64,000 nucleotides of DNA from Gemmataceae bacterium (GTDB lineage Bacteria > Planctomycetota > Planctomycetia > Gemmatales > Gemmataceae), in assembly GCA_025055795.1 (NCBI GenBank), contig JANWVV010000013.1, positions 24,755 to 88,754 on the forward strand. Reading direction: 5' to 3'. The position numbers and the translations under genes are program-made. A model generated the notes under the pieces. The model saw nothing but the letters and a program-made list of their open reading frames with translations. It did not search any database and was not told the origin of the DNA. Shown piece by piece: positions 1-64,000 of the stretch (position 1 is its first letter; each line of letters begins with the position of its first letter).

Positions 1-1
1 G

Positions 2-1036
2 GAACGATTCCAGACGTTTGGCGAGGCAATAGTACGAATCGTGCCGTTGCGGGTGCTGCCGACAGAAGCCCGCTACCTGGAGCGTCTGGCCAACGCCCGA
101 GTCATCGCAACTACCCCTGAGTATGCCGACATCCATCGCTTTGAGCTGGCAGCGGGGCGGTTCCTGATCGACAGCGACGATCGCGAACGCAAAAATGTGT
201 GTGTGCTGGGCTCTGCGGTTGCCGATAAATTATTCCCCTTCGAAAATCCGCTGGGTCGTTCGATCCTGATGCGGTCGTTTGAATTTCAAGTGGTCGGCGT
301 CATCCGCGAGCGAATGCCTACCGGGGGCAGTGGCGGCTCGCAAGCGGCCGAGGACTTCAACGACGACATCTACATCCCCCTCCACACCAGCTTTGCCCGT
401 TTTGGCGACATTATCTCGGTGCGGACCTCCGGCTCTCGCATCAATGAAAAAGTGCAATACACCCAGATTACGCTGACTGTTGCTGATATCGATCTGGTCC
501 GCCCTGTCGGACAAGCCATCAAACAGATCTTAGAGGAAGAACATGGGGTCCGACGTGACTGGGCCGTGACCATTCCGCTAGACCGCTTGGAGGAGGCCGA
601 ACGGGCTAAGAATCGGTTCATCACTTTGATGGCCATGATCGCCTCCATTTCACTGCTGGTCGGCGGCATCGGCATCATGAACATCATGCTGGCCACGGTG
701 ACCGAGCGAACCCGCGAAATTGGCATCCGACGGGCCTTGGGGGCCAAACGCCGCGACATTATCCTGCAATTTCTGGTCGAAGCCATGGTGCAAACCACCT
801 TAGGAGGAATCCTGGGGGTGATCATCGGTCTGGCCATGGTCTATCTGGTGCCAGCGGCCTGGAGCCGGATGCTCGAATGGGGCTGGTTTAGCGGTGGGCC
901 GCTCCCGGCCAAAGTCCATGTGCCTATCATCTTCGTGTCGCTGGCCTTCTCGATCCTGGTCGGTGTCGGCTTCGGACTCTATCCCGCCTGGCGTGCCTCC
1001 CGTCTGGACCCCATCGAAGCGCTCCGCCACGAATAA
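2..1036 (+). CDS. MacB/FtsX-family ABC transporter permease, 5'-truncated by window edge
   Basis: Motifs GGIGIMNIMLATVTERTREIGIRRALGA and PAWRASRLDPIEALRHE. The frame is open from position 2, so the true start lies upstream of the window. Confidence 0.93.
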   Translation, partial: ERFQTFGEAIVRIVPLRVLPTEARYLERLANARVIATTPEYADIHRFELAAGRFLIDSDDRERKNVCVLGSAVADKLFPFENPLGRSILMRSFEFQVVGVIRERMPTGGSGGSQAAEDFNDDIYIPLHTSFARFGDIISVRTSGSRINEKVQYTQITLTVADIDLVRPVGQAIKQILEEEHGVRRDWAVTIPLDRLEEAERAKNRFITLMAMIASISLLVGGIGIMNIMLATVTERTREIGIRRALGAKRRDIILQFLVEAMVQTTLGGILGVIIGLAMVYLVPAAWSRMLEWGWFSGGPLPAKVHVPIIFVSLAFSILVGVGFGLYPAWRASRLDPIEALRHE

Positions 1037-1749
1037 ATACCCCGACGGCTCCGCCGCTATCGACCGAGCGAAAGGCATTTATGCCCCAAAACGGGGAGGA
1101 CACCACCTTCAACAGCCATAGTGGGTGGTTAACCCCCACTCGCAGCATTTGGCATACCACTGCTTAGCCGAGACCGTAACCGTCCACTACGCGGTAAACC
1201 TTGCCTGATCTCAGGGCCGGTTGCCGCTGGAAGTAGTTGAGGGTCTGCCAATGCAAGCAGGAAGCCTTGGCATGGATTCGTCGCCCCTTGCCGTTGGGGA
1301 GGGTGACGTGCCAAACTGGTCCATCCAGGGCAATGAAAGACAGGATTCCAAAATTTTTCGGATTTTTGACTACCTTTTTTCCGGGGAGCAGCATATATTG
1401 GAAATAACTTGTTCTGGGCGGCCCAGAACAGCGAGGGATTTCCCGGCTGATAAAAGCGTATCCGGTCGGATTGAGCGGACGATCAGCTTGCTGAGCCTTG
1501 TGACAGGTCCTTCCGTGCCTTGCCTTAGCTCCGAGCGTCTCACGCTGGCCTATCTCCGGTACGTCTCTTCCCCGGCAGTTGCCGCTGCGACGGTTTTTTG
1601 AACCGCGGTGGTTCAGTTACGGTGGCATGTGTTCGAGGAGGTGGTATCAGCAGGGGAAAGCTCCCGGTTGCGTGTCGCAACTGTCTGTAAGGTTCGTGGT
1701 AAGGTGCGCCCGGTGGCACCAAGCAAACGACCGGGGAGGTAGGCGAACT

Positions 1750-2082
1750 ATGGCCAGCAAGAATCTGTATGTTGGGAATCTGCCGTTTGCGGCCACTGAT
1801 CAGGACCTGACGGAGCTATTTTCCCAGTTTGGGGTAGTGATCAAGGCACAGGTGATCGTGGACCGCGAAACGGGTCGGAGCCGGGGATTCGGTTTTGTGG
1901 AAATGAGTAGCGGTGCCGACGAGGCAATTGCTGCCGTCAACGGCTATGAGTACGGTGGCCGGCGGCTAACAGTTAACGAGGCCCGTCCCCGTCAGGAGCG
2001 TCCACGTAGCAATCAGGGTAACTACGGGGGTCGCGGCAACTACGGCCGGGGCGGACGGGGTCACTACGGCGAACGCTACTAA
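1750..2082 (+). CDS. RRM (RNP-1) RNA-binding protein with Gly/Arg/Tyr-rich tail
   Basis: RNP2 LYVGNL and RNP1 RGFGFVEM. ATG at 1750 is preceded by GGAGG; the listed ORF is over-extended at the 5' end. Confidence 0.95.
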   Translation: MASKNLYVGNLPFAATDQDLTELFSQFGVVIKAQVIVDRETGRSRGFGFVEMSSGADEAIAAVNGYEYGGRRLTVNEARPRQERPRSNQGNYGGRGNYGRGGRGHYGERY

Positions 2083-2319
2083 GCTCCTTGTCGCATGCAA
2101 AAATAGCCACGGCTTATCCTCCAGTGAACACTGGAGAGTTGCTCAAAGTTAGCGACGCCGACAGGCCATCATAGCTCGGCCGACTTGGTAGGATGCTTAT
2201 GAATACTGTGCATTCCTCCACCTCGCTTGCATTGCTTTGCTGAGGTGGAACACTATAATTAACGTTTTGAAATCTGCAAGGACCACAAATGGGACCACAT
2301 CCCAGCCTGATGATACCCA

Positions 2320-4326
2320 TCAGGTTTTTTTGTGTCCCGTTAGAGATGAAGTAGGAGCGATTCTGAGCGTTTCTGATGGCCGTTGGGCTGCAGCTTCCGA
2401 GGGTGTTTCGGCCAGATAGCGGAGGTCGCCGTCGCGACGGGTCAGGCCGATACGGTCGAGATATTCGCACAGTGGCACCGCATATTTGCGGGTAGTACCG
2501 AGCAGATCGCGGATCTCCGCTACGGTCAGTCCTCCCCCTTGCTGCAGACGAGCGAGAATGCGGCGGCGCATTTCCGCTTCGGCCTCGGCAGCTAGATAGA
2601 GCTGATCGCTAATGTGGACTAGCAGTCCTTCGGCCACGGCCACTTCATAAATGTCTTTGAGGGCGTGGGCATTGCCACCGGCCTGGGAGACAAAGTCCTT
2701 GGGCTCGGGTGGCTGGAACGGCGCCGCCTGGTGAGCTGCGACAATGCGATCCTTCAGCTTGCGTTGATTGACACTCAGACGCGGTTTGAACTGGGCGTGA
2801 GCGATGCGGTGTGCGTCGCCTACTAGCTGACGATGAGCCAGCAAGCGATCGATCAAGGCCTGGACCAGATCAGCTTCACCCAACGAACCAAGTTGCGCTA
2901 CAACCTTCTGCCGGTCCAGACTGGTTAGCAACGGTTGCTGCTGATGCAAGTTCATCACCAGGGTCAGGACGCGTTGTTCGGCTTCCTCGATCCTTTGGGC
3001 ATGCAGCAAGCGGTAGCGACCATTGGGCAGAGTCAAGGCGATCAGCGTGCCTGCCCGTTGCAATTGTTCCTGCAACGTCTGGATTTGCGAGGGGGCGATG
3101 CCTGCGTCGCGGACGCCAGTGGTTCCGTCGATCCCCTCCAGACCGGCAAACCAGGCCACAGCCGCCAGACGTTGGGACGGCTCCGCTGATTCAAGCTTTT
3201 CCAGTTGCTCGATCATATCAATATGGCGGCGGCGGATTTTACGAGCGACCGGTTGCAGCACCCGTCCTCCCCCCAGGGTCCGGGTGGCTGCAGCGTCCCG
3301 TAAAACGAAAGGCTGTCCCCACACGGTGGTCACGGGGTGTTCCAGGAATAGTTGGGCCAGGGCAGTCGTGCCAGGTTGGACCGTATCGGTATCGAGCAGG
3401 GTCAGTGTGCCCATCACTTCAGCGGTGCCGACGTGTACACGGCAACTGAGACGGTGGCGCAAGCCACGAGTGTGGAAGGTCGTGGCCTCGACGCGGACGC
3501 TGAGCACCCGGCTGGGGCGCAGATAACCCGGCGTGAATAATTCCTGGCCGCGATGCACGGCCTCGTGAGGGACGCCCGCCAGGTTAATACCGGCCCGCTG
3601 GCCGCGATGCACTTCCGGGACCGGCCGACCATGATTGGTCAGGCCCCGCACGCGGACCCGCTCCACCACCCCATCCCCCCGGTGCCACTCCAGTTCATCG
3701 CCGACCCGCACCTGCCCCGAAGGGACCGATCCGGTTACCACTGTTCCGTGTCCCTGTACCACAAAGGCTCGGTCGATCGGCAGTCGGAACCAGTGCTGCT
3801 GGTCCGGCACGTTTACCTGGGCACAGAGCCGCTCCAACTCGACCTTCAGGCGGTCCAACCCTTCGCCCGTCACCACAGAAGTCGGCACGATCGGTGCATC
3901 TTCCAGGAATGTCCCCTGCAGCAGTTCACGAACTTCCATCAAAGCCACTTCGCGGGTGGTAGCGTCGACCAGGTCCACTTTGGTCAAAGCCACCAGGCCA
4001 TGGCGGATGCCCAACAGCTTGAGGATGGCCAGGTGTTCACGAGTCTGGGGCATGACCGAGTCGTCAGCGGCCACCACTAGCAGGGCCAGATCGATTCCCG
4101 TAGCTCCGGCCAGCATGTTGCGCACGAACCGCTCGTGGCCCGGTACGTCAACTATCCCCAGCCGGTATTCGCCGACCTCCAGATGAGCAAAGCCGATGTC
4201 GATAGTGATGCCACGGGCCTTTTCCTCAGGCAACCGGTCGCAATCGATGCCTGTCAAGGCCTTGATCAGCGACGTTTTTCCATGATCGATGTGACCAGCA
4301 GTACCCAGGATCAGATCACAGGGCAT
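2320..4326 (-). CDS. selB: Selenocysteine-specific translation elongation factor SelB
   Basis: [36 protein letters not shown] and C-terminal winged-helix motif [24 protein letters not shown]. Start placed at MPCDLILG (4326). Confidence 0.96.
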
Positions 4327-4620
4327 AATTCGTTCCTCGCTTGCCTGGCCCATTCCATTGTACTTCGACGACAATAACGCAACCGGCCCAGACTTGTTCC
4401 TATCGCTACCTTCAGGAACGCCAGGGCTATCCGCTTCGTTGCGTACAAACTGTTTTAAAGGATGGAGACTTACTACGCAGGAGCGAGGGAGGGGAGGGCC
4501 TTCCACTCGTTAACGGGCGTTGGCACAAACTGTCGCAGCGTGCTTCCGCTTGCGGGAATGTGTTCACCCTTGACAAAGCAAAGGGCAAAAGCGGTGTTGT
4601 AGTGATTGGGGGTGAGTCGC

Positions 4621-6594
4621 CTATGAACGTTGCCAGATGTAGATGGTGCCCAGATTACGAACGGGGATTTGTCGGACAGCGTGGAAGCGGTCCTGATTGT
4701 ACAAGGCGGTCAGGATGGCGGTGTTGTCGTGCCGATGGGGGGGCGGCTCATAGAGCGGACTGGTCGGGGGAATTTCCACGTAAACGATCACTTCGACTCC
4801 GGTGGCAGCCAGCCAGCGTTGGGCATCCTGGAGAGAGACGGGGTCAAACACGCCGATTTCGCGCAGGTTGTGGTGCAGATTGTTTTTGTGGCCAAACCGT
4901 TCCAGGAATGGCCAGCGCCAGGACGCCTCTGGCAGGTTGCACAGCACGGCGGTAGGTCGCTGACCGTCCAGTTGCGACAGATAGACGTCGTACAGCTCGC
5001 GTAGGCTGTCGGATGGGGTGCCATAGCCGCGTCCGAACCAGGGGTGCACTTGCGGCGGCTGGGCAACGGCCGCTCCGAGGCCCCCGAGGATGATGCCAAC
5101 CATCAAGGCCTGGACCAACCACATCCCCACGGACAGCCCGGCACCCAACCGCTGGAACGTGTGGCGTAACAGATTCAACAGCGTCGCCAGACCAACCCCA
5201 CTAAGCACCCACAACAGGGGAAGCCAGGTGTGCACGAAGCGGATCTGGGCGTTGGGATGGAGGAGGGTCAGGCTGGCTGCGGCAAATAAAAACAGGACGG
5301 GGGCCCAGCGCCAGGGGCGTCCCCCGCGCTGTGCTAGCAGACCAACCAGACCGATGACGGCCAGACCGACGCTGCCGACTAGTAGCCAGCGATGCAAGTA
5401 ATAATTGCTAGCGATTCCACCGGCGTAGAATTGCAATTTCTGCAGCCAGCTCAGCTGCAGCACACCCGGATTGTTGCCTGGACCAGCATACCAGACGAAA
5501 TAATGCAGCCGGAACGGCAACGCCAGCCAGACGAGCACCGGCAGACCCGCCCATTCAATTAGGGTGCGCCAGGCCTCTCCGGCATGCCGTTGTACGGCAC
5601 GGCGTCCGCTACGGAACCACCAGCCGAGCAGGCGGACCAGGAATAACAGGTAAGCGGTTTCGATAAGTAACCGAGGGCGGTGGATCTCGAAATGCCAAGG
5701 GCCCAAGCCCAGGTATACCCCTTGCAAGTACCAGATGACCCCGCTGACAACCAGCAAAGCCAGGATCAGGTAGTGGAGAGGGTGAGTCAGTTGTCGGTAC
5801 AGCCATTTGCGTTCGGGGAGGGCCGCGAGCACAATGGACAAACATCGTTTCGCAGAAGGGGCTTGCCACCCGATTTGATGAGCGATCAGCGCGACAATAG
5901 TTAATCCCCAGTAGTTGTATTTGTGCAGGAACAAGGCCGCGAGGAGCCCTCCCAGCCAGGCGGCCCGACGGGTTGAAGGGGACTCCACCCAACGGGCATA
6001 GGCCACGAGCACAGCCAGGGTCAACGCCAGGCCAAGACTTTCCAGCATGACGTCGGTGGCCATGACACGTAGGGCCGGACTGCTCAACAGCAAGGCAGCG
6101 GCCAACAGACCGCCGAGCAGGCCGGCAGGCCCCCGCAGCAGACGCTGGACTAGCCAAAAGGCGAGTGCGCCGGCCGTTAGCCAGCCTAATACGCCGGGTA
6201 ATACGGCTGCCTCCGGCAGCGGGCCTGTCACAGCAAGCACCAGCCCTAGCAGCAGCGGATGTAGCAGTGGCCAGGCGACGCTGGCGGCATCCAGGTCCCG
6301 CAGCGCTTGGAGTAAATGCCCCTGTCGTAATTCGCAAGCGATACCCAGGGCTGCCTGATAATGGGCGTTGCGGTCGTGGTAAATGCTGGACCAGCGCAGT
6401 GGCAGTTGTTGCAGGTACTGGCGATAGGTCATCAGCCCGGCCCAGAGCATCAGGCAGGCGAGAACACTGCCGTAGAGCAATAAAGGGACCTGGGAGCGGT
6501 CCGGGCCGCGGGGAGGTAGGGTCAGACCACGGCCCGTGGTGCCCAGAGCGGCAGCCACCAGGGAGCAAGCTGATGGAAGATCTGTTGACCGCAT
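4621..6594 (-). CDS. Polytopic GT-C fold glycosyltransferase (ArnT/PMT, GT39/83-like)
   Basis: Many TM segments, early loop YHDRNAHY, motif MATDVMLESLG..LHKYNYW, soluble C-terminal domain. Confidence 0.65.
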   Translation of the reverse strand: MRSTDLPSACSLVAAALGTTGRGLTLPPRGPDRSQVPLLLYGSVLACLMLWAGLMTYRQYLQQLPLRWSSIYHDRNAHYQAALGIACELRQGHLLQALRDLDAASVAWPLLHPLLLGLVLAVTGPLPEAAVLPGVLGWLTAGALAFWLVQRLLRGPAGLLGGLLAAALLLSSPALRVMATDVMLESLGLALTLAVLVAYARWVESPSTRRAAWLGGLLAALFLHKYNYWGLTIVALIAHQIGWQAPSAKRCLSIVLAALPERKWLYRQLTHPLHYLILALLVVSGVIWYLQGVYLGLGPWHFEIHRPRLLIETAYLLFLVRLLGWWFRSGRRAVQRHAGEAWRTLIEWAGLPVLVWLALPFRLHYFVWYAGPGNNPGVLQLSWLQKLQFYAGGIASNYYLHRWLLVGSVGLAVIGLVGLLAQRGGRPWRWAPVLFLFAAASLTLLHPNAQIRFVHTWLPLLWVLSGVGLATLLNLLRHTFQRLGAGLSVGMWLVQALMVGIILGGLGAAVAQPPQVHPWFGRGYGTPSDSLRELYDVYLSQLDGQRPTAVLCNLPEASWRWPFLERFGHKNNLHHNLREIGVFDPVSLQDAQRWLAATGVEVIVYVEIPPTSPLYEPPPHRHDNTAILTALYNQDRFHAVRQIPVRNLGTIYIWQRS

Positions 6595-6778
6595 GTGGAT
6601 CTCCCGCTAACAAACAAGCCATAAGAACGTTGACAACGCCACGGAGGCGGGCGGGGGTGCAGTCGAGTATCACCGGCACACCCACGGCATCCCATACCAT
6701 TCCTTGACGGCAAACGACTATCCCAATCGGCAGAAGCGCCCAGCTCGGCTAAAGCTTTCTGCCATTGAGGAGGCAGCC

Positions 6779-7405
6779 ATGCTGGGGATTACTCTCAATC
6801 CGCAACAGTTTCTGGCCCGGGTAGCGGAAGAGTTGCACCGAATTGACCCGGCTCAGGTGCAACGCCTGGCCGACCTGATTTATGAGCGTTACCAGCACGA
6901 ACGCTTCGTGTTCCTGATTGGCAACGGCGGTAGTGGCTCCAACGCCTCGCACTTTTGCGAAGACCTGGGCAAAGGCACCCTCCACCGACGTTTCTTCGAC
7001 GATGACCGCAAACGCCGCCTGAAAGTGCTGAGCCTGACCGATAATACGCCCTATATCCTGGCTTGGGGCAATGACGAAGGGTTCGACCGTGTATTCGTGG
7101 AACAATTGAAAAACCTGGCCAGTCCCGGCGACCTGCTGATTGCCATCAGTGGCTCAGGCAATAGCCCCAATGTTCTGCGGGCCGTCGAGTGGGCCAATGC
7201 CCACGGCCTGACCACTTTTGGCTGTACCGGCTTCTCCGGAGGCCGCCTACGGCAAATCGCCCACTACGGACTGCACGTTCCCCTCGACGACATGGGCATC
7301 GTGGAGTCGATTCACCTGACCGTTTTCCACTGGGTGGTCGACGACTTGTACCGTCGCATCAGCCTGGAAGAAAACGGACAGTCGCCGAGCGGTTCTACCC
7401 CGTAA
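6779..7405 (+). CDS. gmhA: SIS-domain sugar isomerase, phosphoheptose isomerase GmhA-like
   Basis: [46 protein letters not shown] 6779 follows GAGGAGG. Confidence 0.8.
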
Positions 7406-7511
7406 GGCGACCGACCCGTCGCAATCTCCGTGAGCTCCTCGGGCCGCTGGTGTGCGAAGGGACAGCGGAGTGATAGGAGGAGCGTTTGTGGTGGATAGTG
7501 GGGGCGAGCAG

Positions 7512-10355
7512 TTACTGCTGTGCAGCGGCCCGAGGAGCCGGGGCCTCGGGAACACCCTCGATGGGGAACGAGAGTTTCTCGCCCGCTGGAGCAGTAGTTT
7601 CTTTGCCGGGCGTGCTGGGCGGCGGGTTTGCCGGTTTTTCCTTGTCCGAGGGCGGTAGCGGATCGGTGCGGATTTCGGCTTGACGCGTCCGCTTGGGGTA
7701 AACCAGGGGGGCGTGCCGGTCCAGATCGGGAAGGGGTTCGCCTCCGGCACGTGTAGCCATGGCCAAAAGCACCTTCTTGTCGATGTCGGCAGGGATGAAG
7801 CGGATGTCGCCGTTGGCCATCAAGGCGTAGGTGCCCGGTTTGCCCTCGGGAGTGGCAAAGGTATGGCGGAAGCCGTCGAGTGGATCATTTTCGTTGAGTC
7901 CCCGGACCGTGGCCCCTCCGCCCGCTAGCCAAGGTTGCGACAATCCCGGTGCCGCTTGCATCATGTAGATCGTTTTGTCCAAACCGTCGGTGATCTCGTC
8001 GATCGTCGAGCCCCAATCGTACCCGGTGATACCCACTTTTTTGGCATGAGCCGGATTTTTCGGGTCATACCGGGCGGCATCCAGACCTACGCCGGCAATG
8101 GCGACAAAGTGGGTGGCCCCGACGAGCCGTCCATCGGGCACCAAGGGGGAACTGGCCCGCCATTCGTTGTGCGGATACCAGGGGCAGAGAGCTTCCGGCA
8201 GCCAGCTTTCGGCGCCGTTGAGGTTCTTTTCGTCGTACCAGGGCAGACTGGGGTCGATCTGCCGGTAGATTTCATCCCTTCCGAGTAATGGCAGCAGTTC
8301 GTAGAAGAAGCTCACCCGGGCCCGAGGAGGACGGGTTAATCCGAAGCGGCTGCTTTCCGCACTGCGGGAGACAATCGTCCCTGGCGGGAAAGGCCGGCGT
8401 TGGGCCGTCATCCGTTGAACCAGGTCGCTCAGCCCCTGCATGGGCACTTCCGCTGCGTACACGGCCATTTTACCTTTAAGACCGTTGAACTGGCTGAATA
8501 ACGGCGGTGCGAGCACCTGCCGGTAGGTTTCGTCGCTCCAGCGAAAATCAAAGTTCACAATGACATCGGCGTCAGCGATCTGGAGCTGCAGGAGCGACTC
8601 CGGTTTTTTCTCGCCCCCGGGCTGCGTGGTCGGACCAGGGGGCATTCCCGGGTAACCGGGCAGACCTGGATAACCAGGGGGCATCTGGCCCCCTTCGCCC
8701 GGACCAGCTCCATCAGGCGAGCCGGTACCGCCGGGTGGTAGGCCTGGAGGTGCACCTCCGGGTGGTACTGGGCCTACGCCTGGCGCAGCGGCACCGGGCG
8801 GTGTACTTGGCGGCGGAATCAACCCTCCGGGTGGTGTGCCGCTCCCCGGAGGTGTGGGGAAGCCTCCTGGAGGCATGGGGAATCCCCCCGGCGGCATGGG
8901 GAAGGGATAGCCCGGAGTGGTGCCGCCGCCGGTAGTGCCCGCCATCGCCAGGTTGCGGAATTCCACACGGCTGTCCAAGGCCTGACCTAACAGTGGAGCG
9001 GCCAAGGCCAGGGCGGGGGCAAAGACGTCCCGCAATGTTTCGACCGCTGCAGCGTCCGAATACAAAACCAGGCGCAGGCCGCCCGATAATTGCCGGGTCG
9101 ACACCGTGGTCAGGCGGGCCCCCAGATACCGGGTTTTCTCCTTAAGAGGTTCTAGCAGTGGATTGGCAGCCTGATAGTGGCTTTTCAGTTCCAGGGGCGT
9201 AAAGCCACCGGGCAAGGCCCGTTCGGCATACACGAATAACGGTGGCGTTTCGTCCTCGGCCCCTAATGCTTTCAGCAGACGTTTCAATTGAGGATCGATC
9301 GTTTGATACATGGGCCGCTCGGACTGCTCACTGAGCAGTTTGGGAATGCCCGCCGGGGTCAACTCACTCAAGTAGCGGGCCAGCAGTTCATGGTCACCTA
9401 CCAGGATGTGCTGGGTGTCGTACAGACATACGCCCAAGGGGCGTGGGGCCGCTAAGTTGACCAGGGGGGGCATTTTCTCGAACAAGGTGCCGAAAAGTGA
9501 ACGGAAATTGATTGTATTAGCGGCAGCCTGCATGAAGGGGTTATTTTTGACGATGAACAGCGGCCGCCCCTGGACAATGCTTTGCCCTTCCAGTCCCTTG
9601 ATCCCCTGGGCCAACGTGGCAATTGCCTCGGGTTCTGCCAGGCGGATGATACCGAAGGGGAGGCGTTGCTCGCCCACGTAGGCGTGGTAGTAGGTGGCCA
9701 CCCGCTCTGGCGGCAGACCGAAGGAGTCCTGGAACAGCCGCGTCATCCCTCGATCAAACAGCGAGCTGATCGGGGCCGCTGGACGCAACCGGTCGATGGC
9801 AAACCGATAGACGGCCACTGCGTCGTTGGGTAACAGATTGGTTGCGGCGCGTTCGTCTTTGTCGCTGGGGGGATGATGGGCTTTGGGGCGTGGCTGATTT
9901 GGTTGCGGATTTCCATCGCCCGGGTTGTCACCAGGCGTGCTGTTACCATCTCCGGCCCCATTTCCCGCCGGCGGATTAAACGTCGTGATCGGCCCGGGGG
10001 CAGGACCCACATAATTTGGCCCTTTGCCAGACGAACCACCCCCTCCGCTGAATAGCAAGGCACCGACGACGACTAGAACCAGCACACCACCCGCACCAGC
10101 CGCAACGGCCACGATCATTGTCTTATTTTTTTTGCCGGCTGCTTTTTTCGTAGCAGCTGCTTTGCCGCCTTTTTTATCCTTTTTGTCCTTTTTGTCCGAT
10201 GGACCTTTAGCCTCGTCTGTTTCCTCATCTGCGGGCGGTTCGGCCTTGAACCGGTATTTGCACTTTGGGCATTCGACCTTGGCCCCGCTTTTCTGGTTGG
10301 TCACCAGTACCAGATTCTCACAGCTGGGGCAAGTAACCTTGAAACTACCGGGCAT
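7512..10355 (-). CDS. Large membrane-anchored protein: N-terminal zinc ribbon, Lys-rich linker, one TM helix, Pro/Gly-rich region, C-terminal DUF1559-like domain
   Basis: CPSC..CPKC. TM helix after KKNKT. FPMPPGG repeats. C-terminal ITDGLDKTIY..W..GG..H....GTYALMANGDIRFI resembles DUF1559 ends. Confidence 0.7.
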   Translation of the reverse strand: MPGSFKVTCPSCENLVLVTNQKSGAKVECPKCKYRFKAEPPADEETDEAKGPSDKKDKKDKKGGKAAATKKAAGKKNKTMIVAVAAGAGGVLVLVVVGALLFSGGGGSSGKGPNYVGPAPGPITTFNPPAGNGAGDGNSTPGDNPGDGNPQPNQPRPKAHHPPSDKDERAATNLLPNDAVAVYRFAIDRLRPAAPISSLFDRGMTRLFQDSFGLPPERVATYYHAYVGEQRLPFGIIRLAEPEAIATLAQGIKGLEGQSIVQGRPLFIVKNNPFMQAAANTINFRSLFGTLFEKMPPLVNLAAPRPLGVCLYDTQHILVGDHELLARYLSELTPAGIPKLLSEQSERPMYQTIDPQLKRLLKALGAEDETPPLFVYAERALPGGFTPLELKSHYQAANPLLEPLKEKTRYLGARLTTVSTRQLSGGLRLVLYSDAAAVETLRDVFAPALALAAPLLGQALDSRVEFRNLAMAGTTGGGTTPGYPFPMPPGGFPMPPGGFPTPPGSGTPPGGLIPPPSTPPGAAAPGVGPVPPGGAPPGLPPGGTGSPDGAGPGEGGQMPPGYPGLPGYPGMPPGPTTQPGGEKKPESLLQLQIADADVIVNFDFRWSDETYRQVLAPPLFSQFNGLKGKMAVYAAEVPMQGLSDLVQRMTAQRRPFPPGTIVSRSAESSRFGLTRPPRARVSFFYELLPLLGRDEIYRQIDPSLPWYDEKNLNGAESWLPEALCPWYPHNEWRASSPLVPDGRLVGATHFVAIAGVGLDAARYDPKNPAHAKKVGITGYDWGSTIDEITDGLDKTIYMMQAAPGLSQPWLAGGGATVRGLNENDPLDGFRHTFATPEGKPGTYALMANGDIRFIPADIDKKVLLAMATRAGGEPLPDLDRHAPLVYPKRTRQAEIRTDPLPPSDKEKPANPPPSTPGKETTAPAGEKLSFPIEGVPEAPAPRAAAQQ

Positions 10356-10801
10356 ATTGCCTCCCCGCGGGCTGGATCCCGCCTCTGTGCCCTGATACCC
10401 ACCTTGCTGGTCATCTTAGCGAATGGCCGATACCCCTTGCAAAGGGAATCGAACGTTTTCCTGCCACACTTTTCGCCATAGTAGCCGAACCATTGGGCGG
10501 AGGAGTCGCCCTCCATATTCGCCCAATTTGCGTGGCTGCCTGCCGCTGGTATTCGGGTAATCTTCCTCGTGACACTGCTCCTGCGGATGCGACACCATGG
10601 TTCGCCGCAAGGTTTACACCAACGGAGGTTTCTTTAAGTGTCCGGTGCATCATCAGCGGTAGTAGTCCTGTAACAGGTACAACGGATCTGCATCTGGATC
10701 TGTTGGTTGCGGTTTTTCTGATTGTGCGGTTGCAACTTGTGAGGTTGCAACTTAAGAATTGGCGTGAAGTTGAGGTGAACGGACAAAGGCGAGGGTGGGA
10801 C

Positions 10802-11512
10802 TCAGTGAGCAGCTTCAGCGGCCAGGGAGCGCAGCCGTTCCACGAAGCGGGCCAATTCTTTTTCGAAACGGTCAGGAAAGCGTTCATCGGGCAGTCCGCT
10901 GCACCAGCCGCGGATACGCCCTTGGGCGTCGACCAGAACGAGACGGGTTGTATGCAAAAATTCGTCGCCGGGGGCCACGTGCGGTCCTTCGTTTCGTCCC
11001 ACAGCCTGCTTGAACTGCTCACGGATAATGCGATGGATAGTATCCTCGTCGCCGGTCAGGAACAACCAGCGTTGCGGGTCGGCTCCGCGGGCTTGGGCAT
11101 ACTCGTTGAGCGTGCGTAGATCATCCCGTCGTGGATCCACAGTAAAGGTCACGAACCGGACCTGTGGCAGATCCTGCAATTCGTGTTGCAGGCGTGCGAC
11201 GGTCGAAGCCACTGAAGGACACGGACCCGTACATCGTGTGAAAATGAAGGAGGCCACCCAGACATGGCCCCGCAAATCCTGATCGGTAACGGTCTTGCCA
11301 CTGCGCTCGATGAGGGCGAATGGCCCGACGGGCCACTGCGGGTCGGGCAACTCATCGGAGGAAAGTAACCGGCCACCCCCCGGAGAAACGTTACATCCGG
11401 TCAGACTGACCAGAACAACCCCCAGCAGAAACCCTATTCGGATCTGCCCGAAGGTTGGCCCACACCCCAAACGATAGCACCTTGCTAGCACGTTGTATAG
11501 CATGTCGAACAT
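10802..11512 (-). CDS. SCO1/SenC-family copper chaperone, lipoprotein
   Basis: FIFTRCTGPCP (CxxxC), TVDPRRD, FLHTTRLVLVD, lipobox LTGC. ATG 11512 follows GAGGAG. Confidence 0.9.
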   Translation of the reverse strand: MFDMLYNVLARCYRLGCGPTFGQIRIGFLLGVVLVSLTGCNVSPGGGRLLSSDELPDPQWPVGPFALIERSGKTVTDQDLRGHVWVASFIFTRCTGPCPSVASTVARLQHELQDLPQVRFVTFTVDPRRDDLRTLNEYAQARGADPQRWLFLTGDEDTIHRIIREQFKQAVGRNEGPHVAPGDEFLHTTRLVLVDAQGRIRGWCSGLPDERFPDRFEKELARFVERLRSLAAEAAH

Positions 11513-11656
11513 CGCTCCTCTGAACTTGTATTTCATATGTTTGTTGAATATTGAGCTAGCCAATCTGGTCTGAGCGACGGCCTATTCGGAATGCACGCCG
11601 CTAAGGTAAAGTGGCTAATCAATACCATGCAACGGTGTATGCAGAATCGCGGTAAA

Positions 11657-12604
11657 TTATAGCCAGCCCGCATCGAGAACCAGTAAGCCGTAGACCAACG
11701 GTACATACAGGAGCGAGCCACGGAGCAACCGCCGCGCGTTGTCGTCCGTCCGTTGACGGGCGAAACGCACCGCGGGAAGCAGAAACAGCACACCACTTGC
11801 CAAGGCACCAACAAGTGCTACTCGGCTGCCTAAAGACCAGGCGACGATAGCACCCACTGCTAGCAGTAGCACGCAGCAGAACACGGACACGGCCGCTGTT
11901 TTCCATCCGGTCGGGTCGTTGTTAGGCAGCATGCGGTAGCCCGCAGCGGCATATTCCCGGCGGTAGCGCCAGGCAATGGCCATGAAATGGGGAATTTGCC
12001 ACAGGAACAAAATAGAGAACAGGCCGATGGCTCCCCACGGGGCGTCGGTGCCGCGAGCCGCACACCAACCGATAACCGGCGGCAAGGCTCCTGGGATGGC
12101 ACCGACCACGGTGTTCCAGACCGTATGCCGTTTTAGAGGTGTGTAAACAAACACGTAAAGGAGGAAGGTAGCCGCGGCGGCCAGGCCAGCAGCGGGGGGC
12201 GTAGTCATTGTGAGCCAGGCTAAGCCGATGCCCAGTAAGCTGGCCCCGTAGGCGGCAGCCACTTCGCAGGAGACGCGACCGGCGGGCAAGGGGCGTTCCC
12301 GAGTCCGTGGCATGCGGGCGTCGTGGTGCCGTTCCCACAGTTGGTTGAATACTCCTCCGGCAGCGGCGACCAATCCCGCACCGATCAGCACATGCAGCAT
12401 CACGCTTAGCTGTATCTGACCGGTTCCAGCCCCCAAGACGTAACCGGCCCCAACGGTGAACAATGCCAAGGCGGTGATCCGGGGCTTGGTCAAGGTGAGC
12501 CAATCGGACCAGCGGCGTGTGCCAGCCAGCTCCGGCGATCGTGCCGTGGCTACCGGTACGATCATGGCCTCGGCTTCCAACGCCCAGCTTTGTTGTCGCA
12601 TCAT
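11657..12604 (-). CDS. ctaB: Protoheme IX farnesyltransferase (heme O synthase)
   Basis: LTKPRI, NQLWERHHDARMPRTRERPLPAGR, YTPLKR, GAIPGALPPVIGW, WQIPHF. Confidence 0.96.
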   Translation of the reverse strand: MMRQQSWALEAEAMIVPVATARSPELAGTRRWSDWLTLTKPRITALALFTVGAGYVLGAGTGQIQLSVMLHVLIGAGLVAAAGGVFNQLWERHHDARMPRTRERPLPAGRVSCEVAAAYGASLLGIGLAWLTMTTPPAAGLAAAATFLLYVFVYTPLKRHTVWNTVVGAIPGALPPVIGWCAARGTDAPWGAIGLFSILFLWQIPHFMAIAWRYRREYAAAGYRMLPNNDPTGWKTAAVSVFCCVLLLAVGAIVAWSLGSRVALVGALASGVLFLLPAVRFARQRTDDNARRLLRGSLLYVPLVYGLLVLDAGWL

Positions 12605-12606
12605 AC

Positions 12607-13854
12607 TCAGGCCCCGGGAGAGATCCAGGCACGCATCGGTTGCTTGTGCGTAGGATCGGTCACTAAACCCACTTGGAACCCTTCGCCATCAAAAGACACC
12701 ATGGTTACTACCTGATGTCGTCCGCGATCGACATAGCGCCACCAGAAGATCATCATAGCCAGGCTCAAGGCCCAAAGCAGGCTACCGGTCAGAGCGTGGG
12801 CGGTCCGCCACACCGCGCTAATGACCGTGGCCGGTGCCAGTTCGGGGGGTACCCCGGCTCCATAACGTACCAGCCAGGCTTCGATGCCCAAATAGACCTG
12901 GACCAGCAAGACCATGCCTATCCCCAGCAGGGGATACCGCACCTGCTCGAGCACACCCGGTGCCCGAACCATGGAGCCGGCCAGCCAAACCCAGCCCGCT
13001 ACGACCCCAAAGGCGGTCAGTACGTGCAACCGCTGAGCAATCGGGTCCACATAATGTCGCAGCCAGACCCCTAGGGCAATCTGAAGGAACACTGCAGCGG
13101 CAATCGCAACGGTCCAGTACCGGAAGCGACGGATGCTGCGACTGAGGGCCGTTCCTTCAGGGGCAGGCAGCGTCAGCATCGCGGTCGCTAGCAACAATCC
13201 TAGAACGCATTGAGCAAATGTTCCGTGGATGGCAGCCAGATCCGTTCCGGCCAAGGCATCCCAAAAGACCCGGAAGCCACCCAGCAGTCCCTGAATTTTC
13301 ACCGCAGCCAGGGCTAGGGTCCCCAAAAGGCGGACGCCAGCACCCGGAACGCCCCGCCACAAGTCCCAAACGGCTAGTATCAGAATTAACAGCCAGGCGG
13401 CCATCAGCATTTGCATGGTGCGGTAAGGCCATTGGACCGCGTCGGGGGGATGATGGCGTTGGGCCATTAGCGCGCCATGGAACTGACCATATGCAGCCAC
13501 TGTGGTCAGCAAAACGGCCAGACCGAACCAGCGACGGAGCCGTCCGGGATGGGTCCACCACAAGCCGAATGCCAGAATGACTGTCAGGCCACCCACCAGG
13601 AAACCGGCAATGCGGTGCGTATGCTCGATCAGGTAGCCGGGAGCAGGTTCCTGCCAATCGATGACTAACAGGTACCACGGTTCAGTTGGCCAGATGGGAT
13701 CAGCCATGCCCGCTTGAAAGCTGGTGACCAACTGGCCCAAGGCCAGTAGGACGAACACACTGATCAGGGTCATCCAGCTCCACACTCGCAGCCAGCGAGG
13801 TATTTGCAAAGCCGGTTGCGGCTCGGGGGCTTCAAGCGGACCTGCACTGGCCAT
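12607..13854 (-). CDS. ctaA: Heme A synthase COX15/CtaA family
   Basis: LGQLVTSFQAGMADPIWP, EHTHRIAG, QGLLGGFRV, AIHG, LHVL, TAHALTG. Start placed at MASAGP. Confidence 0.85.
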   Translation of the reverse strand: MASAGPLEAPEPQPALQIPRWLRVWSWMTLISVFVLLALGQLVTSFQAGMADPIWPTEPWYLLVIDWQEPAPGYLIEHTHRIAGFLVGGLTVILAFGLWWTHPGRLRRWFGLAVLLTTVAAYGQFHGALMAQRHHPPDAVQWPYRTMQMLMAAWLLILILAVWDLWRGVPGAGVRLLGTLALAAVKIQGLLGGFRVFWDALAGTDLAAIHGTFAQCVLGLLLATAMLTLPAPEGTALSRSIRRFRYWTVAIAAAVFLQIALGVWLRHYVDPIAQRLHVLTAFGVVAGWVWLAGSMVRAPGVLEQVRYPLLGIGMVLLVQVYLGIEAWLVRYGAGVPPELAPATVISAVWRTAHALTGSLLWALSLAMMIFWWRYVDRGRHQVVTMVSFDGEGFQVGLVTDPTHKQPMRAWISPGA

Positions 13855-13856
13855 CT

Positions 13857-15068
13857 CTAGGGTCCTCCACTGTCCGGGTAGACAGCCATACGCACTTCGG
13901 GGGGCAGTTCCCGCGGAAAAGGCAAGGATTGCACGAAGCGTACCAGGTCCCACACCTGTCGGTCGCTGTAGTCGGGATGGGCCGGCATCCCCACTGCGGG
14001 AATACCCCAGCGGATGCGGGCATACAACTGTTCGGCCCCGGGTTGACTCTTCAGCGGACTGTCGGTCAGGTTGGCTGGTCGTGCCGTGGTGCCCCATACC
14101 TCGTAGCGCAGTTGGGGTTGTCGACCGTAGTCACCGTGGCAACTGATGCATGAATTATCTCGCTTGGCGGTGAACAGTACCCAGCCTCGTTGCACAGCGG
14201 CCTGATGGGCGGGCGAGCCCGGGGGACCGTCGTCGGGAGACGGTGGTACGACGACGGCCTGCTCAGCCTGTTCCCACGCTGTCAGGACGGCCGTCAGGCG
14301 ACGAGCCATCCACTCCGCCACAGCCGACGCCTCTAAAGGCTCGACTCCTTGCCCGCATGGCTGCCCAGCCAGAGCGGCTAATGCTTCAAACTCTACTTGT
14401 CCCCGCACCGCCAGATAGGTGACATAACTAGCCAACAGGTCACGTTCCGCCTCTGCTAACAGGGCAAACGACGGCATGGCCGTGCCCTTCAGACCCAATT
14501 GCAGGGTACGGAGCAAGTCTTGACGTCGGGGCTTGACGCTGCCACTGGTCGTGAATTTGAACACACCTTGCCGGAAGTCGCGCGGATAGGGCGTGACCCA
14601 TTGTCCAGCCGGCCCCCGACCGTCACCCGTGACGTTGTGACACTGCAAGCAGCGATGCCGGCGATACAGCTGTCCGCCTTGGCTCAATCGTTCTTCGGTC
14701 AATCCGAGCAACTCTTTGGCAGGGCTGTCTGTGACGAGACGTGGCCGAGCAGGTGTCCCAAACAATTCCTTCAACGCTGCATCGACGGCCAGCCGTTGCT
14801 CCAGAGGAAGGTCCAGGGGCCGGACAAGCTGGCCGCCGCGACGCTGCAACAGGTTTAGCTCCGCTTCCCAATGCCCAGGTTGTGTCGCTTGTTCAGGCAC
14901 CTGGTCTGGCACCCGGAGTACCAACGCATCGACTCGTGAGGGAAAGGCATAGTCCAGCTCTTCCAGGTTCGAACGGCACCCCAACATGCCTGCTAGCAGC
15001 AAACCGACTGCTGTTCGGAGAAGACGCACTAAGCCCGGTGATTCCCCCATTCCTCCCTTATCAGCCAT
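13857..15068 (-). CDS. Diheme c-type cytochrome, predicted lipoprotein
   Basis: CLQCH and CISCH, PYPRDF..G.FKFTT, GTAMPSF, GMPAH, lipobox MLGC. Confidence 0.85.
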   Translation of the reverse strand: MADKGGMGESPGLVRLLRTAVGLLLAGMLGCRSNLEELDYAFPSRVDALVLRVPDQVPEQATQPGHWEAELNLLQRRGGQLVRPLDLPLEQRLAVDAALKELFGTPARPRLVTDSPAKELLGLTEERLSQGGQLYRRHRCLQCHNVTGDGRGPAGQWVTPYPRDFRQGVFKFTTSGSVKPRRQDLLRTLQLGLKGTAMPSFALLAEAERDLLASYVTYLAVRGQVEFEALAALAGQPCGQGVEPLEASAVAEWMARRLTAVLTAWEQAEQAVVVPPSPDDGPPGSPAHQAAVQRGWVLFTAKRDNSCISCHGDYGRQPQLRYEVWGTTARPANLTDSPLKSQPGAEQLYARIRWGIPAVGMPAHPDYSDRQVWDLVRFVQSLPFPRELPPEVRMAVYPDSGGP

Positions 15069-15284
15069 TCTTCCCAGGTGCCTCCAGGCCTAACGGGCGA
15101 TTCCGATTGGCGGTGTGCCATAATTCGTCGTTAAGAAGATGGCTATCCCTGCCGAGTTGTTGCTTATTGCAAGCCTGACCTTAGCCGACATGTCCGTTCA
15201 GCGCTTGGCCAAATCGCCTGCGGAATCATGTTCTCTGTCAGCAAGGGCTTTGTGCTCAATTCGGGGGTATGACTCCGTTTACTC

Positions 15285-15620
15285 CTACCAACCGACATGC
15301 CATGGGCGGGTCAGGTAATCAGCTAGTACCAGAATGAACAGGATTGCCATCCAGAACAAGGAGGACAACGCGGTCAGGATCACCACCCGGTCGCTTTGCC
15401 GTAAGTGCATGAAGTAGTAGGCTACCAGAGCGGCCTGCACGGTAGCGATTGCCAATTGTACCGGCAACGCGTATTTGCCCAATCCAAGGCTGGACAAGCC
15501 AATCGAGGCCAAGGCCAACACGATAATGACTGCCCAAACGCCTAGCAGAAGGCTGGGGCTATCCGTTTCCCGGTCAAATTCCAGCGCTCCCGGCTTCAGG
15601 TGATGCTCTTCGTGACCCAT
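15285..15620 (-). CDS. ctaF: Cytochrome c oxidase subunit IV (caa3-type CtaF-like)
   Basis: Three TM helices, IATVQAALVAYYFMHL, ADYLTR. Directly downstream of subunit III. Confidence 0.88.
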   Translation of the reverse strand: MGHEEHHLKPGALEFDRETDSPSLLLGVWAVIIVLALASIGLSSLGLGKYALPVQLAIATVQAALVAYYFMHLRQSDRVVILTALSSLFWMAILFILVLADYLTRPWHVGW

Positions 15621-15748
15621 AGTTTGGTGCCTCGCTTGTTTTTTTAATAATGAACAGTCTTAAACGTAGCGGTTCGGGCGTGATCCGCTGATTCAGTCGC
15701 ACTGAATGCAATGTGCGACAGTAATGACGATCCTTTCAGCCGGCCGGG

Positions 15749-16588
15749 CTAGTATGTCGCCACCCAACCCGCCCCAGCGAGGTACAGCAGGGGCATCAGG
15801 AACAGCCAGATGCCGTCTACCAAGTGCCAATACAGGCTGACGACTTCGACCGTGGAGTAGTTTTCGGGCGGGATGGCGTCCCGTGCAGCCTCGATAATCA
15901 GCCAAATCAAGCATCCCAATCCGGCCAGGATGTGGATGCCGTGGATGCCTGTCATGATGTAATAGAAGCTAAGGAACAGTTGCACTTTACCCGGATCGAT
16001 ATAATCGGGGTCAGCGGTGCTTTTGCGATAGTTGAGCAGGACTAGTTCGGCCGCCCAGTGCTGGTGCTTGGGATGTTCACTCTGAGCGTCCTTTTCGAAG
16101 TATAATTTGGCCTCTTCTCGACTCAGGGGTTTTTGTTGAGGATCAGTTGGGAAGATAGCCTCGAAAGCCGCGTTGTACTCACTGCGGAACAACGTGCCGG
16201 GCATGTAGCGTTCCTCGTAGTCCGCGGTGTACTCGAAGGCCTTGAGAACCATGAAGGCGGTGCCCAGCAGCAGGGTGAGAACCAGATAACGGATCAGCCC
16301 GCTGCGGTCTCCTAACTTCGCGGAACGGATGCCGAAGGTGATCGTCATGCTGCTAGTGATCAGAAATAACGTGTTGATCGTGGCGATCACCCGATTGAGC
16401 TTTGAGCTGGCAAACTCGAACTCGGTGGGATAGTACAGTCGATAAACGGTGTAGGCGCCAAACAGACCACTGAAAAAAAGCACCTCCGTCGCCAGGAACA
16501 TCCACATTCCTAGCCGCTCCGAAGCGTGCTGCTGGTCCAAGCGGTCAAAGTGGTGCTTCAAGACCGACGTATGCGTGCTGGCCGCCAA
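15749..16588 (-). CDS. ctaE: Cytochrome c oxidase subunit III
   Basis: GMWMFLATEVLFFSGLF, YYIMTGIHGIH, LYWHLVDGIWLFLMPLLY. TTG start with AGGAG. Confidence 0.95.
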   Translation of the reverse strand: MAASTHTSVLKHHFDRLDQQHASERLGMWMFLATEVLFFSGLFGAYTVYRLYYPTEFEFASSKLNRVIATINTLFLITSSMTITFGIRSAKLGDRSGLIRYLVLTLLLGTAFMVLKAFEYTADYEERYMPGTLFRSEYNAAFEAIFPTDPQQKPLSREEAKLYFEKDAQSEHPKHQHWAAELVLLNYRKSTADPDYIDPGKVQLFLSFYYIMTGIHGIHILAGLGCLIWLIIEAARDAIPPENYSTVEVVSLYWHLVDGIWLFLMPLLYLAGAGWVATY

Positions 16589-16950
16589 TGGTTCTCTCCT
16601 TACAGGTCGATCTTCTATCGTTCAATACCAAATGTTAATTAAGTCGCTTTTCTCACATGCTTACCAAGCCATCCGTCTTGGCTTGGTTTCATTGTCCCAT
16701 TAGTAAATTAGTGGCTCGAACCGGCGGGACGTATCTGGCCGCCGTGTGGGGTCTGGCCTGGTTTGGGTGTGTTGCAACTAACGGACGTAGGTAGCATTAT
16801 TGATGTATCCGGCTTAGCTGGCCATGTCACACCTCATCTGGCTTACATACCCCCTCAGTTGTTAGGCGAGGTTATCAGCAGAGCCATACGCTCGATTCCT
16901 TACCTGCCGTTTACCTGAGCAAACGTCAGCGGCTAGTAGGGTGGATCGAT

Positions 16951-18714
16951 TCAACCCACCACTTCCGTTTCCTTGGGTACGGGGCCTGCCGGGTAGGGAT
17001 GCCCCGCGTGCGATGCAGGGTCAATCGGGCCGCCTTCGCCGGGGCCTTCAGGCAGGGGGCGTCCCATCTGATCGACACCAATCGCATATTCGTAGGGACC
17101 GCACACCACAATTGGTGTTTCCTCGAAATTGTGGATCGAGGGCGGACTGGGAGTCTGCCACTCCAGACCCGTGGCGCTCCAAGGATTGCTGCTGGCCTTG
17201 GGACCATTGATCAGCGACAAGGTCAGGTAGATCGCTGGCATGAGGTAACCTAGGCCCAAAATCGAGCCACCGGCGGTCGACATCACGTTGAGAATCTGCA
17301 AATTGGCTGGGTAATTCGGATAGCGACGCGGCATACCATGGTAACCCATGATGAACTGTGGAATGAAGGTCAGGAAGAACCCGACAATGATGATCATGGC
17401 GGCCAGTCGGCTCCACCAGTCGGAGTACATGCGACCGAACATCTTCGGCCACCAGTAGTGCAGGGCGGCGAAGTAGGCCATTACCATGCCACCCACCATC
17501 ACGAAGTGGAAGTGAGCGACCACGAAGTAGGTATCGTGCAGGTGGATGTCCGTGCCTAAGGTGGCCAGATACAGACCCGTCAAACCACCAATGATGAACA
17601 GGAAGATGAACCCGAGCGCGAAGATCATTGGGGCTTGGAAGGTAATCGAACCGCGGTAGAGGGTAGCCGTCCAGTTGAATACCTTAATGGCCGACGGGAC
17701 CGCTACGAGCATGCTCAGAAAGCTGAACAGTATAGCGGCATAAAAGCTGATGCCAGCCACGAACATGTGGTGGGCCCACAGTAGGAAGCCCACTACCGCA
17801 ATCCCTACGCTCGACCAGGCTACAGCAGCGTATCCGAATATGTTCTTACGACTGAAGCAGGTAATCACTTCGCTGATCACACCCATGCCGGGCAGGATCA
17901 TGATGTAAACCGCCGGGTGAGAATAGAACCAGAACAGATGCTGGAATAACACGGGGTCGCCGCCAATGCTGGGGTCGAAGATCCCCACCCCCCACATACG
18001 CTCGACCATCAGCAGCACCAAGGTGATGCCTAGTACCGGCGTGGCCAGCAACTGGATCAAGCTGGTGGCATACAACGCCCATACGAAGAGGGGGAGACGG
18101 TTCCACGTCAGACCGGGTGCCCGCATCTTGTGAATCGTTACCATGATGTTCAGCCCGGTCATGATCGAGCTGAAACCAGCAATGAAAGCACCGAGAACTC
18201 CGGGAACAACGCTCGCCTGGCTAGCCCGGGTGCTGTACGGAGGGTAGAGGGTCCAGCCGGTGTCGATCCCCCCCACTAACACCGACCAGGCTGCACAAGC
18301 CGCACCAAGCATGAAGACATACCAACTAGCCAGATTCAACTTGGGAAAAGCCAAGTCTTTGGCTCCGATCATCATCGGGATAAAGAAGTTGCCAAAGACG
18401 GCCGGCACGGCCGGAATCAGAAAGAAAAATAGCATCAGTACGCCGTGGGCCGTGAACGCCCGGTTATACACGTCCTCAGTGACGATTGCACCGTTAGGAG
18501 CCAGCAGGTTCAAACGCACCACACCAGCGGCTATCCCACCGCCCACGAAAAACAGCGTGATCGAGATGAGATACAGAATGCCGATCCGCTTATGGTCAGT
18601 CGTGAACAACCATGACCAGATGCTGTAGTTATGGTTCAAATAGTTAGGCTCGGCCGGTGGCGGTTCAGGCGGCGGTGTCGTGCTTAAGCCCCAGCGTGTC
18701 AGAACAGCACTCAT
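16951..18714 (-). CDS. ctaD: Cytochrome c oxidase subunit I, A2 type
   Basis: [21 protein letters not shown] (YS motif of type A2), [25 protein letters not shown]. Confidence 0.98.
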
Positions 18715-18919
18715 GGCAAATCCCTCTTAGCAATCGTATTTGCTGTTCCTTCCTCAGTTGCGGCGGAACAGAAATTCTCGATCGTTTTTACATCTTCCCG
18801 ATATTCGCTCATTGGTGGATCACATCAGTCGATTCATGCGGGTTAGCTGAGCAGGTTAGCCCGGATGAATCCGCGGTTCTGGGCGATGCCACCGGTAAAG
18901 CCGGGGTAACGGCATCCCC

Positions 18920-20014
18920 TTAGTTTTTGCCCTTAACCGGTGAAATCGGTTCCGGACGCTCCGTGGGTGCACCTACAGGTACGGGGAAGTCCTCTGTGCG
19001 ATCCAAGGTCGTCCCCCGCTTCAAACTGCGGATGTACTGTACCAAAGCAGCCAGATCTTCGGCTGTTACTTGGCCTTCGTAGGAAGGCATGATCGGTTCC
19101 CAGCCTTCGACCACCTTAGCTCGCGGCTTGAGGATCGATTCGATAATGTATTGCTCGTCTGCTATCTCGGTGCGATTTCCTTTCAAGTGAACCTTGCTAC
19201 CGTACAGACCTTCCAGCACAGGTGCGCGGGCGCTGGGCTTGGCGGTGTGGCAAGTGCTGCACTGCAACTTCATGAATAGTTGTCGGCCCTGGAACGCCAG
19301 TGAGCCATCGACGGGGTTTTCGCTCCCTTGGGAGCTGCGAGCACCGAGCAGGAATTCCTCGAATTCCTCCGGGGTGACCACATGCACCTTGCCGACCATC
19401 AGCGAGTGCCAGGTGCCACAGTACTGATCACAGAAAACATGGTATTCACCCAGTTTGGTCGCTTCGAACCACGAGGTGGTATAGCGGCCGGGCAAAACGT
19501 CCATTTTGCTACGGAATGCGGGAATACCAAAGTTATGAATGACGTCCTCGGAAGTCAGAGTGAGCTTGACAGGTCGGCCTAGCGGTACGACCAGTTTACC
19601 GATACTGGCCCGTTCTGCTTCGGTCATGTTGGCCGGGTTGCCCCCAATGATCACCCGCTGACCACTCGGGTACTGGGCCTTCCACATCCATTGCTTGCCG
19701 ATAACGAAGATTTCCAAAGCGTCTTCCGGTGGATGGAAGGCGTAGTTATAGACAGCTACTCCCCAACCATAGAAGGTAAAAAACACGATGGTAGGAATGA
19801 TGGTCCAAGCAATTTCGAGGCGGTGCGAGCCCAGAATGCGGGGTGTGGTGCCCGGAGACCGCGACCTTCGGTAACGAATGCAGCAATAAATGATAAAAAT
19901 GTAAATCAACAGGCCTACGGTGGCCGTAGTCAAGGTAATGTACCAGAATAGAGCCTCGAAGCGATCGGCCAAAATCGAGGCACGTTCAGGGATGAAGGAC
20001 GGTAGGAAGCTCAC
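18920..20014 (-). CDS. ctaC: Cytochrome c oxidase subunit II with fused C-terminal cytochrome c (caa3)
   Basis: KQWMW, DVIHNF, CuA motif CDQYCGTWHSLM, heme motif CSTCH, IMPSY. GTG start overlaps the upstream stop (GTGA) and has GGAGG. Confidence 0.96.
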   Translation of the reverse strand: MSFLPSFIPERASILADRFEALFWYITLTTATVGLLIYIFIIYCCIRYRRSRSPGTTPRILGSHRLEIAWTIIPTIVFFTFYGWGVAVYNYAFHPPEDALEIFVIGKQWMWKAQYPSGQRVIIGGNPANMTEAERASIGKLVVPLGRPVKLTLTSEDVIHNFGIPAFRSKMDVLPGRYTTSWFEATKLGEYHVFCDQYCGTWHSLMVGKVHVVTPEEFEEFLLGARSSQGSENPVDGSLAFQGRQLFMKLQCSTCHTAKPSARAPVLEGLYGSKVHLKGNRTEIADEQYIIESILKPRAKVVEGWEPIMPSYEGQVTAEDLAALVQYIRSLKRGTTLDRTEDFPVPVGAPTERPEPISPVKGKN

Positions 20015-20967
20015 GTGGCACCTCCTGACGGCCGGGCGTCCGGGGAAGCTGGGGGCACAGGGACTGAGCCAGACAACGGCGAGGGCAGACTTGTGGCCAG
20101 GGATACGCCCAGGTTCCTGGATCGTCGATGCTCTTGCCACAAGGCTGCGCCCACACCGACAATCAGTAGTCCCAGGGTCAACAGCCCCCCGAATTGCACC
20201 ACCCGCAATACATTCAGCGAGTACCCTTTATTCAAGTGGTCAAACCGGTAACACAGCAGGATCAACCGATCCAGGACAGATCCGCCTTTGCCTTCAGCCG
20301 CTTCCAGTATCGACAATCGCAACGTCGTGGTGGGGACGCGTCGCGTACCATCAGGCATCTCAATCATGTCGCCCTGAACCGGAATCTCCCCGTCATATTT
20401 GAAACCGTAAAAGTAACGGGTTGTCACACCCTGTGGTGATAGCAAAATGATGGCACTGGGGTGGTTGTATTCCTTGTAAGCCTTATCGAACTCGAAGCGG
20501 TAGCCGATAGCCGAAAGGGTCTGGGCGATGGCCTCCTTGCTACCTGTCAGGAAGCGCCAGCCGTGCTCGGCTCCCGCACGACCGTATTCTTGCAAAGTGA
20601 CTTCTTTTTTGGCCCGCGCCAGATCTCCATGCTCGCGGTGATCAAAGCTGAGGCAGACCACGTGGAACTGGCGGCCGACGGAAAAGTTCTGCGGCATCTC
20701 TCGCAGCGTTTCCACCAGTCCACGCAAAATCAAATTGCAGTTCATCGGACAGCGATAGTACATCGGCACCAGAATGGTTGGCTTTCCGCCCATGCACTCC
20801 CGCAGGGTCGTCGCTTGATCATTCTCGTCTCGTAGGGGCAGATCGATCGGAACCTGAGCGCCGATCTGTTCGTCAATACCTGCTTCTACACGCGGCTGCG
20901 CCAGGGCGACGGCTAGCAGAGCTGCCACCATGAGAATAACTAACAATCCAAAGAAGCCGCGGAGCAT
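20011..20967 (-). CDS. SCO/SenC-family protein with C-terminal TM anchor
   Basis: YYRCPMNCN (CxxxC), YNHPSAIILLSPQG, RLILLCYRFD. Sits immediately upstream of ctaC. Confidence 0.88.
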   Translation of the reverse strand: MLRGFFGLLVILMVAALLAVALAQPRVEAGIDEQIGAQVPIDLPLRDENDQATTLRECMGGKPTILVPMYYRCPMNCNLILRGLVETLREMPQNFSVGRQFHVVCLSFDHREHGDLARAKKEVTLQEYGRAGAEHGWRFLTGSKEAIAQTLSAIGYRFEFDKAYKEYNHPSAIILLSPQGVTTRYFYGFKYDGEIPVQGDMIEMPDGTRRVPTTTLRLSILEAAEGKGGSVLDRLILLCYRFDHLNKGYSLNVLRVVQFGGLLTLGLLIVGVGAALWQEHRRSRNLGVSLATSLPSPLSGSVPVPPASPDARPSGGAT

Positions 20968-21020
20968 GGAGGTTTCCTCACTGTCATCATGGGCAAAGTG
21001 CTATGTTGCCTCCGCTGATG

Positions 21021-21797
21021 TTAGCGTTTTTCCAGGTCCGTTGGGCGTGGCTGTGGCGCTTGCGGAAGGTTGGGGCTTTCAGGGCCGGGCTTTTCGGCCG
21101 ATGACTTCGTCGCGGAAGACGGAGGAGCTGCGGGAGGCGTATGCGCCGATGCTCCCCCAGCGGATCGGTTATTTCCTGCCGCAGTCGAGCCAGAGCTGGC
21201 AGCGCCACGCCCCGCGTTGGCCGCCGTGGGCAGCTGCACGGAAGAGGGGACAGTTACCGCCTCCTTCCGCACGGCAAACACATTCTTCTCCAAAGCTAGA
21301 TGCATCGCTTGTTCAATGGTTACACGAGCGGCTGTCTTGTTCGGGTCCAGCCAACCAGTGCGGTACAGGTCCGGCGTGGTAGTCGGTGTGGGGCGCAAGT
21401 CTTCCGGATGGATTTCGGGAGAGTTGCCCACTGGTGCTTCCGGTCGCGTGATGGCGCGGGCATCGCCCGTGCGGATCCGTAGCGGCTCCAGACGGGGTTG
21501 GTCCACTTCGCCCCCGCGAGTGATGCGTGCCAGACGTTCGTCCAGCGGGGCCTTGTTTCTTTCAGCGGCCAGCGGATGAACGTCCGGCCGCTCAGGCGAT
21601 GGAGCCAGGTAGTAGAACAGGATCGTCGTGGTCACAAAGGCCAGTACGAAAAACACGATCACCAGGATCGGCACGCTCCAAACGCTAGCCGGGTCGTAGC
21701 CATCAGGTTCGTGGCCACGGGTCAGAGCTTCCTGACCAGGTTGGGCCACGATCGGTTCCTCGTGTCCCTCGTGCGATGATCCCTGTGAACTGATCAT
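21021..21797 (-). CDS. Single-TM ACIII-associated protein (ActG-like by position)
   Basis: GHEPD before one TM helix, ARVTIEQAMHL motif. Located between actF and SCO. The call is mainly positional. Confidence 0.55.
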   Translation of the reverse strand: MISSQGSSHEGHEEPIVAQPGQEALTRGHEPDGYDPASVWSVPILVIVFFVLAFVTTTILFYYLAPSPERPDVHPLAAERNKAPLDERLARITRGGEVDQPRLEPLRIRTGDARAITRPEAPVGNSPEIHPEDLRPTPTTTPDLYRTGWLDPNKTAARVTIEQAMHLALEKNVFAVRKEAVTVPSSVQLPTAANAGRGAASSGSTAAGNNRSAGGASAHTPPAAPPSSATKSSAEKPGPESPNLPQAPQPRPTDLEKR

Positions 21798-21959
21798 AAC
21801 AATCCTCGTTGGCTCAGGCAGTTACTCACCACTATTATTCGGGTGCTATGATGCCCGCAGGCAATCCGAACCGCTTTAAGTAACGTGCGTGGGACTGCAA
21901 CTTTTCTTGTTGCAATAGCTTGGTTCCTCTGTAGGGTTAGCCCGCAAGTAAGCAGGGTA

Positions 21960-23483
21960 TTAATGATGCGCAGTGCCGTGTCCATGGGCGGTGTCCCCAT
22001 GACCGTGGATACCCTCAGGGGCATCGGCTACATGAGTATGGGCCTCCGGCAACCAGAAGGTCTGAGCCTGGGCGATCAACGAGCGTCGCTGCAGGAAATA
22101 CAACCACAGCCAGCCCCAAATACCGCCCAAGCCGACTATCGCGCCGACGTCCATCAACCAGAAGGGGAAGTATCCCTCGTGGAGCAGGACGGGCTCGATC
22201 CACCAGGTGACATCGACAGCACAGATGACACATAGATAAATGGCCATCCACCGCAGCCGTACCGGATGAAGCTTGATCTTGCGGAACAGCAGTAACACAA
22301 ACGGCAAGGCAAAGTGGAAAAAGATCAGAATTACGGACACCGTCCACCATAGCCCATACTGGGGCACCGAACGCTTCAGGTAGAACGGAATCTCTTCCGG
22401 TAAATTCCCGATCCAAACCAGCATGAACTGAGAGAACGAGGTGTACGACCACAGCAAAGTCATGGCCAGCATCAGCGAACCCATGTCAAGCTGGAATTTA
22501 GGACGCAGCACCTCGCGGATCGGCGAGTAACGGGAAAAATACAGGAAGTTGGCCAGACAAAAGGCAAAGCAGGTCAGGAACTGATTAATACCGAAGATCA
22601 CCGGGAACATAGTCGAGGACCAACTAGGTTCCAACGACATTACCCAGTGGGTGGCCCCGGCGGTCATGGTCAGTGCGTAGATAATGATGCCTGGTCCGGA
22701 GATATTTTTGAGCTTTTCCAAAGCGGCATCGACTGTGTCATTGGCGGCCTGTACTTCCTCAGGGTTGTTCGGATTGGTTGGCAGAGTCGAGGCCTGTTCG
22801 CCCCACTTATTAAGTATCCAGATCAGCAAGCCCCAGATGATGAACAGGACGACGGCTGTGCCGATGAAGGCCGGCAGTGACAGGAAGCTGAAGGTTCCTT
22901 TCTCGCGAAGTTCGCGTTCCCGCTCAATGGCCCGGCGGATCATCGCCTTGCCCACGTCTTCTGTCAGTTGGCGTTTGTCCAGGTTGCCCTGAGCCAGTTT
23001 TTGTTCGGGGCTAGGGGCGGCATCCGCCGGCGGTTGCGCCTCGTGTGGATTTGTCCACCAGTAGGGGGACAAATCCGAGCCGGCTAGTAAAGCCAAGGGA
23101 ATAAACAGCACCACAAACAGGGGGAAGGTACGGGTAGCCGACTCGAGAAAGCGGCGGAGCAGCACTCCCCAGGAGCTTTTGACCAGGTAGGAGATCATCA
23201 GTAATGTCATGGCTCCCAAGGGGAGGCTAAGCCAATAGATGTAGGCCGTTAGAAAGGCCGTACCGAAACGTTGCTTGGCAGTATGGCTGAGTGGGCTGCC
23301 GCTACTGGCAGACGACTGGTAAGCCAGCCCGGTGAACACGTACAGGGCGATGCCGGCAATGGTGGCCGTGATGGCCAGGCGTTTCAGAGCGGCAAACGCT
23401 TCGGGCGCCTCCCCACTCGGAGAGCCATTGCCATTACCCCCATGATGGGGCGATGAAGCTTGCATGGCGGGATCGTGACTCAC
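21960..23483 (-). CDS. actF: Alternative complex III subunit ActF (NrfD-like)
   Basis: About 10 TM helices, W...LRRFLE, HWVMSLEPSWSSTMF, WSYTSFSQFMLVWIGNLPEE. Confidence 0.92.
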   Translation of the reverse strand: MSHDPAMQASSPHHGGNGNGSPSGEAPEAFAALKRLAITATIAGIALYVFTGLAYQSSASSGSPLSHTAKQRFGTAFLTAYIYWLSLPLGAMTLLMISYLVKSSWGVLLRRFLESATRTFPLFVVLFIPLALLAGSDLSPYWWTNPHEAQPPADAAPSPEQKLAQGNLDKRQLTEDVGKAMIRRAIERERELREKGTFSFLSLPAFIGTAVVLFIIWGLLIWILNKWGEQASTLPTNPNNPEEVQAANDTVDAALEKLKNISGPGIIIYALTMTAGATHWVMSLEPSWSSTMFPVIFGINQFLTCFAFCLANFLYFSRYSPIREVLRPKFQLDMGSLMLAMTLLWSYTSFSQFMLVWIGNLPEEIPFYLKRSVPQYGLWWTVSVILIFFHFALPFVLLLFRKIKLHPVRLRWMAIYLCVICAVDVTWWIEPVLLHEGYFPFWLMDVGAIVGLGGIWGWLWLYFLQRRSLIAQAQTFWLPEAHTHVADAPEGIHGHGDTAHGHGTAHH

Positions 23484-24337
23484 TTTTTCCCTCCCGCGTC
23501 CAGTTGGGAGCGCATGTCAGCGGATAGCCATTCACCTGGCACGCGTTGGCTCAGTTGTAACACCCGGATATAGGCGATGATCCGCCAGCGATCCGCCGGG
23601 GCGATCTGAGCCGCGTAGCTGGGCATGCCTCCGTAACCTTTGGTGATAACCTCAAAGTAATAGCCCACCGGTACTTCCCGCAGAGGAATCTTGATGCCCC
23701 ACAGGGCGTAGCCCCGGGAGTAGCCGAGGGGAATGTCCCGCGGTTGAGGGACATCGATTTCCTGCGGCGAGACCTTTTCCGTATGGAAGGAGGTCGGTGT
23801 CAGGTAACCCCGTTCCCAGATCTTGCCTTGGCCATTCCCGAGGGGGCCATGACAGACCGCACAGTAGATGGTGTAGCGTTCCTGGCCCCGTCGCAGGTCC
23901 GCTATGGTAATAGGAAAGGGGAATTCCTCGACGTAGATTTTCGGCTTGTCTTTGTCCCGCGGGTCAAAGCGTGGAGCACCAATGGCCAATTCTCGGTTTT
24001 CAATCGGTGTAGGAGTTTTCAGATCCACTACAGGTTGAGAAGCCAGGGCATAAGCTCGTTGCCATTCTTCGGACGTCAGCCCCGTGGCAATAGGATCGGT
24101 CTCCAAGGGCTGAGCCCGGTGGATGACCCCCCGTTCTAAAGGTCGGGCCGAGCGGCCATCCGCGAAGAAATCACTAGGCTCGTAGGGCCGGTAATAAGGC
24201 TGGTCGGCCATACGCTGCCGGCAGCCATTCGCTGTACCGCATAATACAGCCGCGGTCAGGAGCAGCAGCCAGTACGAGCGGCCAGGATACAACCGCTCTA
24301 CAGCCGGTGGGGGTAGGAGATTATGTCGCAGTGTCAT
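23480..24337 (-). CDS. actE: ACIII monoheme cytochrome c lipoprotein ActE
   Basis: Lipobox NGCRQRMADQP, CAVCH, GYGGMPSYAAQIAPADRWRIIAYIRVLQ. Confidence 0.93.
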   Translation of the reverse strand: MTLRHNLLPPPAVERLYPGRSYWLLLLTAAVLCGTANGCRQRMADQPYYRPYEPSDFFADGRSARPLERGVIHRAQPLETDPIATGLTSEEWQRAYALASQPVVDLKTPTPIENRELAIGAPRFDPRDKDKPKIYVEEFPFPITIADLRRGQERYTIYCAVCHGPLGNGQGKIWERGYLTPTSFHTEKVSPQEIDVPQPRDIPLGYSRGYALWGIKIPLREVPVGYYFEVITKGYGGMPSYAAQIAPADRWRIIAYIRVLQLSQRVPGEWLSADMRSQLDAGGKK

Positions 24338-24906
24338 TCCGGCACCTCCTCGACCGAAAGCGGCTGCAGGCTTTGCAGGAACTCACGCGTACCTACAGGG
24401 TCGAAACGCGGATCGCGGGCTTCAATGCACAAAAAGAAGCGATCGCGAGTGGCCCGGTCAAACTTTGGACAGTTGAACAGCGGATGGTAATAACAGGGCA
24501 AACCGCACAGGGCGATCAGGCCGAACAGGCCCGTCAATGCCGCGGTCAAAACCATCATTTCGAAGGTAACCGGCACGAACGAGGGCCAACTGAAATACGG
24601 TCGGCTGCCGATATTAAGGCTGTAGCCATAGGCATTGGCCCAATATTGCATCAGGAAGCCAGAGACGGCACCGGTCAGCCCTCCCAGGAACATGACAGTG
24701 CCCATCTCGGACTTCGGAAAGCCCAGGGCATCGGCGGCTTCACCCACCGGATAAGGGCTGTAGCAGTCCATGAGCTGGTAGCCCTTATCCCGGGCTGCCT
24801 GCACCGCCGCTACCATTTGCTCACTGGTGGCAAATTCGGCCAACAGGCCGTACAGTTTGACGCCGGGGCCCGAGGCCACTGCTGCAGCAGGTTCGCTGGC
24901 GTTCAC
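24334..24906 (-). CDS. actD: ACIII subunit ActD (DUF3341)
   Basis: LLAEF, DCYSPYPV, SWPSFVPVTFE, DRFFLCIE. GTG start overlaps the actC stop. Confidence 0.93.
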   Translation of the reverse strand: MNASEPAAAVASGPGVKLYGLLAEFATSEQMVAAVQAARDKGYQLMDCYSPYPVGEAADALGFPKSEMGTVMFLGGLTGAVSGFLMQYWANAYGYSLNIGSRPYFSWPSFVPVTFEMMVLTAALTGLFGLIALCGLPCYYHPLFNCPKFDRATRDRFFLCIEARDPRFDPVGTREFLQSLQPLSVEEVPE

Positions 24907-26342
24907 GGCGCGTTCTCCATGATCGAGTGTGCCCCACCGCCCCCCTGACTTTTCGGTAACATCTCCCGCATCTCCGCCATGGAGATCATGGGCAGGTAGC
25001 GCACAAACAGGAAGAACAAGGTCAGGAACAAGCCTAGGGAGCCGAACATTGTGGCATAGTCCCAAATAGTGGGAGCATAGCGTCCCCAGGCCGCCGGGAT
25101 GTACTCACGGCTGAGTGTGATGACGATCACGTATCGCTCAAACCACATGCCGATCAGCACGAAGATCGACACGACCATCAGCCAGAAGTCACTGCGGCGG
25201 GCCTGTCGCGACCACAAGATCTGGGGCACCACCAGGTTGCAAAAAATCAGGCACCAGTAGGACCAACCATACGGCCCGAACAACCGTTCAATAGTCGTGC
25301 CCCACTCGTAGAGGGAGTGACCATACCAGGCCATCCACACTTCGCTGAAGTAGCCGTAGCACACCAACATGCCCGTCGCTAGCATCACCTTGCCGCACAA
25401 ATCCAAGTGGTGGTCGGTAATGAAGTCTTCAAGGTGGTACCAACGGCGAACCGGGATGGCCAAGGCTACCACCATGGCGAAGCCGGAAAAGATCGCACCC
25501 GCTACGAAGAAGGGGGGAAAGATCGTGGCATGCCACAGCGGAACTATGGACACGGAAAAGTCGAAGCTCACCACCGTGTGCACGGATAACACCAGCGGTG
25601 TCGATAGACCCGCCAACAATAGGTACACCTTTTCGTAGCGCCGCCAGTGAATGGCCGAGCCACGCCATCCCAATGCCAAGATTCCATAAATGATCCGCTG
25701 GATCTTCTTGGGAGCCGAATCACGCAACGAGGCCAGGTCCGGAATCAAACCGATGTACCAGAAGACCAGTGATACGGTGAAATAAGTCGTGACGGCAAAA
25801 ACGTCCCAAGTCAATGGACTGCGGAACTGGGGATAGACGTTGGCCACGTTGGGAAACGGATACAACCAGTAGAAAAACCAGGGCCGGCCCATGTGCAGCA
25901 ACGGGAACATCCCCGCGCACATGACGGCAAAGATCGTCATCGCTTCCGAAAAGCGATTGATGCTAGTCCGCCACTTCTGGTGCAGCAAGAGCAAAATAGC
26001 CGAAATCAGGGTTCCGGCATGGCCAATGCCGATCCACCAAACGAAGTTGACGATGGCAAAGCCCCAAGCCACCGGGACGTTAATCCCCCAGATGCCGACA
26101 CCGGCATAAAACAGCCAGGCGATGGCCACCATGAGCATTTGCAACAGGGCAAAGCCGGCCAGGAAGCCTAGCCACCAGCCCCGGGGGTGCGGCTTGAAAA
26201 CTACTTCGCCTAGGGCCTCGCCAACGGACACCAGTGTGTGGGGCCGTTGCACCAACGGGTGCATCTCCGGCTCCAAAGGCAAGCCAGAGCCCGCCGGAGG
26301 ACGCTTGCGGTGATCCAATTCCACTGTCGTCGCCACGGTCAC
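24903..26342 (-). CDS. actC: ACIII quinol-binding subunit ActC (NrfD/PsrC family)
   Basis: NFVWWIGIGHAGTLISA, RFSEAMT, HMGRPW, FRSPLTWDVFAV, SVHTVVSFDF. Confidence 0.96.
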   Translation of the reverse strand: MTVATTVELDHRKRPPAGSGLPLEPEMHPLVQRPHTLVSVGEALGEVVFKPHPRGWWLGFLAGFALLQMLMVAIAWLFYAGVGIWGINVPVAWGFAIVNFVWWIGIGHAGTLISAILLLLHQKWRTSINRFSEAMTIFAVMCAGMFPLLHMGRPWFFYWLYPFPNVANVYPQFRSPLTWDVFAVTTYFTVSLVFWYIGLIPDLASLRDSAPKKIQRIIYGILALGWRGSAIHWRRYEKVYLLLAGLSTPLVLSVHTVVSFDFSVSIVPLWHATIFPPFFVAGAIFSGFAMVVALAIPVRRWYHLEDFITDHHLDLCGKVMLATGMLVCYGYFSEVWMAWYGHSLYEWGTTIERLFGPYGWSYWCLIFCNLVVPQILWSRQARRSDFWLMVVSIFVLIGMWFERYVIVITLSREYIPAAWGRYAPTIWDYATMFGSLGLFLTLFFLFVRYLPMISMAEMREMLPKSQGGGGAHSIMENAP

Positions 26343-29300
26343 GCCCCTTTCGGCATCTTCGGGTTGGGATTCCGCAGAGCGGCCAGATAGGTCAGCCGCG
26401 GTCGTGTGTTCAATTCGGCCAGCAGTCCGTAATTGGTGGGTTCTTTCTTCCAGCGGGAAACCACACTGTCCGGATCATTCAGGTCACCAAACACAATCGC
26501 GCCGGATGGACAGGCGGCCTGACAGGCGGTAACGATCTCGCCGTCGCGGATCGACCGCCCTTCCCGCTCGGCCACGATCTCGGCGTAGCGGATCCGTTGC
26601 ACACAAAAGGTGCACTTCTCCATGACTCCCCGGCTGCGGACCGTCACTTCGGGATTCCGGCCCAATTTCAACGTACCCGTCGACCAATCTGCATAGGTCA
26701 GGAAGTTGAAGCGTCGGACCTTGTAGGGACAGTTGTTGGAGCAATATCGCGTGCCGACGCAACGGTTATAGGCCATATCGTTCAGGCCATCGCTGGAGTG
26801 CGCGGTTGCACCGACGGGGCAGACCACCTCGCAGGGAGCATTTTCGCACTGCACGCACATTCGCGGCTGGAAGTAGGTTTGCAACTGTTCCGGCTTGTCT
26901 TCCGGACCAACATAGTAACGGTCAATGTTGATCCAATGCATCAGCCGGCCGCGAGTTACCTCGTACTTGCCGACGACAGGGGTGTTGTTCTCGCTGACAC
27001 AGGCGATGACGCACGCCGAGCAACCTGTGCACGCCGACAGGTCAATAGCCATGGCCCAGCGCCGCCGCTGTTCCGGACGCAGATCGGGGGCAAGTGTTTC
27101 CGTCGGCTTGTACATCGTTAGCGGCCGCAGGCGCGGATCGTGATGCCCGTCATGATGCTCGCCGTTGTGCCCGTTGCCAGGGGCAGCTTCGTGGTGATGC
27201 TTGTGGCTGTGTTCCGGATCATGGCTGGTGGTAGCAGAGTGGCCTTCATGTCCCTTGGGCATGGGGACGTTTTCATTAATCAACTCCCATTCGCCGGCAG
27301 CCATCGGCGGAATTTTGGCAAACTGCGGGAACTTTCGGTAATCGTCCAAGGTGCCATAGCGGACAGGTTTGCGGTCCATCTCCAGACCGGAAATCGGATC
27401 CCGCTGTGTTGTGTACCAGCGACCTTGAACACAGGCCAGAAAGTAGGTTTGGGACGTAACATTGATGACCGCCCCGCGGCCTCCCCACAGATCATCCGAG
27501 GTTCGCAGGGCATAGGCATTAAAGCCACGCACGGGCTTGCCCTCGGCATTGGGCAGGTGCGGAGTGGTGGCTACATGCTTGCCTGCCCGGGTGCGGCCGA
27601 ACCCCAGGTGCACCGTAATGCAGCCATCAGCATGTCCCGGCAAAATCCAGGCGGGGGCCCTGACCGTCCGGTCACGGTACTTCAGCTCGACCACCGGCAC
27701 CTCGGCTCGTCCATGCTCGCCCCCAGTCCAACGGAAGTTGATCTTTATCCCTAACCGGGCAGCGGTGTTCGGACTCATGTACACTGCGTTGTCCCAAGTC
27801 ATGCGGGTGACGGGCTTGGGACATTCCTGCAGCCAGCCGTTGTTGGCGTATCGGCCATCGTACAGCAATGGATCGGGACGAAAGTTAATCTCAAACTGAC
27901 CCTCCACGGGGGCTGATGGCAATACAGGAGCGTTAGCCATCCAGTCCGTTTGCACGGATGGAGTTATGGTCGCTGCCGCTGTACCGGCTAGGGTGCCACG
28001 GCGTACCGACTCTTGCCAGAAGATGTCGAAGATGCCGCCGCGCTTCTCGGCAGCAAACCGCTGCCGCCAGTAATCCCGCACAATGTCATATCCTTCGCGG
28101 TACGGGGCCGCGGTGATGTCCGCTAGCAACTCCACAGCGGATTTGCCCCCATACAGTGGAGCAATGAGCGGTTGCTGGATCGTCACGGTGCCATCGTGAC
28201 CGCGAACATCGCCCCAAGTTTCCAGGTAATGAGCTTCGGGCACGTGCCATTCGCACAAAACCGCCGTCTCGTCCTGGTGTGTTCCCAAATGAAGTTTAAA
28301 GGGCACAGATCGGATGGCTTCGCTGAACGGGACGTCCGCCGGGGCGGTGTAGGCCGGGTTGCTGGACAGGATCAGCAGTACATCGACCTGTTTCTGCTGC
28401 ATTTCGCGAACCAGGGTCTTCAGGTCGATCAGTCGATCGCCCTCCGGCCGCACCTCAATCGGTTCAGTGTAGCGGACGGTGGTGCCTACAGCTTTCAAAT
28501 GATGATGCAACAGGTGGGCAAGGGCATGAACGGTAGGGGGGAGATGTTCCCCGACGACAATGGCTACGCGACCTTTCCGCTCTTTCAAATCGTCGGCGAT
28601 TGGTCGGACGCTACTTTGGACCACAGGGGGAAGCGGTCCGGATGGTGGTACCTGAGACAAACCCAACTCGCGAGCGACGTCACGCAGGAACGAATCGATC
28701 ATGGAGCTGGGCAAGGCCAGGCGGTGATCAGCCGCCGAGCCGGTGCTAGTGGGCATCGATTCGACCGCGTACAAGCGGTTCATCTGGTCCGGCTTGATCC
28801 CTTCGCGAGAGTCGACACGGACCTTGCGTCGGCTGGCGAAATCGTGGGCATAGCGGACGTGTCCTGGGCCGAAGCCGAGGAAGTCGGCATCCAAGGCCAA
28901 CACAACGTCTGCCTGAGTGAAATCGTAGACAGTGTGGACCACGCGACCAAAGGCTAGGCGGCTCCCCTCACGGACGTTATCACGACTGATCGGTTCGTGC
29001 TGGACCCACTTGGCCTGCGGAAAATCGTTTAACAGTTTCAAAATGTAGGATGCCAGCGTGGGGGAGGTTACTGTCTCAGTAAGAATGCGTAGCCGCACGT
29101 TCTTTTTAGGCTCACCCAGAACGTACAGTTCCTTGCGGACTGCTTGAATGATTTGTTCATAACCGATGGGCAGGCCGTTGTGGGTAGGCGACTGCGAGCG
29201 GTCCGGATCATACAGATCTAGCAGGCTGGCTTGCGCGATGGCATCAGTACCGCCGAGACTGGAGGGGTGATCGGGGTTGCCCTCGATTTTGGTCGGCCGG

Positions 29301-29650
29301 CCTTCGTTACTGCGGACCAGAATTCCTGTGCCGAATCCGCCTAATGAATGAGCGGTGGCAAAAAACAGGGGGACACCCGGGGTGATCTCAGCGGGCTGGA
29401 TAGTATATGGGACAATTTTGCGGGCTGGGGCCGGACGGATATTGCACCCCGTGGCCCCGGCCAGGGCCAACGAGGCACCCATTACGGTCAGGAAGTGGCG
29501 GCGACTGACCTCATCGGTCCATTCCATAGCACCGGCGGGGAATTCATCGCGCCAAGGTTCGTCCGGTTCCGCCGCTGCAGGGGCGCTGACCCCCTTAGAG
29601 GACTGCAGGGGCAGTTCAATCCGCTGATATCCCGTCGGCTCCTGGGTCAT
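26339..29650 (-). CDS. actB: ACIII subunit ActB (molybdopterin-oxidoreductase-like domain fused to Fe-S domain), Tat-exported
   Basis: SRRHFL..LAGATGC signal, EGRPTKIEGNPDHP, Fe-S motifs CTGCSACVIAC, CVQCENAPC..VCP, CVGTRYC..NCP, KCTFC..CQAACP. ATG 29650 follows GAGGTG. Confidence 0.96.
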   Translation of the reverse strand: MTQEPTGYQRIELPLQSSKGVSAPAAAEPDEPWRDEFPAGAMEWTDEVSRRHFLTVMGASLALAGATGCNIRPAPARKIVPYTIQPAEITPGVPLFFATAHSLGGFGTGILVRSNEGRPTKIEGNPDHPSSLGGTDAIAQASLLDLYDPDRSQSPTHNGLPIGYEQIIQAVRKELYVLGEPKKNVRLRILTETVTSPTLASYILKLLNDFPQAKWVQHEPISRDNVREGSRLAFGRVVHTVYDFTQADVVLALDADFLGFGPGHVRYAHDFASRRKVRVDSREGIKPDQMNRLYAVESMPTSTGSAADHRLALPSSMIDSFLRDVARELGLSQVPPSGPLPPVVQSSVRPIADDLKERKGRVAIVVGEHLPPTVHALAHLLHHHLKAVGTTVRYTEPIEVRPEGDRLIDLKTLVREMQQKQVDVLLILSSNPAYTAPADVPFSEAIRSVPFKLHLGTHQDETAVLCEWHVPEAHYLETWGDVRGHDGTVTIQQPLIAPLYGGKSAVELLADITAAPYREGYDIVRDYWRQRFAAEKRGGIFDIFWQESVRRGTLAGTAAATITPSVQTDWMANAPVLPSAPVEGQFEINFRPDPLLYDGRYANNGWLQECPKPVTRMTWDNAVYMSPNTAARLGIKINFRWTGGEHGRAEVPVVELKYRDRTVRAPAWILPGHADGCITVHLGFGRTRAGKHVATTPHLPNAEGKPVRGFNAYALRTSDDLWGGRGAVINVTSQTYFLACVQGRWYTTQRDPISGLEMDRKPVRYGTLDDYRKFPQFAKIPPMAAGEWELINENVPMPKGHEGHSATTSHDPEHSHKHHHEAAPGNGHNGEHHDGHHDPRLRPLTMYKPTETLAPDLRPEQRRRWAMAIDLSACTGCSACVIACVSENNTPVVGKYEVTRGRLMHWINIDRYYVGPEDKPEQLQTYFQPRMCVQCENAPCEVVCPVGATAHSSDGLNDMAYNRCVGTRYCSNNCPYKVRRFNFLTYADWSTGTLKLGRNPEVTVRSRGVMEKCTFCVQRIRYAEIVAEREGRSIRDGEIVTACQAACPSGAIVFGDLNDPDSVVSRWKKEPTNYGLLAELNTRPRLTYLAALRNPNPKMPKGA

Positions 29651-29776
29651 GTCCACCTCGCTTATCCACGAAGGGCTTGCCTGGGAATATCCGGTAGACC
29701 GCACGCGGTTGCCCAGTTTTGGGGATGATGCAAGCCTGTGAAAGGCCTGCGCCGGTCGGTGCTCCCGAGGTTTCCC

Positions 29777-30517
29777 TTAACGGTGGCACATCGAGCAATT
29801 AGTCAACGTTACCCGGTCCCGCACTTTATACTGTTCTTTTAGTAGGGCCCCCAATTCTTGCTGAGTGGTGGGCCGTGGCGTTCCAATCAGTGTCTGGGCT
29901 TCGGGGGAGTCGGCGTGGAAGAAGTCTTCGGGTTGCCACACGCCACCTTTGGCCGGTGTCCAGGTCATGCTGAACACCTCACTACGGGGTCGTAAGAACT
30001 TTTCGGGTTCCCGATGACAAGCAATGCACCACTCCATCAGCAGCGTGGCATGCTGTTTGGTCAGATTCACCTGGTCCACACGACCATGGCATTCGACGCA
30101 GCCTACCCCCTTGGCGATGTGAATGGAGTGGTTGAAATAGACGTAATGGGGCACATTGTGGACCCGGTTCCACTCGATCGGTTTGTCTTGCCGGTAACTT
30201 TCACGTACCGGTGCGAGCATGTCGGCCCCTTGCCAGATCTGCTGGTGACAGTTCATACAGGTCTTGGTAGGGGGTATGTTGGCCGAGCTCGAGTTTTCCA
30301 CTGAGGTGTGGCAATAGCGACAGTCGATGCCGAGCTGCCCGACATGGTGGGCGTGGCTGAAGGCTACCGGCTGCGGTAATATCTCGTCTACCCCGGTGGC
30401 ATACGAGGAGCGGTAAAAGGCTGCCCCTGTCAGCCCAGCTGAACCGAGCAGCAAGGGGAAGCCCAAAACCACCACTTTGGCTATCGGATTGAGTGCTTTC
30501 GGGAATACCTGCGGCAT
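29777..30517 (-). CDS. actA: ACIII pentaheme cytochrome c ActA
   Basis: N-terminal TM helix and five heme motifs: CRYCH, CMNCH, CVECH, CIACH, CSMCH. Confidence 0.96.
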   Translation of the reverse strand: MPQVFPKALNPIAKVVVLGFPLLLGSAGLTGAAFYRSSYATGVDEILPQPVAFSHAHHVGQLGIDCRYCHTSVENSSSANIPPTKTCMNCHQQIWQGADMLAPVRESYRQDKPIEWNRVHNVPHYVYFNHSIHIAKGVGCVECHGRVDQVNLTKQHATLLMEWCIACHREPEKFLRPRSEVFSMTWTPAKGGVWQPEDFFHADSPEAQTLIGTPRPTTQQELGALLKEQYKVRDRVTLTNCSMCHR

Positions 30518-30731
30518 GGCTGGCCACCCTCGTGATGCTCCAGGGGAGCATTTTGTCCGCTACTGCCTCGATCAGAGCCTACCCTTGTAAAGCCGCGGTT
30601 GGGCTATCGGCTTACTCTTTCCGCTAGTAGCTGCTACGAATCGGTCTCCGCTGCCCCAAACCCTTGTATCTAGGCGTCGATAATCGTTTTTGCAGCACTT
30701 TTGGTTTTTCCATCTAAGCGGTGGGGTGTTT

Positions 30732-31046
30732 TCACCACAGACGATCCCACATCATATACCGCAACGCCTGATTGAGGCTCAACGAGATCAGCAAGCTTGT
30801 GGCGCAGATGGCCACTCCTGCCAAGGCATAACGTTCGCCCCGTAGTCCTCCCCGGACCCCACGAAACACGCAAAACAGGCCTAAGCCTAACCCGACCGTT
30901 GCCAGCAACCCGCCAAAGGGTGTCCACCAGAAGACAATCAGGCTGAAAAAGCCCAGTCCACACGAGGCACCCGCCAAGCCGCGTAATACGTACGATTGGT
31001 TCGGATCGTGGCCTGCGTGTTTGCCGATTTGATACGCCGGATCCAC
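30732..31046 (-). CDS. Small three-TM hypothetical membrane protein (DUF4190-like)
   Basis: Three hydrophobic segments. GTG start 7 nt after GGAGG. Confidence 0.6.
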   Translation of the reverse strand: MDPAYQIGKHAGHDPNQSYVLRGLAGASCGLGFFSLIVFWWTPFGGLLATVGLGLGLFCVFRGVRGGLRGERYALAGVAICATSLLISLSLNQALRYMMWDRLW

Positions 31047-32215
31047 GGTAACTCCCTCCAATTAGCTAGCGGCGAGTTGCCGGCTGATACCCTCTAAATG
31101 CCATACCACTCGTGCAGGGTCCGTGCCATCGAGGCGGACTCCAGGTCCCGCAAAAGATCAGGTCGCCGTGGTCGACTCGTGTCATCTTTATCTTCACTCT
31201 GTACTACCGCACTGCCTGCGAGCAGTTCACCGAACTTTGTGAATTTTGCGACAAGCCCGCCTCAAAAAAATCGCCGCAAGAAAGGCGACCAGCTGAAAAA
31301 ACCGCAGGAACAGCCCATTATTGGCTTCATCGCCCCTCTGCGGCTTCCCCAAGCGTGGTTTTCTCAGGCCAACGAACAGCCGCTGAGCTTTTGATTATGG
31401 TTACCCGAAGATAACGTCAACCCGACTTTGCCGCTAATTTCACAAAGTCTACTGTAAGCTCCAGAGGTGCTAGCAACAAGGGGGCGAAGAAGACTTTTTT
31501 ATCCTCTTAGCGGCTTTTCGAATACCTGGACTGCATGTTGTCCCCTCTCAACTTTTTGGTGATTCCAACAAGGACAACGCCAAAGCCGTGATAGCTGGCA
31601 TCTGTCAAGCCGTCTTATCTGTCAACTGGCGTTGAATATTTTGATGTAAATCTTATTGACTTCAGACGATTTATCCCACATATGTATATATAGTATACAC
31701 ATGATTAGTTTTACTTCGTCAGAACCCTAGCGGGATTTGCGTTTGGCGAATAAATGCGGCAAAAGTGCGTCCATAGTGAGACGAAGCTGCGACTGGTTAC
31801 TGATGGTGCCAGAATTTGGCTATGCCTGTGCAGGGCAGATAGTACGGTTCCGTCGCGTTACCAAAACCCGACGTTCAGGCAACCAGCGACAAATCAGCCG
31901 AACAAGAGGGCGGTCGCTGAAATATGCAAATTATGCCCAACAGTGGCAGGGTAGGGACGAATGACGTGCCTTTCCCCACTCGGGATTTTCGTTTAGTCTG
32001 AAGGCAGACCACAGTTGCCGGATGCCATAGCAGGCAGGCCGGTTTCGTAACAGAATTTCTTGACATCGAGCGGCGATCGGTAAGCCAGGCGGTTTAATTT
32101 CCCTAGCTGGCCGGGAGGGAGTGGATGTCCAGCAACGACTGCAAAACGTGAATCGAGGTCCCCCCTGCGACGGAAACCTGGCAAGGAGCGGTAGAGCTAC
32201 AAAGGAGAGCGTACC

Positions 32216-33607
32216 ATGGAGCTGATGCGTGTGGTGGAGGCACGTCGGCCGGAGAACGTTGGGCGTGTGGTGCGGATTCGCGGCTGGGTACGCACCCGCC
32301 GGGATTCCAAGGCGGGCTTCAGCTTCATAGAGGTGAATGATGGGTCATGTCTCGGCAATCTGCAAATATTAGCACCGGTAAATCTGCCCAATTATGAAAG
32401 TATTGTCAAACATCTGCATACCGGGGCTAGCATAGTCGTTGACGGGACCATTCAGGCCTCGCCGGCCAAGGGGCAAGCAACGGAATTGGTTGCCCAGCGA
32501 CTGGAACTATTGGGGGACGCGGACCCGACCCTCTACCCACTGCAAAAGAAAAACCACACCTACGAATTTTTGCGAACAATCGCTCATTTGCGACCGCGTA
32601 CCAATACGTTTGGGGCGGTTACCCGTATACGTCATCGTGTGTCCCTGTCGATTCATCAGTTTTTCCACGAGAACGGCTTTTATTACATTCATACGCCCAT
32701 CATCACTGCCAGCGATTGCGAGGGGGCCGGTGCCCTCTTCCGGGTTACCACGCTGGATCCGGCTCGCCCCCCCCTCCGCGATGGTCAGGTCGATTACACG
32801 CAGGACTTTTTCGGCAAGCCGACGTATCTGACCGTGAGCGGGCAACTGCAGGCCGAGGCTTATGCTTGTGCCCTGGGCAAGGTGTATACTTTTGGCCCTA
32901 CCTTCCGGGCAGAAAACTCCAACACCACCCGTCACCTGGCCGAGTTCTGGATGGTCGAACCGGAGATGGCCTTTTACGAACTGGCCGACAATATGGACCT
33001 GGCCGAGGCCTTTCTCAAGCGGATACTGCGGGACGTCCTGCAGGAGTGCGCAGAGGACATGCGCTTTTTCCAGGAACGGGTCGATCCCAACCTGCTCCAG
33101 CGGCTCGAACAGGTGTTGCAAACCCCATTCCGGCGGATCAGCTATAGCGAGGCTATTGACATTTTGGCTCGGGCCGGCCGGGTTTGGGAATTCCCCGTCG
33201 CCTGGGGTAAGGATCTCCAAAGCGAGCACGAGCGTTACCTGGCCGAGGAGTATTTCCGGGGGCCAGTTATTCTTTACGACTATCCCCGGAGCATCAAGCC
33301 GTTTTACATGCGGGTCAACGACGATGGTCGCACCGTCCGGGCTATGGACGTCCTGGTGCCTGGGGTGGGTGAAATCATCGGTGGCAGCCAGCGTGAGGAG
33401 CGTGCCGACGTGCTCGAACAACGCATGCGCGAACAGGGGTTGGATGTGGAAGCCTACCGCTGGTACCTGGAGTTGCGTCAGTTTGGCTCTGTGCCGCATT
33501 CAGGGTTCGGCTTGGGACTGGAACGCACGTTACTCTTCCTGACCGGCTTGACCAACATCCGGGACGTCATCCCGTTCCCACGGTACCCCGGCCATGCCGA
33601 GTATTGA
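32216..33607 (+). CDS. asnS: Asparaginyl-tRNA synthetase
   Basis: [63 protein letters not shown]. Confidence 0.98.
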
Positions 33608-33693
33608 ACGCAGGGCATCGTAGCGATTGACGGGCAGTGGTCCCCGCTGGTGCAAGGCAGGCCCTTGGGGGAAACCGCCTGGTGAGATCAAAC

Positions 33694-36438
33694 TCATACT
33701 TCGGACAACGATGGGGTGACCCAGCGGACTGCGACCTGGCAAGGGGTGGCGGGGTCGCGACAGATCCCTTGTTCCAGATCGAAACGCTCGTGGAGCAGCA
33801 GTGTCCAGGGATTATGGGGTAGAGGCAGGAGGGGATCGTCTGGCTCGGGAGTTTGGTCCAAGCCGGTCGACAGGATCAAGCGATCGGCTGCACGGGTACA
33901 GGCGACGTACAAAACCCGCCATTCTTCGGCTGTCTCGTCGATTTGGTCCAGGCGTTGGCCTAACTGGAAGGGCAGAGGGGAAAAGGGGGGTGTTTCTTCC
34001 TGGGCCGAAGCGGTTTTCCACTCAGCGGGCAGGTCCGTCAGCAGGCCGAGCACCTGGTGCCAGCGAACGGGGAAGGCCAAGCCGCTGCGGCGGGTGCCGG
34101 CCAGATCAGGTACTACGACCACGGGAAACTCCAGTCCCTTGGCTTGATGGATGCTCATCAGCCGGACGACGTCGGCTTGTTCAGGTACCGTGGCCGCTTG
34201 TTCTTCCTTGGGCTGGCGGGCCACCAGATCGTGCAGCCGTTGGGCAAACTCGTGCAGACCGAACAAGCCGCGACATTCGAAGTCCCGGGCCATCTCCACG
34301 ATCTTCCATAGGTTAGCCAGCTTGCGCGGGCCCAGCGGCTCAAACTGCAAAGCGGCGTCGTAGGCAGACTCCCCAATAATCTTTTGCAGCAGGCGAGCGA
34401 TGGGCAAACGGTCCTTGGCCTTCTGCCAGTGGCTAAGCAATCGGGCCGCCCGCTCAACCGCTTCCTGTTGTTCTGGGGGTAGCTGGGCTCGCAGGGCGGG
34501 ATCGTTCAGTCCTGCCACCAGACCGTCACGGTGCTGCGCTAGGATCACCAACGTGGCATCCGACAACTGGAAAAATGGCGAGCGCAGGGCCCCAGCCAGA
34601 GAGATCCAGTCGTGGGGATTTTCCACAGCCCGGAGCACGTTGAGCAGGTCGTAGATTTCTTGCTGCGCGAAGAAGGCCCAACCACCAACGAGGTAGTAGT
34701 CGATCCCGGCCTGCTGCAGGGCGGCTTCGTAGACGTCCACATGCGACATGGAGCGGAACAGTATGGCAATATCGCGGGGGCATAACCGGCGTGGCTGAGG
34801 ATCCCGCCCCCAGCGTCGCGGCGTCGGATCGTCGAGCAACTGCTGGATACGCTGGGCAATGGCCCGGGCCTCGCGACGGCGACGAAACAGAGCCGCCCCT
34901 TCTTCTTCCTGGTGGACTAGTTCCACATCGTCGGCCTGTTGTTCTGGCACGACCCAGAGAAATTCCACGGGTACCTCGTGGGCGTTGTCGGTTAGCCGAT
35001 GTGCCTCCAGAGGAACATACTCCTCCAGATGCCGGCAAAACAACGCATTCACAAACCGCAGGATGCCCGGATGGGAGCGGAAATTACGGCTTAAATCCAG
35101 TTGTCCCTCCGGTGGCATCTGCCGCCGAAGATCCAGGAACAGATGGACGTCCGCGCCACGGAACCGGTAGATCGATTGCTTATGGTCACCCACGGCAAAC
35201 AGTTTGCCACTGGTCAGTTGCTCGCCGCAGAGTAGCCGGAGCAATTCCATCTGGACCGGGTCGGTATCCTGTAGTTCATCGACCAGGATGAAGCGGTAAA
35301 GTTGCTGCAATTCCGTGCGAATACGCTCGTCGCGTTGCAGCAGGTCGCAGCACCGTGTCAGCAGGTCGTGGAAATCGAGCAGATCCTGTTCATTTTTGCG
35401 TCGCTGGTAGTCGTTAGCCACCCAGGCAGCCACGTGTAACCAATGCTGGCTGAGGATGGCCGCTGCTGTGATTCCCTCCTGCTGCCAATGGAGGTTGTCG
35501 AACAGCTCGCTGCCGTTTTTCAGGGACTCACGAAAATCCTCGAAGATTTTCCTGGCTCGTTCCCGCAGGGTATCGTCGGGCCAGCTCTTCTGGGGAATGG
35601 CACGGATGGTCGCGGTTTGACGGAGACGTTCCAGCGCGGCCGTCCAATCGGTTGTGTGGGGCAGCGCGTTCAACTGCTGCTCCAGCTCATCGGCCAGGCA
35701 GGACAGGGTAAGTCCGGCTGCGCGTAATCGGGGCAGAAAGCTTTCCAGTGCGACCCAGGCCGCATGAGTTCGACGGAGATGGACGACCCAGCGGGGCTGC
35801 AACTGACGAGCTTGTTCATGCCAGAAAGTAGCCAGTTCGTCAGGTGTTTGCCCTAGCCAATGTTCCCAGCGGGAGCGGTCGTATTGTGAGACCAAGCCCT
35901 CGATGTGCCGTTGGATCTCAGCATAGCTGTAGTATGTCAACAAGTACTGCAAACTGAGGCTTTCGGGAGGACTGGAGGGTTGCAACAGTAGCCGGCGTAA
36001 CGATTCGGCGATCTGTTCCTGACGGAACGTGGCCGCTTGCAGTTCATCCAGAACAGTGAAGCTGGGATCCAGCCCAGCGGCCACCGCATGACGCCGGAGC
36101 AGGGCGTTACAGAAGGCATGTATAGTGGTGATAGTGGCTTGTTCCAGTTCCCGTAAGTGCAGTTGCCAGCGGCGTGCAGTGTCGGGGTCGTGGACCTGCC
36201 GGGCTTGCTGCAGACGCTGTCGCAGGGTGTGGCGGATGCGTTCACGCATTTCGCGGGCCGCCCGTTCGGTGAAGGTGATCGCCACTAGTTGCCGCGGTGT
36301 TGCCCCGTCCAGCTCCAGATGACTGATGTAGCGTTGAGTGAGCACGAAGGTTTTGCCGCTGCCCGCCCCTGCCGACAACACGATCGACACGCCGCGACGA
36401 TAAACTGCTTCCCGCTGTTGCTGGGTCCACTCGGTCAT
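33694..36438 (-). CDS. UvrD/AddA-like SF1 helicase
   Basis: Walker A AGAGSGKT, TFTERAAREM, TIHAFC, VDELQDT, VGDHKQSIYRFRGAD, NFRS, MSIHQAKGLEF, LYVACTRA. Confidence 0.92.
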   Translation of the reverse strand: MTEWTQQQREAVYRRGVSIVLSAGAGSGKTFVLTQRYISHLELDGATPRQLVAITFTERAAREMRERIRHTLRQRLQQARQVHDPDTARRWQLHLRELEQATITTIHAFCNALLRRHAVAAGLDPSFTVLDELQAATFRQEQIAESLRRLLLQPSSPPESLSLQYLLTYYSYAEIQRHIEGLVSQYDRSRWEHWLGQTPDELATFWHEQARQLQPRWVVHLRRTHAAWVALESFLPRLRAAGLTLSCLADELEQQLNALPHTTDWTAALERLRQTATIRAIPQKSWPDDTLRERARKIFEDFRESLKNGSELFDNLHWQQEGITAAAILSQHWLHVAAWVANDYQRRKNEQDLLDFHDLLTRCCDLLQRDERIRTELQQLYRFILVDELQDTDPVQMELLRLLCGEQLTSGKLFAVGDHKQSIYRFRGADVHLFLDLRRQMPPEGQLDLSRNFRSHPGILRFVNALFCRHLEEYVPLEAHRLTDNAHEVPVEFLWVVPEQQADDVELVHQEEEGAALFRRRREARAIAQRIQQLLDDPTPRRWGRDPQPRRLCPRDIAILFRSMSHVDVYEAALQQAGIDYYLVGGWAFFAQQEIYDLLNVLRAVENPHDWISLAGALRSPFFQLSDATLVILAQHRDGLVAGLNDPALRAQLPPEQQEAVERAARLLSHWQKAKDRLPIARLLQKIIGESAYDAALQFEPLGPRKLANLWKIVEMARDFECRGLFGLHEFAQRLHDLVARQPKEEQAATVPEQADVVRLMSIHQAKGLEFPVVVVPDLAGTRRSGLAFPVRWHQVLGLLTDLPAEWKTASAQEETPPFSPLPFQLGQRLDQIDETAEEWRVLYVACTRAADRLILSTGLDQTPEPDDPLLPLPHNPWTLLLHERFDLEQGICRDPATPCQVAVRWVTPSLSEV

Positions 36439-36779
36439 GCTTCGAACGGTTGCTGGCCGGTTGCCATCGAGTCGTCACGATAACGGTTGTGCGTGCACCT
36501 TAGCGTCCGGGCTGTGCACTTTCCAAGAGCAACCGCCCAAGGAAGCACATGGGCCATCGTAACAGGGACGATTGGACGCTTGTGCCGTATGGAACCACAG
36601 GCTTTACCATAGGTGAACGATGAAACAGGGTATCGGTAGGAGATACTTTCGTGGAGGGCAGGTGCACTTTCCCTCTTGAGGTCAGTGGGGCGGGTGCCTA
36701 CACTGACAACAAGGAGTACAAGCCGCTGCCTGGCCGAACAATGTTTGCAGCCAAAGGCAGTTGATTCATTCAACCTCGA

Positions 36780-36853
36780 GCACCCGTAGCTCAACTGGAT
36801 AGAGCATCGGTCTTCGGAACCGAGGGTTGGGGGTTCGAGTCCCTCCGGGTGTA
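36780..36853 (+). tRNA. tRNA-Arg, anticodon TCG
   Basis: Acceptor stem GCACCCG/CGGGTGT, D arm GCTC..GAGC, anticodon arm TCGGT-CT-TCG-GA-ACCGA, T loop GTTCGAG. CCA is not encoded. Confidence 0.95.
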
Positions 36854-37531
36854 TTAAGCACTATCGCACTTTGTGGTCGCTAACTGCCTGGCGGCGGTGA
36901 GGTTGTTGCAAGATCAGCGACTCCCGACAATACTTCTTTAACCACCTGCAACTTGGCCACTTCCGTCGTTTGGGGTGTCGGGTTTTGCCCCCTCAGCACC
37001 CTCGAGGCCCAAGCCGAACAACAAATTTGCATAGTTGTCGTTAATGAGGCTGCGGTAACCTTTCGCCATGACTTGGCTAGCCCACGCATAGCACCGATGC
37101 CAGTAAATATGCCACCAGAAACCCCAATCCTGTTGCCCCCCGATTGATCAACGGTTCGGTACCAACCGTTACGTGCGTCCGATGAAGCAAGCCCTTATAC
37201 GGCGGTCACAAACTTTGCTCCGTTCCGTTGCTCAAGTTTTTTCCTGAACAGTCACCCTTGCGTAGCAACCAAATAACAAGATGACCAACGTTGGTTAGAG
37301 ATTTGCTTTTGCTTTCTCTGAATCAGTCCGAATACTCCAGGACGAATTACTGAGCGATCTGTGAGCAGCGGTGTTCATGGTTAAGGACCGGTCACCCAAC
37401 TGCTACATGAGATAGGCCAGAAATTAAATCAACAGACAGGATCCAGTAAAGACATAGCCAATTCGCCCTATTTGGCGGGGGTAAGTTTTGGGTAAATCAC
37501 AAGGCGCTGGTGATGAGTAAGTCATTAAAAA

Positions 37532-37606
37532 TCGGGGTGACAGGATTTGAACCTGCGACTTCGTGGTCCCAAACCACGCGCTCTAGCCAGGCTGAGCTAC
37601 ACCCCG
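37532..37606 (-). tRNA. tRNA-Pro, anticodon TGG
   Basis: Reverse complement reads CGGGGTGTAGCTCAGCCTGGCTAGAGCG-CGTGG-TT-TGG-GA-CCACG-AAGTCGCAGGTTCAAATCCTGTCACCCCGA. Confidence 0.95.
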
Positions 37607-37865
37607 GTATCTAGTTGTCTTTTTGGTTAGGTTTGGTTTCGTTTACTGGGAGCAGTTACCTCCTTCACGGATGCTTAAAGCTTTGTTTTTCCTTACGGAT
37701 ATTTTAGAATGACTCGCAGCTGGCCCGAAGGTAGAAACGTTTACATTCCGCCGTAAGACCCTACATAAGCAGCAACGATATTATACATGCCACTCGGGAA
37801 AAGTTGAAGAGAGACTGGGGGTCCAAGGGTGGCTCTTGAGACTGTTTGGTGGCGGAAAGTTGGTG

Positions 37866-38495
37866 TTATTTCAGTAGGAAGGAGTCGAGGAACGCCCGGG
37901 CCGTGTCCCCGGTCACAAATGACGTTGGCCCAAAGACCATGATTTGGTACAAGCGTGTGCCGTCGAGGATGTATCGGCAGATCATTTGCTGATTGCCCTT
38001 GCGCCAGGTGACTTCCCGACCCGGAAGCTGTTGCGCCCCGTAAACAATTTTTTTTAGCGTCAGATCCGCCTTGTCGCGAAGGAGCATTTCCACAATGCCT
38101 TGCAGCAGGACGTCGGGATCAGCCATGGGGGAGACGGGTAGGGTGGCGTAGCCAAATAGGAAGATGCCACCGTCATTGGTGGCATAAGTGGCCAGGCGTA
38201 AGGGAAAGCGGCCCAAAGCATTGCGAATAGTCCGCGTGGATTCGCGCGGCCGGTCAGGGAAAACGACCGAGACCTCCCGGTCGCCCATCTGCACGTGGAA
38301 CAGCTTGCCCGTGGGCGAAGCAGAGTTGTCCGGGTGCTCCTGATTTTCCCTCCCGGTTACCTCACCCGTCTGAGAAATCAGAAGGAGGTGCTCTGTAGCA
38401 CCAGGTGGCAACGGGGACGGAAAGCAAGTTTCACACGCTCCTGCCAACGAAAGCAGCACCGGCAGATGGAGCAATCCTACGAGCCATCGTTCCAT
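37866..38495 (-). CDS. Exported hypothetical protein, possible lipoprotein, paralog of the upstream gene
   Basis: Hydrophobic N-terminus ending LAGAC. C-terminal GTRLYQIMVFG..RAFLDSF parallels the neighbouring gene. Confidence 0.7.
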   Translation of the reverse strand: MERWLVGLLHLPVLLSLAGACETCFPSPLPPGATEHLLLISQTGEVTGRENQEHPDNSASPTGKLFHVQMGDREVSVVFPDRPRESTRTIRNALGRFPLRLATYATNDGGIFLFGYATLPVSPMADPDVLLQGIVEMLLRDKADLTLKKIVYGAQQLPGREVTWRKGNQQMICRYILDGTRLYQIMVFGPTSFVTGDTARAFLDSFLLK

Positions 38496-39055
38496 CAGCG
38501 GGTTACCTCGAAAGCGTTAAAGAAGCGATCGACGGAAGAGGACGTTACCACCTCCCGACTGCCCCTGACGGAAATCTGGTACAGTCGGGCACCGGCAATA
38601 ACGATCCGGTGCCGGATAAACCCTTCGGGGGTCTCGATCAGCAGGTCGCGTGCGGGGTATTTTTCGTAACCGATGGTCAAATCCCTTTGCTCCAGTACCT
38701 TGCCTCTAGGCCCCTTGACCGCATCACGAACTTTGTCCAGCCGTTGGGCAGCCGGCTGCTGGGCTACGTCCATCGGGGCATCGACATAACTGATCACAAA
38801 CAGGGTGCCGCCCCGAAGTTCTACCGAGTCAATGACTACCTTAAGCTTAGCGTTACTATTGTCCCCCGCCGGTATCTCGACCTCGTCTGTCTTTACCGGT
38901 CCAGGAAAAATCCCCTTATAACGCCCCGCACTCGAGGCATATGGCAGAAATTCCGGAGCCTGAGCACGTAAAACCGAAGTACCATCCTCGGTGAGCAGGC
39001 ATACAACTAGGGTAACTGTCAACGCCCATGGGTATATCCATCCCTGTTGTAGCAT
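38495..39055 (-). CDS. Exported hypothetical protein (PsbP/DcrB-like fold suspected)
   Basis: Signal peptide ending LRA-Q, YPARDLLIE, GARLYQISVRG..DRFFNAF. Its stop overlaps the next start (TGATG). Confidence 0.75.
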   Translation of the reverse strand: MLQQGWIYPWALTVTLVVCLLTEDGTSVLRAQAPEFLPYASSAGRYKGIFPGPVKTDEVEIPAGDNSNAKLKVVIDSVELRGGTLFVISYVDAPMDVAQQPAAQRLDKVRDAVKGPRGKVLEQRDLTIGYEKYPARDLLIETPEGFIRHRIVIAGARLYQISVRGSREVVTSSSVDRFFNAFEVTR

Positions 39056-39646
39056 TCGGTGACCCTCCTGGTCCGTAATGGCCGTTCTCTTGAGTGAGCG
39101 AAGGCCGCCACACCTCGAAGTAATACGTCAGTGACGCCGAAGTAGTTATTGTTTGGCTGTGGATGAAGCCTTTAGGTTCCTATTACAGAAAAGACTTCGG
39201 CTTCCGGGGGCGATAACTAGAGCCTGGGCATTCCCAAATGCCTACCTCTCAAGAGGCTAGTCTGCGACCATTTCACCTTAGCGTTCGCAGACTTTCTACG
39301 CAAGTGAAAGCCGAGGCGGTTCGAAGTGTCCTCCCGTCGCTTGGTGAGACTATTGAAAAGAGGATGAGAGAGGATATGATTGCTCGCACACCGTTTTATT
39401 TGCGAAATAAATGAAACATTTTATCGAGGAAACCTTGGCGGCACGGATTTTCATCCCGGCAGACCGTTTGTCTGCCATTGGAGATTGAACACCAAGGCCA
39501 CTAAGTGGGTTTTAATGGAGGAGAATTGGAATTTGCCACCAATAGCGGCATTGAATAGGTGCTGTTAGCAGCGTGTCGAAGGGAGAGTGCATAGGGCGAA
39601 GTCGCGGTTGATAATCGCTCCGCACAGCCCGGTTCTAAAACCGTTA

Positions 39647-40240
39647 TTACTTGTGGGTAGCCACCTTGCGGAAGTATTCTTTAGAGGCTTGGACATCGGG
39701 CTTGATGGTGGGTTGTCCTTTGTGCCATTCGGCTGGGCAGACTTCGCCGTGTTGTTCGTAGAATTGCAGGGCATCGAGCACACGGAGTGTCTCGTCGACG
39801 CTACGCCCTAGGGGTAGATCGTGGATGGTAATGGCACGGATAATCCCCTGACGATCGATGATGAAGGTACCGCGCAGGGCGACGCCACTATCCAGAAGCA
39901 CGCCATAATCCCGGCTAATCTGTTTGGTCAGGTCGGCGATCAGCGGATATTTCAGGCCTCCCAGACCTCCCTCTTCGCGGGGAGTGCGGATCCAGGCCAA
40001 ATGGGAAAACTGGCTGTCGATAGAGCAGCCCAGGACTTCCGCACCACGGGCATGAAACTCTTGCAACCGGTCGTTGAACGCGATGATCTCCGTAGGACAG
40101 ACGAAGGTGAAATCCAACGGGTAAAAGAACAGAACGACGTATTTACCCCGATAGTCTGACAGTTGGATAGTTTTGAACTGTTCATTGACGACCGCAGTGG
40201 CCGTGAAATTGGGGGCCTCTTTCTGAACTTGTGCAGGCAT
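39647..40240 (-). CDS. ahpC: 2-Cys peroxiredoxin (AhpC/TSA)
   Basis: [25 protein letters not shown]. Confidence 0.96.
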
Positions 40241-40603
40241 GAGTTATACTCCTTTGGCCAATACCGTCAGTGGTAACCAGGCCGACCCGGTGTCGGCCTC
40301 GCAGAACATGATTAGAAACCGCGGTACGGGGTAGCTACGGGGGCGAACCAAAACAGCAGATAGGTTTCGCCGATAGCAACAAAAACAACCTACAGCGTCA
40401 GGGAACTGAGGAACAAAAAGCGTGGAGCCTCGGGTGCCCCAGGGATGGATAAGTCCGCGCAAAAGCAAAAGGATGGTCCTTTAACGATGAAGTAAAACAC
40501 TTCGATGGTCGCAGGCGACCAACTCGGTGCAGATACCTAGGCCGCTGCAAGTACAGCAATGGGTTGATCTCATTTGGCTGGCGAGCGGGTAGGGGAGTCA
40601 GGT

Positions 40604-41467
40604 TCAGGCGTGGGCTGGGCGGCGTCGGCGGCGTCGCCAACCGGCCACGGTAATGCCACCCAAGGCAACCATAAGGACAGAACCGGGCTCGGGGGTGGTT
40701 GCTGGCCCGGGATCATCGGGGTAGGGAGGCATGGAACCAGGAGCGCCGCCCAAAGGGGGTGCACCCCCATCTGGATTGTCGTCGCTATCCCAAGGGGGAG
40801 GCAGGGAGTCGGGTGGAGAAGTCCCGGGATTGTCTCCTTGCTGGTCGCCCGGAGTATTGGCTGGGGGTTGCTCGTGGCCGCCGCCATGGCCATTGGTGTC
40901 CGGTCCCAAACCGATTACCCACCAGCCACCCCCTGGCACAGTTACCTGACCCGATCCGAGGGGGTTACCGTTAGGATCGGTGACGTCCACACTGATGACC
41001 CGTGAGCCATCGCTGGCTGGAGGAGACAGTCCGACACTGAGGCGGGGCGAATCGGGCGGCACGGGTAAGCCCGTCAGGGGGGCGCCCGACGCCGGAGGGG
41101 TGCCGGCAAACCGAGGTAGGGCACCGCTGGGAATTGAGGGATTTCCTAGATTGCCACTGCTGGGGGTGACTGTGGCATAACCATCATGGGTGGGGAGCAA
41201 CACCGGCGTTCCCAAAGGGGAGAACAGGGTGGCCCCTCCCCCCGTCGTGGCCTGAGCGGTAAAGCTACCATTTAAACTCACGATCGCCAAGGGCGGACCA
41301 TGTTGTGAATCAAACCAGAATTCGTTGTAGTCCGAGGGGACAGAAGCACCGCTTAAACCTGCGGCTAATGTGATCCAGAAGCCGTCGGCATACGCCGGCA
41401 TAGACCAGGTAAACCCCAGCGTGAGCAGTATCCCCCATGCCACTGCCCTGGCTAACACACGACGCAT
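40604..41467 (-). CDS. PEP-CTERM sorting domain protein
   Basis: Signal peptide ..MPAYA-D, Pro/Gly/Asp-rich linker, C-terminus TPEPGSVLMVALGGITVAGWRRRRRR. Confidence 0.9.
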   Translation of the reverse strand: MRRVLARAVAWGILLTLGFTWSMPAYADGFWITLAAGLSGASVPSDYNEFWFDSQHGPPLAIVSLNGSFTAQATTGGGATLFSPLGTPVLLPTHDGYATVTPSSGNLGNPSIPSGALPRFAGTPPASGAPLTGLPVPPDSPRLSVGLSPPASDGSRVISVDVTDPNGNPLGSGQVTVPGGGWWVIGLGPDTNGHGGGHEQPPANTPGDQQGDNPGTSPPDSLPPPWDSDDNPDGGAPPLGGAPGSMPPYPDDPGPATTPEPGSVLMVALGGITVAGWRRRRRRPAHA

Positions 41468-41974
41468 ACAATCGCCCTTCCAAAGTAGTGAAATGCTCCT
41501 CATTCTCGCTCCCCGCGGCCGAGCCTTCGCTCTGGCTGCGGCAGACTAATCGAAAAACTTGAGAAAAAAAAGACGAACTTTCCAAGACTCCGCTCAACTT
41601 TGATACCGACAACTCCGACTAGCCATCGGGCACAGACTTGCCGGTAACCCATCTGATCTCGATGGGAGCCACCGATACGCTTGCAGCGATTGAAATTCAG
41701 TCGGTAGCCATCCTTTAGACTTGGCGTTTAGTTACTAAGGTTAGAGCGGTGGATCCCTCTGAAGAAACTACTGGCCCAATTGGCACCTGGTGTACTGATG
41801 ACACCTTTCAGAAACCGGCTTGTCAGAAAAACAGCAGTAAAAGGGACAGGCGCTGACAAACTCCATCGCGAGCTTTATGGTCATCAGACCTGATTAGTAA
41901 ATCTTCTGTCTGTTTATTACATGACAAGAATATCCTCTGCAGTCTAATTATTAGATGAATGACAGAAGACGCTA

Positions 41975-42646
41975 TCAACGAGGAATGGTTACCTGTTCAA
42001 TCTCAATGGTGGTGGTTTCGTCGGCAGTGGGTACATAGCTATACGATTTGACCAGACCGCCGGGTATTTCGGGACTCACCCAAATGGTGCATTGCATCTC
42101 GCCGACCTCGGTCGCTGAAGTGTATTTCATATAGGTGCAGCGAAGGGTTTTGCCGAGTACCTCAACCTCCTCGGTTCCTTGTTCACGAATTCCTTGCGGC
42201 TTACCCCAGTCTTCCTTGCGAATGTTCGGAGGTAGTGGAATCATCCGAGCATAACGGAATTTCATCGGTTCGTGTTGCACGACTTCGCCGCTACTCCGTT
42301 CCGTACGGGTCTGCTCCTCTATTACCAAGTAATCGTCAGTCTTTTCGAGGAGCCGAATAGTAGTGTGTGATATGGTGGGATTTTTAACCTTGGCGTTACG
42401 GGTAGTTGTTCGCCGCACGACAGAGGTGCCAGGAGGAAAGGCGGACCATTGCTTGTATATGAGGTCTTCGACCATTTCGTTAGTAGCAACGGGAGGGAGA
42501 TCACCGGCAGCAGCCGGAGGTTTGGACGTTGTCGCTACAGGAGCTGCTGCCCCCTCCGGACGCTGACATCCACTACCGACAATACTTGCTAACAGTGTTA
42601 AAGTTGTTACTCCGACGACATACTTTCTGATAGAGCGGATGGACAT
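41975..42646 (-). CDS. Hypothetical lipoprotein
   Basis: Lipobox GSGC. Globular beta-rich body W.AFPPGTSVVRR..WVSPEIPGGLVK. Confidence 0.75.
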   Translation of the reverse strand: MSIRSIRKYVVGVTTLTLLASIVGSGCQRPEGAAAPVATTSKPPAAAGDLPPVATNEMVEDLIYKQWSAFPPGTSVVRRTTTRNAKVKNPTISHTTIRLLEKTDDYLVIEEQTRTERSSGEVVQHEPMKFRYARMIPLPPNIRKEDWGKPQGIREQGTEEVEVLGKTLRCTYMKYTSATEVGEMQCTIWVSPEIPGGLVKSYSYVPTADETTTIEIEQVTIPR

Positions 42647-42800
42647 GCTAATAAATCCTTCTTCACAGGTTAGACGGTTCTCCAATTAAGCGAGATTGAC
42701 ATATTACGATTACTGTAGCTAGCAATAGGGTCATAAACATACAATTAATGTCAGTCTAGACTTTGCCCGCTGCAATACATGGGGTTGTAATTCTACAGGA

Positions 42801-43010
42801 TTAGCGCTTGCCCTTGTTATTCATTTGACGGGTGCGATTGCCCGGACTTTCCTCCTCGTCAATCCGTGCGTCCTCGGCTCGGATAGCGGCCTTTTGCTCC
42901 TCTGTCAACGGTTGGGTGTTGAGCATCGGTGCCTTGGGCCCGCAACCGACCACGATAGATGCCATACCAAAGGTCAGACATTTCAACAGAATTTTGCGCA
43001 CACTCATCAT
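42801..43010 (-). CDS. Small lipoprotein downstream of DUF1559 gene
   Basis: Basic N-terminus, lipobox VVGC, short charged helix. GG/AGGGG upstream. Confidence 0.65.
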   Translation of the reverse strand: MMSVRKILLKCLTFGMASIVVGCGPKAPMLNTQPLTEEQKAAIRAEDARIDEEESPGNRTRQMNNKGKR

Positions 43011-43197
43011 TTTCCCCTTGTAAATTTAAATTTATATATGATCATCTCAGTATTGAGAGATAAAACTAGTCAATCTATTCCCGGTCGAGTCAATCTCAAA
43101 ACTTAGGTGGATGTCTAGGGAACATAAACAAGTTAACGTCTTATCCATATGGTATTATGCTCTATGGGTCATTTGGATAACAAACTTCACTGCAGTA

Positions 43198-43235
43198 GCA
43201 GGACGGTGACCGGGCGACGCGGGCCACCGTCCTGC
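43198..43235. terminator. Strong stem-loop (terminator or mRNA-processing hairpin)
   Basis: Perfect 11-bp inverted repeat GCAGGACGGTG/CACCGTCCTGC about 105 nt past the DUF1559 stop. There is no clear U tract on the minus strand. Confidence 0.45.
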
Positions 43236-43340
43236 CTTTGGTCGGGATGATTTGGTAGCCCTCTTGCTTGCGGTTTAGGGTGAGCTCGTAAAAATCTCGG
43301 TGATGATTGGTTGTGGTGGAGTTACAAATCGCTTGCGTTA

Positions 43341-44462
43341 TTACAGATCGCTCATGTTCACTACGATTCCGTCATCGGCACCGCATGCCGCCATGAAGGT
43401 TAACGGATTCACGTTGAAGCGGATGAAGCGGACCGAACCATCAGCGAACACGGCGTTCAGGCCGCCTGTATGGTTGGAACCGAAGTAGCGGCGCCACAGG
43501 TTGTTGGCACTAAAGGCCGGATCGTTGGTCGGAGGAGCAATTTGCAACCAGCTGCCCGTATATGCACGGTACATATAGTTGGTTGGGTCCAGATCATGCT
43601 TGGGAGGGAAGTGCCAACGGACAGTGTCTTCATCCCAACCGTTGTTATTCCAACGTTCGTTGTCGCCACCATCGAGGCCATAACGTTGTGCGGGGATGGC
43701 TTTTTCGGCTGCCGCTATAGTGTTTGAGGTGCCATCAACGATATCAGCCATGCGACGTTTGGCACCGCGTCCTGGCCAGACGATGAAGCCTTTACGGCCA
43801 GGGAAGTTGCCGAAGTTTTCAGTGGTCCGTTCGTTGCGAGCCGGCCCGAAGCCCAGCGGCGGCGGTGGCGTATCGCCGGTTAACTCGTGCATGTCGCCTT
43901 GGAACAAGCCTGCGCAGCCGGCATAGTCAGTCCGGCCAAATCCGGCACTGCCATAACCGGTGGGGGGACGCCGTGATGGACAATAGTATATGCGTATCAA
44001 TTGCCGAGCAACGTCGTCTTCCCCACCATTATTTGCAACGTTCGGCCAGAAAGGCGGATCATCACGGCCTAGGCGGAACACGTTTTCTTGTTCAATGTAG
44101 GGGAGGATCCAGTAGAAGTGGTTCCAACCCCGGCGGGTGGCAGCCCGACAGCAGGTGGTGGTCTCGTACCCGCCTGGATCTTCGTCGTACTTGTAGCCGG
44201 CGGGATTGGGTGAGCCGTTGGTAAAGATGGCCTGCGGGTCGCCGTCCAATCCGCCAGGAGGGAAATGCCCCATGGCACTTTCATAATTGTGGAAGGCTAG
44301 GCCAATCTGCTTCAGATGGTTGGCGCACTGCATGCGGGCGGCCGCTTCCCGCACCTTCTGGACTGCCGGCAGCAGTAAGCCGATCAGGATGGCAATGATC
44401 GCGATCACCACTAATAGTTCAATCAGGGTGAACGCGGTGCGACGAAGGACGTTTCTGGCCAT
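43341..44462 (-). CDS. DUF1559 protein with prepilin-type N-terminal cleavage/methylation motif
   Basis: [56 protein letters not shown]9-DG motif [17 protein letters not shown]. Confidence 0.96.
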
Positions 44463-44894
44463 ACGACACCTCACACCGGATGAAAAGAACATCGATCCTG
44501 AATGTGGAGAGGTCGTGGCATGCAGCCGGTGCAGTAGGAGAATGTATCCCCTCTACTGACCCCCGCCTTGGCATTCCCAACCTCTAGCGGGTTCCTCTCC
44601 ACACCGGTACTAGTAGGGATCAAGTTTGAAGGACCGGTGACCTGACTGTGCTGTTTGGACAAAATTTTGATGTGCAGCAAAAGTAGAGTTTGTGAAGATC
44701 TGCTCACGTTCGTGCCATAGTTTGAATTTAAGGATATTCGTCTGCGCAAAAAAAGCAGGTCAAGCTGTATTGTTCCCATAGCTGGTAAGCTTAGGGTCAC
44801 GAGCCAGCGAATACCCGAACCGAAAAGCCCCCGGAAGTGATCACAGCGTCGAGGCTAGCTGCCCTCGGATGGGTTATCTGGGTATGATGCCACT

Positions 44895-45749
44895 ATGACG
44901 CAAACGCCGTTGCTGGAACGCGAAGAGTACATCGAACAGGCATACTTTTTCCGCACTTTCCGCGAACGGCTGTTGGACAATTGGCCAGCCCAGGAAGTAC
45001 TCAGTCGTGTGCACGAGGAATTGCTCAGTTCGACGCGGCTGCCCTGGGCAGTCCAGTTTCTGGCCACGGAAATGAAACACACCGGGCTGCTCGGGAGTGG
45101 CTTTGCGCGTCTGCGGCACTATTTCACCCCATTCCAGACCTTTGTCATCCAGCAGGCGGAAGAGACCACTTCCCGCTTCTCCATGCTTACTGCCCTGCTA
45201 GTACTGGAACGGGAAGCTCACTACCGAGCCAACCAGCCCACCGCCGCTGGCCTTTTCGTGTATCAGTTTGAGACGATCGCCCGTAATCGACTCGGCTATC
45301 GTCTCGGTTTCGAAGCCATGGCCGATGACCCGTTCTACGATCCAAACTGGCGTGAGTTCATCCTTGGTTTGAGCAAGCAAATGGGAGACATCGACTTTGC
45401 CGATCTGGTGTATCTGCGTTCGGAACACTACGTAGTTGAACAACGACGGTTGCAACCGGATTACACGCCACCGGTGCCGGTATTGTTTGGCGAAAAGGAG
45501 GGAAAGATCGCAAAGGCTAGTCGTGGGCGTGACCCCCTGTACCTGTTTGCCGCTTTACAGCGGCAACTGGGTTATCCGGAGGTGCCGCGTCCCCGGCCTC
45601 GCGACGACGACAAAGCCCGGTGGGAACGGGTCGAAAACAAACTCCGTGAACTGGAGATGCGTCTGAAACTTGCTGAAGCAGAATTGCGTGGCACCATTGA
45701 TCTAAACCAGTTTGGCAAACCCGAACTGCTTCAGGATGACGACGAATAA
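44895..45749 (+). CDS. Conserved hypothetical protein
   Basis: 284-aa ORF with natural composition and a C-terminal coiled coil. No family recognised. Confidence 0.75.
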   Translation: MTQTPLLEREEYIEQAYFFRTFRERLLDNWPAQEVLSRVHEELLSSTRLPWAVQFLATEMKHTGLLGSGFARLRHYFTPFQTFVIQQAEETTSRFSMLTALLVLEREAHYRANQPTAAGLFVYQFETIARNRLGYRLGFEAMADDPFYDPNWREFILGLSKQMGDIDFADLVYLRSEHYVVEQRRLQPDYTPPVPVLFGEKEGKIAKASRGRDPLYLFAALQRQLGYPEVPRPRPRDDDKARWERVENKLRELEMRLKLAEAELRGTIDLNQFGKPELLQDDDE

Positions 45750-45907
45750 GCGGATGGACGGAGCCATCCCCGTCGGCGGCTTTTCGCACTGACGCTCCTC
45801 AGAGTTGTCAAGGCTTCCGAGGGGGAGGTGGTCAACGTCTGGCTGCTTGTGGCCCACGGTGAAAGCAGATATGATGCCTGGGGAAGGCTATACCGGATCT
45901 GCAAGTC

Positions 45908-47644
45908 ATGAGCAGCACAAGACAGGCAGCGATCCTGTCAAGCACCGTCAGCATCGGATGTGTTTTAGTGTCGATCGGTTGGGGGTGCCAGCGGGAACGT
46001 CCAGCTGCCCAAACCGATACAAGTTCAGCAGCACTACCCCTTTGGTTTGTTGATGCTACGTCCGATTGGGGATTGGATTTTGTCCACCAGGCGGGTCCCA
46101 CAGGCGGGTATTTCATGCCTCAGATCATGGGTTCCGGCCTGGCCGTCCTGGATTTTGACAATGATGGACGCTGGGATCTGTACTTCGTGCAAAATGGTGG
46201 GCCATCGTCGGGTCAGCCCAATCGGTTGTATCGTCAGCTACCCGATGGCCGCTTCGCCGATGTCACCAGCGGTTCTGGGCTGGACGTGACCGGCTATGGC
46301 ATGGGTGTTGCCGTTGGCGACGCAAATAACGATGGCTGGGTCGACGTTGTCGTGACAGAATATGGTCGCACCCGTTTATTCCAGAACCGGGGGGATGGAA
46401 CATTTCGGGAAATCCCGCAGGCTTTTACCAGCCCTTTATGGGCCACATCGGCAGCCTTTGTCGACTACGATCGCGACGGCTGGCTCGACCTTGTCGTGAC
46501 CAATTACGTAGCATACGATCCAGCGCGTGTATGCTACGGAAGCCGGGGCCAGCCGGACTATTGTCACCCGGTTAATTTCGACGGAACCGTCACGCGGTTG
46601 TACCGCAACGTTTCGTTCCGTCAGCCCGAGCACGTCCAGTTTGAGGACGTGACCCAAGCTAGCGGCCTGGGGCGTTTAGCCGGGCCGGGTTTGGGCGTTA
46701 TTTGTGCCGACTTTGATGGCGACGGCTGGCCGGATATTTTTGTGGCCAATGACTCCCACCGCAACCACCTGTGGATCAATCAACGGGATGGTACGTTCCG
46801 GGAAGAAGCGATACTCCGGGGCGTGGCCTACAACGTGATGGGTCAGGCGGAAGCTGGAATGGGGATTGCCCTGGGGGACGTGGACGGTAACGGCCTGTTC
46901 GATCTATTCGTGACGCACCTGACCGAAGAAACTCACACCTTATGGTTACAAAGTCCACAGGGGCGGTTTGCCGATCGAACTGCCCGTTTAGGACTCCATC
47001 GCAGTCGCTATCGGGGAACAGGTTTCGGGACGGTCATGGTGGATGTGGACCAGGACGGCTGGTTGGATATCGCAGTGGCCAACGGCCGGGTGACGCGTCA
47101 CCCGGCTGCCCTGCCGTCCGTCGCACCGGATCAGTTTTTTGTTCCCTATCAGGAGCGTAATCAGTTATTTTGGAATAAGGGACAGGGGGAATTTCAGGAT
47201 GTCTCGTTGGCCAATCCCGCCTTGTGCGACCAGCCGGGTGTCTGGCGAGGACTGGTCGCGGCTGACCTGGATAACGACGGTGTCCCCGAGTTGATTGTGA
47301 CGAGTATTGCCGGTCCTGCCCGTATCTTTCGCAATGTGGCGGCTGCGCGCGGTTCCAGCCTGCAGCTTCGTCTGCTAACACGCGACGGACGTCGCGATGC
47401 TTACGGTGCGGAACTGTGGGTTGAAGCCGCTGGACGCCGCTGGTACCGGTTGCTCCAACCGGCCGGCAGCTACCTGTGTAGCGGCGATCCACGCATTCAT
47501 GTCGGCCTAGGCACGCTCACGGCGATTGATCGGCTGGTCGTACGCTGGCCGGATGGCCAGTATGAGCAATTTCCTGGGGGACCTGTCCCGGCGATACGCC
47601 TTTGCCGTCAGGGAAGCGGGACGCCGCTGCCCAATTATCGTTAG
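45908..47644 (+). CDS. CRTAC1-family FG-GAP/VCBS repeat protein with ASPIC/UnbV C-terminus
   Basis: Repeated DFDNDG.WD, DANNDGWVD, DYDRDGWLD, DFDGDGWPD motifs. C-terminal QPAGSYLCSGDPRIHVGLG. Confidence 0.92.
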   Translation: MSSTRQAAILSSTVSIGCVLVSIGWGCQRERPAAQTDTSSAALPLWFVDATSDWGLDFVHQAGPTGGYFMPQIMGSGLAVLDFDNDGRWDLYFVQNGGPSSGQPNRLYRQLPDGRFADVTSGSGLDVTGYGMGVAVGDANNDGWVDVVVTEYGRTRLFQNRGDGTFREIPQAFTSPLWATSAAFVDYDRDGWLDLVVTNYVAYDPARVCYGSRGQPDYCHPVNFDGTVTRLYRNVSFRQPEHVQFEDVTQASGLGRLAGPGLGVICADFDGDGWPDIFVANDSHRNHLWINQRDGTFREEAILRGVAYNVMGQAEAGMGIALGDVDGNGLFDLFVTHLTEETHTLWLQSPQGRFADRTARLGLHRSRYRGTGFGTVMVDVDQDGWLDIAVANGRVTRHPAALPSVAPDQFFVPYQERNQLFWNKGQGEFQDVSLANPALCDQPGVWRGLVAADLDNDGVPELIVTSIAGPARIFRNVAAARGSSLQLRLLTRDGRRDAYGAELWVEAAGRRWYRLLQPAGSYLCSGDPRIHVGLGTLTAIDRLVVRWPDGQYEQFPGGPVPAIRLCRQGSGTPLPNYR

Positions 47645-47677
47645 TTCTCTTCCCGGTGGAGCCGACGGGAGAGCTAG

Positions 47678-48997
47678 TTGGTTGTGACCACTCTGATGTG
47701 CCGTCGCCGTTGGTTTGTTGTCTGTCTAGTAGCTGCTGTGGCCGCTGGTGGGCTGGCACTGGTACGATGGTGGCAGCAGCCGGATTATCCCGTGCCTCCA
47801 GAGATACCTGACGATGCGATCGATGAAGAAATTGTCCGTTTTCTGCACCAGTTGCGTCAGGAGGTGCTAGAGCGACCAGAGGTGGGCGAGCGCTGGGGTA
47901 AGCTGGCGATGGCGTTGCGAGCCCACGACTTTGCCCAGGAATGCATCCTCTGCTTTCAACAGGCTGCCCGGCTCGACCCGGAGGATCCCCGCTGGCCGTA
48001 CCTGGAAGGGTTGTCCATCTACCTGTACGATCGCGGCAAGGCCATGGACAAATGGGAACAAGCCCTGGCCCGATGCCGCTCTACCGCGGACGCTCTCCAG
48101 GTACATCTGCGCCTGGGTGAGGCCGCCCTGTTGGAGGGCGATTGGCCATCCGCACAACGTCACTTTGCCGCCGTGCTTCAACAACAGGCAGACCACCCCC
48201 GGGCCTTGGTAGGCCGAGCCCGACTGGCTTGTTTACAGGAACAATGGCACGACGCGTTGCGGGATTTAGAAATCCCTCGCCAGGATGAACGGACCCAAAA
48301 GCAGGCCTGGCAACTGGTGGCCGAAATCTACTATCAATTGCGACAACCGCAGGCAGCCCAGGCGGCGGAGCGGCAAGCCGCTGCGTTGCCCGACGATCCG
48401 CCCTGGCCTGATCCTTTTGTCGAACAAGTCATGCGCCTACGGGTCGGACGGCTGGCCCGCTTACAAGCGGCGCAGGAACTGATCCGCCAGCAATCGTACC
48501 TGCTCGCTTTGGAGATTCTGGACACGCTCATATCCCGTTACCCCGATGACCCGGCTATCCAGCTCGCCTATGCCCAGGCTTTACTCGGTCTGGGGCAGCC
48601 CTCCCGTGCGGAACAGCTCCTCCGGCAGCTCCTGCGGCACCATCCCAGCTTTCCCTCTGCCCATTTCTACCTGGGCAATGCCCTCCTGTTGCAACACCGC
48701 TTGCTGGAAGCCAGCCAATCCTACAGACAGGTAGCCGAATTGTTGCCCGTTCACGCCCAGGCACTGTTCAACCTGGGGCACTGCCTCCACCAAGCGGGAG
48801 AGGTGCCACAAGCCATCGAGGCCTACCGCACCCTGCTGCAACGTCGACCGGAACACGGGGCCGCCCGCTGGGCCCTGGCCGAGCTACTGGCACAGCACGG
48901 GCGACCGGCCGATGCCCGTGCCGAGCTGGAAGAGCTCCTCCGGCAGCAGCCCGACCATCGCAAAGCCCGCCAGCTCTTGCAGCAATTGCCCCCCTGA
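47678..48997 (+). CDS. Membrane-anchored TPR protein
   Basis: N-terminal TM helix, repeated W..LA/A..YLG/A.FNLG TPR-like units. Adjacent to the CRTAC1 gene. Confidence 0.88.
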   Translation: MVVTTLMCRRRWFVVCLVAAVAAGGLALVRWWQQPDYPVPPEIPDDAIDEEIVRFLHQLRQEVLERPEVGERWGKLAMALRAHDFAQECILCFQQAARLDPEDPRWPYLEGLSIYLYDRGKAMDKWEQALARCRSTADALQVHLRLGEAALLEGDWPSAQRHFAAVLQQQADHPRALVGRARLACLQEQWHDALRDLEIPRQDERTQKQAWQLVAEIYYQLRQPQAAQAAERQAAALPDDPPWPDPFVEQVMRLRVGRLARLQAAQELIRQQSYLLALEILDTLISRYPDDPAIQLAYAQALLGLGQPSRAEQLLRQLLRHHPSFPSAHFYLGNALLLQHRLLEASQSYRQVAELLPVHAQALFNLGHCLHQAGEVPQAIEAYRTLLQRRPEHGAARWALAELLAQHGRPADARAELEELLRQQPDHRKARQLLQQLPP

Positions 48998-49227
48998 TCT
49001 ATCCGCTGGACGCGTGACCCTGTGTGTCCGCGGTAATGTTCATCCTCTTTTTCTTCCCCTGTGTAACACAAAGATGACCGCAGACCGACGGATTCGACCT
49101 TGACGGGATCGAAAAACTCGTTATGGTGCCGCCTCACTGCTGGTATGCCTGCAGCGTTGTGGCCGGGACGTAGGGACCGCGTTTGGGGGAATACACCAGG
49201 CGGCCGGCAGGCACGGGAGGCCGGATA

Positions 49228-51225
49228 ATGGCACGCAGCGCGGGCTGGGGGAACCGCTGGAACCGCCGTGACTTTTTACTTCTCTCCGTCTGTGGACTGG
49301 CTAGCACCCCCGGTTGCCATGACCTCTGGAGTGACCGGAGCGTAACCAGAAAAATTCAAAGCCGCTCGCAAATCGGGGACGACCCCGCACTCGATCTGGA
49401 CGACTCTACCACCATTGGCAGCAAAAGCACAGTCGGTAATACCGAACCGATCCCAGTCAGTGGGGTCGGACTGGTCTCCAATCTCCCCGGCACGGGGAGC
49501 AGTGCACCGCCGGGCAGTTGGCGCACCATGCTGGAACAAAGCCTCAAAAAGCAGGGAGTGTCCAACGTCCGGGAGTTCCTGGACGATCCACACAAGCGTA
49601 CTTCGTTGGTTCTAGTGTCTGCTTTGATTCCCCCGGGTGCTCGTAAAGGCGAATTGATTGACGTCGAGGTTACCCTGCCTGAGGAAAGCAAAACGGTCAG
49701 CCTGAAGGGGGGGTATCTGCACCATTGCGAGCTATACACCTACGAAACGACAGGTAATCTCCGCGCGATGATGCGCGAAGGCAAGCGGGTGGCTCCCAGC
49801 GGTGAACTGAAACTGGGTGATGTCTGGGCAGTGGCTTCCGGTGAGCTGATGACCGGTCAATTCCTGCCTCAGCGTGAGGGTCAGGCAAAAGCAGAGGTGG
49901 ACACCGATGCCGAGGGGCGACCCCTGTACCGCACGGCCCGCATCTGGGGCGGCGCCCGCATCGTGCGGACCCGCCCTTACCATTTCCTGCTCAATCCCGC
50001 TGACCAGAATCCGCGCATGGCGGCCATTGTCGCCGAACGTCTGAATACTACCTTTCACGGAGCAGCCGAGGCTTCCCAGAAAGTCGCCGATGCTAAAACC
50101 CGCGAATTGATCATTGTCCATGTCCCGTATGCCTATCGCAACAATCATTACCGCTTTCTGCTGGTGGCCCGGCACGTGCCGATTCTGCCCACTCCACCTA
50201 ACAGCTTGTACCGTCGCCGTTTGGAGGACGAATTATTGGATCCCGCGACGACGCTGACTGCGGCCATCAAGCTGGAAGCCATGGGCATGAGCAGTGCCCG
50301 GGCCTTGCGGGTCGGTCTGGAAAGCACATCGCCGTGGGTCCGCTTCGCCGCGGCAGAAGCCCTGGCATACCTGGGTCAGGCGGATGGGGCGGCCGAACTG
50401 GCACGCCTGGCCGAAGAACATCCCGCCCTCCGCGCGCCTGCCCTCAAAGCACTAGCGGCCCTCGACGATGCCGCCGCTATTGATCGACTTATCGAACTGC
50501 TGAGCCGGCCTGAGCCGGAGCTCCGTTACGGTGCCTTTGTGGCTTTGCGGCTGGCCGATGACCAGCATGCGGCTGTCCGCGGCATTCCCATCCATCGCTC
50601 CTATCATCTCCACCTGACCGCCCCTGGCAGCCCGGGGATGATTCACCTGACCAGCGAACGTCGGGCTGAAATTGTCGTGTTCGGAGACGACGTCCTGTTC
50701 CGTGGTCCCTTTACCCTACCTATCGGTTCGGACTACACCATCAAGGTGCCCGCCAGTGGTTCGGTCACCCTGACCCGTATTGTCAAAGTCAAGGATGAAT
50801 GGGTTGAGCGGCAGGTGACCTGTCCTGCGGACGTCGGTTCAGTTCTGATGGCCCTTGGTCAACTGGGCGGCGGCTATGCCGAGGCTATCGAACTGATCCG
50901 GCGGGCAGACGCGGCGGGGGTTCTCTCCGCCGCCGTGCTCGTGGACGCTATACCGCTGGAGTTGAACTTGCGTCAACTGGCCTACTTTGCCCGTCACGAT
51001 CCTGGGTTGCGACGGGCCGATGCCGAAGTGGCCCGCTTGGGTGTAGGACGGGTTGCTCTCGAACAAGCCAATCTGGCTTTGCCAACACCCGAGACAGACC
51101 CGGCTAATCAGCCGCCTCCGCCGCCACCACGCCCCCCCTTGAACCGTGAGCCCGGACGCCTCTTTGGTCCGAAACGCCAGGAACCGCCGCCCACGCCTCC
51201 TGTCGTCCCTGCTGCTGGACAGTGA
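49228..51225 (+). CDS. FlgI (P-ring)-like protein with HEAT-like repeats, predicted Tat lipoprotein
   Basis: NRRDFLLL..PGC signal, VSGVGLVSNLPGTGS, IDVEV..SLKGGYL, VRFAAAEALAYLG. Confidence 0.72.
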   Translation: MARSAGWGNRWNRRDFLLLSVCGLASTPGCHDLWSDRSVTRKIQSRSQIGDDPALDLDDSTTIGSKSTVGNTEPIPVSGVGLVSNLPGTGSSAPPGSWRTMLEQSLKKQGVSNVREFLDDPHKRTSLVLVSALIPPGARKGELIDVEVTLPEESKTVSLKGGYLHHCELYTYETTGNLRAMMREGKRVAPSGELKLGDVWAVASGELMTGQFLPQREGQAKAEVDTDAEGRPLYRTARIWGGARIVRTRPYHFLLNPADQNPRMAAIVAERLNTTFHGAAEASQKVADAKTRELIIVHVPYAYRNNHYRFLLVARHVPILPTPPNSLYRRRLEDELLDPATTLTAAIKLEAMGMSSARALRVGLESTSPWVRFAAAEALAYLGQADGAAELARLAEEHPALRAPALKALAALDDAAAIDRLIELLSRPEPELRYGAFVALRLADDQHAAVRGIPIHRSYHLHLTAPGSPGMIHLTSERRAEIVVFGDDVLFRGPFTLPIGSDYTIKVPASGSVTLTRIVKVKDEWVERQVTCPADVGSVLMALGQLGGGYAEAIELIRRADAAGVLSAAVLVDAIPLELNLRQLAYFARHDPGLRRADAEVARLGVGRVALEQANLALPTPETDPANQPPPPPPRPPLNREPGRLFGPKRQEPPPTPPVVPAAGQ

Positions 51226-51285
51226 CTCGAATGACCCTACGCCCTCGCAACAAGGCTGACGCAGATAGTCTTCAGGCTGACCTCT

Positions 51286-54200
51286 ATGCTATTACGATTA
51301 GAACTTGTCGGCTTCAAATCGTTTGCAGATAAAACCATATTTGAATTTGCTCCTGGTATTACAGCTATCGTTGGTCCAAACGGTTCTGGCAAAAGTAACG
51401 TCGTTGATGCCATCCGCTGGCTTTTGGGTGAGCAATCGATCCGCAGTTTGCGTGGCGGGGAAATGGCGGACGTGATCTTTCAAGGCTCCGCCAGACGCAA
51501 AAGCCTGGGAATGGCCGAAGTCAGCGTGCTTCTGGACAATCGCCGTCGCCTGCTGGCTGTCGATGCTGACCAGGTCCAGCTAACGCGACGCCTTTATCGC
51601 GACGGCAGCGGTGAGTATCTGATTAATCAGCAGCCGGCCCGACTGCGTGATTTCAAGGACATATTCCTCGGCAGCGGCACGGGGAGCAGCGGCTACACCA
51701 TCATCGCACAGGGCCGCGTCGAAGAATTGTTGCAAGCTTCTCCTTTGCAACGACGCGAGCTGTTGGATGAAGCTGCTGGCATCAGCCGGTTCAAAGCCCG
51801 TAAACAGGAGACCCTCCGCAAACTCAGTCAGGTAGAGGAACACCTGTCTCGTTCGCAAGACCGTCTCCAGCATCTGGAAGCCCAGCTACGCACCTGCCGA
51901 TTGCAAGCAGCCAAAGCTCAGAAATACCAGGAACATCAGCAACGGTTGCATGATTTGCGTCGTCGCTGGTATTCCTTCGAAGAGCGTCGCCTGGCTCAGG
52001 CTGTGGCGGAGCTGGAACAGGCCTTCCACCAAGCGGACCAGACCGCTGCCCAATTGCACCAGCAGTTTCAGCAGTCTCTGGCGACCGAGCAGACGGGAGA
52101 ACAACAACTCGAACATGCGGTCCAGCAACAGCATTTGCTGATCACAGAAGTCGCGGAAATCCGTCGACGCCTGGCGACGGAAGAAACGACTCTCCAGTAT
52201 CACCTCCAGCAATGGCAGGCGTTGGTAGAGGAGAAGCGGCAGTTGTCGCATCAGCGACTCCTCGCCGTACACTGTTGCTTCCAGCTCGAGCAGGACCGTC
52301 GGCAGCTAACAGAACAAGCAAACGCGACGGAAAATCGGGTGCAAACGGCCCGGGCCGAAGTTCAACAGTTGGAAACGGCCCTGCAAATGGTGCGTGATCG
52401 CCTTCAGGGCGCAGAGAGCCGTCTCAGTCGCTTACGAGACGAACAGTTCGAGGCTGTCCGCGTTGCCGCGGCAGCCCGTACAGCCGCCCACGCCGCCCTT
52501 GCACAGTTACAACGCCTTCAACACGAGCTCCAGCGGCGGCACACCGATACTGTCCAAACCGCTGCCCGGCGCCAGACTCTACAGGCGACCCTCGAGAGCT
52601 TAATCCATGCTGACCAAAATGCACAATCAGAATTGAATAAAATTGTTCAAATTTACAATGAATTAAATGTAAACAAAAAACAGCTGGAGGATAAAATTTC
52701 AAGTCTACAAGTAGAATTAGAACAAATGCGTATTCAGCATGGTGATTTGCGCGGACGTCTGGAATTGCTAGAAGAATGGGACCGTTCCCAAGTGGGAATC
52801 GAGGCGGCCGTCCGTGGACTATTGGAGGAACGTCAGCAACAGGCAGTGATCGGGAAACCTCATCCGTTGGTGGACCAGGTATTAGGTCTGGTAGCGGACC
52901 TGCTGCTCGTCCCGCGTGATTTGGCTCCGTTGGTAGACATGGCCTTGGGCGAAAAAGCCCAGTATCTTGTTGTTGCAGACGCTGCGGCCGTGCCGGAAAT
53001 CTTGCGCTGTCTGCCCAGTCATCTGCCGGGACGCATCGGTTTGATCCCCTTGCAGGGCCGCCCACTGGTTCCCACTCCGCAGGAAGAAGCTCCGTTTTCC
53101 TCACTGGCCAGCCATGTCCGCAGCTCGGTAGACAACCTGGCGCAGCAACTGTTGGGTGATATTTTGATCATAGACGATTGGGACCAGGCCTGTGCTACCC
53201 GCAGGCGTTTTCCGGCCTATCGCCTGGTGACCCGATCGGGGATCTTGTGGGAAACGGACGGAACGATCATCGTGGGCTCAGTGCGTGCCACTGGAGGTCT
53301 GGTATCGCGCAAAAGCGAATTGCGGGAGGTGCGTGAACAGCTCCGGCTACTGGTCGAGCAGATCCGTCGGCAGGAGCAACATCTCGGTGAACTCGAGCAA
53401 TCCCTAGAGCGTCTGACCGCGGAGGTGGTTGCCGCCGAACAACGCCGGATCGAATGGGAAAAACGAGCTGCAGAGGCGCGGCAACAACTCGATAAGCATC
53501 GACAAATTATCGAACAACTGGACGAACGATGGAATCTAATCAATCAGGAAACACATTATCTGGAAGAAGAACTGCTACGTACCGAAAAAGCCTGGTTGGA
53601 AGCTAACCAGCAAGCGGACCATGCTGAACAAGCAGCGGAGCGGATTCACCGGCAGATCGCTCAGCAGGAGCAACTATTGCGGGATGGCGAGGCTGAGCTG
53701 GAACGCTTGCGGGAGCGTCATCAGGCGGCCCAGGTGGCATTATCGCAGGCTTTGAGTGAAAGCGAGCAGTTCCGTGATCGTCTGACAAGAGTGGACGAAG
53801 AGGTGCGTCGCTGCCAAGACCAGGCCCATACGGTCCAAATCGCTGTACAGACCGTCCAACAGAGACATGACGAATTGCTCTTGGGTATCCTGCAACTGGA
53901 ATCGCAGGTGGCTGAACTGTATACGGAAAAAGACCGGCTGGAATTACAGGTCGATGCCCTCCAGCGGCAACAAGAAGCTCATCGACTGGAGGCGGCTCAA
54001 CGCCGGTCACACCTGCAGCGTCTGCAACAGCAACTGGAACAAGCACAGAAGCAACGCCATCATTTGGAACTACGACTGCGTGAACTTCAAGGTCAACGAT
54101 TTCACTTGCATCAAAAAGTCAAGGAAGAATTGAATGTTGAGCCCCAAGAACTGTTGAACGATCATTCCCTCGAGTCGGAGAGTAGAGCCGATGCGAACGA

Positions 54201-54873
54201 GGATGTTCTACACTTGCTCCAGGAAATAGAAGAAGTCAAAAGTCGGATTGCTCGCCTTGGTGCGGTTAATCTCGAAGCATTGGAACAGTTGCAGGGTTTG
54301 GAAAAAGAATATCAGCAGTATCTGAACCAGCATCAGGATCTGGAGCAGGCCCGGCGGTCTCTTGTGGAAATCATGGAACAGCTCAACGGCGACAGCCGCA
54401 AGCTGTTTATGGAAACGTTAACTGCGGTGCGCGGTCATTTCCAGGAACTGTTCCGCAAACTGTTTGGAGGCGGGCAGGCGGACATTGTTGTGGAAAATGA
54501 AGCTGAGGTTCTGGAAAGCGGCATCGAGATTGTTGCGCGACCACCGGGGAAAGAGCTACGCTCGTTGACGTTGTTATCGGGTGGCGAGAAGACACTCACA
54601 GCCATCGCCTTGCTGCTGGCGATGTTTCGCGCCCGGCCCAGCCCGTTTTGCATTCTCGATGAGGTCGATGCGGCCCTCGATGAAACGAATACTGTTCGCC
54701 TGGCATCGCTACTCCGGGAATTTCTTGACACCAGTCAGTTTATCATCGTTACTCACAAAAAACGAATGATGGCCGTGGCCGACCGTCTCTGGGGAGTGAC
54801 GATGACCGAACAGGGCGTTAGCCGTATCCTACCGTTGCGATTTGAAGATTGGGAATCCGCCCAGGCTGCATGA
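51286..54873 (+). CDS. smc: Chromosome segregation protein SMC
   Basis: GFKSFAD, VGPNGSGKSNVVDA, long coiled coils, hinge, LSGGEK, LDEVDAALD. Confidence 0.97.
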   Translation: MLLRLELVGFKSFADKTIFEFAPGITAIVGPNGSGKSNVVDAIRWLLGEQSIRSLRGGEMADVIFQGSARRKSLGMAEVSVLLDNRRRLLAVDADQVQLTRRLYRDGSGEYLINQQPARLRDFKDIFLGSGTGSSGYTIIAQGRVEELLQASPLQRRELLDEAAGISRFKARKQETLRKLSQVEEHLSRSQDRLQHLEAQLRTCRLQAAKAQKYQEHQQRLHDLRRRWYSFEERRLAQAVAELEQAFHQADQTAAQLHQQFQQSLATEQTGEQQLEHAVQQQHLLITEVAEIRRRLATEETTLQYHLQQWQALVEEKRQLSHQRLLAVHCCFQLEQDRRQLTEQANATENRVQTARAEVQQLETALQMVRDRLQGAESRLSRLRDEQFEAVRVAAAARTAAHAALAQLQRLQHELQRRHTDTVQTAARRQTLQATLESLIHADQNAQSELNKIVQIYNELNVNKKQLEDKISSLQVELEQMRIQHGDLRGRLELLEEWDRSQVGIEAAVRGLLEERQQQAVIGKPHPLVDQVLGLVADLLLVPRDLAPLVDMALGEKAQYLVVADAAAVPEILRCLPSHLPGRIGLIPLQGRPLVPTPQEEAPFSSLASHVRSSVDNLAQQLLGDILIIDDWDQACATRRRFPAYRLVTRSGILWETDGTIIVGSVRATGGLVSRKSELREVREQLRLLVEQIRRQEQHLGELEQSLERLTAEVVAAEQRRIEWEKRAAEARQQLDKHRQIIEQLDERWNLINQETHYLEEELLRTEKAWLEANQQADHAEQAAERIHRQIAQQEQLLRDGEAELERLRERHQAAQVALSQALSESEQFRDRLTRVDEEVRRCQDQAHTVQIAVQTVQQRHDELLLGILQLESQVAELYTEKDRLELQVDALQRQQEAHRLEAAQRRSHLQRLQQQLEQAQKQRHHLELRLRELQGQRFHLHQKVKEELNVEPQELLNDHSLESESRADANEDVLHLLQEIEEVKSRIARLGAVNLEALEQLQGLEKEYQQYLNQHQDLEQARRSLVEIMEQLNGDSRKLFMETLTAVRGHFQELFRKLFGGGQADIVVENEAEVLESGIEIVARPPGKELRSLTLLSGGEKTLTAIALLLAMFRARPSPFCILDEVDAALDETNTVRLASLLREFLDTSQFIIVTHKKRMMAVADRLWGVTMTEQGVSRILPLRFEDWESAQAA

Positions 54874-55267
54874 AATTTAAAGTCCAGAGTCAATGTCAAT
54901 TTTAACAAAATTATGTCTAGGACCGTTCTGCGTTATTCAGGATGTTGGCGGCCCTCGGCGGAAGGCGGTGTCTTATGTTCGGGCTGGATCACTTTCAGCT
55001 AGCTAAGAACTGAGCATTTCCTGGGAGAGCATCCCATCAGACACGTTGTTTTCGAGATGGTCAGTGGTCAGAAGGCTCACCAGTGTTTTACGGCTTTTTA
55101 GCCGGACCTTCATGATTCGGTTATAGTGTAAACTTTGGTAGCATGAAAAGTTGCACTCCAGGTGCGGTCAGGCGGCCTCGGGCAGGGGACAATCCATGGG
55201 TGAGATGATCGGATTATCATCCCAAAGTGGTATGGCGGTTGCTAACATGACCATAGGGGGAGCAACG

Positions 55268-56002
55268 ATGCCACAACCACGGATTTTAATCATCGAGGAT
55301 GAGCGTGGTTTGACCCAGTCGTTGTCGTGGTATTTCAACCGTGAGGGATATGAAACACATGTTGCTCATGATGGTCAGGAAGGATTGCGTAAGGCCCAAA
55401 CCTTGCTGCCGGATGTAGTGCTGCTCGATCTGATGCTGCCCGGCATGGATGGCCTGGAAGTTTGCCGGTTATTACGGGCAGGGGATCGTACAAAAGATAT
55501 TCCCATCATAATGATAACGGCCAAGACGGAGGAAACGGACCAGGTTGTGGGTTACTCGATGGGGGCGGACGACTACGTTGCCAAGCCCTTCAGTAACAAG
55601 GTGTTGTTGCACAAAGTAAAGGCATTGCTGCGTCGGGTAGCCGGTCAGAGCGAAGCAGGGGACGTCATCGAGCATTTGGGCGTGCGGATCGACCGATTGC
55701 GTCACCGGGCCACGCTACATGGCAAAACACTGCTGTTGACACCGACGGAGTTTCGTCTGCTGGAAACCTTAGTGCGTCAGCCGGGACGGGCATTCAGCCG
55801 CCATCAGTTGATGGATGCTGCCATTGGAGAGGGGTCAATCGTTCTCGAACGAACGATCGACGTTCACATTAAGACCTTACGGCGTAAATTGGCAGAGGCC
55901 GGCGGCAGCCCCGAATTGATCGAAACAGTGCGGGGTGTTGGCTACCGCTTCCGAGAGGAGGCACCACCGTCGTCAACCACGCCGGCCGAGAGTAGAGGAT
56001 GA
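55268..56002 (+). CDS. OmpR/PhoB-family response regulator
   Basis: ILIIEDE, LLDLMLPGMDG, GADDYVAKPF, LTPTEFRLL, ERTIDVHI, ETVRGVGYRF. Confidence 0.95.
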   Translation: MPQPRILIIEDERGLTQSLSWYFNREGYETHVAHDGQEGLRKAQTLLPDVVLLDLMLPGMDGLEVCRLLRAGDRTKDIPIIMITAKTEETDQVVGYSMGADDYVAKPFSNKVLLHKVKALLRRVAGQSEAGDVIEHLGVRIDRLRHRATLHGKTLLLTPTEFRLLETLVRQPGRAFSRHQLMDAAIGEGSIVLERTIDVHIKTLRRKLAEAGGSPELIETVRGVGYRFREEAPPSSTTPAESRG

Positions 56003-56414
56003 CGAGCTCTTTCACGATATGCAGATAATTTGAAATCATTTACACAAAGCTCGGTTGTATCGTATGTAATCCGTGTAGCTATCCCCCTCACGGGGTTGGT
56101 AGTCGCTCCCATATCACGCCGGTAGCGGAATGGGCCCAAAGGATCGTTCGATAGTAAAATTACGCTGAATCACTTCTTTAAATCCTGATTTTCACCGAAG
56201 AAATGCTTGCAGCAACTGATGCAGTTGCTATGAGAGAGTCGTTTTGTTTGAGTGTGCCCTCTGTGATGTGGTTGACCTGAACGAGTGCAGAAAGGGAGTT
56301 GGCGAGCGGAAGAGCAGTATGTCAGCACCCCAAGTGGTGAGGGGCCACTAAGGCTTGGACCTTTGTTGGGGTTGGCAAGGATCGGAGTTCCCAAGGAAGG
56401 GAGGAGGCGAGGTG

Positions 56415-56711
56415 ATGGCGTTGCTGCGATCAGGGGCAGGAATCGCTGTATGGTTAGTCAGTAACATGGTGGCAATGGGGGCACCTCCAGTCACGCTCCA
56501 CGACGAAGGACGTGAAGTGGATCCCGTTGCCCAGGCGTTTTATTTGACCGAGGTACCGCGGGGCGGGTACGTCTGTCCTTTGCCGGATTCCTCCCGGACC
56601 AAACAGTGGGCGACGAACATGTGGGAAACAGCGTGGGAACTGCTGTTGTGGCAGCTGAGTATGCCGTTGGGCCCCGCTGCGTTGGACAATACGGTCAATC
56701 CAGGGATGTGA
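56415..56711 (+). CDS. Small hypothetical protein, possibly exported
   Basis: Good RBS (GGAGG/GAGGTG) and a hydrophobic N-terminus. No recognised family. Confidence 0.4.
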   Translation: MALLRSGAGIAVWLVSNMVAMGAPPVTLHDEGREVDPVAQAFYLTEVPRGGYVCPLPDSSRTKQWATNMWETAWELLLWQLSMPLGPAALDNTVNPGM

Positions 56712-56935
56712 AAGCAGGCAATTATTGGCTTCCACACGACGGATGTCGTTAAAGGCCAAGAAGAAACGACGAGCCGAGCCTCCTGCGATACGGGCAAGCT
56801 CGGCTCAAGACGGTCACGGATGTAACCTTGGGGGAACGCGTCTAGCCAAGGCTAAAAGTGCGGACATACCTCAGCTTATGGCAAGACTGCCCCGTCGTGC
56901 GACCTCAGGAAGAGGGCATTCCCTGGCTGAAGTGA

Positions 56936-57490
56936 CTACTTCTGTTTGGCCAGGGCTTCTTCCGCAGCTTTGGCGATTTCTGCCGCCTTGGCAGCAGCAC
57001 TTTTAGTGTCGCGGAAGGCAAAGTTGCGGAAAATGTTCCCTCCCCGCGTGTAAATCAACACGGTAACAGCCGCTTCTTTGTTCAAATTGTAGCGTTTGGG
57101 ACCGTCTTTTTCGACAGACACGGTCAATGGCGTCGTCAGTTTGTGGGTGGCTTGAAGTTTTTCGAAGTCGGCGGTTTCGACTCCGCTGACGCCTACGACC
57201 ACCGTGCCCAGATCGGCGTGAGTTTTCTGCACCGCGTCTACCGCCTTGACCAAACTGGCCAAGTCGTCGTCAGCCTTCTGGGTGAAGATCATCACCACGG
57301 CAGGCCGACCTTCGCCATTGTACTTTCAGACATAGCACATTGTGCGGCCTTTGTTCTCGCCGGTGACAACCTTAACGTCAAAGGCGCCACCGATCTTTTT
57401 GTCTGGTCCGGACTTGATGTCGTCCGCGACACACACGCCCGGCAGGGTCAGCGTGGCCAGCGCCAACCCCAGCCCGAAGGCTCGACGCAT
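56936..57490 (-). CDS. Candidate exported thioredoxin-like selenoprotein (CxxU; in-frame TGA at 57328-57326 = codon 55)
   Basis: AGGAGG RBS and ATG at 57490. Reads MRRAFGLGLALATLTLPGVCVA-DDIKSGPDKKIGGAFDVKVVTGENKGRTMCYV(TGA)KYNGEGRPAVVMIFTQK, continuing in frame into the listed 56936..57298 ORF. A hairpin follows the TGA and selB is present in the window. Confidence 0.85.
57293..57322 (-). promoter_or_regulatory. Candidate bacterial SECIS element
   Basis: mRNA after UGA: AAG-UAC-A-AUGGC-GA-AGG-UCGG-CCU-GCCGU-G-GUG. The stems pair by eye, and the apical loop starts 17 nt after the UGA. Confidence 0.6.
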
Positions 57491-57892
57491 AACCCTTCCT
57501 CCTTTGTTGAACTGTTGCTACTTCTGGCCTGACATCGGAACCGCTCCGATGTCCTCACTATATATTCTGATTTCTAATCAGTAATTTACAAGATGGTGAT
57601 CGCCCAAAGAGGTTGTTCTTTGGGGTGCATCTGTTAGATAAAACCGATTACTTCCCATCAGATACAGCGAGAATATACCGTCAACCTCGGCGGTGTATAG
57701 TTTGTGTACATGGATGCTCAAAAATAGAGCGGCGTGATCGCATCTCTATTAGTTCGAACGGTGGTGAGCGTAAACGGAGGGGTAGCAGGGCAGAAAGAAA
57801 AGGGAGTGCCAAAGCTTGTTGGGCGGACCAACCCCCAGTCCAAGCCCCCAAAGCAGAGTTAGTTGCATTCCAGAAAAACGGAAAAATGAGAG

Positions 57893-59557
57893 TCAGTAGG
57901 ATGGTTCGAACGGCGGGAGGCGGTCCCACCCGCGGAAACCGTGGGCAATCCAGATGGTCCAGCTTTGCAAGGGTACACCGTTGTGGACGTAGGTAAACCG
58001 TTGGGGCATCTCGATCCGTTCAAAGGCGGGTAGCAAATGAGGGCCGATGTCTCCTACAATCAGGAAAGTTCGACCGCGGAACAGATGCGGATCTGCAACG
58101 GGGTTGGGTCGCCAGAAGTCGTACTGGCTGTGGCGGTCGGAGCGGTTGGGGATGCCGATGGTATACGTATCTGGGTGACCCCGACTGTAGAAGCGTAGAA
58201 GACCTGGATGAGTCCAGTATGTGCCACACAAAACTGGAGGCAAGGCTTGCGGAGGGGTCAACTGCTCCCGCAACAGATCCAGGTGGTTGGCTAAGGCCTT
58301 CCAGCCAGCCAGGCGGGCTGTCAGGTCCAAGCGGCGGACGGGGGCAGGCTCCCGTTCGGACGGTGGTGGCAGGATGCGGGCCAACACGGGACGATACAGC
58401 TGTGGAAAATGCAATAGCACTACGGCAATCAAACCCAAAGTCGAATTAGCAATTGCGGCCACGGCCACCTCTCGACGGTACTTTCCCCACTGCAGATAAT
58501 CCACTAGCCAGGCAACGGTAAGAACAAAGCCGGCAATGTATGCAGGAGCGGGCCAATTCGCCTGACCGGGTTTCAGACAACTAGCCAGTCCGAAAAACAA
58601 CCACAAAGGGAAGGAAGCCCACCACAGCAGCCGCACAGCGGGTGCCCCGTCACGCCACGGGCTGAATTTCCAAGCAGCGACCAGAAAAGCCAGTAGCCAC
58701 AGACCGAACATGGTGCCCAACTGGCCGCCCAGGAACAGCACAGGTCCGTTCAGGCGAAAACGACTACCCGCTTGCTGTCCCACAGCCGCCACCTGTCCGA
58801 GAACATGCCGGACGCTTACCCAATCATGCTGGGCATTCCAGTACACGATTGGCAGCAGGCCCACCACGGTTCCTGCATACAAAAGTCCCAGACCTCGCCA
58901 ACCATCTTTGTGGCGGTAATGGAACAGGACGAAGAGGGTGACGACGGCGGGAAACAATAACATTGTATATTTAGCTAGCACTCCCACGGCTGTAGCTATC
59001 GCGGCTATCCCCCAGGCCCAGCGGCGGCCCCGCAACCCCCACAAAACAGCCAGCAACGCCCAACACCAGCAAGCCAGGAAGGGAGGATCGATGGTCATCA
59101 GGATGGCCCCGATGCGTACCAGCGGAATGCACACGGCCAACCCCACAACGCTCAATGCCAGCGTGGCGGATCGGAAAACATTGACCGTAAGCAGGTACCA
59201 GCCTGTCAGCAAAAGGGCATGGCACAGGGCCGCCGGAAAACGGACTGCTGCCGCCCGATCGCCCCTCCAGGCAATGCTCCACATTCCCAACACTTCGTCC
59301 GCACCGCGGATCAGCCAAGCAACTAGCGGCCCTTTACTGTAATAGCTCCAATCGAGTTGCCGGGACCAATCCCAGTAGTGGGCTTCGTCCGGTGCCAGAT
59401 CGTGTACAGGTGAAAGCCACTGGTAGGCCACCGTCAAGAGAGTGGACGTCACAATCAGAGCAGCAGCGGTCCACCCAGCCCACCGGCACGTGGCTGGAGC
59501 CAGGCCCGGTGTGCTCGAAGCACCTGCCGATGAGACACGTCGCTCGGTTGATGCCAT
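57893..59557 (-). CDS. GT39/ArnT-like GT-C glycosyltransferase
   Basis: DLAPDEAHYWDWSRQLDWSYYSKGPLVAW, MTIDPP, LAKYTM, PIVYWNAQHDWVS.RH. Confidence 0.88.
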   Translation of the reverse strand: MASTERRVSSAGASSTPGLAPATCRWAGWTAAALIVTSTLLTVAYQWLSPVHDLAPDEAHYWDWSRQLDWSYYSKGPLVAWLIRGADEVLGMWSIAWRGDRAAAVRFPAALCHALLLTGWYLLTVNVFRSATLALSVVGLAVCIPLVRIGAILMTIDPPFLACWCWALLAVLWGLRGRRWAWGIAAIATAVGVLAKYTMLLFPAVVTLFVLFHYRHKDGWRGLGLLYAGTVVGLLPIVYWNAQHDWVSVRHVLGQVAAVGQQAGSRFRLNGPVLFLGGQLGTMFGLWLLAFLVAAWKFSPWRDGAPAVRLLWWASFPLWLFFGLASCLKPGQANWPAPAYIAGFVLTVAWLVDYLQWGKYRREVAVAAIANSTLGLIAVVLLHFPQLYRPVLARILPPPSEREPAPVRRLDLTARLAGWKALANHLDLLREQLTPPQALPPVLCGTYWTHPGLLRFYSRGHPDTYTIGIPNRSDRHSQYDFWRPNPVADPHLFRGRTFLIVGDIGPHLLPAFERIEMPQRFTYVHNGVPLQSWTIWIAHGFRGWDRLPPFEPSY

Positions 59558-60309
59558 CGACCACAAGTAAAGAGATCTGCTCGTCACGTTGGCTCCTTGC
59601 TATCCATCGGCTTCGTTTAATTGGACGGGGTCCGCTCTAGTGGCCTGTGTATGGCTACTAGGATCTTAGGATTGGCCTGTCGCGTGCCTTTGATTTCAAC
59701 GGGCATCCGAGTCGTCCGTACCGGCGTCATCTCCTTGCTCCGCAAAACAAATACATGCCGGAAAAAGGGGAATGACGTCAATCCCGACAGCCCAGCATCC
59801 ACCACCCCGAACAAACCGATTTGTTGAGCTATTTGATGAATTGATGATCGATTCAAGTGGTCTTGAAACCCCTATCGCAGTCGCTGTTGGTCGATCAAAG
59901 AGAACCCGACGTAAGCAAGGGCAGCAAAAATCGTTCATTCTCTGACCCAAAGGTTAGAAAGTGTACTTCTGGGTAGATTATTGATGACCACATGGGTACA
60001 TCAGTTCAAAAAGCCTAATCGATTGGCATAGCTGGTGCGATGGACTGCAACACCTCAGATGCTCTTTTCCCGGTTACCGCAGTTTGTTATGTCTCGCTTT
60101 TTGGGATGCATCGAATGTGGTTACCCTGGTGGGAACTGGGTTGACCTGAGACTTTGTTCCCAAAAGTGGGACAGAGGTCAGAAACCATGGGGCACAACGG
60201 AAGCCGGCGTGGCAACCTTGGCTGGTATAGGCCGGGCTGGAACAAGGGATGCACTCTCGGAGGTGCCAACAGTAATTGGCCAGCCTCTTGCGATTGCGAC
60301 TGGCTGTTC

Positions 60310-62136
60310 ATGGGGGCTTTGGCCGGCTACTTGCAGCGGACCACCACGGCTAGCCGCTGGATATTGGTCGCCGTGTTGATACTGGTGGGAAGGGGGGCAG
60401 GAAACGTCCGAGCAGACGAGGAGCCGGGAGCGTTACCGCTTCTTCCCACTCCCTCTCTGGACACAGGGCCGTCATTACCGGTAGATGCCGAGGGCGAACC
60501 AGCCGTCATACCTGCGCAAGGAGCGGTCATCCCGGCGCAAGGGCTATTACCCCTGCAACAATTAGGACCGGGCACTGCTGTGGGGAGTGCGGCAGTGGTT
60601 GACCCGCCGCCACCATTGGTCCGGATCCAAGTGCGGGTACCGGCAACTGCACCACCGGGAAAGGAGTTGACGTACCAGATCGTGGTCCGCAATACGTCGT
60701 CGGCTCCGGCTTACAACGTAACGGTCCGTAACCCGCTGCCGGAAGGTGCCACTTTTGTGGCGGCAGATCCGGCACCGGAAAAATCTGTGTCTGCCCTGTC
60801 ATCGGCACCGCCAGCTCCGGAATTGTTAACTCCGCCGGGTCGTGCCCCTGGTGTTTCTGCTCCAGCCTCCGCAGGCCCGGCAGTGCTGGTATGGAAAGTT
60901 GGTACCCTAGGGCCGGGCGAAAGTCGGACCATCCGCTTGACTTTGCAACCAAAAGCCGAAACTAAAGAGATCCGCAATCTGGCGTATGTCAGCTACGAGT
61001 ATGGTCAGGCGGTAACCACGCGTTTACGACCACCGATGCTAAAGGTGTCAAAGGCTGCACCACGGCAGATCGTCCGCGATGAACCCGGTGTGGTACGCAT
61101 TGTGATTGACAACGTGGGCAGCGTACCTGTGGAGCAGATCCGCATTGTAGAAAATGTCCCCGCTTCGGCTGAAATCGAGCCACTGACCGGGGGGGGTAAG
61201 CGGACCAACACCCCCGAGGGCACCCCGACAGCCCAGCAATGGGTCTGGGAGATTCCCCGCCTTTGGCCCGGGCAGCGGCACAGTATTGAATACCGTCTGG
61301 TTCCCCGGGAATCTCGCGACGTTCTGACACTCACCCACGTTTCCGCAGCAGGGGGCATTCAAGAGAAAGCGGAAGCGACCCTGACTGTTCTGACCCCCGG
61401 CTTGGCAGTTCAACTGACGGCCACGCCTGGCAATGCCCCCGTGGCTCCTGGTGAAGTGGCCCGGCTGGAAATCCTCGTTCGGAACACGGGGACGCTCCCC
61501 GCCATGCAGGTGCGTGTCAGCGGTACCATTCCGCCCGATTGCAAACCGGTGCGAAAGACCGAGGGGGGACAGTGGCAGCGTGACCTCATGGTGTGGTTCA
61601 TTCCCCGTCTGGAGCCCGGTGAAGCACGCACTTTTCGCTACGAGCTGAAAGCCGCTACCACAGGTCGCCGGACGATAGTGGCCGCTGTGAGCGATGCCCG
61701 CGGTCAGCAGGCCCGTGCCGAAACGGCCATCCTATTTCAAGGCGCTCCCGCTCTCAATTGGGAAACTGTGCCTCAACCGGCAACCCTACGCGTGGGACAG
61801 CAGGGGACTCTCACGATCCGATTGCGTAACAACGGTGGTGACACCGCCCGGAACGTCCGCCTCGAAATCACGCTGCCCGAGGCCGTTGCTTTCCGGACGG
61901 CTCAGCCGCCGGTGGCTCCTCCCCAAGCCGGACGACTATTCTTTCCGCCTCAAAACCTCGCTCCTGGAAGCGAAACGGTCATTACCATCACTTACGAAGC
62001 CCGCCAGCCCGCTCAGGCCTTCTTTCGCCTGCGCTTGTTGGCTGATCATCTTGGCGACCAACCCATGCAGACCGAAAAGGCGGTCGAGATTCTCGGTGAC
62101 TCATCCGACGCTACTTCTAGCTCTCGTGGACCGTGA
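60310..62136 (+). CDS. Exported DUF11 (conserved repeat domain) Ig-like repeat protein
   Basis: Signal-like segment, then four repeats of type LTYQIVVRNTS..AYNVTVRNPLP / IDNVGS / VRNTGT / LRNNGG. Start is uncertain. Confidence 0.82.
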   Translation: MGALAGYLQRTTTASRWILVAVLILVGRGAGNVRADEEPGALPLLPTPSLDTGPSLPVDAEGEPAVIPAQGAVIPAQGLLPLQQLGPGTAVGSAAVVDPPPPLVRIQVRVPATAPPGKELTYQIVVRNTSSAPAYNVTVRNPLPEGATFVAADPAPEKSVSALSSAPPAPELLTPPGRAPGVSAPASAGPAVLVWKVGTLGPGESRTIRLTLQPKAETKEIRNLAYVSYEYGQAVTTRLRPPMLKVSKAAPRQIVRDEPGVVRIVIDNVGSVPVEQIRIVENVPASAEIEPLTGGGKRTNTPEGTPTAQQWVWEIPRLWPGQRHSIEYRLVPRESRDVLTLTHVSAAGGIQEKAEATLTVLTPGLAVQLTATPGNAPVAPGEVARLEILVRNTGTLPAMQVRVSGTIPPDCKPVRKTEGGQWQRDLMVWFIPRLEPGEARTFRYELKAATTGRRTIVAAVSDARGQQARAETAILFQGAPALNWETVPQPATLRVGQQGTLTIRLRNNGGDTARNVRLEITLPEAVAFRTAQPPVAPPQAGRLFFPPQNLAPGSETVITITYEARQPAQAFFRLRLLADHLGDQPMQTEKAVEILGDSSDATSSSRGP

Positions 62137-62399
62137 GCTGCCAGGCTCTATCTGCAACGCACGAGTAAAAAATGGTTCTATCACGTCCTGATTATGTCGA
62201 TTGATAATGGCGATTCAGAGGATTTGGGCTCGGTTATTCTCCTGTTTGCGGAGACCTGATCTTCAGGAAATTAAGCTGACAAAGGCTAAGTTAATATGGA
62301 GAAATAAGTGTAAGAAAATCATTACACGGCCAATCTTCTCGATGTTTAATGAATCAGGTACCGGTGCAGGGGGCGTTGTGAGGGGGAAAGTGGATCTCT

Positions 62400-62654
62400 G
62401 TGACCCCCAAAACTGCAGATTTCCCTAGGAAAACGCTATCTTTCAGCACAAGCGACGCAAAATCCGACGTACAGGTGTCGGAAAAGCCGACGGCACGACA
62501 GCCGGCCAGGGGTCGGCAGCGGCCTTCTGGTTGCGACCCCCAGGACTACCACCCGCCCGACCTGCTGCTGGAGGAGCTGACCCAGCTGTGGCCACGGATT
62601 CCGACCCACCTCCAGGTCTGCCTGCTCGAACTGGCCCGACAATTCGCCAGCTGA
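62400..62654 (+). CDS. Small hypothetical ORF of a type I recall at planctomycete mobile-element edges
   Basis: SDAKSDV...PDLLLEELTQLWPRIPTHLQVCLLELARQ. Similarity is from recall only and unverified. Confidence 0.35.
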   Translation: MTPKTADFPRKTLSFSTSDAKSDVQVSEKPTARQPARGRQRPSGCDPQDYHPPDLLLEELTQLWPRIPTHLQVCLLELARQFAS

Positions 62655-63427
62655 TTGCCCACGTATCTCCGCTATAGTGCAATTTGCACATCACGGCAAC
62701 GCGAAAAATACTGAAAGCCCCCCGACCGCTTGCCCCGGCCCCTGTCGGTCCCCCCCCTGCTGCCACCAGTGGCTAAGAGCCGGCCGCGAAGCCGCAGTAG
62801 GCTTTTCTGCCCTTACCTCGACACTTCGACAAAACCTTCCAACCCTTAGAGCAAACCGCTGCCGGGTGTCGTAAATTCCGCGCAGCTTTCCAGCGGAGCA
62901 ACTGCGGAGGGTGTCTGCCTGGTTGCAAAAATGTCTGATCTGATGTATGCCTTTGTTGTCCCAGTAGTTAAGGTGCAGACACGTGTCTGCAGCAATGTCT
63001 GCAAAAATCCCCCTTACTCTCTTGCTGTCCGGCCGTAGCAAATCGAGACAGAACAGACGACCGTCGTTGTGGCCTGATGGGATGCCCGAGCAGGGAGGCT
63101 CCTCAGGCCGCCTGGCGGATTTTGTCGCATTTCCCATCCCCCGCACACAACAAACATGCCGGCGGAAGTGCAATTTGGCGGTTATAGCGATCACAATGGA
63201 TAGGCGAACTGTGTAGGCATCAATCTGCCCTAGTCTGGTTTTCCAGCATTTTGTCCTAGCCTGCTCGAAGGTGGGCTTTCCATCCTAAAGTGCAGCACGC
63301 CGGAGCTGGCACCTCCGGCGTGCAGCAAGGGGCGACTCAGCGGCCTTTGGCCGATATCATCATCGGTGCTAGGCCGCTTCGAGTCTGGCCCCTGGTTTGT
63401 GGTGCTTGTTAGACCGGAGGCCCTCCC

Positions 63428-63646
63428 ATGGTACAACCCGACCCCTCATCGTCACCGCAATTTCTGACAGTGCAGGAGGTGCCCCGCTGTTACGCGTCAC
63501 CCCTCGGCTGCTGTATCGCCTGGTACAGGTCGGACAGGGCCCGCCCGGGGTTGCGGGTCAACCCCGACAAACGCCTCCGGCATCGGACCACCGTCGAGCA
63601 GTTCCTGGCCAGCGGCGGCCGTCCCCCGCCCACACGCCGCAAATAG
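63428..63646 (+). pseudogene. Excisionase-like (HTH_17/MerR-type) DNA-binding gene with two compensating frameshifts
   Basis: GGAGG 7 nt before the ATG. FLTVQEV (frame 2) joins LLRVTPRLLYRLVQVGQ (frame 1), then LRVNPDKRLRHRTTVEQFL (frame 2). Confidence 0.6.
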
Positions 63647-63895
63647 CCGCTGCCGCCACCGGTCGGCCTGTCCGGTAGGCCCTGGCGGCACTGCCGCTAA
63701 CTCTGCTGCTTAACCAAGCAGGTTGCCATTACCAATGTTTGTTACGCGTACGCATATGCGAAAGTGAACAAAATAGGAAATACTGTCAGATTCGACGCTT
63801 TCGTGGAATAAATGAGGGTAAATCTATGCACACGAACACCAACAACTTTCGCTAGGCAGTCGAGTCGGCGGTGCTGGACCGTCGGCGGGCCATCC

Positions 63896-63945
63896 GCGGC
63901 TGGGAGCCGCTCCTACTTCCGCGGGCGGCCAAGGGCCGCTCCTAT
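63896..63945 (-). repeat. Two tandem GTAG-type REP-like palindromes
   Basis: Minus strand reads ATAGGA-GCGGCC-CTT-GGCCGC and GTAGGA-GCGGCT-CCC-AGCCGC, with 29-nt spacing. Confidence 0.6.
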
Positions 63946-63949
63946 TCCC

Positions 63950-63976
63950 GCAGCCAGGGTCAGTGACTCTGGCTGC
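63950..63976. other. 12-bp stem-loop next to the REP-like units
   Basis: GCAGCCAGGGTC-AGT-GACTCTGGCTGC, including one G-T pair. Confidence 0.55.
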
Positions 63977-64000
63977 GGTAGTGGGTGCAACGCCGTCGCT

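What the first reader, a model, noticed from the sequence alone, without database searches (positions are those of the whole stretch)
57293..57328. SECIS-like hairpin immediately 3' of the in-frame UGA
Seen: stems UAC/GUG, AUGGC/GCCGU and AGG/CCU close a UCGG loop, with a GA bulge and an A.G mismatch. The loop begins 17 nt after the UGA, and the apical region contains AGGUC, as in the E. coli fdhF SECIS apex. An alternative small fold (CGA-AGG-UCG) would expose GG in the loop. Established: bacterial SECIS elements lie directly 3' of the UGA and have an apical G. The loop G position here is not textbook, so it may be a lineage-specific variant.
Basis: partly seen in the sequence, partly recalled or inferred. 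Interest (0 to 1): 0.65.

Follow-up and report, generated by a model that had tools for sequence, protein, structure and literature searches.

The report
Distant SECIS bridged by spacer hairpin
The UGA is a genuine selenocysteine codon in a secreted thioredoxin-fold protein, but the flagged hairpin is probably not its insertion signal; the likely signal is an invariant hairpin about 65 nt further on, which a folded spacer hairpin appears to bring back to the usual distance.

Summary
The gene lies on the minus strand (57490..56936). It has an in-frame UGA at 57328-57326 in a C-Y-V-U motif. The genome carries tRNA-Sec, selA, selB (in this window) and selD, and homologs have Cys at this codon.

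- It folds no better than shuffled sequence (z -0.69).
- Its pairs have about zero probability in the folding ensemble.
- Its apical pairs hold in only about half of the Sec orthologs.
- Its loop UCGG lacks the G required in the first two positions.

What is conserved is a 19-nt hairpin, CUUGRCC-AGUYU-GGUCAAG (57263-57245). It occurs in 37 of 43 Sec forms across two subfamilies with 33-41% protein identity, and in none of 31 Cys forms. It has the same design as the SECIS of two other selenoprotein genes in this genome (18 nt, a 7-bp stem, a loop starting AG[G/U]U).

Here the hairpin sits 62 nt after the UGA. A hairpin with a covarying closing pair (57309-57269) occupies the gap and leaves about 18 unpaired nt in most orthologs (12 or 21 in this gene).

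My reading is a composite, long-range bacterial SECIS, a new variant of a known kind. All evidence is computational.

The parts
56936..57490 (-). Selenoprotein gene: 184 codons plus stop, with a signal peptide, a C-Y-V-U motif at residues 52-55 and a Bcp/PrxQ/ResA/TlpA-like thioredoxin fold.
   Evidence: Translation with TGA=U. Homologs are full-length with CYVC. Pfam gives only a weak AhpC-TSA hit and NCBIfam gives none. AF2 model pLDDT 85.5, with Foldseek PDB hits to Bcp1, ResA and DsbE-like proteins.
57326..57328 (-). In-frame UGA, codon 55, read as Sec.
   Evidence: At least 43 orthologs across about 35 genomes of the family carry TGA at this codon, and 31 paralogs or orthologs carry TGC/TGT. 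The genome has tRNA-Sec, selA, selB and selD.
57293..57322 (-). It can be drawn but is probably not functional, and its 3' half belongs to hairpin B.
   Evidence: z -0.69. Pair probabilities about 0. Apical pairs kept in 9-14 of 21 orthologs. The loop has no G in its first two positions.
57269..57309 (-). Spacer hairpin B, nt +17 to +57 after the UGA. The lower stem is GUCGGCCU/AGGCUGAC and the apex is GGUGA-UGAUCU-UCACC.
   Evidence: -22.1 kcal/mol, z -4.1, with 1 of 200 shuffles as good. Pair probabilities are 0.9 or higher. An equivalent hairpin is present in both subfamilies despite different sequence and length, 44 versus 35 nt. The closing pair covaries in the distant subfamily (17/20 paired, 4 pair types, permutation p<1e-5).
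57245..57263 (-). Hairpin C: CUUGGCC-AGUUU-GGUCAAG, a 7-bp stem with the loop at 57256-57252. Proposed SelB-binding SECIS hairpin. It encodes (D)-L-A-S-L-V-K at the start of helix alpha1.
   Evidence: -9.9 kcal/mol, z -3.2, 0 of 200 shuffles as good. Pair probabilities are 0.97 or higher. Present in 37/43 Sec forms and 0/31 Cys forms. Third-codon-position entropy is 0 at all 7 codons. It has the same design as the two canonical SECIS of this genome. A same-type 19-mer (stem A-U for G.U, loop GGUCU) sits at canonical distance in another selenoprotein gene.
2320..4506 (-). selB, the Sec-specific elongation factor and the trans-acting partner of the SECIS.
   Evidence: TIGR00475 scores 392.7 bits against a cut-off of 242 at G000:C44:27170-29065, which is window 2416-4311. 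ORF listed.

Best explanation
The UGA at 57328-57326 encodes selenocysteine in a secreted thioredoxin-fold CxxU protein of a Gemmataceae bacterium.

The SelB-binding SECIS is not the flagged proximal hairpin. It is hairpin C (57263-57245): a 7-bp stem CUUGGCC/GGUCAAG with loop AGUUU, whose stem starts 62 nt after the UGA.

Most of the sequence between the UGA and C folds into spacer hairpin B (57309-57269). In the commonest predicted fold across orthologs, B leaves 16 unpaired nt on its 5' side and 2 nt on its 3' side. That total of 18 nt equals the single-stranded spacer that separates the UGA from the 7-bp SECIS stem in the other selenoprotein genes of this lineage. In this gene's own predicted fold the total is 12 or 21 nt, depending on two weak outer pairs.

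When the ribosome has the UGA in its A site, B would still be folded outside the mRNA entrance. C, with SelB-GTP-Sec-tRNASec bound, would then sit where a canonical SECIS sits.

Shown here:
- The invariance and Sec-specificity of C.
- The design C shares with other SECIS of the lineage.
- The conservation of B and the covariation of its closing pair.
- The 18-nt unpaired-path arithmetic across orthologs.

Inferred: SelB binding to C, persistence of B at the ribosome entrance, and the through-space equivalence.
For: (1) Sec codon. The genome has tRNA-Sec (73.9 bits; ARAGORN SeC, anticodon tca), selB, selA and selD. Homologs have Cys exactly at the UGA position. TGA is conserved at this codon in many genomes.

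(2) Hairpin C is Sec-specific and invariant.
- Present in 17/22 close and 20/21 distant Sec forms (33-41% protein identity to the query), and in 0/19 and 0/12 Cys forms.
- Third-position entropy is 0.0 at its 7 codons against 0.49-1.24 in Cys forms, and rises to 0.7-1.9 immediately 3' of it.
- A G.U pair is kept in 21/21 close forms and is A-U in most distant forms. This fits RNA on the sense strand, not a DNA palindrome.

(3) Same design as the lineage's canonical SECIS.
- The FwdB-like gene has 18 nt, a 7-bp covarying stem and loop AGUU in 30/30 orthologs.
- The Thioredoxin_7-PDZ gene has 18 nt, a 7-bp covarying stem and a loop starting AGGU in 12/14 orthologs, GGGU in the other two.
- A genome-wide scan found 74 such hairpins. 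Exactly 3 lie 12-100 nt 3' of an in-frame TGA in a coding-like frame: those two genes (spacer 18) and the target (spacer 62).

(4) A 19-mer of the same type (CUUGACC-GGUCU-GGUCAAG) lies 17 nt after an in-frame UGA in an unrelated secreted Redoxin gene of another Planctomycetota family, with no spacer hairpin.

(5) Hairpin B.
- z -4.1 and pair probability 0.9 or higher.
- The distant-subfamily B+C structure is 94.7% paired, against 28-46% when slid.
- The closing pair shows 4 pair types, permutation p<1e-5.
- The unpaired path falls in 16-20 nt for 28/37 Sec forms (mode 18), against 0/19 and 2/12 Cys controls.

(6) Plausibility. SECIS grafted onto 16S rRNA helix h16 supports Sec insertion in E. 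coli, so spatial position matters rather than mRNA continuity (PMC10945757). From my own knowledge, Su, Li and Gladyshev 2005 (NAR 33:2486) made a 3'-UTR SECIS work in E. coli by looping out the intervening RNA. The citation is confirmed, but the text was not held.
Against: - No experiment exists. Nothing here shows SelB binding or read-through.
- Linear spacing from the UGA to the loop is 69 nt, outside the 16-37 nt of the bacterial SECIS model.
- In this gene and its same-genus ortholog, the MFE register of B gives an unpaired path of 12 nt with two weak outer pairs, or 21 nt without them, rather than exactly 18.
- A few orthologs give 24-43 nt.
- Covariation statistics in the close subfamily are weak, because the sequences are very similar and coding.
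- Orthologs are not independent samples.
- Six Sec forms lack a perfect hairpin C and must use something else.
Confidence: 0.62

Rival explanations
1. The reader's proximal hairpin A (57322-57293) is the functional SECIS, a lineage-specific variant with loop UCGG. Hairpin C then serves another purpose.
For: It lies at canonical distance, with the loop 17 nt after the UGA, and has MFE -8.6 kcal/mol, which passes the -7.5 threshold. Four close Sec forms that lack hairpin C (L037, L038a/b, L048) have a longer hairpin at the same position with apex GGCC-CGUG(C/U)-GGCC, so a proximal SECIS exists in one sub-clade. The 3' arm GCC GUG GUG is constrained at synonymous sites.
Against: No G in the first two loop positions. 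z -0.69. Pair probability about 0 in context. Apical pairs hold in only 9-14 of 21 orthologs, and the 5'-arm Gly codon varies freely. It does not match the genome's SECIS signature of a 7-bp stem plus a loop starting AG[G/U]U. With the UGA in the A site, most of its 5' arm (nt +4 to +12) would lie inside the ribosome; this last point is inference.
Confidence: 0.07
2. Hairpin C is the SelB-binding SECIS and acts from 62-69 nt away without needing hairpin B. B would then be incidental folding of G+C-rich coding sequence.
For: All the evidence that C is the SECIS applies. G+C-rich Cys forms also fold stably in this segment, with mean -19 against -22 kcal/mol. This gene's own path length (12 or 21 nt) is not exactly 18.
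Against: B keeps the same boundaries in two subfamilies with different sequence and length. Its closing pair covaries (p<1e-5). The unpaired path clusters at 16-20 nt in 28/37 Sec forms against 2/31 Cys forms. Sec forms avoid the Arg codon CGC that Cys forms use in 18/19 cases, as B's stem pairing requires. From my own knowledge, spacing is strictly constrained in E. coli (Heider 1992; Liu 1998).
Confidence: 0.15
3. The apex of hairpin B (GGUGA-UGAUCU-UCACC, loop starting 34 nt after the UGA) is the SECIS, and C is an accessory or stabilising element.
For: The loop start at +34 lies inside the 16-37 nt range, and the loop has G at its second position. The hairpin is stable and is present in most close orthologs.
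Against: The loop sequence is not conserved: UGAUCU, GUGAUCU, UCGUCU, UCU in close forms and CNCG in distant forms. It has no AG[G/U]U motif. Cys forms can form the same apex, since it follows from coding V-V-x-I-F-T. This reading does not explain the invariance of C.
Confidence: 0.07
4. Hairpin C is conserved for a reason unrelated to Sec decoding, such as mRNA stability, a binding site for another protein or sRNA, or a DNA-level operator.
For: No direct evidence for SelB binding. The distance from the UGA is unusual.
Against: Strict association with the UGA (37/43 against 0/31). A same-type hairpin occurs at canonical distance behind a UGA in another gene. The design is shared with other SECIS of the lineage. 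The conserved G.U pair argues for sense-strand RNA and against a DNA palindrome.
Confidence: 0.05

Closest known systems
Canonical bacterial SECIS (E. coli fdhF type; consensus model of Zhang and Gladyshev 2005 as summarised in PMC13188914)
   Same: A stem-loop inside the coding region 3' of the Sec-UGA. A small apical loop with G followed by U in its first positions (AGUUU). A 7-bp upper stem. Presumed SelB binding site. Cys homologs exist at the UGA position.
   Different: The loop starts 69 nt (62 nt to the stem) after the UGA instead of 16-37 nt. A separate 41-44 nt hairpin is interposed. The arrangement is conserved across two deep subfamilies.
SECIS of the other selenoprotein genes of the same lineage (FwdB-like molybdopterin protein at G000 C268; Thioredoxin_7-PDZ protein at G000 C213)
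   Same: A 7-bp stem with a 4-5 nt loop beginning AG followed by G or U. About 18 unpaired nt between the UGA and the stem, once hairpin B is counted as folded.
   Different: In those genes the 18 nt are contiguous. In the target they are split 16+2 (close subfamily) or 17+1 (distant subfamily) around hairpin B.
Engineered long-range bacterial SECIS: the 3'-UTR SECIS in E. coli (Su, Li, Gladyshev 2005, NAR 33:2486; from my own knowledge, text not held) and SECIS-16S rRNA h16 fusions (PMC10945757)
   Same: The principle that the SECIS hairpin must be near the ribosomal mRNA entrance in space, not at a fixed linear distance. Intervening RNA can be looped out.
   Different: Those are laboratory constructs. 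This would be a natural, evolutionarily conserved instance within an ORF.
Archaeal and eukaryotic 3'-UTR SECIS
   Same: Acts at a distance from the UGA.
   Different: A different structure (kink-turn or GAA_A motifs), different binding proteins and a UTR location. Nothing of that kind is seen here.

Membership tests
   The loop is UCGG, so the first two positions are U and C. Rule quoted from PMC13188914.
   17 nt and -8.6 kcal/mol. However, it is no better than shuffles (z -0.69) and absent from the ensemble.
   Apical pairs are kept in 9-14 of 21 orthologs, and the third base of the 5'-arm Gly codon varies freely.
Bacterial SECIS (bSECIS consensus), tested on hairpin C | [quoted passage not shown] | tested here: met
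   Loop AGUUU (AGUCU or GGUCU in orthologs), a 7-bp stem, and -8.2 to -9.9 kcal/mol with z -3.2.
Bacterial SECIS (bSECIS consensus), tested on hairpin C | Spacing of 16-37 nt between the UGA and the apical loop | tested here: not met
   69 nt linear in this gene and 60 nt in the distant subfamily. With hairpin B folded the unpaired path to the loop is about 25 nt in the modal ortholog fold (19 or 28 nt in this gene), but that is a model, not the defined criterion.
Bacterial SECIS (bSECIS consensus), tested on hairpin C | Conserved among Sec forms and absent from Cys forms | tested here: met
   37/43 against 0/31. Zero third-position entropy.
Bacterial SECIS (any) | Specific binding by SelB and requirement for UGA read-through | not testable with these tools
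   Needs a gel shift or ITC with SelB, plus reporter or 75Se assays.
Bacterial selenoprotein gene | The genome encodes tRNA-Sec, SelA, SelB and SelD | tested here: met
   All score above the curated cut-offs.
Bacterial selenoprotein gene | The in-frame UGA aligns with Cys in homologs at a redox motif | tested here: met
   CYV-U against CYVC in 14 of 14 aligned homologs. This is a CxxU motif in a thioredoxin-fold protein.
Peroxiredoxin / TlpA-like thioredoxin fold (AhpC-TSA, Redoxin) | Sequence membership above the Pfam gathering score; active-site Cys at the start of helix alpha1 | tested here: not met
   AhpC-TSA scores 16.5 bits against a cut-off of 26. The fold matches (Foldseek E 3e-8, target-normalised TM up to 0.76), but the canonical loop reads T-Q-K-A-D-D with no Cys, and the CxxU lies about 20 residues upstream.

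The most novel reading that the evidence does not exclude
This is a natural composite bacterial SECIS. An ancient, sequence-invariant SelB-binding hairpin sits 60-69 nt from the UGA, and a covarying 'looped-out' coding hairpin restores the lineage's 18-nt single-stranded spacing.

A possible origin is that the Sec codon moved about 15-18 codons upstream from the canonical peroxiredoxin active-site loop while the SECIS stayed in helix alpha1. The codon six positions before stem C, where another Planctomycetota Redoxin gene has its UGA in front of a same-type hairpin, is now Thr or Ala.

If true, bacterial Sec decoding depends on through-space rather than linear distance. The 16-37 nt search rule would then miss a class of selenoprotein genes.
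Probability: 0.5. Interest if true: 0.75.

Novelty: new variant of a known kind. Interest (0 to 1): 0.62.

Why it matters
Bacterial selenoprotein genes are found by looking for a hairpin 16-37 nt after a UGA. A conserved natural case in which the SelB-type hairpin lies about 65 nt away, brought back by a structured spacer, would have three consequences.

- Search rules would miss such genes. This one carries no Pfam or NCBIfam family, its UGA splits the reading frame under the standard code, and it is widespread in Gemmataceae.
- It would be a natural counterpart to the engineered 'looped-out' and ribosome-tethered SECIS designs used to make recombinant selenoproteins.
- It would be a tractable system for asking how strictly SelB delivery depends on geometry at the mRNA entrance.

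It also documents three selenoprotein families and a sharp SECIS signature (18 nt, 7 bp, a loop starting AG[G/U]U) for Gemmataceae.

Tried and rejected
- A codon log-odds scan for other TGA-interrupted genes was too noisy and missed the target. A hexamer model recovered the target and two further genes among many false positives. These were then confirmed independently by the hairpin-signature scan.
- My first pair count for hairpin C was mis-indexed by one column (6.8% paired). It should be ignored; one search is the corrected count.
- Two registers for the lower stem of B do not give a single consensus in the close subfamily. Per-sequence MFE was more informative.
- C-like hairpins at canonical distance behind TGA within Gemmataceae occur at chance level (10 hits against 6 for the reversed control).
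- BLASTP between the target and the L145 Redoxin selenoprotein is not significant. The 'migrated Sec codon' scenario therefore stays speculative.
- For the six Sec forms without a perfect hairpin C, I found only tentative alternatives: GGCC-CGUGY-GGCC at +18, GCGGC-CGU(A/U)-GUCGU at +26, and UUUGCC-CGUGA-GGCAAA at +36. These are not resolved.
- The texts of Su et al. 2005 and Liu et al. 1998 are not held.

Full report
**1. The observation**

The gene is on the minus strand, 57490..56936 (184 codons). A GGAGG ribosome-binding site lies upstream, followed by a signal peptide. An in-frame TGA at 57328-57326 (codon 55) sits in the motif C-Y-V-U.

That drawing is the MFE of the isolated 30-mer (-8.6 kcal/mol). 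However, 37 of 200 dinucleotide shuffles fold as well (z -0.69). In the context of the 63 or 90 nt after the UGA, a different fold wins.

**2. The UGA is a Sec codon**

- The genome (4.41 Mb, 268 contigs; the window is C44:24755-88754) has tRNA-Sec (73.9 bits; ARAGORN SeC, anticodon tca).
- It has selB, which lies in this window at about 2416-4311 on the minus strand.
- It has selA and selD. All of these score above the curated cut-offs.
- 817 database homologs were found. The 14 I aligned are full-length and carry CYVC.
- A six-frame search of 252 genomes of the same family shows many orthologs with one in-frame TGA at this codon, often in tandem with a Cys paralog. The relatives are named Gemmata, Frigoriglobus and Gemmataceae.
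- A second subfamily at 33-41% identity (motif C-[LQ]-[VI]-U) also carries the TGA.
- The protein has no Pfam or NCBIfam membership. It models confidently (pLDDT 85.5) as a Bcp/PrxQ/ResA/TlpA-like thioredoxin fold.

**3. What is conserved downstream of the UGA**

I aligned the 96 nt after the UGA from 22 close and 21 distant Sec forms and from 31 Cys forms.

One element stands out: CUUG(G/A)CC-(A/G)GU(U/C)U-GGUCAAG, a 7-bp stem with a 5-nt loop.
- It is present in 17/22 close Sec forms and 20/21 distant Sec forms, and in none of the 31 Cys forms. The Cys forms encode similar residues there (L-V-T-V-V-K, L-T-K-L-I-K) with free codon choice.
- In 16 close Sec forms the third-position entropy is 0.0 at all seven codons of the hairpin, against 0.49-1.24 in Cys forms. 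It returns to 0.7-1.9 immediately 3' of the hairpin.
- The hairpin uses otherwise rare codons (UUG Leu, AGU Ser).
- A G.U pair is kept in 21/21 close forms and is A-U in most distant forms. This points to sense-strand RNA rather than a DNA palindrome.

In the window this hairpin C is 57263-57245. It folds at -9.9 kcal/mol with z -3.2 (0 of 200 shuffles as good) and pair probabilities of 0.97 or higher.

An ML tree of the 74 proteins has two subfamilies separated by 2.57 substitutions per site.
- In both subfamilies the Sec forms with hairpin C are basal and the Cys forms are nested clades.
- The element therefore looks ancestral.
- The four close Sec forms that lack it form one clade.

**4. 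Hairpin C has the SECIS design of this lineage**

A coding-potential scan of the genome found two more TGA-interrupted genes:
- A Thioredoxin_7-PDZ protein with C-E-P-U at the redox motif.
- An FwdB-like molybdopterin protein with ...SHTSL-U-HGP.

Both have 18 nt and then a perfect 7-bp stem, with loop AGGUG or AGUU. The design is conserved with stem covariation in their orthologs: loop AGUU in 30/30 FwdB-like genes, and a loop starting AGGU in 12/14 Trx7-PDZ genes, GGGU in the other two.

A signature scan of the whole genome looked for a 7-bp stem with at most 2 G.U pairs and a loop AG[G/U]U(N). It finds 74 hairpins on both strands. Exactly three lie 12-100 nt 3' of an in-frame TGA in a coding-like frame: those two genes (spacer 18) and the target (spacer 62).

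Among 300 other Planctomycetota genomes, the 19-mer pattern (with its R and Y positions) occurs only twice, and both times behind an in-frame TGA.
- One hit is a homolog of the target family.
- The other is a different secreted Redoxin/AhpC-TSA gene (...VVLAFWNGDIPC-U-GGPGPYLTGLVK...). There a hairpin of the same type (CUUGACC-GGUCU-GGUCAAG) begins 17 nt after the UGA with nothing interposed, so it acts as an ordinary proximal SECIS.

**5. The gap is filled by a conserved spacer hairpin**

Hairpin C starts 62 nt (close subfamily) or 53 nt (distant subfamily) after the UGA. That puts the loop at +69 or +60, outside the 16-37 nt of the model.

In nearly all Sec forms that have C, the MFE of the intervening segment is dominated by one hairpin B. 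It is 44 nt long in the close subfamily and 35 nt in the distant one, with different sequences. It begins at nt +17 or +18 and ends 1-2 nt before C.

In this gene B is 57309-57269. It folds at -22.1 kcal/mol with z -4.1 and pair probabilities of 0.9 or higher.

Support from the distant subfamily:
- The B+C structure is 94.7% paired, against 28-46% when the partners are slid.
- B's closing pair joins the synonymous third base of a Pro codon to the first base of a variable codon. It is paired in 17/20 forms with four pair types (CG 6, UA 6, GU 3, GC 2), permutation p<1e-5. Cys controls pair in 4/12.

Support from the close subfamily:
- Sec forms use Arg CGU or CGG, with CGC in 1/16. Cys forms use CGC in 18/19. 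This is what B's stem GUCGUC/GACGAC requires.

The unpaired path (UGA to B, plus B to C) falls in 16-20 nt for 28 of 37 Sec forms, with mode 18 (16 forms). The Cys controls give 0/19 and 2/12. Eighteen nt is exactly the spacer of the lineage's canonical SECIS.

In this gene and its same-genus ortholog, the register gives 12 nt with two weak outer pairs, or 21 nt without them.

**6. Mechanism proposed**

The proposed element is a composite SECIS.
- C binds SelB.
- B is a structured spacer that stays folded outside the mRNA entrance while the UGA is in the A site. B starts 16 nt after the UGA, and about 10-11 nt are inside the ribosome.
- C is therefore presented where a canonical SECIS would be.

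This step is inference. Two lines make it plausible. SECIS fused to 16S rRNA h16 works in E. coli (PMC10945757). From my own knowledge, a 3'-UTR SECIS works in E. coli when the intervening RNA is looped out (Su et al. 2005; citation confirmed, text not held).

The synonymous constraint on GCC GUG GUG is shared by both drawings, but the free Gly codon in A's 5' arm and the poorly kept apical pairs speak against A.

**7. Caveats**

- Everything here is computational, and the orthologs are phylogenetically related.
- Covariation in the close subfamily is weak.
- Six Sec forms lack a perfect C. Four of them carry a long proximal hairpin with apex GGCC-CGUGY-GGCC at +18.
- The suggested origin is speculative. 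Under it, the Sec codon moved upstream from the canonical peroxiredoxin loop while the SECIS stayed in helix alpha1. The codon six positions before stem C is Thr or Ala here and UGA in the L145 gene.

**8. Comparison and verdict**

Sec decoding in Planctomycetes, including Gemmata, and FmdB-type selenoproteins are known (PMC4807772). A recent review notes that some bacterial SECIS do not fit the consensus model. I found no description of a natural bacterial SECIS displaced by a conserved spacer hairpin.

- What is really there is a new variant of a known kind.

Noticed in passing
G000 C268, TGA at 0-based position 49096 (+); outside the window: An unannotated FwdB-like (formylmethanofuran or molybdopterin dehydrogenase subunit B-like) selenoprotein gene, ...DSHTSL-U-HGPTE.... 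Its SECIS is GCUGCCC-AGUU-GGGUGGC, 18 nt after the UGA. The TGA is conserved in about 50 of 121 Gemmataceae genomes, and Cys forms occur in others.
   Followed up: partly
G000 C213, TGA at 0-based position 109269 (+); outside the window: An unannotated Thioredoxin_7 plus two PDZ domains selenoprotein, ...FLVFRCEP-U-LDC.... Its SECIS is GACGCAC-AGGUG-GUGCGUC, 18 nt after the UGA. It is conserved with stem covariation in 14 orthologs.
   Followed up: partly
window 2320-4506 (-): selB lies in the same window, about 53 kb from the selenoprotein gene. The stop-to-stop ORF is 728 aa, longer than the 581-position TIGR00475 model, so there may be an N-terminal extension or a later true start.
   Followed up: no
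loci L021, L026, L027, L039, L040 (other Gemmataceae genomes); G000 C198:8541-9062: Sec and Cys paralogs of this protein often sit in tandem on the same strand, 100-700 nt apart. In this genome the Cys paralog (69% identity) is on another contig. The tree suggests the Cys forms derive from a Sec ancestor.
   Followed up: partly
L145 (G342:C183, Planctomycetota family f59), around 1268-2365: A secreted Redoxin/AhpC-TSA selenoprotein (...FWNGDIPC-U-GGPGPYLTGLVK...) uses the hairpin CUUGACC-GGUCU-GGUCAAG as a proximal SECIS (17-nt spacer). The Sec is adjacent to a Cys (C-U) rather than in a CxxU motif.
   Followed up: partly
L037, L038 (two copies), L048, L053: These Sec forms of the family lack hairpin C. 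Four have a long proximal hairpin with apex GGCC-CGUG(C/U)-GGCC at +18, and L053 has UUUGCC-CGUGA-GGCAAA at +36. This looks like SECIS turnover within one gene family.
   Followed up: partly
window 36780-36853 (+) and 37532-37606 (-): Two ordinary tRNA genes are the only Rfam gathering-score hits in the window.
   Followed up: no
window 51286-54873 (+), 55151-56002 (+), 57893-59587 (-): Neighbouring ORFs, judged from their translations only: an SMC-like chromosome segregation ATPase, an OmpR-type response regulator, and a large polytopic membrane protein that resembles an ArnT/PMT-type glycosyltransferase.
   Followed up: no
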